From: Armatimonadota bacterium
GTDB taxonomy: Bacteria > Vulcanimicrobiota > JACPDS01 > JBDRKI01
Assembly (NCBI GenBank): GCA_043814095.1
Contig: JBDRKI010000031.1
Span: forward strand, 1-40,660
DNA length: 40,660 nucleotides
Direction of reading: 5' to 3'
A program made the position numbers and the translations under genes. Positions 1-40,660 of the stretch are shown here, piece by piece (position 1 is the stretch's first letter; every line of letters begins with the position of its first letter). A model generated the notes under the pieces. That model was given only the letters and a program-made list of their open reading frames with translations. It did no database searches and had not been told where the DNA came from.

Positions 1-4
1 AGAT

Positions 5-44
5 AAGAGCAAAAAAGGGCTGAAATAAGCTCTTTTTTGTTCTT
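5..44. terminator. Intrinsic terminator-like hairpin of an upstream gene
   Basis: AAGAGCAAAAAAGGGCT-gaaata-AGCTCTTTTTTGTTCTT inverted repeat with A/T tracts. Confidence 0.6.
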
Positions 45-71
45 GACATATACCTCCCTTATTAATATAAT
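43..71 (+). promoter_or_regulatory. Consensus sigma70-type promoter
   Basis: TTGACA (43-48), 17 bp spacer, TATAAT (66-71). Confidence 0.85.
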
Positions 72-111
72 ATATTATATTAAAAGTATATTAAATCATT
101 GGAGGGACCAC

Positions 112-273
112 ATGGTAGAAAGAGGCGAATTCCAGGGAAAACCTATACTTGTGCTTAAAAGATCTGAAGAAGACAGATTTCCTTTCTCATTCGGCTTGAG
201 CAAGGCAAAACTTATAGTTGAAAATTACGAAGAAATTAAAAAATTCGTAGATGAAAACAAAACCGAAGAATAA
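112..273 (+). CDS. Small hypothetical protein (53 aa)
   Basis: GGAGG Shine-Dalgarno at 101-105 before ATG 112; the ORF-track start at 37 overlaps the promoter and is unlikely. Confidence 0.8.
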   Translation: MVERGEFQGKPILVLKRSEEDRFPFSFGLSKAKLIVENYEEIKKFVDENKTEE

Positions 274-285
274 CAAATAACAATC

Positions 286-1413
286 ATGAAAAAACTTTAT
301 GTTTTAGCACTAGCTGCTGTATTTTTATTTGTATTGGTTTTGTCCGCGAATGCCGGGGAAATAAGCACATACGGAATTAAACTTTCCAAAGAATATTCTT
401 TAGACTTCTCTAAAGACAAACCTTTTCAGGTTTTTACAGGATCCATATCATCTGATTCTGATCAACTGATACTGCTCTGCGATAACGGCTCCAAAAAGGT
501 AAAATCCGCTTTGGTTTCCTATTACAGAATCAAGGTTTATGACATCAAAGACAAAAAAGCGAAGCTTATATGGAGAGGGCCGAATCTTAATGATTTTGAA
601 CACGCTTTCACGTACGGCGACCTGAACAATGATAACTCCAACGCGTTATATGTATTTAATTACGACAAAGTGGATCAATATAAATACGACGGCAAAAAAA
701 TGAAAAAGCAGACATTTAAGCTGCCGGTAAAATATTACACGAAGCAAGCGCTTATCGGAGATATAGACAATGACGGCAAAAATGAACTGGTCGCGTTTGT
801 TTCCGATAAAAAAGATAAATACGCCCTTAAAGAAAACCTTTCACTTATTATATACAAATGCAATCTTGATAAAAAAGAATTTAACGCCGTTTATTTCGGC
901 ACTTTCTCCTATAGCGGCGAACCGGCACCCGACAAGCTCCAGTGTATAGCCGATATTTACAACAAAAAGAAAAACAAGCTTGTTATCAAACTGGGGCAGA
1001 CTGATATTGAGCCGTCCAGATACAAAATTCTATCCTACCAGAATAATAAGCTCTATAAAGAAAAGGTATTTGACCAGATGAACAACATATCGGCACTGGA
1101 CATAGAAAACACCGCGCCTAATCCCGAATGGTTCGGCAAGATAACAGGGGAAATCATACCTTTAAAATACAGTAATGAAAATTACGTGATAGCCAAGATG
1201 CTTCCCCAGGTAGGCGCGCCTTCAACCACGCTTGCAGTAGATACCTTCACGTCCAAAAAGATAATAAATTTCGCGCAGATAAGACTTGATAATCCTTCAG
1301 AATTAATATCCGTGACTCCCATAACTCTTACAAAAAATTCAAACAGCAGTCTTTTTTACTTAAACCGGGACGGTAAGGCAGATATCTATAAAGTTGACTC
1401 TATGGAATATTAA
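286..1413 (+). CDS. Exported FG-GAP/VCBS-repeat protein
   Basis: Signal peptide ending ANA; GDLNNDN and GDIDNDGKNELV calcium-binding-type repeats. Confidence 0.75.
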   Translation: MKKLYVLALAAVFLFVLVLSANAGEISTYGIKLSKEYSLDFSKDKPFQVFTGSISSDSDQLILLCDNGSKKVKSALVSYYRIKVYDIKDKKAKLIWRGPNLNDFEHAFTYGDLNNDNSNALYVFNYDKVDQYKYDGKKMKKQTFKLPVKYYTKQALIGDIDNDGKNELVAFVSDKKDKYALKENLSLIIYKCNLDKKEFNAVYFGTFSYSGEPAPDKLQCIADIYNKKKNKLVIKLGQTDIEPSRYKILSYQNNKLYKEKVFDQMNNISALDIENTAPNPEWFGKITGEIIPLKYSNENYVIAKMLPQVGAPSTTLAVDTFTSKKIINFAQIRLDNPSELISVTPITLTKNSNSSLFYLNRDGKADIYKVDSMEY

Positions 1414-1437
1414 TAAATTTGTATTTTAAAATAGACC

Positions 1438-1488
1438 TAAGAATAAAAAAGACTGTCTCTGTTTTTGAGACAGTCTTTTTTATTCTTA
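1438..1488. terminator. Bidirectional intrinsic terminator
   Basis: Perfect 22-bp inverted repeat (1438-1459 / 1467-1488) between convergent genes. Confidence 0.85.
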
Positions 1489-1504
1489 CTGTTTACCAAT
1501 GCAA

Positions 1505-1720
1505 TTAAGCAGCTTTTTTCTGAACTGGTAGGTTTTCAATAGTAAATTTTTGTATATCATACCTCTCACTGGCAAAAAGAACTTCAATTCCTAAAAACTC
1601 ACCATTTTTATCTACATCTACTATAGTATTTTCATTAATTTTTTTGCTTTTCGAAAATTTACCCTTATCTTTTAAGCAAATATACAAAACGTCTGTCCCT
1701 GAATCATAACTTATATTCAT
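1505..1720 (-). CDS. DUF2283-family protein, putative antitoxin
   Basis: N-terminal YDxxxDVLYI and DxDxxGxxxGIE motifs; overlaps the stop of the upstream gene. Confidence 0.85.
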   Translation of the reverse strand: MNISYDSGTDVLYICLKDKGKFSKSKKINENTIVDVDKNGEFLGIEVLFASERYDIQKFTIENLPVQKKAA

Positions 1721-1959
1721 TGTTTAACCTCCCAATATGCCGTAATAACAATTATCGTAGTTAATTTTTCTTCATATACAACGGTTAATTCTTTACTGTT
1801 ATTTACCTTGGCCGTAATTAAATTTGCTTTTTTATATCCTTTTTTTATACCCTTATTTTTTCGAAAAGCTTCATAAATATGCTCTTTTTTTATATTTCTA
1901 ACCTTCAGACGCATTATTAAATGAGCGGTAAAAATTATTTTTTTGCTGTTTGTTTCCAT
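1717..1959 (-). CDS. DUF4258-family (RelE/BrnT-like) putative toxin
   Basis: FTxHxxxRxxxRxI start and VVYE...IIVITAY end; basic 80 aa protein paired with DUF2283. Confidence 0.8.
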   Translation of the reverse strand: METNSKKIIFTAHLIMRLKVRNIKKEHIYEAFRKNKGIKKGYKKANLITAKVNNSKELTVVYEEKLTTIIVITAYWEVKQ

Positions 1960-1989
1960 AATTCTTTTTAATTAACCCCTACCTTTATA

Positions 1990-2017
1990 ATTATACTTGT
2001 CAAATATTTAAAGTCAA
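1990..2017 (-). promoter_or_regulatory. Promoter of the DUF4258/DUF2283 pair
   Basis: Minus strand TTGACT-16 bp-TATAAT. Confidence 0.6.
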
Positions 2018-2045
2018 CAAAAAACTTTTTTAATGCAAGATAAAA

Positions 2046-3197
2046 TTATCTTCTAACAATCTCCACATAAGGATAATAGTGCTTAAGTATCTCCCTGTAA
2101 TCATATCCCAGTTCTGCCATCTTTGCCGCGCCGTACTGGCATAACCCTATGCCGTGCCCTAACCCGTATCCTGTAAATATAAAATCGCCGCCGCTTTTTT
2201 TTACGGTAAATCTCGTGCTTTTAAGCTTACCCCATCCTAAACTGTTGCCCATAAGCAGGTAAAAGTCATAACCCGATATTTTCTTGCTGTTCTGCCCTAT
2301 CAATTCAATATTTTTTACCCTGTTATTATTAATACCGCTTATTTTTATATCCGAAATATAATTGCCGATATAATATTCCTTATCCTTATTAAGAATATTT
2401 TTCAAATCTTCTTTATTTACAATAAATCCCCAGTTGTAATGGGGAGACTCTGAACATAAGGCAGCTTTATCCCGTGAAGAAATATCATAAATGGAATTAA
2501 ATCCCGGGATATTATTTTTAAAAACATCCCCCGGCAGGGCCGTCTTTCCTCCGCAGGTTGAATGGTAAAAAGCGGGCAGTATTTTATCCTTACAGCATAA
2601 ATATTCGCCTTCCGTGCTTTTTATTATATATTCCATATCTTTACGAAATGGGATATTCTTTATAACCTGGCAGCATGTACTGTCGCAGAAATCATAACCC
2701 TGACTAATATGCTTTCCCGTGCTTGCCGCTATATAGGAGCGCGCGGCTACAGCCTGCGCTTTTATATATTCGGCCAGGGAAAAAGTATGCGCCTCAGATA
2801 AAGTTACGGCCGATGTAAGACTCTCTATATCGGTTGTTACAACCACACTGCCCTTTTTAAAATATATCTTTTTACAAAAAATCTGCCTTGTATTATTATT
2901 TACCTTAAATTTAGTTATACAATCCGCCTTTATAAAGCTTTTGCCTCTATAGGCTTCTGCGTTAATCCTGAAAAGGTTTTCATATAATTTAATATCATAT
3001 TCTTTATACGGCTTAAATTTAAATAAAACTCTATTATTATAACTGTATAAATAAGCTTGTTTGTCAAATTCAACAACGGCGTTCTGAATATTTTTATCAA
3101 GTGAAAATAATTTAACGCTGTAATCCCGCGCATCCGCTTGAATTACAAGCAAAAGTATACTTAATAATGTTAAAATTATTTTTTTCATAATATACAT
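2046..3197 (-). CDS. SpoIID/LytB-domain peptidoglycan lytic transglycosylase
   Basis: Signal peptide; KAQAVAARSY, FCDSTCCQ, YHSTCGG, GHGIGLCQYGA, ILKHYYP motifs; true start may be 3188. Confidence 0.9.
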   Translation of the reverse strand: MYIMKKIILTLLSILLLVIQADARDYSVKLFSLDKNIQNAVVEFDKQAYLYSYNNRVLFKFKPYKEYDIKLYENLFRINAEAYRGKSFIKADCITKFKVNNNTRQIFCKKIYFKKGSVVVTTDIESLTSAVTLSEAHTFSLAEYIKAQAVAARSYIAASTGKHISQGYDFCDSTCCQVIKNIPFRKDMEYIIKSTEGEYLCCKDKILPAFYHSTCGGKTALPGDVFKNNIPGFNSIYDISSRDKAALCSESPHYNWGFIVNKEDLKNILNKDKEYYIGNYISDIKISGINNNRVKNIELIGQNSKKISGYDFYLLMGNSLGWGKLKSTRFTVKKSGGDFIFTGYGLGHGIGLCQYGAAKMAELGYDYREILKHYYPYVEIVRR

Positions 3198-3221
3198 ATT
3201 ATATCCGGTATCCGGGCTTTA

Positions 3222-4079
3222 TCATTTCAAACAGTATTTAAATACCTTCCCGGCTATTTCCGCGGCCTCAAATCCCTTGCCGTTATCTAAAAACACGGCA
3301 ACGGCTATCTTAGGTTTGCCGGCGGGAGCCCACCCGGCAAACCAGCCGTGAAACCTGCCGTTATGATTCATATCCGTGGACGTGCCTGTCTTGCCCGCCG
3401 CGTTAAAGTTTATCCTTTGTGATGTGCCTTTTACACACGAGAGTTCCATTCCATTTTTCAGCGCGGTGTAATAATCATTATCTATATCCAGGTCTTCCTT
3501 TATCAGATGCTTTATTAAAGTTATCATCTGTACCGGCTTTATCTTTACAAATACCGACTCCCCTATCATCATATTAAGTCCTTCAAAAGAATCCGCAGGA
3601 TTCCCTATTTTACATTTATGTTCATTATTATCAAGCATAAGTCTTGAGTATTTTATTAATTTCCCTGTGCTAAGTTCGGGATATAATTTGTAAAAATAAA
3701 TACTGCACGAATAAGCTACGGCACGGGATAAATCTACCTGACCGTGGCCTCCAGGTTTTGTGCATCTAAAAACCCTATCAGCTGCTTTATAATAATTCCC
3801 GCAGTTTATCACTTCATGTATATTTATCAATCCTTCTTTATACGCGGCAAACGATGTTATAATCTTAAAAACAGAACCCATAGGATAATAATTCTTTAAA
3901 GCTATTGAAGGCGACGTAGCGGCGATTATTTTATCTTTATCAACATCGTAAACAATTATACTCCCCTTTATCCTGTCTTTAGAGAGCAGGTTCTCACAGT
4001 AGACTTGTATATTATCCGCGTAAGAAACACGCGCAAGAAACAGTAAAAATATTGTTAAAAATAAGATTTTTTTTATCAT
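3222..4079 (-). CDS. Penicillin-binding protein, transpeptidase domain only
   Basis: GSVFK (SxxK), YSCS (SxN position), GKTGT, GWFAGWAP; signal peptide and no dimerisation domain. Confidence 0.85.
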   Translation of the reverse strand: MIKKILFLTIFLLFLARVSYADNIQVYCENLLSKDRIKGSIIVYDVDKDKIIAATSPSIALKNYYPMGSVFKIITSFAAYKEGLINIHEVINCGNYYKAADRVFRCTKPGGHGQVDLSRAVAYSCSIYFYKLYPELSTGKLIKYSRLMLDNNEHKCKIGNPADSFEGLNMMIGESVFVKIKPVQMITLIKHLIKEDLDIDNDYYTALKNGMELSCVKGTSQRINFNAAGKTGTSTDMNHNGRFHGWFAGWAPAGKPKIAVAVFLDNGKGFEAAEIAGKVFKYCLK

Positions 4080-4190
4080 AAGGTAATACTTCTAAATATT
4101 TTAAAAACCACCTTCCCAAAGAGGAGCATTATAACTGAACAGAGAAGAAAGAAAAATTGTAATAGCATCAATCATATCTTGGAGGTATAT

Positions 4191-4643
4191 ATGCATCAAA
4201 AAACATTCGCAATTTTAAAACCGGATTCAGTCCAGAGAAAATTAACGGGCAGAATTATATCCAGGATAGAAGACAAGGGCTATAAAATAGCAGCCATGAA
4301 AATGATCCATATGGATGAAGAAACAGCTTCTAGATTATATGCCATACATAAAGGTAAATTCTTTTATGACACTCTTATGAAATTCATGACTTCATCCCCG
4401 TGTATAGTAATGATACTTGAAGGCGAAAATGTTATTAATGAATACAGAAAAATGATGGGCTCTACCAACCCGCAGGATGCCGCGCCCGGAACAATAAGAG
4501 GCGATTTCGGGATAAGAGCCGAGAGAAACCTTGTTCACGGCTCTGACAGCGAAAAATCCGCTAAATACGAGATTGGCATATTCTTTACAGAAGAAGATAT
4601 ATCAAAATACAGCCCTGATATGCATAAATGGATGTATGTGTAA
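4191..4643 (+). CDS. ndk: Nucleoside diphosphate kinase
   Basis: TFAILKPD, PGTIRGDF, NLVHGSDS; GGAGG SD precedes ATG 4191. Confidence 0.97.
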   Translation: MHQKTFAILKPDSVQRKLTGRIISRIEDKGYKIAAMKMIHMDEETASRLYAIHKGKFFYDTLMKFMTSSPCIVMILEGENVINEYRKMMGSTNPQDAAPGTIRGDFGIRAERNLVHGSDSEKSAKYEIGIFFTEEDISKYSPDMHKWMYV

Positions 4644-5465
4644 ATGCCCGGCATATTATATATTGTAGCAACACCCATAGGCAATCTTGAGGATATAACC
4701 CTAAGGGCTCTGCGTATCTTAAAAGAAGTTGCCTGCATAGCGTGTGAAGATACACGCGTGTCTATAAAACTGCTTAACCATTATGGTATCAAAAAAAAAC
4801 TTATCCCTTATTATAAATTCAACCAGAGGGAGCAGGAAGATTATTTTATAAATCTTTTAAAAGAAGGCAGAAATATCGCCCTTATATCAGATGCCGGCAC
4901 TCCCGCAATAAACGATCCCGGGGAGTTTCTAATAGCAAGATGTGTAAAGGAAAAAATAAAGTTATCCCCCGTGCCGGGAGCCTGCTCATTCATAGCCGGG
5001 TTAATATCTTCGGGGATTGAGACAACGGAATTTACTTACCTGGGATATCTCCCGGGTAAAAAAAGCGAACTTGAAACTCTTTTGAATAATATAAAAAACG
5101 AGGCAAGGACTTTAATCTTTTATGAAACCCCTCACAGACTGAGAAAAACTCTTGAATTAATGCATGATATGCTGGGGGAAAGAAAAATATGCCTTGCAAA
5201 GGAAATAACGAAAATACATGAAAAATTTACAACAGACAGTATAGGCAATATATTAAAAACGCTCCCTGAGAAGGTAAAAGGCGAATATATAATAATAATT
5301 GAAGGGAATAAAGAAAAAAACAGGGATTTTGAAGAAGAAATAATTTTAAAGGAAATAAAAAAATATAAAAATATCCCTGCCAAAGAAGTGGCAAAATTCA
5401 TATCCGAAAAATATGATATACCTAAAAACAAAGCATATAACCTGGTAGTAAAAAACAAAGAGTAA
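4644..5465 (+). CDS. rsmI: 16S rRNA (cytidine1402-2'-O)-methyltransferase
   Basis: LYIVATPIGNLEDITLRAL, ACEDTR, SDAGTPAINDPG, YETPHR. Confidence 0.96.
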   Translation: MPGILYIVATPIGNLEDITLRALRILKEVACIACEDTRVSIKLLNHYGIKKKLIPYYKFNQREQEDYFINLLKEGRNIALISDAGTPAINDPGEFLIARCVKEKIKLSPVPGACSFIAGLISSGIETTEFTYLGYLPGKKSELETLLNNIKNEARTLIFYETPHRLRKTLELMHDMLGERKICLAKEITKIHEKFTTDSIGNILKTLPEKVKGEYIIIIEGNKEKNRDFEEEIILKEIKKYKNIPAKEVAKFISEKYDIPKNKAYNLVVKNKE

Positions 5466-5556
5466 AAAGGTGAAAGCCTTAGTGGTATATTCCGGGCACA
5501 TGGTTTACACAATCTGGTATATGGTAGTGTTAAGGAATAAGGGATAAGAAAAATGT

Positions 5557-5584
5557 AAAAATACCTGCTTTTGCGGGTATTTTT
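5557..5584 (+). terminator. Intrinsic terminator after ndk-rsmI
   Basis: AAAAATACCTGC-tttt-GCGGGTATTTTT hairpin with T tract. Confidence 0.7.
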
Positions 5585-5606
5585 GTTATCGTAAATCTAT
5601 GCAATT

Positions 5607-6035
5607 TTGGGATCAGACCCTAAATTTCAAAAGCAGAAAAGGCGTTTCGGAACATTAAATGAATTAGCTATTTTAAAGACACTTATTGAAACAAAAGGAT
5701 CTAGAACAACTACTGCACACAGGCTTCACTTGAATGATATTAATTTTACCAATTGGTTAAAAAGACTTAAACAATTACCTGAAAGAAAATTGTCTATATA
5801 TGCCGACTTATTGAGTGAAGAATCTGGAAAAAAAATTACAACCGATATACTTGAAACCATTTTATATCAAGCAAAAAACAAAAAACTACTCCGTTTCAAA
5901 TTAGAAGCCTTAGATAAGAAAGTCAAAAGGAAACCTAGAAAAGCAACAGGCAAAGTTAATAGATTCAAGGCTATAAGAAGCGGTACAAGTCTATTTAAGC
6001 GCATCAAGCGCATTAAATTTAGGCCTAAAATTTAA
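5607..6035 (+). CDS. Very basic hypothetical protein with possible Fis-like HTH
   Basis: 142-codon ORF; AILKTLIETKGSRTTTAHRL resembles a Fis HTH; K/R-rich tail; TTG start uncertain. Confidence 0.55.
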   Translation: MGSDPKFQKQKRRFGTLNELAILKTLIETKGSRTTTAHRLHLNDINFTNWLKRLKQLPERKLSIYADLLSEESGKKITTDILETILYQAKNKKLLRFKLEALDKKVKRKPRKATGKVNRFKAIRSGTSLFKRIKRIKFRPKI

Positions 6036-6065
6036 CCAGCACATCGGTAAATACAATACTGTAAC

Positions 6066-6178
6066 CCGCCCCGACAGCGGATTACTCTGCGGATATTGAT
6101 TGCGGCTGGGATGCGTACTGCAAAGATCCAGTCGGGGAAGACCCCGTCTATGAAGATGAAATCCTCAAGGCGTCTTAA
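6066..6178 (+). pseudogene. C-terminal fragment of an IS91-family transposase
   Basis: Reads PAPTADYSADIDCGWDAYCKDPVGEDPVYEDEILKAS*; same EDEILKAS* end as the IS91 remnant ending at about 8350. Confidence 0.65.
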
Positions 6179-6238
6179 TTATTCTTAAGACGGGATAGGT
6201 TAAGTATATCCTAAAATCATTTCTTTATCTGAAATTTT
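6152..6238 (+). repeat. Direct repeat copy 1 (87 bp), IS91 3' end
   Basis: 80/87 identical to 8324-8410 by manual alignment. Confidence 0.92.
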
Positions 6239-6341
6239 ATCCTTAATCGCTCAATCCCTATTTACGACAGGCTTTTTTTATTTTAATTCTTTTTCTGTTG
6301 TTTTTTTCCTTGTATTAAAACTTAAAGTTTATGTATTTAAA

Positions 6342-7502
6342 TTATAAAACTTTTCCTTCCCACAGTTCGTGCAGGAAATCCCTCCATGGCAGTATTTCTA
6401 TATTATTATGTATTCTTTTTTCTTTTTCATTGCAGACAACAATAGATTTTTTGGGAGAATACTCTTGTGCGAAAGACATGATTCCGGTTAAGTCTTTTCT
6501 ATCCACTCGCTTTGACCCTTTTACTTCCACGGCAACTTCTCCGGCACCAAGCACAAAATCAACCTCTACACCGGACTTTGTTCTCCAGAAATTCACCTCA
6601 AAATCCCGGCTGTTGTAAGACCGGTAAGCAATAATTTCCATAAGCAAAAAGTGTTCAAAAGCCCTGCCAAACTCCTCACCTTTTTCTTCCTCCAGGTGTC
6701 TTTTCGTTAGATACCCTGCAACGCCCACATCAAATAAATAATACTTTGGAGTTTTGGTTATAACCTGCCGCGACTGTCTCTTTCTAAACGGCTCTATTCT
6801 TACGGCTATCAACGTATCAACTAGTATTTGATAATATTCTTTTACTGTTTTTGAATCAACCCCGCAATCACGCGCAATATTGGAATAATTTGTAAGCTCG
6901 CCGTGTGAATAACCGAAAGCTTCAAAGAACCTTGAAAATGCGGGAATGTTCCGCGTCAATCCTTCGGCAAAAACTTCTTCCTTCAAATAATCCTGCACAT
7001 AAGCCTTTAAAGACCTCCTATAATCATTATCCTGTAAATAATGTGCAGGTATCATACCATGATTTAGAGCCCTAAGCAGATCCACATCCCCAATCTCAGC
7101 TGAAACCAGCGGAAACATTTCATAACGCCATGCTCTTCCTCCCAAAAGATTAGCATGCCCTCTTCTTAGTTTCCTTGCGCTTGACCCGCAGAGAATAAAA
7201 CTTAAACCTTTATTCTCAATTAACCAGTGTACCTCATCAAGCAGTTGAGGAACCTTCTGCACCTCGTCAAGAATTACAGGATATCTGAGAAGGTTTTCAT
7301 CTTTTACAAGCAGTCTTTCGCGGAACAAAGCCGGATTTTTGGATAATTCAATGAAAAGATCAGTCTGTAAAAAATCATATCTGATGCTATGGGGAAAATG
7401 CTTCTTTAGATAGGTAGTTTTACCTGTTTTTCTGGCACCCCATAAAAATGCAGATTGTTTATCAGGAAGCTCTATTTTCAGTATTCGTTTAATGTCTCTC
7501 AT
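6342..7502 (-). CDS. AAA_14 ATPase with DUF4143 domain
   Basis: Walker A GARKTGKT, Walker B ILDEVQ, CGSS, KYYLFDVG, FWRTKSGVEVDFV..EVK. Confidence 0.92.
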   Translation of the reverse strand: MRDIKRILKIELPDKQSAFLWGARKTGKTTYLKKHFPHSIRYDFLQTDLFIELSKNPALFRERLLVKDENLLRYPVILDEVQKVPQLLDEVHWLIENKGLSFILCGSSARKLRRGHANLLGGRAWRYEMFPLVSAEIGDVDLLRALNHGMIPAHYLQDNDYRRSLKAYVQDYLKEEVFAEGLTRNIPAFSRFFEAFGYSHGELTNYSNIARDCGVDSKTVKEYYQILVDTLIAVRIEPFRKRQSRQVITKTPKYYLFDVGVAGYLTKRHLEEEKGEEFGRAFEHFLLMEIIAYRSYNSRDFEVNFWRTKSGVEVDFVLGAGEVAVEVKGSKRVDRKDLTGIMSFAQEYSPKKSIVVCNEKEKRIHNNIEILPWRDFLHELWEGKVL

Positions 7503-7538
7503 TTCGGAATGTCCTCCATTTTAGTATTACCAATTAGG

Positions 7539-7604
7539 AGTATATATCTTTTTTTATTAAAAGTCAAGATAAAATTTGACTTTTTAAATTAGTCTTCATA
7601 ATAT
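7539..7604. promoter_or_regulatory. Divergent promoters built on an AAAAGTCAA/TTGACTTTT inverted repeat
   Basis: Minus: TTGACT-17-TATACT toward the ATPase; plus: TTGACT(7576)-17-TAATAT toward the IS91 remnant. Confidence 0.55.
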
Positions 7605-7617
7605 TACAATGTGTTGA

Positions 7618-8350
7618 TTATCGTATCGCCTTCGTCAATACGGTTACTGGCGCCCTATAATCCGCGATGTTCTATACAAATTTCTGGATTGCGGCAGCCT
7701 GCATCAAGGTTTTGCAAGAGTTCGCTGTGATGCCTGCAGCGGCGAATATCTTCTTTCTTTCTCCCGCAAAACAAGATGTTTCTGCCCTTCCTGCAACCAA
7801 AGACGCTCCCTTGAATTTGGAGAAATGGTTACGGATAAAATTCTCGGTGATGTTACAGTAAGAACCTGCACTTTTACCATTCCTAAAATGTTAAGGCCCT
7901 ATTTTAAGTTTGACCATAAACTTTATTCAAAACTTTGCAGGTGTGCTAAGGCAAGGTCATCTACGGCAAGCCCAAAGGGAAAAACAAAGTTTTTGATGCC
8001 ATGGATTTTCTTGCCCTTGCTACAAGCCACATCGCAAACAGATTTGAACACAGGGTAATATATTACGGATGGTGGTCAAGCAAGTTAAGGGGTATGAGGA
8101 AAAAAGCAGAGACGATTCATGAACCACCTGTCATAATAAAACCAGTTTTATCTTCCACACTATACAAAAAAAATGGGCATATTTTATTAAGAAGGTTTAT
8201 AAGGATGATTCGCTCATCTGTCCCAAATGTTCCGGTCAGATGAGAATTATAGGGTTTATAGAAGAACTGCGGGCAGTTAAGGCAATTCTTCTTTCTCTTA
8301 ATTTGTGGGAATTCCCGGTCCGGGAAGATGAAATTCTCAAGGCGTCATGA
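7618..8350 (+). pseudogene. IS91-family rolling-circle transposase remnant (truncated, internally deleted, frameshifted)
   Basis: Frame 7618-7950 gives FLDCGSLHQGFARVRCDAC..FSRKTRCFCPSC (Zn-binding domain); next frame FDAMDFLA..HI..VIYYGWWS; third frame WAYFIKKVY..LICPKC..MRIIGFIE. Confidence 0.9.
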
Positions 8351-8410
8351 TTATCCTTAAGACAGGATAGGTTAAGTATGTCCCAAAATCATTTCTTTAT
8401 CTGAAATTTT
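8324..8410 (+). repeat. Direct repeat copy 2 (87 bp), IS91 3' end
   Basis: 80/87 identical to 6152-6238. Confidence 0.92.
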
Positions 8411-8481
8411 CTGACTTATCGTCCAACTTCTATTCACTGCTGGTGCTTTTCTATGCAAATACTCATTCTCTCCTAAAATAT

Positions 8482-8510
8482 TGGACATAACACCCTGTTT
8501 TTGCTATAAT
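8482..8510 (+). promoter_or_regulatory. sigma70-type promoter upstream of uvrB
   Basis: TGGACA-17 bp-TATAAT with TGn extended -10. Confidence 0.7.
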
Positions 8511-8561
8511 TTGCTCAGAAACACAAAATCAAAGTTCTTATCCATTTATCCGGAAGTTTTA

Positions 8562-10559
8562 ATGTCAATATTTAAACTGCATAAACCCTACCCCCCTCAG
8601 GGCGGACAGCCAAAAGCCATAAAAGCACTCACCGAGGGCATAAAAAAAGATATAAGATTCCAGACCCTTATGGGAGTCACGGGTTCCGGAAAAACATATA
8701 CTATGGCCAATGTAATCGCTAATTTTGACAGGCCGGTTCTTGTTATATCCCATAACAAAACGCTGGCTGCCCAGCTGACAAGCGAATTTAAGGAGTTCTT
8801 CCCCGAGAATGCCGTTGAATATTTTGTAAGCTATTATGACTACTACCAGCCCGAAGCTTATATTCCCCAGACAGACACATATATTGAGAAAGATTCTTCA
8901 ATAAACGATGAGATAGACCGTCTGCGGCATAAAGCCACAACTGCTCTTTTAACAAGGCGGGACTGCATAATCGTGGCAAGCGTATCATGCATATACGGGC
9001 TCGGAAGCCCTGAAGATTATAAAGATACTGTTTTGTCCTTAAAAGAAAATGATAATATTAATACGGATAATATTTTAAGAAAGCTCGTAAAAATGCAGTA
9101 TTCAAGGACCAACATGCTCCTTGAAAGAGGCCAGTTTCGCTTAAAAGGAGAGGTACTGGAAATATATCCCGCTGATGAAGAGAAGATAATAAGGGTAAAC
9201 CTTTTCGGAGATACAATTGAAAAAATAAAGATACTTGATCCGGTAACAGGCAGAATAATAAAAAGCGGCTCGGATAGCTGTATCATACATCCTGCAAAAC
9301 ATTTCATAACACCTGACGACAAACTTGAACTGGCAATTAAAAGTATAAAAAAAGAACTTGAAGAACAGTTAAAATTCCTTAAAAAGCAGGGCAAGGATCT
9401 TGAAGCCCAGAGATTGAAAACCCGCACAGAGTATGATTTAGAACTCCTGCAGAATTTGGGCTACTGCAACGGGATTGAGAATTACTCCAGGCATCTTACG
9501 GGACGCTTACCCGGAGAACCTCCTGCCACTCTGCTTTCTTTTTTCCCTGATGACTTTATTACGGTAATCGACGAATCGCATGTCACGATACCCCAGCTGG
9601 GCGCCATGAGAGAAGGCGACGCATCAAGAAAAAAGACCCTTATTGAGCACGGGTTCCGCCTGCCTTCGGCGGCGGACAACCGGCCTTTATCATTTAATGA
9701 ATTTACATCCCGCACGGGTCAGACCGTATTTGTGTCCGCGACACCCGGAAAATACGAGATTAAACACTCAAAAAAGATAGTTGAGCAGATTATACGCCCT
9801 ACCGGACTTGTAGATCCCGAGATAATAATAAAACCGGTTAAAAACCAGGTTGATGACCTTATAGAAAGAATAAAAGAGCGCACAAAGAAAAACGAAAGGG
9901 TTCTTGTAACGACGCTTACAAAAAAAATGGCCGAAGACCTTTCTTCATACCTTGCTGAGCTGGGCGTAAAGGTAAGATACCTTCATTCGGATATAGACAC
10001 CCTTGAAAGAATCGCCATATTAAGGGAATTGCGCACCGGCAAAATAGAATGCCTTGTCGGGATAAACCTTTTAAGGGAGGGGTTGGATCTTCCCGAAGTA
10101 TCGCTTGTAGGCATACTTGACGCAGATAAAGAAGGATTCCTGCGGAGCCGCACTTCTCTTATCCAGACTATCGGGCGCGCGGCAAGGAATATAAGCGGGA
10201 CTGTTCTTATCTACGCGGATAATATAACGGGCTCCATAAAATCAGCGGTGGAAGAAACATCAAGAAGAAGGCATATCCAGCTTGAATACAATAAAAAACA
10301 CAACATAAAGCCGGAATCGGTAAGAAAAGCAGTACGGGATATACTGGAAACGCCTCTCGAAGAAATAAAGAAGATAACAAAGGCAAGAGAAGGCAAGATA
10401 TCCCCTGACCAGATTAAAAAACTTATAAAAACCCTTGAAAAAAATATGCACGATTGCGCTAAAAACCTGGAATTTGAGAAAGCCGCGGCATTGCGCGACG
10501 AGATATACGGGCTTAAAAGAACCTTAAAAAAAGACCCTTTACTGCCTGAAATAAAATAA
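8562..10559 (+). CDS. uvrB: Excinuclease ABC subunit B
   Basis: [46 protein letters not shown]-terminal UVR domain; ATG 8562 preferred over TTG 8481. Confidence 0.98.
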
Positions 10560-10588
10560 CACCCGCATACGGCAGGTGTTATTTTATT
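10550..10588. terminator. Bidirectional terminator between uvrB and the response regulator
   Basis: AATAAAATAACACC...GGTGTTATTTTATT inverted repeat. Confidence 0.75.
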
Positions 10589-10627
10589 AATTTGTAAAAA
10601 ATTGTTTAATTGACTTAATTTTATTTT

Positions 10628-11269
10628 TTAAACAACCCAGCCTTTTCTCATGGCCATTGCCACCGCTTGCGTTCTGTCGCTTACTTCCAGTTTCCTGAAG
10701 ATGCTTCTTAAGTGGGATTTAACTGTTTTTTCGCTTATGAAAAGCTGGTCGCCTATATCTTTGTTGGTATTGCCTTCAGATAAAAGCTGTATGAGCTGGA
10801 TCTCCCTGTCAGAAAGCTCTTTCGTATACACACCTTCTTTGGATTTCTGGGTAAGGTCTTTTAAAACTTTCTTGGCCAGAGCGGGTTGAATAAGAGAACC
10901 GCCTCCGCTTACGACTTTAATAGCCCTTAAGAGCTCATCCCTTGATATATCTTTTAAAACATAGCCTGTCGCCCCGTATTCAACAGCCCGCTTTATATAA
11001 TCTTCCTCATCATACATAGAAAGAATAATTACCTCTATATCGGGGTATTTTTTCTTAATTAAGCGGGTGGCTTCCAGCCCGTTCATACCCTTCATTTTTA
11101 TGTCCATAAGGACTATATCGGGTTTAAGCTCTTCAACCATCTCCAGCGCCTCTTTGGCTTCAGACGCCTGGCCTACAACTTCAATCTCCTCTTCCATGGA
11201 TATCATGTTCGCAAAGCCTTCTCTTACGAGAGTATGATCATCCGTAATAAGTACTCTTATTTTTTCCAT
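10628..11269 (-). CDS. NarL/LuxR-family response regulator
   Basis: REC (DDH, LMDIKM, GYVLK) plus LuxR HTH (LSDRE..NKDIGDQLFISEKTVKSH). Confidence 0.95.
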   Translation of the reverse strand: MEKIRVLITDDHTLVREGFANMISMEEEIEVVGQASEAKEALEMVEELKPDIVLMDIKMKGMNGLEATRLIKKKYPDIEVIILSMYDEEDYIKRAVEYGATGYVLKDISRDELLRAIKVVSGGGSLIQPALAKKVLKDLTQKSKEGVYTKELSDREIQLIQLLSEGNTNKDIGDQLFISEKTVKSHLRSIFRKLEVSDRTQAVAMAMRKGWVV

Positions 11270-11306
11270 ATTTTTACTCCTTATTAATGCCTCTTACGGC
11301 ACATTT

Positions 11307-13265
11307 TTATTCGTTTATAATCTCATATGGTATTTTTATTGATATCTTAGTACCTCGATTCTCTTTAGATTCAACGGTAAAAGTGCCATCCAGCATGGCA
11401 ACCCGTTCCCGCATGCCGGCAAGCCCGAAGGAATTTCCCATAAGAATCTTTTCTCTGGTTTTGTCCATATCAAAACCCTTGCCGTTATCTTCTATGTCAA
11501 GTTTTAACGATTTATTCTCAAAGACCATATCTATTTTAACCTTTGTCGCGTCAGAATGCCTGCTTATATTATTAAGCGACTCCTGTACTATCCTGAAAAC
11601 CGACACGGTTAATGCCGACGAAACGTTAACTTTATCAAGATTTGACTTAAAATTAACTTCTATGTTTTTCTCGTTTACAAACCTGTTAACATACACATGG
11701 ATAGCCGATACAAGCCCTAAATCGTCTAAAGATGTAGGACGCAGGTCAAAAATAATCTGCCTTATCTCTTTTACATTGTCCATAATGACTGTTTTTACCT
11801 GCTCCAGCATATTTTTTACTTTGTCGGGATTCTGTGTTACAAGATCAATGCTCATCTGGATCTTGGTTAAAATCCCGACTAAAGACTGTGCTGTGCCGTC
11901 ATGAATCTCCGATGCTATTCTTCTTCTTTCGTCTTCCTGAGCGTATATAAGCTGGGAAAGAAGCTTCTCAATATTCTTCTGGCGCACTGTCGCAAGCTCA
12001 TTTAATAACGCGTTATCGATGGAAATATCAATCTCCGCGGCCACAGTAGATACAAGGGAGGCTTCCTGCGGGGTCAGAGAATGAGTCTCCTTGCTAAAAA
12101 GAATAAAGAATCCCCTTAGCCTGTCTTTTGAATACAGGGGGAAACAGTCCGCGCTCTTGAAACCGCAGCGCTCCAGTTCTTCTAAAAAGGATGATTTTTT
12201 TTCCTTTTCCACGGCACTTGATACGCTCTGGGTATGTTCATCCTGTACCGCCTGTATAAAATTATCGTTTTTATCAAGCATATCTAATTTAAAATCTTCC
12301 GGAAGTCCTATATTCTGTTCCAGAACAAAGTTTTCTTTTTCTTCACTGTAAAGATATACACAGCACCCGGATATAGGAATTATTTTAAGCAGATAGCGCA
12401 TGGCGCCTTCTAATATTTTCCTTAAATCAAGACGCGAATTTAAAAATTTGGATATATCATAAAGAACCGAGAGTTCTTTTACCCGCATATTAAGCTCTTT
12501 TAACAATATACCTTTTGTGTCGGATATTACTTCTTTTTCTTCCATCATTTTTAACATGAAATCCAGACCTGCCGCACCTATGTATTCAATGCCCTTTTCC
12601 TCTATTTTCCCTTTTATTTCCTGATCCGGTGTTTGGTTGGAATCCAGAATTATATTTAAAGTCTGGAGCTTTAGAAGCCTCTGGGGATTATCCGTAAATA
12701 ATATGTTCAGCATTTTTGCAAGCTTAGAGCCTTCGGACTCTATATCAGGGTCCGCGTACCCCAGAATTTGTACTTTAGGATTACCTGACAGGGTTCTTAA
12801 TATATTTATGCCTCTTTTGCCGCTCCCTATAATAGCTATATTAACTAACTCCGTATCAGTTGTTCCGGTACCTGTTTTGTCCTGTTTTATCTCTTTTTTA
12901 AATATCGTCTGGTTTATAAGCTCCACCAGTTTTTTAGTATTAAACGGCTTGGCTACATAATCAACTATATCCTGAGAGTAGCCCTTGCTGATATCTTCCT
13001 TAGTCTGGGAAGCCGTTAACATTATTATGGGAATATTCCTGATTCTGGGATTTGTTTTTATTGCTTCCAAAACCTCCCAGCCGTCCATTTTAGGCATCAT
13101 AACATCCAGAACAATTAAGTCCGGTTTCTCAATTTCTATTTTCTCAAGACCTGAAGCCCCGTCATAAGCGCTGACAACTTCATAATCCTCAAAATTCAGG
13201 TTAATCTCAAGCAATTTAACCACGTTTGGATTATCATCTACCACCAATATCTTGCCTTTTGACAC
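11307..13265 (-). CDS. Hybrid sensor histidine kinase (REC - Rossmann-like - GAF - HisKA_3 - HATPase)
   Basis: ILVVDD/LDVMMP receiver; IAIIGSGKRG; GAF-like segment; ERRRIASEIHD; QESLNNISRH, DNGKGF, GLAGMRER. Confidence 0.9.
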   Translation of the reverse strand: MSKGKILVVDDNPNVVKLLEINLNFEDYEVVSAYDGASGLEKIEIEKPDLIVLDVMMPKMDGWEVLEAIKTNPRIRNIPIIMLTASQTKEDISKGYSQDIVDYVAKPFNTKKLVELINQTIFKKEIKQDKTGTGTTDTELVNIAIIGSGKRGINILRTLSGNPKVQILGYADPDIESEGSKLAKMLNILFTDNPQRLLKLQTLNIILDSNQTPDQEIKGKIEEKGIEYIGAAGLDFMLKMMEEKEVISDTKGILLKELNMRVKELSVLYDISKFLNSRLDLRKILEGAMRYLLKIIPISGCCVYLYSEEKENFVLEQNIGLPEDFKLDMLDKNDNFIQAVQDEHTQSVSSAVEKEKKSSFLEELERCGFKSADCFPLYSKDRLRGFFILFSKETHSLTPQEASLVSTVAAEIDISIDNALLNELATVRQKNIEKLLSQLIYAQEDERRRIASEIHDGTAQSLVGILTKIQMSIDLVTQNPDKVKNMLEQVKTVIMDNVKEIRQIIFDLRPTSLDDLGLVSAIHVYVNRFVNEKNIEVNFKSNLDKVNVSSALTVSVFRIVQESLNNISRHSDATKVKIDMVFENKSLKLDIEDNGKGFDMDKTREKILMGNSFGLAGMRERVAMLDGTFTVESKENRGTKISIKIPYEIINE

Positions 13266-13612
13266 TATATCACTTCCTGCAGCTTATTAATTTTTTCTTT
13301 AAGTTCCAGCATTACAAGCCCCATATTGGCTTTCTTTTCAAGAAACACCGCTAAATACGTGAACGAATCCAGACCTTTTACGAAAAAGTTATAATCTTCT
13401 CCTTCTACATTTAACAGGTCAAAACCTTTCCTGAGCAATCTTGCTTGTGCAATCTGATCAACAAGATTGATCAGGTCCGCCAGACTGGCGGCAAGAAAAT
13501 CCGCGTCTTTAATATCCGCCCATTCCTGTTCGATTATCAAACCGTCTTTCCCGAAAACAACAGCCCCCTTAAACCCGGGTATCCCGCCAAACTCTCTCAG
13601 CTGTTCCTGCAT
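13265..13612 (-). CDS. Roadblock/LC7 (MglB-like) protein
   Basis: IPGFKGAVVFGKDGLII start and ANMGLVMLELK end; 115 aa. Confidence 0.85.
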   Translation of the reverse strand: MQEQLREFGGIPGFKGAVVFGKDGLIIEQEWADIKDADFLAASLADLINLVDQIAQARLLRKGFDLLNVEGEDYNFFVKGLDSFTYLAVFLEKKANMGLVMLELKEKINKLQEVI

Positions 13613-15597
13613 AACGCCTCCGCCGCAAAGCTTTTATCCGCTACTAAAACTCTGAACCCGTCTTTGTCAACACAAACGATAAATTTATAATTGCCGCATT
13701 CCACCATAAACTTTTCTATTGTCTTTATGTTCATTCTTATGAAAAAACCAATAGCAATATTATATAATTCAAGTATAAATTCCTTTATCTGTTCCAGATT
13801 AAAATCTTCCGTTACCTGAACTTCTTTAACCGATCCCTTTGAATCCATAAGAAAGGTTCCTTTAACGCCTTTTAAAGCTATAATTTCATTATTAATATCA
13901 GGAATAATTTTTATTTTTCTGTTTTTATTTAATAAAAGAACGGCCATCTCCCCTGCAGGATAAAGCATTAAAGTTCTATCTTTTATGTCAAAATAAAAGC
14001 GCCGGACCTCGCCCGCGTCAAAATGGCGGGCTATATCTAGAGAGACGGAAATAACTTCACTTATATAGGGGACTATTTTTTCAGTCTCCTGCTCCATATC
14101 AGCCGATGAGCTGTACAAACCGAGCCCTGATAAAAAATCTATTACCGAACATCCGAATGATTTAATTTTATCAAATTTCTTTAATTTGTTTTTCACACCT
14201 GATAAATCTGAATTTATCATGTCGTCAAAAATAAATCCCGCGATCTCCTCGGCTTTATAATATTCTTCCAACAAACCTTTCTCATCGGATATGACTTTTT
14301 TATATACCGGGGCTTTAACTTGATTTATTTCTTTTGGGAGTTCAGGTTTAAATTCATGTATGATTTTCTCTTCTTTTACAACCTTTTCCGCGCCTTTTTC
14401 GGAAGATTCTTTCAAAAATTGGTTAATATAAGTTAGAAGTTCCACTTTTGTGCAATTTGTAAAAATGCTTATCAGCTCTTTTATATTTTTTACGCATGCA
14501 TTATCTAATACTTCCGTAATATTATTATAAAATTCATCCCAGCTGGTATAAACCGCTATATTTTCTTCGTTTTTATTTTTTAAAAAATATTTAACCGCGG
14601 GGGGGGGCTCGCTTAATGAAAAAACAGCTCCAAGGTCGGCTTTATAAAACTGCTTCTTGCTCATAAAATAATACAGGTCGGCAAGATCAAGTTCTTCTTC
14701 TTTTATCTGGAGCAGGATTAATTTAGACTGATAATTTATAATTAAATCAAGTGAATTTCTCTCTGTTTCTTCTTTATAAAATACTTTTAAGTCTCTTTTA
14801 AGGTTATTATGCAGGTAAGCGGCTATGATAAAGCCGGCCCAGAAATTTTTCCTGGCAAATAAGGCGCCTGCGTCTGTCATTGTAATAAACTGATTTATTT
14901 TTTCCTCATCCAGCATCCTGCCGCATGAGAAACATTTAAAACCGCGGCCATGGGACTCCTCTATTATATCGTAAGAAGAAACGCGTATAATCTGGGCTTT
15001 GGTTTCCGTACAGAAAACAACATACTCCCTTTTTATAAGGCCGTGTTCTTCAAGTTTTTTTAAAATTTCTTCTAGTTTTTCACCGTCCGTATTTTTAAAT
15101 TCATTTATCCATATGCCTTCTTTTATCTGTTCAATTACGCATCTTACATCTTCATCTTTAAGTTCATCCGCGATTCTAAGCTGTTCTTTGTTAAGATCAA
15201 ACGGATGGGTTTCTTCTTTGACATACTTAAAATAAGGCGATTCCTCCGTTCCTTCAAACATAATATTATTGCGAATATCAGAGGATAGTACATTTCTTAC
15301 ATCATCTTTAAACGGTTCAAATCCGGTGCCTATTCGTTCATCTAAAGAAAAAGTCCCTATTTCCAGATAATCATAATCTTTAGAAAAATAATAAAAATTA
15401 ATATTCTTGCCGTCTAAAAGAAATAAATCGGCATCTCTTTCAATCCCGTCATTAATATCGCTTATTCCAAACTCCGACAGGTATTTTCTTTTTAGATCCG
15501 CAAGCAGTGAATGATGCTTTTTGTTAAGATACCGGCTTAACTTATATTTTGTTTCTTTGCTTAATTTCTCTTTTAAGCAAAGACGCTTTATATCCAT
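13597..15597 (-). CDS. Multidomain protein: wHTH/Zn-ribbon, PD-(D/E)xK-like domain, tandem Roadblock-like domains
   Basis: 666-codon ORF with GAGGT SD; C...CxxC; LDLII-x-LILLQIK; two C-terminal Roadblock-like repeats (domain calls by eye). Confidence 0.6.
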   Translation of the reverse strand: MDIKRLCLKEKLSKETKYKLSRYLNKKHHSLLADLKRKYLSEFGISDINDGIERDADLFLLDGKNINFYYFSKDYDYLEIGTFSLDERIGTGFEPFKDDVRNVLSSDIRNNIMFEGTEESPYFKYVKEETHPFDLNKEQLRIADELKDEDVRCVIEQIKEGIWINEFKNTDGEKLEEILKKLEEHGLIKREYVVFCTETKAQIIRVSSYDIIEESHGRGFKCFSCGRMLDEEKINQFITMTDAGALFARKNFWAGFIIAAYLHNNLKRDLKVFYKEETERNSLDLIINYQSKLILLQIKEEELDLADLYYFMSKKQFYKADLGAVFSLSEPPPAVKYFLKNKNEENIAVYTSWDEFYNNITEVLDNACVKNIKELISIFTNCTKVELLTYINQFLKESSEKGAEKVVKEEKIIHEFKPELPKEINQVKAPVYKKVISDEKGLLEEYYKAEEIAGFIFDDMINSDLSGVKNKLKKFDKIKSFGCSVIDFLSGLGLYSSSADMEQETEKIVPYISEVISVSLDIARHFDAGEVRRFYFDIKDRTLMLYPAGEMAVLLLNKNRKIKIIPDINNEIIALKGVKGTFLMDSKGSVKEVQVTEDFNLEQIKEFILELYNIAIGFFIRMNIKTIEKFMVECGNYKFIVCVDKDGFRVLVADKSFAAEALCRNS

Positions 15598-15727
15598 AAA
15601 TACCTCTTAACCGTTCTTCAGACAAAAATAGTTAATTATATATAATATTACTATATTATATAAGAGCTTAAACAGTTACATTAGTCAAAAAGGCATTTTT
15701 TCCTGCTAAACTCTGTTTTTCATTCAT

Positions 15728-15768
15728 TCCGGAAAACACTTGAAAATATCCGGAAAACATAGTATAAT
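15728..15768 (+). promoter_or_regulatory. sigma70 promoter overlapped by TCCGGAAAACA direct repeats
   Basis: TTGAAA(15740)-17-TATAAT(15763); repeats at 15728-15738 and 15749-15759. Confidence 0.7.
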
Positions 15769-15821
15769 CAGAAAAAACTACCAAATCAAGCCGTCAAAAC
15801 ACAAAATCGGAGGCAGAAATT

Positions 15822-16736
15822 ATGAATTTTATAAGAAATTCCAAGTTTGTACTGGCCGCAACATTGCTGCTTATTATAACTACTGCAGCAGTATTTGCAG
15901 CCGGCTCACCCTCGGTATACCTTAATGACACAAAGGTTAATGTAACACCCGTAGTTAAAAACTATGTTAATTACCTTTCAATAAAAACATTATCCTCTCT
16001 TCTGCAGACTAAAATACAGTATACCTCGCCTGCAAACTGCGTAAAAGTAAACGGTGAAATCGTAAGGCTAAAAGCCGACCCCATAACAAGAGGAGGGCAA
16101 ACTTACCTGCCAGTAGCTTCAGTGGTAAAGGCCGCCGGCGGCACTGTTTATTATGATGCCAGCACAAACGCGTTAAGAATAAACTGCCCTGACAAGGCAT
16201 CTACTTCTTCTACTTATGAAAAAACGGAAGTTATAAAAATAAAACCCGTTGACGGAGATGAAGTTGTCGCAACCGAAACTATCATAATCAAGAAAACGAC
16301 CGAAACAAAACAAACAACCACCACCCAGGAAACCTCTTCCAAAGATGATGATGAAGATGATGAATCAAAGCCCTTCATACCCAGAAGCGCTTCAAATGAT
16401 GTGTTTAAAGTCACCGTAACAAACATGGAAGTCGCCCAGATGGTAAAGGGAAATTACTCGGCAAAACCAGGTTTTAAATTCGTGGTTGTTTACTTCTCAC
16501 AGCATAATATCTCAGACCAGCTCCAGACTTATCTGGGCAGGTTCCGCCTTAAAGATGATCAGGGTAAAGAATACGGATGGATAACCGGTTTAAGCAATAT
16601 ATGGGTAATAGCATTAAAACCTGGCGGGACAAATTTCGGATATCTGGTATTTGAGATACCGGCTTTCGCGTATCCGGAAGAATTATATCTTGATCTGGAC
16701 AGCAAACCTTCAATATCGGTAAGCCTTAAAAAATAA
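15822..16736 (+). CDS. Exported protein: copper-amine-oxidase N-terminal (stalk)-like domain, Thr/Asp-rich linker, DUF4352-like domain
   Basis: Signal peptide; GQTYLPV..V..A.GGTV.YD; KPGFKFVVV..F.LKDDQGKEY..GYLVFEIP. Confidence 0.7.
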   Translation: MNFIRNSKFVLAATLLLIITTAAVFAAGSPSVYLNDTKVNVTPVVKNYVNYLSIKTLSSLLQTKIQYTSPANCVKVNGEIVRLKADPITRGGQTYLPVASVVKAAGGTVYYDASTNALRINCPDKASTSSTYEKTEVIKIKPVDGDEVVATETIIIKKTTETKQTTTTQETSSKDDDEDDESKPFIPRSASNDVFKVTVTNMEVAQMVKGNYSAKPGFKFVVVYFSQHNISDQLQTYLGRFRLKDDQGKEYGWITGLSNIWVIALKPGGTNFGYLVFEIPAFAYPEELYLDLDSKPSISVSLKK

Positions 16737-16746
16737 TATTACCATA

Positions 16747-16781
16747 TTTAAAAGAGCTCCGTTCTCCGGGGCTCTTTTAAA
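16747..16781. terminator. Bidirectional terminator
   Basis: TTTAAAAGAGCTCCG-ttctc-CGGGGCTCTTTTAAA between convergent genes. Confidence 0.8.
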
Positions 16782-16798
16782 TTCATTTCATTATATAT

Positions 16799-18106
16799 CT
16801 ATATTTCATCCAGATTTTTTAATTCAACGCCCTTATAATAAAACTCAACTATATCTTCCGTGCAGGCGCCCATATCCGCCAGCTTTAAAGCGCCTACCTG
16901 GCATAATCCGACACCGTGCCCCCATCCGCTTCCATGGATTTCAAAAACATCCCCTTTTCTGTCCGTTATATCAAAGGCTGTACTGTAAAGTATCCTTTTT
17001 ACTCCTTTATCGTCTTTAAATGCCATAACCCAGCGCATTTTGTTTCCCCTTATAAGGATATTTCTGCCGGGTCCTGTAATCTGCAGTTCCAAATTCCTGC
17101 CGTCTTTGCTTTTTGAGAGCACCTTAACATTATCTATGCCTCCCATCCTTTGCGAACTGTGCTTGGGGAGGTTTTCGGATATCTGGTCTTTATCAATCAA
17201 AATCTTCCATTTATAATATTTAGAACTGCTGCATAAAGACTCTGACAGAAGTTTAATTCCTGCATTATCCAGCTTATTCTTCTTTTTAAATTCATCATAT
17301 TTATCTTTATCTTTTTCTTTCAAAAAAGCAAGAAAACCGCTTAAATCGCACTTTACGGAAGAAAGATGAGTTACTGGCTTCCCGCCGAAAACATCACTGC
17401 TGGCGGCGGTAGTCCCGCCGCAGGTGGAATGGTAGCACAAATTTTCAGCCAGACGCCCGTTATAAGCTAATATCAAGCCATTTGTTAAATCCACGGAGTC
17501 ATTCATTATATCTTTCTCTATGTCATAACCGACATAAGACTGGTCTCTTAAGTCATCGTACACGTCAAAATCCTTATCTTTATTCTTAACCATCTTATGC
17601 ACGGCAAAAGTTCTTGATATAACCGCCTGTACTTTCGCCGCTTCCGCATTTTCGGTATACATCTCTTTTGGGAGAACCCCGTAAAGATATTCCGACAGCT
17701 TTACGCAATTTACAAGCCTAAAATAATTTTTCCCGGGATTTAAGACAACAGATCCCCTGTACTGCTTCCCCCTGAACTTAAGCTTCCCGTCTGCCTCTCC
17801 CGAAAAAATTTCAACAGGTTTATCTGAAATTAAAATACTCTTATCATTATCATCAAACAGTTCAACTTTATCTTTATTAACCACTGCTTTTATTTCCGGG
17901 CCGGGGATTTCTCTTTCTTTGCCGTCTGAGGTAACAACAAAACCGGCGGAAGACGAAATAACACACTCTGAAAGCGAATCCCCTATCAAAACCCTTATAA
18001 TCTTCTCATCAGGGCCTGAGGCATATAAAGCCGCATTCAATATTAAAGCAAACACAAAAACAAAAACACAACTAAGTATAATTTTCTTTTTTAAAAAACC
18101 GTTCAT
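16799..18106 (-). CDS. SpoIID/LytB-domain protein
   Basis: YRGSV, EYLYGVLPKEM, KVQAVISRTFA, YHSTCGG, GWGHGVGLCQVGA. Confidence 0.92.
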   Translation of the reverse strand: MNGFLKKKIILSCVFVFVFALILNAALYASGPDEKIIRVLIGDSLSECVISSSAGFVVTSDGKEREIPGPEIKAVVNKDKVELFDDNDKSILISDKPVEIFSGEADGKLKFRGKQYRGSVVLNPGKNYFRLVNCVKLSEYLYGVLPKEMYTENAEAAKVQAVISRTFAVHKMVKNKDKDFDVYDDLRDQSYVGYDIEKDIMNDSVDLTNGLILAYNGRLAENLCYHSTCGGTTAASSDVFGGKPVTHLSSVKCDLSGFLAFLKEKDKDKYDEFKKKNKLDNAGIKLLSESLCSSSKYYKWKILIDKDQISENLPKHSSQRMGGIDNVKVLSKSKDGRNLELQITGPGRNILIRGNKMRWVMAFKDDKGVKRILYSTAFDITDRKGDVFEIHGSGWGHGVGLCQVGALKLADMGACTEDIVEFYYKGVELKNLDEI

Positions 18107-18117
18107 ATCATACCTTT

Positions 18118-19092
18118 TTAAGAAAGACCTGTTAGATTCCTTACCTTCTCCATGGTCTCATCCGCGATTTCCCCGCACCTCTTAGCGCCTTTATCCAGTA
18201 TATCATATACCTTATCAGGGTCTTTTCTTAAGTTTTCTGCTGTTTCTCTCATTAGGTCTGTTTCCTTCTCAATATTTTCAAACAGTATTTTCTTGCAGTC
18301 TATGCATCCTATCCCTGCGCGCCTGCACTCTTTTGCGGTATATTCAAGCTGCTCACCAGTTGAAAACCCTTTATGTATGGTATATATATTACAGTCATCC
18401 GGATCCCCGGGATCTGTCTTTCTTATTCTTCTCTCATCGGTAAGAGCTGTTTTTAACTTATTCCAGATAACTTCCTTATCTTCCAGAATCCCTATGGTGT
18501 TCCCGAGAGATTTACTCATCTTTTTCTTTCCGTCCACACCCATAATTCTGGCAGTGGGGGTAAGAATTTCTTTAGGCTCGGGGAAAAACCCGCCGTACCT
18601 TGTCGCGAAACGCCGGGTTATCTCCCTTGTAAGCTCTATATGCTGGACCTGGTCCTCGCCCACCGGCACAAGTTCGGCCATATAAAGGAGTATATCCGCG
18701 GCCTGAAGCACCGGATAATCTAAAAGCCCCACATTTATATTCTGCCTGAATTCTTTAGCTTTTTCCTTAAACTGGGTCATCCTCTCAAGCTCGCCTATCG
18801 GTGTTACACAGTTCAAAATCCACGCAAGCTCCGTATGGGCTTTAACATGAGACTGGACAAATAAAGTGCATTTATCGGGGTCAAGCCCGCACGCGATATT
18901 AACAACAGCCGCGTCAAATATCCTTTTCTGGAAATCTTTCGGATCATAAGGCGCTGTCATCGCGTGATAATCCACTATACAGAATATACAGTCATATTTA
19001 GAAAGAAGGCTTACCCAGTTCTTTATGGCTCCCAGATAATTTCCTATATGTATCTCCCCTGAGGGCTGGATCCCTGAAAATACCCTTTTCAT
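18118..19092 (-). CDS. trpS: Tryptophan--tRNA ligase
   Basis: SGIQPSG, HIGN, VPVGEDQ, KMSKS. Confidence 0.98.
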   Translation of the reverse strand: MKRVFSGIQPSGEIHIGNYLGAIKNWVSLLSKYDCIFCIVDYHAMTAPYDPKDFQKRIFDAAVVNIACGLDPDKCTLFVQSHVKAHTELAWILNCVTPIGELERMTQFKEKAKEFRQNINVGLLDYPVLQAADILLYMAELVPVGEDQVQHIELTREITRRFATRYGGFFPEPKEILTPTARIMGVDGKKKMSKSLGNTIGILEDKEVIWNKLKTALTDERRIRKTDPGDPDDCNIYTIHKGFSTGEQLEYTAKECRRAGIGCIDCKKILFENIEKETDLMRETAENLRKDPDKVYDILDKGAKRCGEIADETMEKVRNLTGLS

Positions 19093-19197
19093 AATATCCT
19101 CCGGTAATCGGTCGCATTTAATTATAATTAATTTCTAATTCGTAGTGTATCTGTACTATTCCTTTTATACTTCTATAATATAATATGCTGTATCGGT

Positions 19198-19226
19198 TTG
19201 ACAATTAGTCTGATAATATATAAAAT
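19198..19226 (+). promoter_or_regulatory. sigma70 promoter of the NuoE/F-like operon
   Basis: TTGACA-17 bp-TAAAAT. Confidence 0.75.
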
Positions 19227-19363
19227 TACTCTTGCCTCCGTTTTTTTTTATAAATTATATAAAATCACAAGAAATAACTGTAAAAAATATAAAAAAAGAG
19301 GATTATTAAAATAATATATAGAATATCTGGCGCGGTAACCTGCCAGCAAAAAAGGAGGATTTT

Positions 19364-19831
19364 ATGGATACTGCAGTACTGGACAAAATAATAGAAAAAA
19401 GAGGAAAAACAAGGTCCGCCACAATACCCATCCTTCAGGATATTCAAGAACATTTCAGATACCTTCCCGAAGAAGCTCTTGAATATGTAACAAAAAACAC
19501 CGATATTAAAGAAACTCAGATTTACGGTGTTGCGACTTTCTATTCGCAGTTTAAGCTTAACCCCGCGGGGGAAAATATCATAAAAGTCTGTCACGGCACA
19601 GCATGCCACGTGGTGGGAGCCGAAAAAATAACGGAAGGATTAAAAGAATATTTAAAAATCAATCTCGGGCAGACAACCCTTGACCGTTTATTCACACTGG
19701 AGGCCGTAGCTTGCTTAGGTTGCTGTTCTTTAGCCCCTGTTATGATGATAAACGATAAAATTTACGGGCATCTCACGCCCAAAAAAGCTATAGAAATAAT
19801 AAAGAAATATGAAAAAAACCGGGATAACTGA
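19364..19831 (+). CDS. nuoE: NuoE/HydC-like [2Fe-2S] subunit
   Basis: GVATFY, VCHGTACH, ACLGCCSLAPV; AGGAGG SD. Confidence 0.92.
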   Translation: MDTAVLDKIIEKRGKTRSATIPILQDIQEHFRYLPEEALEYVTKNTDIKETQIYGVATFYSQFKLNPAGENIIKVCHGTACHVVGAEKITEGLKEYLKINLGQTTLDRLFTLEAVACLGCCSLAPVMMINDKIYGHLTPKKAIEIIKKYEKNRDN

Positions 19832-19865
19832 GCCGGTTTTTTTAGTTTTTATTACGGAGGTTTAA

Positions 19866-21644
19866 ATGATAAAAGAAATAAGAATAGGATACGGTTCCTG
19901 CGGGATCGCGGCCGGAGCAGATGAAGTTTACAAATTTTTTGAAGAGAAGATAAAAGAAAATAAACTTAATACAGCGCTTACAAAAACAGGATGCATAGGC
20001 TTATGCTACTGTGAAGTCATAATGGATTTAATAACGGATGATTATAAAACCTATACCTATCAGAATATTAATCTTGACCGGGCTGATAAAGTATTTAAAA
20101 GCCACGTAATGGAAGGCGCCCCTGTCGCGGAACTGCTTATGGACTGCACACAAAAAATTCCCGATAACAACGAAAGCCGGTTCATGGCAAAGCAAAAAAG
20201 AATTGTCCTTAGAAACTGCGGAAAAATTGATCCCGAATCAATAGAAAACTATATAGAAGTAGGCGGTTATAAAGCCATAGAAAAAGTTCTTAACCAGTTT
20301 ACCCCCGAGAAAGTCATAGACAAAGTAACAAGGAGCGGGCTGCGTGGACGCGGAGGGGGCGGCTTCCCTACCGGGAAAAAATGGTCTTTCGCGCAAACTG
20401 TTAAGAGCGATAAAAAATACGTCATATGCAACGCGGACGAAGGAGATCCCGGCGCTTTTATGGACAGGTCGGTTCTTGAGAGCGACCCACACAGCGTTAT
20501 TGAGGGGATGATGATAGCCGCATTCGCCATAGGCTCTGATGAAGGCTATATCTACGCAAGAGCCGAATACCCGCTTGCCGTAGAGCGCCTTAAAATAGCT
20601 ATAGCCCAGGCAAAAGAAAAAGGATTCCTCGGTAAAAATATACTCGGAACAGATTTTTCATTTGAGATAAAACTTAAAGAAGGAGCTGGCGCTTTTGTGT
20701 GCGGTGAAGAAACCGCGCTTATAGGTTCTGTTGAAGGAAAACGCGGCATGCCTAATATAAGACCTCCTTTCCCCGCGGTATCAGGCCTTAACGGCAAACC
20801 CACCATTATAAATAACGTGGAAACCCTCGCGAACCTGCCGTGGATAATAACAAACGGGGCAGAAAGCTTCGCGAAAATGGGAACTGTTAACTCCAAAGGC
20901 ACGAAAATATTCGCCCTTGCCGGCAAAATTAAAAGAGGGGGGCTTGCTGAAGTTCCTATGGGAATAACAATAAACGAAATCGTATACAGCATCGCCGGCG
21001 GATCATCAACCGAAAAAAAAGTAAAAGCGGTACAGATAGGCGGACCTTCGGGAGGATGCCTGCCTTCCACAATGTTTGACACAAAAATAGACTATGAAGA
21101 AGTAACAAAAACCGGTGCGATAATGGGTTCAGGGGGGCTCGTTGTCATGGATGAAGAAAGCTGTATGGTAGACATAGCAAAATTCTTCCTTAACTTCACG
21201 CAGAACGAGTCCTGCGGGAAATGCACTTTCTGCAGGGTGGGCACAAAAAGGATGCTTGAGACACTCACAAAGATAACCGAAGGTAAAGGCACAATGCAGG
21301 ATCTTGAGCTCATGGAAGACCTCGCCGGAAAAATAAGCAGAACTTCACTCTGCGGGCTCGGCAAGACCGCACCGAATCCCGTAATATCAACTTTGAAATA
21401 CTTCAGGGACGAATATATGGCTCATATATTAAATAAAAAATGCCCCGCGAGACACTGTAAAGCTCTTTTAACCTTCACTGTAGACGCTTCAAGCTGCAAG
21501 GGATGCACCGCGTGCTTAAGAGCGTGCCCCAACGGCGCGATCACGGGCGAGCTTAAACACCCGCATAAAATAAATCAGGAAAACTGCATAAAATGCGGCA
21601 TCTGCTTTGATGTATGTAAATTTGACGCGGTAATCAAGAATTAG
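19866..21644 (+). CDS. nuoF: NuoF/HydB-like FMN/NADH-binding subunit with N-terminal [2Fe-2S] and C-terminal 2x[4Fe-4S]
   Basis: GLRGRGGGGFPTG, NADEGDPG, CGEETAL, ESCGKCTFCR, two CxxCxxCxxxC motifs. Confidence 0.94.
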   Translation: MIKEIRIGYGSCGIAAGADEVYKFFEEKIKENKLNTALTKTGCIGLCYCEVIMDLITDDYKTYTYQNINLDRADKVFKSHVMEGAPVAELLMDCTQKIPDNNESRFMAKQKRIVLRNCGKIDPESIENYIEVGGYKAIEKVLNQFTPEKVIDKVTRSGLRGRGGGGFPTGKKWSFAQTVKSDKKYVICNADEGDPGAFMDRSVLESDPHSVIEGMMIAAFAIGSDEGYIYARAEYPLAVERLKIAIAQAKEKGFLGKNILGTDFSFEIKLKEGAGAFVCGEETALIGSVEGKRGMPNIRPPFPAVSGLNGKPTIINNVETLANLPWIITNGAESFAKMGTVNSKGTKIFALAGKIKRGGLAEVPMGITINEIVYSIAGGSSTEKKVKAVQIGGPSGGCLPSTMFDTKIDYEEVTKTGAIMGSGGLVVMDEESCMVDIAKFFLNFTQNESCGKCTFCRVGTKRMLETLTKITEGKGTMQDLELMEDLAGKISRTSLCGLGKTAPNPVISTLKYFRDEYMAHILNKKCPARHCKALLTFTVDASSCKGCTACLRACPNGAITGELKHPHKINQENCIKCGICFDVCKFDAVIKN

Positions 21645-21654
21645 AGGTGAAATT

Positions 21655-23769
21655 ATGAGTATGATAAATTTAAAAATCAACGGAAAAAACATAACCTGTG
21701 AAGCCGGAAAAACAATATATGAAGCCGCGAAAGAAAACGGCATAGATATACCTACCTTATGCCACAATGACCAGCTCAAGCCCTTTACTTCCTGCTTTAT
21801 ATGCATTGTGGAATTAAAAGGGCATCCGCTCCCCGTACCGTCATGCAGCACAAAAGCGGCCGAAGGCATGGACATAACAACAGAAAGCCACTATATAAAA
21901 GAAGCGAGAAAAACATGCCTGGAACTTCTTTTAAGCGACCACTGCGGAGACTGCTTCTCGCCTTGCACGATAGAATGCCCAGCAAACTGCGATGTCCAGA
22001 GTTACGTGCAGCACATATACCGCGGTGAATACGAAGAAGCCGTAAAAGTTATAAAAGATACAATACCAATACCCGCCTCAATCGGCAGAGTATGTCCGGC
22101 ATTATGCGAGGCGGTATGCAGGAGAAATCCGAAAGGCGGTCCTGTCGGCATATGCTCTTTAAAAAGATTCGCGGCGGATAAGGATCTTGAGATTAAAACC
22201 CCTTATGTGCCTTCCACGGCTCCCTCAACAGGCAAAAAAGTAGCGGTTATAGGCGCGGGGCCGGCAGGTCTCTCCGGCGCGTACCAGCTGAAAATAATGG
22301 GACATGAAGTTGATATATTTGAAGCCCAGCCCAAAGGCGGCGGGATGCTAAGATACGGTATACCCCAGTACCGGCTCCCCAAAGAAACACTTGATTCGGA
22401 AATAGGACTCATAGAAAAAATGGGCGTTAAAATACATTACAACAATAAACTGGGCAAGGACATAAAATTTGAAGACCTCCAGAAAAAATATGACGCGGTC
22501 CTCTTGGCGATAGGCGCGTGGTCTGCTTCAAAAATGAGAGCGCCGGGAGAAGACGCGCAGGGCGTATACCCCGGAATTAACTTCCTTTACAGGGTAGCAA
22601 ATAACGAAAAAATAAATGTGGGCAAGGAAGTAATCGTAGTCGGAGGAGGAAACACCGCGATAGACGCGGCCAGAACCGCGCTACGCATGGGCAATCCCAA
22701 AGTTACCATAGTATACAGAAGAACAAGAGCTGAGATGCCAGCCCTTGAATTTGAGATTGAAGAAGCCGAGCATGAAAATATAGAATTTAAATTCCTGGCA
22801 GCTCCTATAAAAGTTGAAAAAAATAAAGACGAGAAACTTTTGCTGCACTGCGTAAAAATGAAGCTGGGTGAGCCTGACGCGACAGGCAGAAGAAAACCCA
22901 TAGAGATGCCCGGCTCGGAATTTGCCCTGGAAGCTGATACCATAATATCCGCAATCGGACAGAAAGTTGACTCGACAGAACTTAAAAATATGTCGATAGC
23001 ATTAACTAAATGGGATACAGTGCTGGTAAATCCCGATACCCTCCATACAAACATAAAGAATGTCTTCTCAGCCGGAGACTGTGTAAGCGGTCCCGACCTT
23101 GCAGTAAGAGCGATAGGCGGCGGTAAGCTTGCGGCAAAATCCATAGACCAGTTCTTAAAAGGCGAGGAAATAACGGGAATCCATCATGACTATAACGTCT
23201 CGCGCGGTAAAATAGAAGATGTTGACGAAGAATTCTATATAAACGCGAAAGATATCAAAAAACAGAAAAACAGCGAGATCCCCGTAGAAAAACGCACAAA
23301 AACCTTTGAAGAAGTTGTCGCTACTTTCTCCGACGAAGCTGCTTTACAGGAAACCCAAAGGTGCCTTGAATGCGGATGCGATAAAACACATGACTGCAGA
23401 CTGCGCCAGCTCGCGGAAACTTACGAAGTTGACCCGAAAAAATTTATAGGAGCACGCAAACCCAGTTTGGTTGACGAATCACACCCGAAGATTAAAATAG
23501 AATACTCAAAATGCATACTCTGCGGGTTATGCGTAAGATACTGTTCCGAGATTAAAAACATTCACGCGCTGGGATTCGCTTACCGCGGTTTCAAAACAAT
23601 GGTTACCCCTCCTTTCGGCAAGCCCCTGGCCGAAACAAAATGCGATGACTGTATGGAATGCGTAAAAATATGCCCCACGGGAGCGTTAACCGAAAAGCTT
23701 ATGATAAAACAGGAAAGCGAAACAACACCCGCGGCAAGATCAGAATGCAGGGCAACAGTTGCAAAATAA
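21655..23769 (+). CDS. Fe-S flavoprotein: NuoG-like [2Fe-2S] + GltD/NfnB-like FAD/NADPH module + 2x[4Fe-4S]
   Basis: IPTLC..CFICIV..PSC; GRVCP; IGAGPAG; GGMLRYGIP; GGGNTAID; YRR; RCLECGC; KCILCGLCVRYC; CDDCMECVKICPTG. Confidence 0.9.
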   Translation: MSMINLKINGKNITCEAGKTIYEAAKENGIDIPTLCHNDQLKPFTSCFICIVELKGHPLPVPSCSTKAAEGMDITTESHYIKEARKTCLELLLSDHCGDCFSPCTIECPANCDVQSYVQHIYRGEYEEAVKVIKDTIPIPASIGRVCPALCEAVCRRNPKGGPVGICSLKRFAADKDLEIKTPYVPSTAPSTGKKVAVIGAGPAGLSGAYQLKIMGHEVDIFEAQPKGGGMLRYGIPQYRLPKETLDSEIGLIEKMGVKIHYNNKLGKDIKFEDLQKKYDAVLLAIGAWSASKMRAPGEDAQGVYPGINFLYRVANNEKINVGKEVIVVGGGNTAIDAARTALRMGNPKVTIVYRRTRAEMPALEFEIEEAEHENIEFKFLAAPIKVEKNKDEKLLLHCVKMKLGEPDATGRRKPIEMPGSEFALEADTIISAIGQKVDSTELKNMSIALTKWDTVLVNPDTLHTNIKNVFSAGDCVSGPDLAVRAIGGGKLAAKSIDQFLKGEEITGIHHDYNVSRGKIEDVDEEFYINAKDIKKQKNSEIPVEKRTKTFEEVVATFSDEAALQETQRCLECGCDKTHDCRLRQLAETYEVDPKKFIGARKPSLVDESHPKIKIEYSKCILCGLCVRYCSEIKNIHALGFAYRGFKTMVTPPFGKPLAETKCDDCMECVKICPTGALTEKLMIKQESETTPAARSECRATVAK

Positions 23770-23801
23770 TCCTTAAACTTAAAATGGCATTATATTTGTA
23801 T

Positions 23802-23834
23802 TAATAAGCCGCTCTCAAAAAGAGCGGCTTATTA
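23802..23834 (+). terminator. Terminator hairpin after the oxidoreductase operon
   Basis: TAATAAGCCGCTCT-caaaa-AGAGCGGCTTATTA. Confidence 0.75.
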
Positions 23835-23990
23835 CATTAGATTGTGAAAAAAAGAATTTCCATATTTTAAAGGATTTTTTAACGATCAAATGTAAATACT
23901 TACAATAACAAATCAATAGGCAATATATTTATTATTTATAATGATTATATATATCCCATCCTAATTATTAATAACGAAAGGGGTATAATT

Positions 23991-25103
23991 ATGAGCTGGA
24001 AATCATCTGAAGGTTCAACTCAACGGCTTATTCAATTATGCGCGGGATACTGGTTTTTCTATGTAATAACCGGCATAACCGTAAAATACTTCCTGGGAAA
24101 ACCCGACCTCGGTCTTCCGGGAATGAACGGGATCCAGTATCTTGTTTACAGCACTCTCGGGTCAACAAGCATAGCTCTCCTTATAATATTCGCGCTGCGC
24201 TGGTTCAAGCTTGAGACAAATAAGCGCATAACGGTAGGTCCCTTTACCTTCCCGTACGAATTTCTCTATATTATTCCTTCCGGCATATGCACAGCCGTCG
24301 TGATCCCCACAACAACACTTATGTACACCCTGCCCATTTCCGTCATGGTAGCCATGATTATCATGCGGGCAAGCATTATAATCATAAGCAGGCTTATTGA
24401 CGCGGTGCAGATATTTCAGAAAATACTGCATAAAAAAGTTTACTGGCAGGAAGATGTGGCCGTACTTTTCGCCCTCATTGCCGCCGGCATAAACATATTC
24501 GGGGTAAGAAGCAACGGATTTGAGTTTGTGAAAAATAAAGCCGCGGTTATTATCCTGATAAGTTACCTGCTGGCATACGCGATAAGACTTTACATAATGA
24601 ATTATTTTAAAAATACCCGCGCGCCGGGCGTAAAACAGGATAATAAAGGATTTTTCGCTGTTGAGCAGATAGCCGCCTCATCAACGCTTGTTGTGCTCAG
24701 CATAGTAATATTTAATTCGCCCAAATGGCTCGGATGGACAGCTGACCAGGTCATACTTTTCAGAGACGCAATAATAAATCCGGCGCCCTTATGGGTCTGG
24801 GCGGTTGTTGCCGGAACTGCTTTCGGGATAGTCGCGTTTTTCTCGGTATTCCTCTTTCTTTTTAAGGGAAGGACCGCAACTTTTGCCGGGCTTGTAAACA
24901 GGCTTACATCTCTTGTCGCCGGAACAACCGCGACCCTCATATGCGCGATATGCTTTAAAATGAGATTTCCCAACGCGAAGGACTGGATGAGCCTGTTTTT
25001 TATACTGGTAGCAGTAGCATTCCTGTCATTCGCGGAGAAAAAACGTGTTGCCGAGCTTTTAGCCGCGCATGAGATAGAAAATTCGGGCGCTTCATCCAAA
25101 TAG
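23991..25103 (+). CDS. Polytopic membrane protein (about 10 TM), possibly DMT-like
   Basis: 370-codon ORF with about ten hydrophobic segments. Confidence 0.7.
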   Translation: MSWKSSEGSTQRLIQLCAGYWFFYVITGITVKYFLGKPDLGLPGMNGIQYLVYSTLGSTSIALLIIFALRWFKLETNKRITVGPFTFPYEFLYIIPSGICTAVVIPTTTLMYTLPISVMVAMIIMRASIIIISRLIDAVQIFQKILHKKVYWQEDVAVLFALIAAGINIFGVRSNGFEFVKNKAAVIILISYLLAYAIRLYIMNYFKNTRAPGVKQDNKGFFAVEQIAASSTLVVLSIVIFNSPKWLGWTADQVILFRDAIINPAPLWVWAVVAGTAFGIVAFFSVFLFLFKGRTATFAGLVNRLTSLVAGTTATLICAICFKMRFPNAKDWMSLFFILVAVAFLSFAEKKRVAELLAAHEIENSGASSK

Positions 25104-25125
25104 AAATAAAAAAGGAGTTGTTTTT

Positions 25126-26019
25126 ATGAATTTCAAAACAAAAGCCTTTCTTCTCCTTATAATATCCTTGCTTTTAACAGGACTGGTTTTTTCCATGCCT
25201 GTAACCACCGCACAGAACGCCGTTTTAATCAAAAGCTCAACAATAATGCAGGATTTATGCTGCAGGTGGGCTGACGTGTTCATGCTGGAAAACCCGGGCA
25301 CTTCAATAACCGTTGAGGGCGTAGGATCGGCCAGAAGCATAAGGGGCCTGCTTGACGGCAAATGCGATATGGCCGCGTCCTCAAGAAAAATAAGCGCGCA
25401 GGAGCTTGTTGAATCAATCCAGAAAGGCATTGGACTTAAAGAATTTTACTGCGGCTTTGCGATGTACGCCGTGGTTGTAAATCCGGAAAACCCGGTCAGT
25501 AAGCTTACAACGAAACAGGTTCACGATATTTTTACCGGCAAGATAAAAAACTGGAAAGAGGTGGGCGGCGCTGATGCTCCGATTGACGTAATATTCCGCC
25601 AGATAAACCCCGGTGATTATGATCATTTCGTGGAAGGGATAATAAAGCTGGGGAAAGAGAAACTTAACGGTTACAATGAAGCCCAGAAAATAGTTCTCCC
25701 CATGCCTGCCGATATAGCAGGCATGGTATCGACCAATAAAAATGCCATATCATATCTTTTCTCAACAGATATAACCAAGGATGTAAAGACCCTCGCCATA
25801 AAAGCAAAATATGATTACATAAAACCATCTGTAGAAGACGCATCAGTGGGAAGATACCCCTACTTAAGGCCTCTGTATTTCTATGTAAATTCTAAAGATT
25901 ATATAAAAGTAAAAAAATTCATAGATTTTGTCTTAAGCGACACGGGAGCCCAGATCGCTAAAAAGATGAATTTTGTGCCGTTCCGTCCTGATTATAATAT
26001 AATTGAATTGATTTTATAA
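25126..26019 (+). CDS. PstS-family periplasmic binding protein
   Basis: Signal peptide; GVGSARSI, DMAASSR, VVVNPENPV..L, IFTGKIKNWKEVGG, YPYLRPLYFY. Confidence 0.88.
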   Translation: MNFKTKAFLLLIISLLLTGLVFSMPVTTAQNAVLIKSSTIMQDLCCRWADVFMLENPGTSITVEGVGSARSIRGLLDGKCDMAASSRKISAQELVESIQKGIGLKEFYCGFAMYAVVVNPENPVSKLTTKQVHDIFTGKIKNWKEVGGADAPIDVIFRQINPGDYDHFVEGIIKLGKEKLNGYNEAQKIVLPMPADIAGMVSTNKNAISYLFSTDITKDVKTLAIKAKYDYIKPSVEDASVGRYPYLRPLYFYVNSKDYIKVKKFIDFVLSDTGAQIAKKMNFVPFRPDYNIIELIL

Positions 26020-26027
26020 AACACAGT

Positions 26028-27833
26028 CTATTGCTGTAATTTCTTCGCCCCTATGGCTGATAGGAAGGCTTCCTGAGGGATATCTATATTCCCAATGGAC
26101 TTCATTCTCTTTTTGCCTTTTTTCTGCTTTTCAAGAAGTTTTCTTTTTCTGGTTATATCACCGCCGTAGCATTTATCTAAAACGCTTTTCCTGTATGCTT
26201 TTACGGTTTCCCTTGATATTATTCTCCCCGAGACCTGGGCCTGAATAGCCACTTCATACTGCTGACGCGGTATAACCTTTCTTAATCTCTCAACCGTGGC
26301 TTTAGCTATATAGTGGGCTTTTTCTTTATGCACAATTGAGCTTAAGGCATCAACAGGTTTGCCCGCTATAAGTATCTCTAGCTTTAAAAGATCGGCTTTT
26401 TTGTAACCGCATACTTCATAATCCAGCGAGGCGTACCCTTGTGTCTGGGATTTTAAAAGATCAAAGAAATCAACGATAATCTCGCTCAAGGGAAGTATCT
26501 GGTGTATCACAACCCTGTTATCGGTAAGATGCTCTATATTCTGCAGTTCTCCCCTTTTGGATTTGCATAATTCCATAACATGGCCCATATATTTAGCGGG
26601 AGTAAATACCGTCGCTTTAACAACCGGCTCTTCCACATCATCTATATCGCCTGTCGGGGGAAATTTTGCCGGATTATCAATCTCTAAAAACTCACCGTCT
26701 TTTGTCATAACATGGTATATAACATTAGGGGCGGTCGCTATTAGCTCAAAACCGAATTCCCTTTCAAGCCTTTCCTGGATTATCTCCATATGGAGAAGCC
26801 CTAAGAACCCGCACCTGAAGCCGAACCCCAGCGCGCCTGATGTCTCCGGCTCAAAATAAAGCGATGCGTCATTTAGTTTAAGCTTGCCTAATGATTCTCT
26901 TAAAAGGGTGTAGTTTCTGTTGTCAGTGGGATAAAGCCCGCAGAATACCATCGGCTTTATCTCTTTGTAGCCGGGCAGCGGCTCTTTAGCCGGATTTTTT
27001 GCAAGAGTTATGGTATCTCCCACTTTTGTGTCTTCAATATTTTTTATCTGCGCGGTTAAATACCCTACATCTCCCGCGGACAATTCCTTAACAGATGTCA
27101 TATCAGGGCTAAAAATCCCGAGCTCGTTAATCTGGAATGTTTTCCCGCTGAAAAAAAATTTTACATTATCGCCAAATTTTATATGCCCGTCCACTATCCT
27201 GAAGATAGCTACAACCCCTCTGTATGTGTCATACTGGGAATCAAATATCAACGCTCTTAAAGGTTTGTCTTTGCTTCCCTGAGGGGGAGGAATTCTCTTT
27301 ATAACCGCTTCCAGAACTTCATTAACGCCCAGTCCTTTTTTAGCGCTTATTAAAAGAGCTTCTTCCCTGGGTATCGCTAGAAGCTCTTCTATCTCCCCTA
27401 AAACCCGTTCGGGATTGGCATGGGGCAGATCTATCTTATTTAAGACGGGTATAATTTTAAGATCAAGCCCTTTTGCAAGATAAAAATTGGCAAGGGTTTG
27501 TGCTTCAATTCCCTGGGATGCGTCTATTATAAGAAGGACGCCTTCGCATGCGACAAGACTCCTTGAAACCTCATAAGTAAAGTCAACATGGCCCGGTGTA
27601 TCAATTAAATTAAGCACATACAGAACCCCGTCCTGCCCTTTGTAATTTATCCTTACGGGAGAGGATTTTATGGTGATGCCCCGTTCGCGCTCTAAGTCCA
27701 TCTTATCCAGTACCTGCTCCTTCATCTTGGACGGATCAATAGTGCCGGTCATCTCCAGTATCCTGTCTGCCAGGGTGGACTTGCCGTGGTCAATATGAGC
27801 TATTATACAGAAATTTCTAACTTTATCCAGCAT
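26028..27833 (-). CDS. lepA: Elongation factor 4
   Basis: [49 protein letters not shown]; start at 27833 by family N-terminus. Confidence 0.98.
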
Positions 27834-27975
27834 AGGAACTATACTAACCCAATTGTATATTAAAATCAAGAAGGATTGAAAAACAAGGAATTTTACCCGA
27901 ATAACAGAAGTTACTGCTTTGAGAAGTATATAAAATGTTTGTATCTATGTAATTTAAATAATATAAGATAAAATT

Positions 27976-28938
27976 ATGAAAGATAAAGAAAAAATAAATA
28001 GCTTAATAAATAAGGTAAGGATGCCCGTGTCTGCCGAAGATATTATAGTTAAGCGCAAAAAGCCTCAAAAAATATCAGACAAACAGCTTAAAAATTTAAT
28101 ACGCGCCCGCACAAGAGTGCTTGATATAAAAGAGCATAAAACACCGGGAGAAGAAGATCTAGCCATTATGCTCATAGAAAACTTATGCCAGCTTAAGCCC
28201 CCGAATAAAAAAATAATTGAACACCTTGCAAAATCATTTAAAAAACTTGAAAAGCTCAACCCTTATTTTCTCCCCCTTATTATGGGTGAGCCCAGTAAGA
28301 ATTTTTCCATATTGATTTATACAACATCCTTAAAAAAAGACTCGGGCCAGCCACTTACCAGTCTTGATGAGCTTAAGGGAAAAACAATTCATTTCGGCAA
28401 TAATAAAGTTATGATACTTCTTAATACATCCGCTCTGGGTTTTTATTCGGAAGATGTGTTCCTTCATGAACTTCTGCATGTTATAGACGATATAATTGTT
28501 CCCAACCCCAAAGACAGAAAAAAATATTTCCATACTTTAATAAATAAAGAATATGACAATATGCTGCATAAAATCTCCGTGGATTACAGAAAAAAACAGA
28601 AAAAAGCTCATATGGAGTTCGCGGACTGGCTGAAAAAAAATTATGTCCCGGAAGACGAAAAAGAACAGTTGAAAGTCCTTAAAAAAGTCATAGAAAAGAT
28701 ATACTACGATAAATACAAACTCTGGGCCGCAGATGAAAACCTTGCCGAGCAGATAGTCCTTGCAAAAAAATTCCTCGGAAAAGAGATAGGCGGCTCTGAA
28801 GAAGTATTCGCATACGGGGTGCAGTTTTACCTGAACCCGCAGAGGAGAAAAATACTTAAAAAGCGGATACCTGAGCTGTATAATCTTTTAAAAGACATAA
28901 TAATACCTGTATTAAAAAAAGCTAAACCTGTGTATTAA
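27976..28938 (+). CDS. Putative zinc metallopeptidase (HExxH gluzincin, ATLF-like C-terminus)
   Basis: FLHELLHVID and EEVFAYGVQFYL..LKKRIPELYNLL. Confidence 0.65.
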   Translation: MKDKEKINSLINKVRMPVSAEDIIVKRKKPQKISDKQLKNLIRARTRVLDIKEHKTPGEEDLAIMLIENLCQLKPPNKKIIEHLAKSFKKLEKLNPYFLPLIMGEPSKNFSILIYTTSLKKDSGQPLTSLDELKGKTIHFGNNKVMILLNTSALGFYSEDVFLHELLHVIDDIIVPNPKDRKKYFHTLINKEYDNMLHKISVDYRKKQKKAHMEFADWLKKNYVPEDEKEQLKVLKKVIEKIYYDKYKLWAADENLAEQIVLAKKFLGKEIGGSEEVFAYGVQFYLNPQRRKILKKRIPELYNLLKDIIIPVLKKAKPVY

Positions 28939-28939
28939 C

Positions 28940-29401
28940 ATGAAAGACAAAAACAATTTAAACTTCATAATTAACGCGCTTTTAACACTATCGCTTGCCT
29001 TAACGGCAGGGATCGGGGTTTTATTAAAATATTTCAGAGAAATATATAAAGCAACAGCCCACGGCGCGGGATTAAACATAACTTTTCTAGGCATGAACCG
29101 CTACAGGTGGGGAAAAATTCATTTTATACTCTCTATTATCTTCATAATACTTCTTCTCATACATATAATTCTGCACTGGAAGTGGATCGCAACCACTTAT
29201 AAAGATATGATTAAAAGTAAAGCTGTAAGAACCGTAATAGGGATAATATTTATAATAACAACTTTACTTGCCTTTCTCTTCCCCTTTATAATCAAACACG
29301 AAACAACAAACTGGACAACTAAAGGATCGCATTCTAAAGTAAGCGGGCGGGGATGTATTAAGTGCCATCCCTCTATTATTGATAATAATATTAAAGAATA
29401 A
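28940..29401 (+). CDS. DUF4405-like membrane protein with C-terminal CxxCH
   Basis: FLGMNR..WGKIHF..LLLIHIILHWKWI; CIKCH. Confidence 0.8.
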   Translation: MKDKNNLNFIINALLTLSLALTAGIGVLLKYFREIYKATAHGAGLNITFLGMNRYRWGKIHFILSIIFIILLLIHIILHWKWIATTYKDMIKSKAVRTVIGIIFIITTLLAFLFPFIIKHETTNWTTKGSHSKVSGRGCIKCHPSIIDNNIKE

Positions 29402-29440
29402 CCCTTAGAGATTATTCTTTTTATTTATATGGAGGTTAAT

Positions 29441-30190
29441 ATGAAAAAACTCGTACTTTTAAGGCACGGTGAAAGCACCTGGAATAAAGAAAACAGGTTC
29501 ACGGGGTGGACCGATGTTGATCTTTCCGAAAAAGGACTGGAAGAAGCGCACGGCGCCGGGCAAACCTTAAAAAAACTCGGCTATACATTTGATATAGCGC
29601 ATACATCTGTATTGAAAAGAGCAATAAGAACATTATGGATTACATTGGAAGAGATGGATCTTACGTGGATACCGGTATATAATTCCTGGCGGTTGAACGA
29701 AAGACATTACGGAGCACTCCAGGGATTAAATAAATCAGAAACAGCACAGAAATACGGCGAAGAACAGGTTCATATATGGAGAAGAAGTTATGATATACCG
29801 CCCCCGCCCCTTACAGAAGACGATCCCCGCTATCCGGGCAGAGATCCAAGATACCATAACTTAACAGAAGATGAACTGCCTTTAACCGAATGCCTTAAAG
29901 ACACCGTAGAAAGGTTTCTCCCTTACTGGCATGATGTAATTGTTCCCCAGGTAAAAGACAATAAAAAAATAATCATAGCAGCGCACGGGAACAGTTTAAG
30001 AGCACTGGTTAAATACCTTGATAACATATCAGATGAAGAGATACCGAAACTAAACATACCTACAGGCGTACCGCTTGTATATGAACTTGATGATGAGACT
30101 CTTAAACCGATAAAACATTATTATCTGGGTGACGAAGAAGCCGTAAAAGCGGCTATGCAGTCGGTCGCAAATCAAGGGAAAGCGAAATAG
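29441..30190 (+). CDS. gpmA: 2,3-bisphosphoglycerate-dependent phosphoglycerate mutase
   Basis: [43 protein letters not shown] before ATG 29441. Confidence 0.98.
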
Positions 30191-30248
30191 CCCGCCATAG
30201 ACGGGCCTCGTACAAGGAGATAGTAATTATATAAATTATGCTTTTTTC

Positions 30249-30542
30249 TTAAAAATCTTCTTCGTCTGTAGAAGCTAAATCTCTTCCCGGTTTAAATAAT
30301 TCTCCTTTATATTTCTTAAACAGTTCAGTAACATCCCTGGTATTTATCTTGTTTTTCTTTCCTAGATCATCATACAAAGCTTCCTGCTCGCTAACTGTTA
30401 ACTCAGCTCCGTATTGATTAATTATTAAGCCAATTAATTCTTCCTTGACATCCGGTCTAAGTGAAGATATATCTATTTCAGCCTTATCCCCTACCGGAAT
30501 ATATTTATGATAATGAAGCCACTCCACTATATTTATTGCCAT
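30249..30542 (-). CDS. Hypothetical protein
   Basis: 97-codon ORF with GGGAG SD; no recognised motif. Confidence 0.65.
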   Translation of the reverse strand: MAINIVEWLHYHKYIPVGDKAEIDISSLRPDVKEELIGLIINQYGAELTVSEQEALYDDLGKKNKINTRDVTELFKKYKGELFKPGRDLASTDEEDF

Positions 30543-30665
30543 AAATATTACTCCCTTAGTTATCCCTATTTTAATTATAAGGGGGGATGGGGATAAATAA
30601 TATCGGTCAAATGGAGTATTTTTGAAAAATAATAGGAAAAGAGCTTACAAATAGTTTAAAATAAG

Positions 30666-30710
30666 ATATATTAAAAGAGCCTTCTATAACAGGAGGCTCT
30701 TTTAATATAT
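30666..30710. terminator. Intrinsic terminator downstream of add
   Basis: ATATATTAAAAGAGCCTTCT-ataac-AGGAGGCTCTTTTAATATAT. Confidence 0.8.
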
Positions 30711-30747
30711 TTATCCTTATATCTTTATATAACTTATATATAATAAC

Positions 30748-32010
30748 CTACACTGCACAGGTTATGCGTTTAAAGGTCTCATCATAGAAATCTATGGCGT
30801 CATGCATATATTTACGGTGTTCTGCGTAAGTGCCCGGGTAGAACGCGCTTTTGAAGCCAGCTATACATACCTGGCGGAGAGTATCTTCATCTATATCATA
30901 TAATTTAACCAGAGTCATATATTCATCGGTAACAGTGGTTCTTGATATAGCCCTGTTATCAGTCGATAATGCAACTCTCAAATTATACTTTAAGAAGTCC
31001 TTTACAGGATGGTTCTTAAGGTCTCTTAAAGCCGGTATTGTATCTGCATTGGATTTTAAGCATACCTCTATCGCAGTACGCTCTCTTGCTAGACGCTCGG
31101 CTATAGTATGCACATAAGCCTTTTTCTCGTCTTCTGTAAGTTCGGTCCCGTCCGGATTTTTAAACTGTATATTCTTCCAGCGGAAAAGCTGTGTCCCGTG
31201 GCCGATCCTTCTCGCATGGCAGTATTTAACCGCATCCATTATGCTTTCAGGTCCGTATGCCTCGCCCGCGTGGCAGGTAGTCTGAATACCGTTATTGTAG
31301 CAGTATTCAAACGCGTCGCCGTGCGCGCCGGCAGGGTAGCCGTCCTCGCGCCCCGCAAGATCAAAACCTACCACAAGGTATCCTTTTTTCATTGAGTCAA
31401 CGGCCAGCTGTGCGATCTCCATCGCGGCCATGGTTGCTAAAGACTGCAGGTCTTTGCCTGTCTGCAGGTTATGGAGCATTGCGTAATAATCCGCAACAGA
31501 AGGGTTAATCATGCGCATCGCGCATAAAATCATGCCGCACCTGTAAGGAAGCTCTCCCTTGATTTTAGCGTTAAACTCATCCATCGCCCTGCGGAGTCCC
31601 TTATCAACCGACTTTATAATCTCTTCCCATCCGAAATCTGGCTTCCAGTGCTTCTGCGGGGCAAAACGGACCTCAAAATAGCGGACGCCTTCGGAAAATT
31701 CATCACAGGCAAACCTGTAGGCAACTTCTTCCAAGGTTTCCGGAGTTCTTAAAACACAGTTTACAAGCTCAAAAGGCATAAGGTATTCAATAAGATTATT
31801 ATATTCTTTTTTGAATACTTTCTCATTTATTTCCTCAACGCTTCCCGTTATAAGATCTTTTATACCGTGTTTTTTTGCTTCTGCGACAATATCAATTTTA
31901 AGCTTATTGGCAAGCTCAACAAAAAGCTTTGCGTCAATCGATCCGTCAAGATGCACATGAAGATCTGTCTTCGGGAGCATTAACATCTGTTCTCTGGTAA
32001 TATTTAACAT
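30748..32010 (-). CDS. add: Adenosine deaminase family protein
   Basis: LPKTDLHVHLDGS, YFEVRFAP, GFDLAG, HAGE, RIGHG, STDN. Confidence 0.92.
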   Translation of the reverse strand: MLNITREQMLMLPKTDLHVHLDGSIDAKLFVELANKLKIDIVAEAKKHGIKDLITGSVEEINEKVFKKEYNNLIEYLMPFELVNCVLRTPETLEEVAYRFACDEFSEGVRYFEVRFAPQKHWKPDFGWEEIIKSVDKGLRRAMDEFNAKIKGELPYRCGMILCAMRMINPSVADYYAMLHNLQTGKDLQSLATMAAMEIAQLAVDSMKKGYLVVGFDLAGREDGYPAGAHGDAFEYCYNNGIQTTCHAGEAYGPESIMDAVKYCHARRIGHGTQLFRWKNIQFKNPDGTELTEDEKKAYVHTIAERLARERTAIEVCLKSNADTIPALRDLKNHPVKDFLKYNLRVALSTDNRAISRTTVTDEYMTLVKLYDIDEDTLRQVCIAGFKSAFYPGTYAEHRKYMHDAIDFYDETFKRITCAV

Positions 32011-32019
32011 AATTCACCT

Positions 32020-32913
32020 CTATATAATTTTTTCAAGCTCAGTTTCTGTTAAGAATCCTTCGGATGCGGATTCTGTTCCTATTTTATAATCCGTAAAAAC
32101 AAGAGCTTTTTTTATTGACCCGTAAGGATCTTTTGTTTTATTATAATAATGGATAAAGCAGGAAAAAAGTGCATCCCCCGCGCCTACCGTATTTACAACT
32201 TTACGGAGATTAACAGCCGGAATTCTTTCACAAAAATTATCTTTCTTGACACAAAGAAGTACCCCTTCTTTCCCAAGCCCTATAACGATTATATCATTGC
32301 CGAACTTATTTATCACCTTTTTTGAAAACTTTTCAGGTGTTTCTTCAAGATTCACATTGCTTAAAAATAATATATCCGCGTATTTCATAAAATCCTGATT
32401 GTATTCATCTCCTATGGAAGTTAAAGCGTGCACATCAGTTGCTATAATTTTACCGGTTTTCTTTGCTTTCTCAAGATGAGGCCTTGAAAAATTAATATTA
32501 CATAATACGGCAATAGATGATTCTGAAAGAGCTTTATCAAATGATTCTGCGGGATATATTATATCCTGTATATCCTTAAGATCCGTATTAATTGCTCTTT
32601 TTCCTTCTTTATCAAATATAATTACGGACTGAGGAGTCCTGGTCATTAAATCAAGAATATAGTCCGTATTTATATTGATTGAAGAAAGCGTGTCTTTAAC
32701 CAGTTTTCCGGCGAAATCTTTACCTATAACCGATGTAAAATTAACGGAATTTCCCAGTACTGTTAAAGCTTTAGTTATATTATACCCAACACCGGATACA
32801 GTGCTGTTTACACCGAAAAAAGGATATCTTACGGGTTCATATTCAATGGGAAAAGAATCAACTTTAAGAGTTGTTTCAATATTTATCAATCCGCTTACAA
32901 GTATCTTATTCAA
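32020..32913 (-). CDS. PfkB-family carbohydrate kinase
   Basis: SGVGYN and VNTVGAGDALF signatures; TTG start with GGAG SD. Confidence 0.9.
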   Translation of the reverse strand: MNKILVSGLINIETTLKVDSFPIEYEPVRYPFFGVNSTVSGVGYNITKALTVLGNSVNFTSVIGKDFAGKLVKDTLSSININTDYILDLMTRTPQSVIIFDKEGKRAINTDLKDIQDIIYPAESFDKALSESSIAVLCNINFSRPHLEKAKKTGKIIATDVHALTSIGDEYNQDFMKYADILFLSNVNLEETPEKFSKKVINKFGNDIIVIGLGKEGVLLCVKKDNFCERIPAVNLRKVVNTVGAGDALFSCFIHYYNKTKDPYGSIKKALVFTDYKIGTESASEGFLTETELEKII

Positions 32914-32996
32914 TCTTATTTACTGCTCCTTAATACAAGGAATTTTCATTATTTTAGCAGAAAACAACAAAAAAAGCAAAAAAGGAGGCAAATAAC

Positions 32997-33344
32997 ATGC
33001 GCGGATTTTTAATAAGATTATTTGTAAGCTGTCTAGCACTTTTAGTGGTTTTATACACCGTGCCCGGGGTAAGCACAAACTCCTGGGTTACAACCCTTGT
33101 GGCTGTTCTTGTCATAAGTTTAATAAACGCCTTTCTAAGGCCTGTTATTATTATCCTCACCCTGCCCATAAACATACTTACCTTGGGAATATTCACCTTA
33201 TTTATCAACGGCTTTATATTTCTCGTAGTTTCTAAGTTTGTGCAGGGCTTTAATGTGGACGGGTTCTGGGGTGCGTTCTGGGCGGCATTAATATTCAGTA
33301 TCGTAAGCGCGTTATTGAATATAATGACAAAAGACGATGAATAA
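32997..33344 (+). CDS. Phage_holin_4_2 / YvlD-family membrane protein
   Basis: NAFLRPV..LTLPINILTLGIF..FING..GF.V.GFW.AF. Confidence 0.9.
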   Translation: MRGFLIRLFVSCLALLVVLYTVPGVSTNSWVTTLVAVLVISLINAFLRPVIIILTLPINILTLGIFTLFINGFIFLVVSKFVQGFNVDGFWGAFWAALIFSIVSALLNIMTKDDE

Positions 33345-34155
33345 AGATTATATAATCCTTGAAGAAAACGGGATTAAATATATTTCCTTTCCCACTTTTG
33401 AAAAAACAAAGCTTGCAAAATGCGTATTTTCCACAAGACAGGGCGGGGCAAGCCCCCCTCCTTATAATACCTTAAACTTAGGATTATCAACCGATGATAA
33501 TATAGATGATGTCATAGAGAACAGGAAAAGATTCAGTAAAATTATAAATAAGCCTATCACAAAACCCCTTTTCCAGATCCACGGCATTGATATAGTGAAA
33601 TTTGATAATTTTGATTATACGGATGATTTTACTAAAGATATCAGGGTAGAGAAGTTCCCTTACGCAGATGGGGTTATAACTAATCTAAAGGGGCTGGGAA
33701 TAAATGTATCCCTTGCGGACTGTATCGCAATTTTTATATTAGACCCTATTAATAAAGCCGCGGGCATAGCCCATTCCGGATGGAGGGGAACAGTAAAAAA
33801 CATAGCCGGCGTGCTTCTTGAAAAAATGAAAAAAGAATATAATACAAAGCCGGAGAATTGCTTATCAGCCGTATCTCCGGGCATAGCAAAATGCTGCTTT
33901 CTCGTAAATGAAGAAGTTTATGAAGAATTTAATAATACATATCCTGAATATAGTGATTTATATACAGAAAAATGGAATAAATATTCCATAGACCTGCATA
34001 ATATAAATAAAAGGCTTCTTTTAAATGAGGGAATAAAAGAAAGTAATATATCTATGGCTGATTTATGCACATCATGCAATAAAGACATTTTCTTCTCGCA
34101 CAGGAGAGATAAGGGCATAACCGGCAGGATGATGGGTATTATTGCATTAACTTAA
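33337..34155 (+). CDS. pgeF: Peptidoglycan editing factor / purine nucleoside phosphorylase (YfiH family)
   Basis: STRQGG, LNLG, QIHG, ADG, ADC, HSGWRG, CTSC, FFSHRR. Confidence 0.93.
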   Translation: MNKDYIILEENGIKYISFPTFEKTKLAKCVFSTRQGGASPPPYNTLNLGLSTDDNIDDVIENRKRFSKIINKPITKPLFQIHGIDIVKFDNFDYTDDFTKDIRVEKFPYADGVITNLKGLGINVSLADCIAIFILDPINKAAGIAHSGWRGTVKNIAGVLLEKMKKEYNTKPENCLSAVSPGIAKCCFLVNEEVYEEFNNTYPEYSDLYTEKWNKYSIDLHNINKRLLLNEGIKESNISMADLCTSCNKDIFFSHRRDKGITGRMMGIIALT

Positions 34156-34183
34156 AGGGCAGCCCTTGTAAGCTGCCTTTTTT
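34154..34183 (+). terminator. Intrinsic terminator after pgeF
   Basis: AAAGGGCAGC-ccttgtaa-GCTGCCTTTTTT. Confidence 0.75.
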
Positions 34184-34187
34184 GCCT

Positions 34188-34329
34188 TTTAAAAGAACAT
34201 ATGCGCCCGCTGTGGATCACCCATGGAAAAGATTTCCCATAACCAAAAATATGGCTAAAGCCGGGGAGACCAAAAAGGTAGCCTAAAGATGAAAATGTGA
34301 CATTTCTAAATTGCTAAGAATAGGACATT
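34188..34329 (+). mobile_element. Right-end relic of an ISNCY/IS1202-like element
   Basis: Frame FKRTYAPAVDHPWKRF...KKVA* (stop 34284-34286) followed by two GACATT motifs at 34299 and 34324. Confidence 0.55.
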
Positions 34330-34386
34330 GAAGTTGGGATATAAATTGGTTATAATATTACCGTGTGGTATAAATAAACAATAAAG

Positions 34387-35397
34387 GTGGGGCAAATGTT
34401 TGTGAAAATTAAAAGATTTATAGCTGTTTTGGTAATCATCGGTTTTCTATTATTAATTATGCATGTGGATGCATTTTCTCAAGAAGGCAACATTGTAATT
34501 CCTAAAGATAAGGTTATTTTAGTTGAGATACTTGATACTATCGATTCCGGTACTAATAAAACAGGCGATAAAGTTCATTTTGAAATAAGAGAAAATGTCG
34601 TTATTAATAATGCTGTGCTGATTCCTTACGGCACCAAGGGGGCAGGCGCTATTGAGGAAGTTCACCGCGCTGGATGTTGGGGCAAAGGCGGATATTTTAA
34701 AATAAGCTTTGGTTCGCTAAAAACTGTAAACGGAGTAAGTGTTCCTGTAGAGATCGGAAAAGCTGCTCAGGGTGCGCAGCAACAGTCAGGAGTTATTTTG
34801 CCTGTTATCGGAGCTTTGATATTCTTGCCTCTTTTGCTGTTCGGATTTACAAAAGGCAAGGAAGCCCATATAGCTGCGGGGACTCAAATGTATGTGAATA
34901 CAAGGAATGATGTGGATATAGGAATTACAGCGGATCAGCTTATTGCTGATTACGGATGTGCCAATACAGCGCAGGATATTTCCGATGGAAAAGATCAAGC
35001 AAAGGATGCGGCAGAGAATAAACCGAAGGATGAAAAAGTATGTGATGTGACTAAGCAGGATAAGCCTCCTTTAAATATTAATGCCGTTATTATTTGTAAA
35101 GAAATAAGTTCTACCGGAGATCCAGTTGGAGTAAATACGGTTTTTTCAAAAGAAACGCAATCTTTAAGTATCTGGTGCTCTTTTGATAAAGTAGAGTCAA
35201 ATGCTTTACTGGAAGGCAAATGGTATTATGATGATAAGTTGATTAAAAATAAACAGCTTTACATTGACGCTGAGAAAGGCGAGAGTTCTATATCTGGAAC
35301 AGTTAATCTTGGCAATCCTTTCTCTGAAGGCGATTGGAAAATTGATTTGTGTGTTAATGGCAAAGTTATCAAAAGCACCTTTTTTAAAATCAAATAA
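34387..35397 (+). CDS. Exported/membrane-associated hypothetical protein (VirB10/TrbI-like beta domain plus Ig-like C-terminal domain)
   Basis: Signal peptide; IDS...GDKV.F.I.ENV...VLIP.GT...G.I pattern, hydrophobic insert, then I.AGT; C-terminal GDWKIDL; start may be 34396. Confidence 0.65.
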   Translation: MGQMFVKIKRFIAVLVIIGFLLLIMHVDAFSQEGNIVIPKDKVILVEILDTIDSGTNKTGDKVHFEIRENVVINNAVLIPYGTKGAGAIEEVHRAGCWGKGGYFKISFGSLKTVNGVSVPVEIGKAAQGAQQQSGVILPVIGALIFLPLLLFGFTKGKEAHIAAGTQMYVNTRNDVDIGITADQLIADYGCANTAQDISDGKDQAKDAAENKPKDEKVCDVTKQDKPPLNINAVIICKEISSTGDPVGVNTVFSKETQSLSIWCSFDKVESNALLEGKWYYDDKLIKNKQLYIDAEKGESSISGTVNLGNPFSEGDWKIDLCVNGKVIKSTFFKIK

Positions 35398-35442
35398 AAA
35401 AGGTTTAAATAATGGTGTTTTTAGTTATTTCTCTGCTGCTAT

Positions 35443-36540
35443 TTAACTTATTCTCTTTTTAAATCTTAAAGAGCTTAATGTAAAGAGGATGCCTCCCAGT
35501 ATAAAAAGGGCTAAAAACTGGGGCCATAATATATCAAAACTGCTTCCTTTTAAGAATACCCCCCTTATTATCACAAGAAAGTATCTTAAGGGGTTAAAAT
35601 ACGTTATATACTGTATTATTTTAGGCATGTTCTGTATCGGGAATATAAAGCCGGATATAAGGACCGCAGGCATGAGTATCATAAATGTGCCCATAAGCGC
35701 CTGCTGCTGGTTTTTAACAATTGTTGATAAAAATAATCCCAGTCCTAAAACAGAGAGCAGATATACAAGCACCCCTAAAATAAGAATGTATAAGTGTCCT
35801 TTTATGGGGACATTGAATATAAATACCCCTGCCACGGTGACAAGAAACATTATCACAAGCGATATAATGGCAAAAGGTATTGTTTTTCCGAGTATAAGCT
35901 CAAATGGTTTTATGGGTGTTACCATAATCTGCTCCATTGTGCCTATCTCACGCTCCCTTACTATAGCCATTGACGTAAGAAGAACGCTGAAAATCATTAT
36001 AAGAAGGGCCATAACCCCCGGAACATTATAGTTCCTGCTTAAAAGAGCCGGGTTATACCAGGCGCGGGTCTCAATATCTATATTAACCTTAACCGGTCTG
36101 ATCTCCGTGCTGTACAGGGCAATAAGGCGCTGGAGATAGCTCATGGCGATAAGGGCGGAGTTTGAATCGGTGCCGTCAACTATAAGCTGGAGGTTGGCGC
36201 TATTTTTAGTTTTAATATCTTTTGTAAAATCCTTATCTATCTGTATGGCGCAGGTACATTTCCCTTCGTTTATGAGATTGTTTATCTCTTGTGTGGATTC
36301 AGGATAATATTTTATATCAAAATAATCGGAAGCGTTAAGTTTGCTTGCAAGAGTACGGCTGTAATAGGATTTATCCATATCGTAAAAAGCTGTAGGCACA
36401 TTTTTAATATCCATATTCACCGCGTACCCGAACACAAGAAGCTGTATGACGGGAGCAATAAAAATAAGGGTGCGCAGGCGCTTGTCGCGGAAGACCTGCA
36501 GGAACTCTTTTATTACTATGCTTTTTATTCTTTCAAACAT
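35443..36540 (-). CDS. ABC-2 exporter permease (YbhR-like)
   Basis: KEFLQVFRD, DGTDSN, WYNP, REREIGTMEQ. Confidence 0.92.
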   Translation of the reverse strand: MFERIKSIVIKEFLQVFRDKRLRTLIFIAPVIQLLVFGYAVNMDIKNVPTAFYDMDKSYYSRTLASKLNASDYFDIKYYPESTQEINNLINEGKCTCAIQIDKDFTKDIKTKNSANLQLIVDGTDSNSALIAMSYLQRLIALYSTEIRPVKVNIDIETRAWYNPALLSRNYNVPGVMALLIMIFSVLLTSMAIVREREIGTMEQIMVTPIKPFELILGKTIPFAIISLVIMFLVTVAGVFIFNVPIKGHLYILILGVLVYLLSVLGLGLFLSTIVKNQQQALMGTFMILMPAVLISGFIFPIQNMPKIIQYITYFNPLRYFLVIIRGVFLKGSSFDILWPQFLALFILGGILFTLSSLRFKKRIS

Positions 36541-37640
36541 TAAGCAACTATCCTTTTAAAACTCTTGTTCGCTATTATAAATACAACTGCCCCGTATAAG
36601 GCCAGGAGCAGGAGTTCAATTATAATAAAATTAAGCGTGCTTCCTTTTAAAAATACGGATTTTAATATATATACAAAATACCTTGCAGGTATTATATAAG
36701 TCACGAGCTGTATGGGTTTCGGCATGTTAGATATGGAAAATGCAAAACCCGAAAGAAGAAGCGCGGGAAGAAATGTTGATACCATGGACATCTGGCTTGA
36801 AAGAAGCTGTGATCTTGTAAGTATTGATATAAATATGCCCCAGCTTAAGCCACCGAAAAGAAAAACGGATGAGGCCAGTATTATAAGCATAAGGGAACCC
36901 TTAAATGTAACCCCGAATATGATAATGCCCACAAACAAAGCTATGCACATATCTATAAAACCTATAAGGAAATAAGGTATAAGTTTGCCGAGTATAATCT
37001 CGTAATTTCTCACCGGGGTGGATATGAGCTGCTCCATTGTACCCCTCTCCCACTCGCGCGAGACGGTTAATGATGTAAGAAGGGCGGCTATTATGGCCAT
37101 TATAACGGCTATAAGACCGGGCACTATAAAATTCCTTGATTTTAATTCCGGATTAAACCAGACTCTCTGCCTTACGTCTATAAGGGGCTTAACTTTAACT
37201 TTTGCAAGGTTATTCATAAATAAGTCCGTTACCCCAAGCACATAACCCTGCGCCACATTTGCGGTATTTGCGTCAGAGCCGTCAAGTATAACCTGGAAAT
37301 GGGCATCCCTCCCTGTCTTAATCTTTTTTGTAAAATCATAAGGTACTGTTATCGCCAGCCAGGCCTTATTTGAATCAAGATATTCGTTAATCTGGTCCTC
37401 ATCATTAATATAATCAATTATGGAGAAATACCTGCTTTTATCAAAACCTGATATAAGCTCCCTGCTTAACCGGCTCTTATCCATATCATAAACTACCGTG
37501 GGGATATTTTTTATGTCAAAAGTTATGGCATAGCCGAAAAGAAATAGCAATATAACGGGAATTAAAAATGCTATCCCTAAAGATAAAGGATCGCGCAGTA
37601 TCTGTATTATTTCTTTTTTGGCTATGGCCCATACTCTCAT
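36540..37640 (-). CDS. ABC-2 exporter permease (YbhS-like)
   Basis: KEIIQILRD, DGSDAN, WFNPEL, REWERGTMEQL. Confidence 0.92.
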   Translation of the reverse strand: MRVWAIAKKEIIQILRDPLSLGIAFLIPVILLFLFGYAITFDIKNIPTVVYDMDKSRLSRELISGFDKSRYFSIIDYINDEDQINEYLDSNKAWLAITVPYDFTKKIKTGRDAHFQVILDGSDANTANVAQGYVLGVTDLFMNNLAKVKVKPLIDVRQRVWFNPELKSRNFIVPGLIAVIMAIIAALLTSLTVSREWERGTMEQLISTPVRNYEIILGKLIPYFLIGFIDMCIALFVGIIIFGVTFKGSLMLIILASSVFLFGGLSWGIFISILTRSQLLSSQMSMVSTFLPALLLSGFAFSISNMPKPIQLVTYIIPARYFVYILKSVFLKGSTLNFIIIELLLLALYGAVVFIIANKSFKRIVA

Positions 37641-37642
37641 AA

Positions 37643-38563
37643 TTACGATTCCTCAATCAATGCAACAAAAACATCTTCAAGCGACGGTATTATCCTATCG
37701 GCTTTTATTAATCTTATCCCTGCTGTTTTAAACAACGTTTCTATTTTAGATAAAGACGCCTTCGCGTCCGTAACGGTAACATGCAGGGTGTTCCCGAAAA
37801 CAGCGTTATCAATATTGTTTTTCTGTAAGGCCTCCATCGCCTCAAATAATTTATCTACTTCTACTTCCAATACTTCTTTTTTCATGTAATCATGTTTTAA
37901 AGACGCCGGGGTGCCTTCCGCTATAATTTTCCCCCTGTATATGAGGGCGAGCCTGCCGCAGTATTCGGCCTCATCCATATAATGGGTTGTTACGAATATG
38001 GTAGTTCCTTTCTCCGACATATCGTATATAAGATTCCAGAAGTTTCTTCTTGATATCGGATCAACGCCCGAAGTCGGTTCATCTAAAAATAGTATCGGCG
38101 GTTCGTGAAGTATGGCGCATCCCAGCGCGAGGCGCTGTTTATAACCCTGCGGGAGTGATGAAGTAATATCCGAACATCTTGCCTCAAGACCAGCCATTTT
38201 AAGCACCTGTTTTTTTCTTTCCTCTTTTTTTTCAGCGGGGACATTATAGACCCCGCTGAAAAAATTTATGTTTTCCTCAACAGTAAGATCGTTGTAAAGT
38301 GAAAATTTCTGGGACATATAACCGATATGGGTTTTTATCTTTTCCGGCTCTTTATTTACATCATACCCGCCGACTGAGCCGTCTCCGCTTGTGGGAAATA
38401 AAAGCCCGCAGAGCATCCTTATGGTTGTGGATTTGCCGGCGCCGTTAGGCCCTAAAAAGCCGAAGATCTCGCCTTTTTTAACTTCAAAATTAATATGATC
38501 CACGGCGGTAAAGTCCCCGAACTTTTTAGTTAAATTTTTAACCGATACTGTTATATTATCCAT
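37643..38563 (-). CDS. ABC transporter ATP-binding protein (YbhF C-half-like)
   Basis: GPNGAGKST, YMSQKFSLY, degenerate signature LPQGYKQ, LDEPTSG. Confidence 0.93.
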   Translation of the reverse strand: MDNITVSVKNLTKKFGDFTAVDHINFEVKKGEIFGFLGPNGAGKSTTIRMLCGLLFPTSGDGSVGGYDVNKEPEKIKTHIGYMSQKFSLYNDLTVEENINFFSGVYNVPAEKKEERKKQVLKMAGLEARCSDITSSLPQGYKQRLALGCAILHEPPILFLDEPTSGVDPISRRNFWNLIYDMSEKGTTIFVTTHYMDEAEYCGRLALIYRGKIIAEGTPASLKHDYMKKEVLEVEVDKLFEAMEALQKNNIDNAVFGNTLHVTVTDAKASLSKIETLFKTAGIRLIKADRIIPSLEDVFVALIEES

Positions 38564-39479
38564 GCGCTTCCACCATATTTATAAATACATCTTCCAGTGA
38601 AGGGACAACCTGCTTTAAAGCTTTTATGTTAATACCGTTTTTTTTAAATTCCGCGGATATTGTATCCGCGGTTTTTTTATTTTCCAAAAGCGCGTGTATT
38701 TTTTCGCCGTAAACGCTCACGCTTTTTACATCTTGAATTTTAGATATTACTCGCTTAGCTTTATGTATATCATCCACTATAATTTCTACCATCGGAAATT
38801 TAATTGTTTTCTTAATATCCGCGGGGGTGTCTTTAATAAGCAGGCGCCCTTTATAAATAAGGCCCACCCTGTTGCAGCGCTCCGCTTCGTCAAGGTAAGC
38901 TGTTGAAACAAGAATTGTCATCCCGCCTTTTAAAAGCTGGTAAAGTATTCTCCAGAAATCCCTGCGTGACGTGGGATCAACGCCGTTTGTAGGCTCGTCT
39001 AAAAAAAGAACTTCCGGGGTATGTATAAGCGCACACGCAAGCCCGAGTTTCTGCTTCATTCCGCCTGAGAGGTTTCCCGCAAGACGGTTTTTAAAGGGGG
39101 TAAGGTTGCTGAAGCCGAGCAGTTCTTCAATGCGGGAAGCGCGCTCACCTGCCGGCACTTTATAAATATCTGCATAGAAATTAATATTCTCTATCACTGT
39201 AAGATCTTCATATAATCCGAACCTCTGGGACATATAACCTATCTTATCCCTTATAAATGAGGATTGTTTAGGAAGAGTGAAGCCGGAAACCTGCGCTTCT
39301 CCGCCTGAAGGAAGCATTATGCCCGTAAGGATGCGCATTGTGGTTGTTTTGCCGGCGCCATCAGGACCGACAAGCCCGAAAAGCTCGCCCTTTTTAACCT
39401 CAAAAGTTAAATTATCAAGGGCTTTATTATCACCGAAAAATTTTGTAAGATTTGTTGTTGTTATGGCATTTTCATTCAT
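38556..39479 (-). CDS. ABC transporter ATP-binding protein (YbhF N-half-like)
   Basis: GPDGAGKTT, LSGGMKQ, LDEPTNG. Confidence 0.93.
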   Translation of the reverse strand: MNENAITTTNLTKFFGDNKALDNLTFEVKKGELFGLVGPDGAGKTTTMRILTGIMLPSGGEAQVSGFTLPKQSSFIRDKIGYMSQRFGLYEDLTVIENINFYADIYKVPAGERASRIEELLGFSNLTPFKNRLAGNLSGGMKQKLGLACALIHTPEVLFLDEPTNGVDPTSRRDFWRILYQLLKGGMTILVSTAYLDEAERCNRVGLIYKGRLLIKDTPADIKKTIKFPMVEIIVDDIHKAKRVISKIQDVKSVSVYGEKIHALLENKKTADTISAEFKKNGINIKALKQVVPSLEDVFINMVEAHG

Positions 39480-40462
39480 TTTAATAATATCTTAACATCT
39501 GCCGGCATACCCGGCTTAAGATCGCCGTTTTCGTCTTTAACTTTAACTTTCACTCTGAATACCAGCTTAACCCTTTCTTCTTCTGTCTGAATATTTTTAG
39601 GCGTAAATTCCGCCCTGCCTGATATAAAAGAGACATAACCGTCAAAATCTTTGCCGGGATATGAATCAACATTAACAAGAGCTTTCTGGTTTAATTTTAC
39701 AAGCCCCAGGTCTTGTTCGTTTACATATACCCTTACCCAGGGGTCGGACATATCTCCCATAACAAAAACAGGTGTACCTGCCGCTACAATATCACCGATT
39801 TCAACATTCTTTTTTAATATTACAGTGCCTACCGGCGAATATATGACTGTATTTTTCAGCTGCTCCTGCGCCTGCGCCAATGCCGCTTCAGCCTGCTTAA
39901 CACGGTGCTCTGCGGCTATTATCTGTTCTGACCTGAAACCCGCTTTCGCGAGAGAAAGGGCTTCTTCTGCGGCTTTACGCTTGGCTTTAGCCGTACTATA
40001 CATTCTTGTTGATTCATCAAGCTGCTGGGCGGCTACTGCCCCGTTTTCATAAAGCTCTTTATATCTTTTATAATTCTTCTCGGCGTTTACAAAATCGGCT
40101 TGGGCGGCATTTAAGTTGGCCTGGGCCTGCTGTATCTCCTGATGCCTTAAGCCGGACTGTAAGTCTTTTAAATTAGCCACGATTACTTTTAACTGCTGTT
40201 CGGCCTGGGCTACAAAATCCTTAAGCTCCGCGTCGTCAATGGTTGCGATTTTCTGCCCCGCTTTAACCGCATCACCTTCATCAACAAAAAGAGCGGTAAT
40301 CCTGCCGGGGATCTTAAACCCGGGATTAATCTCGGTAACTTCCACATTGCCGTGCAGGAGAAGATAAGCGCCGTTTGACTTACTTTCCTCTTTTTTGAAT
40401 ATAAAGATAATTATTAATACAACTGCCAGAATTATAATGGGAATAATGATTTTTTTGCTCAT
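39476..40462 (-). CDS. HlyD-family membrane fusion protein (YbhG-like)
   Basis: N-terminal anchor, lipoyl halves (GRI...VDEGD.V), coiled coil, AEFTPKNIQT, LKPGMPADV. Confidence 0.93.
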   Translation of the reverse strand: MSKKIIIPIIILAVVLIIIFIFKKEESKSNGAYLLLHGNVEVTEINPGFKIPGRITALFVDEGDAVKAGQKIATIDDAELKDFVAQAEQQLKVIVANLKDLQSGLRHQEIQQAQANLNAAQADFVNAEKNYKRYKELYENGAVAAQQLDESTRMYSTAKAKRKAAEEALSLAKAGFRSEQIIAAEHRVKQAEAALAQAQEQLKNTVIYSPVGTVILKKNVEIGDIVAAGTPVFVMGDMSDPWVRVYVNEQDLGLVKLNQKALVNVDSYPGKDFDGYVSFISGRAEFTPKNIQTEEERVKLVFRVKVKVKDENGDLKPGMPADVKILLK

Positions 40463-40560
40463 TTTATCACCTTCAATATAATGATATTATAATAAAGTAA
40501 TATTCTGTAATTTATATGTATATCCTGTAAAAATACTCCACTTGACCTATATCCGTATGC

Positions 40561-40574
40561 GGGGGGGGGGGGGG
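40561..40574 (+). repeat. G14 homopolymer in intergenic region
   Basis: 14 consecutive G in an AT-rich region upstream of the exporter operon. Confidence 0.8.
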
Positions 40575-40660
40575 TGTAATAATATAGGTTGGACTAGTAA
40601 ACAAGTTTTATTAAAACTTGTATTTAATGTTAAAAAGAATTAAAAAAAAAATAAAAAAAA

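Follow-up and report, generated by a model that had tools for sequence, protein, structure and literature searches.

We identified an operon of an uncultured bacterial phylum (Vulcanimicrobiota) in which three Roadblock-like domains, two of them fused to a nuclease-like module, are encoded alongside a two-component pair (a histidine kinase and its NarL-type regulator), and in which, as the first-pass annotation had stated, no GTPase gene is present (based on Pfam searches of all four proteins). We tentatively propose, at slightly less than even confidence, that these genes encode a cytoplasmic signalling module that is built of Roadblock domains, operates without a small GTPase and is wired to the kinase/NarL output. 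The features listed below are all located in the window, i.e. the whole stretch of 40 660 nucleotides that was analysed; the source of each assignment is given in parentheses.

15597-13597, minus strand: gene encoding the 666-aa multidomain protein (ORF map)
15250..15597, minus strand: N-terminal alpha/beta subdomain of this protein, residues 1-116 (AF2 secondary structure)
14518..15192, minus strand: predicted winged helix and PD-(D/E)xK-fold, residues ~136-360 (AF2, VIA, Foldseek and column counts)
13915..14280, minus strand: putative first Roadblock-like domain, residues ~440-561 (Pfam, HMM and fold matches)
13600..13896, minus strand: predicted second Roadblock domain, residues 568-666 (VIA)
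13612-13265, minus strand: gene encoding the 115-aa Roadblock protein (ORF map, Pfam)
13265-11307, minus strand: gene encoding the hybrid kinase, 652 aa, GTG start (ORF map, Pfam)
11269-10628, minus strand: gene encoding the NarL/LuxR-type regulator, 213 aa (ORF map, Pfam)
15598..15821: divergent intergenic region of 224 nt, likely carrying the operon promoter (ORF map)
15822..16736, plus strand: divergent neighbour with Cu_amine_oxidN1 and DUF4352 (Pfam)

The four genes form a real operon. Direct reading of the junctions agrees with the earlier description of four co-oriented genes with an overlap at 13597-13612, a shared base at 13265 and a gap of 37 nt: the 666-aa gene extends 16 nt into the 115-aa gene (ATGCAGGAACAGCTGA), with GGAGG 5' of the ATG of the 115-aa gene; the TAG of the 115-aa gene and the GTG of the kinase gene have a G in common (TAGTG), with AGGAAG upstream; and the regulator gene, with AAGGAG as a ribosome-binding site ahead of its ATG, starts 37 nt after the kinase gene. 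Judging from the first junction, the 115-aa Roadblock gene is translationally coupled to the 666-aa gene. The arrangement is not a chance one, since other families of the phylum share it: 6 out of 28 loci have exactly this four-gene order, across four further families.

Homologues of the N-terminal domain of the 666-aa protein were found in 32 of the 41 genomes searched, all of the same phylum, and the conserved core order of their loci is a gene for a giant TPR protein (~1250 aa in most relatives), the gene for the long protein (the counterpart of the 666-aa protein) and a stand-alone Roadblock gene. The stand-alone Roadblock gene is directly downstream of the long gene in 22 out of 27 evaluable loci, and the TPR giant is directly upstream of it in 19 out of 26 (these and the other locus counts given here come from kin genomes and hence do not represent independent events). 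Among the partners of the Roadblock pair, it is the giant TPR protein that is conserved most, not the kinase/NarL pair. The window locus is an exception, with no TPR ORF next to the operon; many TPR ORFs of the same genome match the giant, and their repeats preclude an orthology call.

The kinase gene is adjacent or divergent in 12 out of 28 loci (directly downstream in 10 loci, of several families) and is missing nearby in the other 16, so the Roadblock/TPR core evidently functions without an adjacent two-component system. This invites another explanation: the long protein, the 115-aa Roadblock protein and the TPR giant could make up a structural or positional complex (e.g. of the envelope, a pilus or cell polarity), functionally separate from the two-component system, with the kinase and regulator being merely co-transcribed neighbours in some lineages. 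The persistence of the TPR, long and Roadblock genes in the 16 neighbourhoods without the kinase fits this explanation, and so do recurrent envelope or surface neighbours: the Cu_amine_oxidN1–DUF4352 type of gene found beside the window operon (which also adjoins the module in loci L015, L016, L020, L022, L025 and L028), a SPOR-domain protein, T2SSF with a TPR-ankyrin protein (two loci), and TgpA transglutaminase with DUF58 (five loci). But where the kinase is present it is tightly coupled, as by the TAGTG junction here and by its directly downstream position elsewhere, and the same kind of kinase/regulator pair is divergent beside the TPR gene in two further loci (G014 and G008, both of family f9). 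The kinase is thus tied to the core repeatedly and in differing arrangements, which argues for a functional link, and we consider separate functions unlikely, at roughly one chance in five.

The 115-aa protein scores 34.8 bits against Robl_LC7 (PF03259; cut-off 23) and was aligned with 18 homologues from related loci. Residues 568-666 of the 666-aa protein are predicted to have the alpha-beta-beta-alpha-beta-beta-beta Roadblock fold: VIA matches them to an Asgard Roadblock (7yh1; Z 10.2, 99 aligned residues, rmsd 2.3), MP1/p14 (Z 9.5), dynein LC7 (Z 9.3) and MglB (Z 8.9), confirming the Roadblock fold that had been suspected in this protein. The evidence is weaker for residues 440-561. Robl_LC7 matches residues 504-555 with 25.3 bits, a partial match barely above the cut-off of 23, and the fold matches of this region are PAS/Cache-like sensor domains (Z 6-7), better than its Roadblock matches; an HMM of the stand-alone Roadblock protein matches two stretches in homologous long proteins. 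Robl_LC7 is found in these two genes only across the genome (a six-frame search gives the long gene 22 bits, below the cut-off). A complex prediction for the 115-aa Roadblock protein with residues 430-666, run without controls, gave a score of 0.00, which is no answer and evidence neither way.

What is understood of Roadblock/LC7 proteins concerns almost wholly their partnership with small GTPases (as for MglB, conservons and Ragulator), and an MglA-type GTPase is usually encoded within four genes of its MglB partner. We found no Ras/MglA-type small GTPase in the genome (98.97% complete), neither an orphan MglA nor any other, by profiles and a motif scan, the profiles being from Pfam and none of them MglA-specific, so that a divergent MglA might escape them. 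The Ras, Arf, ATP_bind_1, Roc and Gtr1_RagA profiles match only frames of 331-731 aa, nothing in the genome exceeds the cut-off of PF03029, and a scan for the P-loop and NKxD motifs in ORFs of up to 330 aa returned one protein, CobW/HypB. Nor did we observe an MglA GTPase beside the homologues in any of the neighbourhoods examined. The first-pass annotation, however, overstated the case in saying that Roadblock proteins normally partner MglA: 328 out of 749 bacterial MglB homologues are orphans, none of them characterised by the time of the 2014 survey, as given in excerpts of that survey (PMC4316618).

The Roadblock proteins could instead regulate an NTPase other than MglA (Obg, Der, HflX, a DRG-like protein or an ATPase), as in a conservon-like system whose NTPase is unlinked. 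The Roadblock/LC7 superfamily has been predicted to comprise NTPase regulators (Koonin and Aravind 2000, as cited in the excerpted PMC4316618), and the genome does encode multidomain GTPases. But no conserved NTPase gene adjoins the module across the 28 loci, where the P-loop ORFs nearby are UvrB, CoaE and SelB, and no more than 4 out of 41 related genomes, all of one genus, have small Ras-like ORFs, with no Roadblock gene near the one locus inspected (in G015). We regard such an NTPase as quite unlikely.

The 666-aa protein has an N-terminal module of ~400 aa, followed by a low-complexity linker and the two C-terminal Roadblock-like domains. Four homologues are close to it (43-47% identity), and 392 representative clusters match it with E<=1e-3. 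NCBIfam and PADLOC scans returned nothing for either the 666-aa or the 115-aa protein, and Card1_endonuc of Pfam has no match in the former. Since an AF2 model of the full-length protein, built from five sequences, is poor in its N-terminal part (mean pLDDT of the whole model 51), the N-module was modelled from an alignment of 91 sequences instead (pLDDT 91.7). In this model residues 136-250 form a winged helix (with a Cys triad, C196/C222/C225) and residues 250-360 a PD-(D/E)xK-fold domain (with the motif D284..Q297-x-K299). The best VIA matches are VC1899 (Z 11.9, 220 residues), Can2 (Z 11.2 over 186 residues, and 10.2) and Cdn1 (Z 9.6), with wHTH regulators at Z ~9 and restriction enzymes at Z 8-9; the best Foldseek matches are VC1899, Can2, NucS/EndoMS, EcoT38I and Cdn1 (best E 1.2e-4), and structural neighbours in the Atlas bear Card1_endonuc, NA-iREase1 and Mrr_cat. 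The nuclease-fold part that had been noticed in this protein is therefore placed at its N-terminus by both Foldseek and VIA.

Can2, Card1 and VC1899 are CARF-nuclease effectors of type III CRISPR systems. Residues ~117-370 superpose on their C-terminal half, which consists of a winged helix and PD-(D/E)xK domain (Z 10-12 over 186-220 residues; Foldseek E 1e-4 to 1e-3), and the N-module thus resembles the nuclease half of Can2/Card1 as far as the model goes. It differs from them in that the identity is 10-15%, the catalytic Glu is replaced (D..QxK, in the window protein and its four close homologues alike), the N-terminal subdomain appears unlike CARF and the nuclease fold is joined to Roadblock domains; no cas genes were found among the window ORFs scanned, and no CRISPR link is seen within the window. 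Residues 1-116 have the order beta-alpha-alpha-beta-beta-beta-alpha in the AF2 model, which suggests that they lack the Rossmann/CARF strand order; no CARF chain is among the fold matches listed for them (taken from the search with the whole N-module), and their sole fold match (a Roco protein's COR domain; Z 8.6 over 96 residues) is not decisive. Of the 46 long forms 15 retain an intact D/E-D/E-K triad, E232 and W253 are invariant (46/46), and the Cys triad is kept in 38, with one large subgroup lacking it. Given a catalytic motif that is degenerate both in this protein and in the majority of relatives, the most likely role of the N-module is to bind nucleic acid or some other ligand and not to cut, with DNA or other nucleic acid suggested as the ligand by the fold alone.

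This fold raises the question of whether the operon is a defence or conflict system that targets nucleic acids, with a Card1/Can2-like effector, Roadblock and TPR proteins as sensors, and a two-component regulator. Besides the likeness to CRISPR ancillary nucleases (Can2/Card1/Cdn1) and to restriction enzymes, TPR giants are known from conflict systems and PADLOC TPR models match the TPR protein. On the other hand, the long and Roadblock proteins match none of the PADLOC models, the triad is degenerate in the window protein and intact in a minority of the long forms, and the strand order of the N-terminal subdomain appears not to be that of CARF. Moreover, with its presence in 32 of the 41 genomes searched and its chromosomal setting often similar between them, the gene looks like a vertically inherited core gene and not part of a mobile defence island. 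We consider a defence role improbable, the least probable of the explanations discussed here.

The kinase (Response_reg, GAF, HisKA_3 and HATPase_c in Pfam) is a soluble hybrid histidine kinase consisting of REC, a Rossmann-like linker (~120-275), GAF, HisKA_3 and HATPase_c, and its H-box His455 and REC Asp are both conserved in the alignment. Together with the adjacent regulator (Response_reg and GerE), it makes up a NarL-class two-component system. The best NCBIfam matches of the regulator (MadR/MctR/NarL) are under their equivalog cut-offs, and no named orthologue is accordingly assigned.

The closest known system is that of the actinobacterial conservons (CvnA kinase, CvnB Roadblock, CvnC DUF742 and CvnD GTPase), which in the excerpted descriptions likewise combine a Roadblock/MglB-type protein, a histidine kinase and an adaptor in one operon and, like the window operon, are regulatory and not metabolic modules. 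The differences are considerable: no CvnD-type GTPase was found in the operon or the genome, Pfam detects no DUF742 in the four proteins, the kinase is a soluble REC-GAF-HisKA_3 protein with a cognate NarL regulator instead of a membrane HAMP kinase, the nuclease-fold module is joined to two additional Roadblock-like domains, a TPR giant is added in most relatives, and the phylum is a different one. In the polarity module of Myxococcus xanthus (MglA/MglB/MglC/RomR), TPR proteins such as SgmX work with the module; its central player, MglA, is missing here, and the output here is a kinase/NarL pair and not pole-to-pole localisation, with no evidence of motility control. That module also has several Roadblock proteins and a receiver-domain protein, and its dimers bind each other, according to the excerpted PMC10329633. 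Ragulator/LAMTOR-Rag and the Asgard Roadblocks share the fold, and the notion that Roadblock dimers stack into a signalling platform applies in general terms, whereas those platforms hold Rag GTPases; here we found no GTPase, with a TPR protein and a two-component kinase as partners instead.

In the signalling module that we propose, the 666-aa protein would be the sensor/adaptor, and its Roadblock-like pair would physically assemble with the 115-aa protein into a Roadblock-Roadblock platform, as in MglB/MglC and Ragulator. In the window lineage the platform would be wired to, and would control, the soluble REC-GAF-HisKA_3 hybrid kinase, whose output would be a phosphorylated NarL-type regulator and altered transcription; in most relatives the TPR protein encoded upstream, absent from the window operon, would be an additional scaffold subunit. 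A Roadblock scaffold that couples a nuclease-fold protein to a kinase/NarL output is plausible: Roadblock proteins act with histidine kinases in conservons (excerpts of PMC13343842, PMC13621833 and PMC4316618), and Roadblock-Roadblock complexes have a precedent in RomR/MglC/MglB (excerpt of PMC10329633). A bolder version of this proposal, which we consider speculative and rather unlikely, is that the Roadblock domains are a GTPase-independent platform, in which a complex of the TPR protein, the nuclease-fold module and three Roadblock domains senses a cue and directly gates the GHKL-type histidine kinase. Such a complex would be ancestral to, and core in, the whole uncultured phylum, and its cue would be nucleic-acid or nucleotide-derived, sensed via the inactivated Can2/Card1-like module. 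If true, this would be a bacterial counterpart to Ragulator-style scaffolds, with the ATPase domain of the kinase as the regulated NTPase in place of a G protein.

The operon seems to be undescribed: our literature search found no paper with this gene combination (the orphan-neighbourhood tables of PMC4316618 may include related loci), and none on Roadblock proteins under the name Eremiobacterota, the name covered for the phylum. It offers a clean phylum-wide case in which three Roadblock-like domains stay associated with a TPR giant, and in several lineages also with a two-component system, in genomes where we found no small GTPase. Solving the module would reveal a Roadblock role without a G protein, assign a function to ~390 unannotated sequence clusters and explain how a nuclease fold of the Can2/Card1 kind came to serve as a sensor that is probably non-catalytic.

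Two smaller observations concern the kinase linker and the operon's upstream region. Residues 120-280 of the kinase match only myo-inositol dehydrogenase among PDB sequences (E 0.32, non-significant), and an NAD-sensing role of the linker was rejected, as an alignment of 12 kinases shows its GxGxxG-like motif not to be conserved. Scanning the window with Rfam and for tRNA genes gave no match; the intergenic region upstream of the operon holds a promoter-like site at 15789-15761 (minus strand; a consensus match only).

Four co-oriented genes had been claimed for this part of the window, and the open reading frames agree with that claim to the base:

15597-13597, minus strand, ORF, 666-aa protein
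13612-13265, minus strand, ORF, 115-aa Roadblock protein
13265-11307, minus strand, ORF, 652-aa kinase (GTG start)
11269-10628, minus strand, ORF, 213-aa regulator

All three junctions were read directly. The 666-aa and 115-aa genes share 16 nt (ATGCAGGAACAGCTGA), and the ATG of the latter is preceded by GGAGG; at the next junction, TAGTG, the kinase GTG and the TAG of the 115-aa gene have a G in common (with AGGAAG upstream), and a 37-nt spacer containing AAGGAG separates the kinase and regulator genes. Because of these junctions, a divergent intergenic region of 224 nt on the 5' side and a convergent uvrB on the 3' side, the four genes (in a window of ∼38% G+C) form one operon as judged by layout. 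The 115-aa protein matches Pfam Robl_LC7 with 34.8 bits, and the 666-aa protein does so at residues 504-555 with 25.3 bits (cut-off 23 for both); the kinase is assigned Response_reg, GAF, HisKA_3 and HATPase_c, and the regulator Response_reg and GerE.

Of 41 genomes searched in the phylum, 32 carry homologues of the N-module (the N-terminal ∼400 aa of the 666-aa protein), including 23 of the 31 high-quality ones; usually there are two copies, one long and one short. We compared 28 neighbourhoods by Pfam scans and a script: the window, 16 loci and 11 from a scan of named contigs, with L044, L045, L046 and L058 excluded as lying on the same contigs as L013, L014, L023 and L016. The genomes are relatives and the locus counts are not independent events: a stand-alone Roadblock gene (∼115 aa) lies directly 3' of the long gene, on the same strand, in 22 of 27 evaluable cases (not in L020, L022, L025, L027 and L028; the L017 contig ends within the gene), and a gene for an all-TPR protein of ∼1220-1350 aa lies directly 5' in 19 of 26 (not in the window, L014, L020, L022, L024, L027 and L028). 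A GAF-HisKA_3 kinase is nearby in 12 out of 28 (10 directly downstream, two divergent beside the TPR gene), and a NarL-type regulator adjoins it in nine of these 12. As for conservation of the four-gene order, the long gene followed by the Roadblock gene held up, but the exact order is found in only six of 28 (the window, L013, L014, L015, L019 and L023; four further families by family codes). On these counts, the conserved core consists of the TPR giant, the long protein and the Roadblock protein. The two-component system is accessory to it; some lineages couple the two tightly, among them that of the window, where the TPR gene has been lost or moved. One could take the core as structural or positional and merely co-transcribed with this accessory; set beside the tight coupling, we consider that unlikely.

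The operon contains no GTPase, as the first-pass annotation had noted, and homologues do not always sit with an MglA GTPase: a small GTPase is absent from every one of the 28 neighbourhoods (the flagged P-loop ORFs are UvrB, CoaE and SelB). The search for an orphan MglA covered the whole of the window's own genome (2.5 Mb, 129 contigs, 98.97% complete), in which Robl_LC7 is found only in the operon's two genes. Ras, Arf, ATP_bind_1, Roc and Gtr1_RagA profiles, which are not MglA-specific, matched only frames of 331-731 aa, by size and motifs the usual translation and ribosome-associated GTPases; a 328-aa GTPase is MMR_HSR1 plus TGS. Among all ORFs of 100-330 aa, only one candidate combined a Walker A motif near the N-terminus with an NKxD-like motif further on, namely CobW/HypB/UreG. 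Thus no MglA-type GTPase was found by five general profiles and a motif scan. Small (163-aa) Ras-like frames occur in four out of 41 genomes of the phylum, all of one genus, and no Roadblock gene lies near the one such locus inspected. That the Roadblock proteins regulate an unlinked NTPase seems quite improbable. In one related genome, a 1272-aa open frame (G019:C11:46689-47039, unrelated to the operon's locus) has a strong Ras/Roc-type match (75.7 bits) and may be a Roco-like protein.

A Roadblock fold is present in the 666-aa protein: residues 568-666 match an Asgard Roadblock (Z 10.2), MP1/p14 (9.5), dynein LC7 (9.3) and MglB (8.9). Residues 440-561 contain the Pfam Roadblock match, yet their fold is nearest to PAS/Cache-like sensor domains (Z 6-7). 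An HMM of the stand-alone Roadblock proteins matched two separate C-terminal stretches in seven out of eight related long proteins (one stretch in the eighth, L017, truncated at a contig end), which supports a tandem of Roadblock-like domains akin to the stand-alone protein.

Beyond Robl_LC7, the 666-aa protein has no Pfam, NCBIfam or PADLOC match. A word-based search gave only four close homologues (43-47% identity), and an exhaustive profile search gave 392 representative clusters at E<=1e-3 (149 of them at E<=1e-10), in two classes: long (about 660-990 aa) and short (about 450-490 aa, without the C-terminal part). A full-length model from five sequences was poor over the N-terminal 430 residues; the N-module modelled from a 91-sequence alignment (A2) was confident (pLDDT 91.7, pTM 0.85). 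Its best Foldseek PDB matches are VC1899 (E 1.2e-4), Can2, NucS/EndoMS, EcoT38I and Cdn1; an independent all-against-representatives fold search gave VC1899 (Z 11.9, 220 residues), Can2 (11.2 and 10.2), Cdn1 (9.6) and Can1 (9.1), in which residues 136-250 also drew many winged-helix regulators (Z about 9) and 250-360 restriction enzymes (Z 8-9); and its structural neighbours in the ESM Atlas carry Card1_endonuc, NA-iREase1 and Mrr_cat. All three bear out the nuclease fold proposed earlier: in the model, a winged helix and then a PD-(D/E)xK-fold domain span residues about 117-370, laid out like the nuclease half of Can2/Card1. Residues 1-116 are an alpha/beta subdomain whose sole fold match, a Roco COR domain (Z 8.6), is not convincing.

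The catalytic motif reads D284..Q297-x-K299 in the 666-aa protein and its four close relatives, i.e. it is not kept, and D/E-D/E-K is intact in only 15 out of 46 long forms in a second alignment, A6 (in A2, 14 out of 47 long and 16 out of 43 short forms). Because this motif is mostly lost, whereas E232 and W253 are invariant (46 out of 46 long forms) and a Cys triad (C196, C222, C225) is present in 38 out of 46, the conserved function of the module is probably binding rather than cleavage. The protein shares parts with the Can2/Card1 nucleases but does not qualify as one: the catalytic Glu is replaced, no CARF domain was recognised, and no CRISPR link was seen in the window. For all the restriction-enzyme likeness, a defence system is very improbable.

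The operon likewise shares parts with the MglA/MglB pair and the actinobacterial conservon but is neither, having no GTPase and, against the conservon, no DUF742; the conservon is the closest precedent for a Roadblock-kinase partnership in the accessible text of three papers (PMC13343842, PMC13621833, PMC4316618). GTPase-less Roadblock proteins as such are already known, since a 2014 survey classed 328 out of 749 MglB homologues as orphans, none characterised at that date according to its accessible text (PMC4316618). Our literature search found no description of the 666-aa family or the gene combination, in line with the initial impression of an undescribed system; related loci may be listed in the 2014 survey's supplementary tables.

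The data establish the domain layout, translationally coupled genes, a syntenic arrangement that is conserved, and searches that found no MglA-type GTPase; the mechanism proposed next goes beyond these. Roadblock domains assemble into a platform in Ragulator. They also assemble together in RomR/MglC/MglB, from what is accessible of PMC10329633. By analogy, the fused pair of Roadblock-like domains could join with the stand-alone protein (probably a dimer) in a platform tethering the winged-helix/nuclease-fold module, a likely sensor of nucleic acid or a ligand; the platform would modulate the REC-GAF-HisKA_3 kinase, which would phosphorylate the NarL regulator. We hold this GTPase-free platform, close to the Roadblock scaffold first suggested, as a tentative reading, at slightly under even chances.

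A domain of ∼150 aa between REC and GAF of the window's kinase (residues ∼120-280, window 12426-12908) carries a GxGxxG-like IAIIGSGKRG, not kept in 11 other kinases; the match of this region to a myo-inositol dehydrogenase Rossmann domain is non-significant (E 0.32). The kinase homologue at L024:10503-12470 may be a pseudokinase: the conserved region around the H-box histidine is missing from it in the alignment, and Pfam finds no HisKA_3 there. Since the NarL gene in L013, L014 and L023 is followed by one for a protein of 555-568 aa that ends in a receiver domain (with a weak HisKA match in L023), fuller operon versions may encode a longer phosphorelay. In a subgroup with no nearby kinase (L048, L050, L052-L057), all eight proteins have Ser at both C222 and C225, and six have Asp at C196 (L048 and L050 retain Cys); a TgpA-type transglutaminase gene is 5' of the TPR gene in L048, L050, L053, L055 and L057 (with DUF58 in four of five), and the Roadblock gene of L048 and L050 is followed by genes for a T2SSF (PilC-like) and a TPR-ankyrin protein.

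Contig C107 of the window's own genome begins with a second, short N-module paralogue of 384 aa that has no Roadblock part (G000:C107:30-1184, L029/L061); nearby genes encode a HicA-like protein, a transglutaminase of 766 aa, AnmK and YdjC; in three other genomes (L030, L031, L032) the short paralogue adjoins an NTP_transferase, fused to phosphoglucomutase/phosphomannomutase domains in two of them. The divergent neighbour of the operon (window 15822-16736, plus strand) encodes a Cu_amine_oxidN1 plus DUF4352 protein, and such a gene also lies divergently beside either the long gene or the TPR gene in L015, L016, L020, L022, L025 and L028; it may be a target or functional partner. At window 19364-23769 (plus strand), what looks like an electron-bifurcating or hydrogenase-associated module linked to NADH is encoded by three adjoining genes, whose products are a 2Fe-2S protein similar to NuoE, an FMN/Fe-S protein similar to NuoF and a fusion of 704 aa (Fer2/Fer4/pyridine-nucleotide oxidoreductase).
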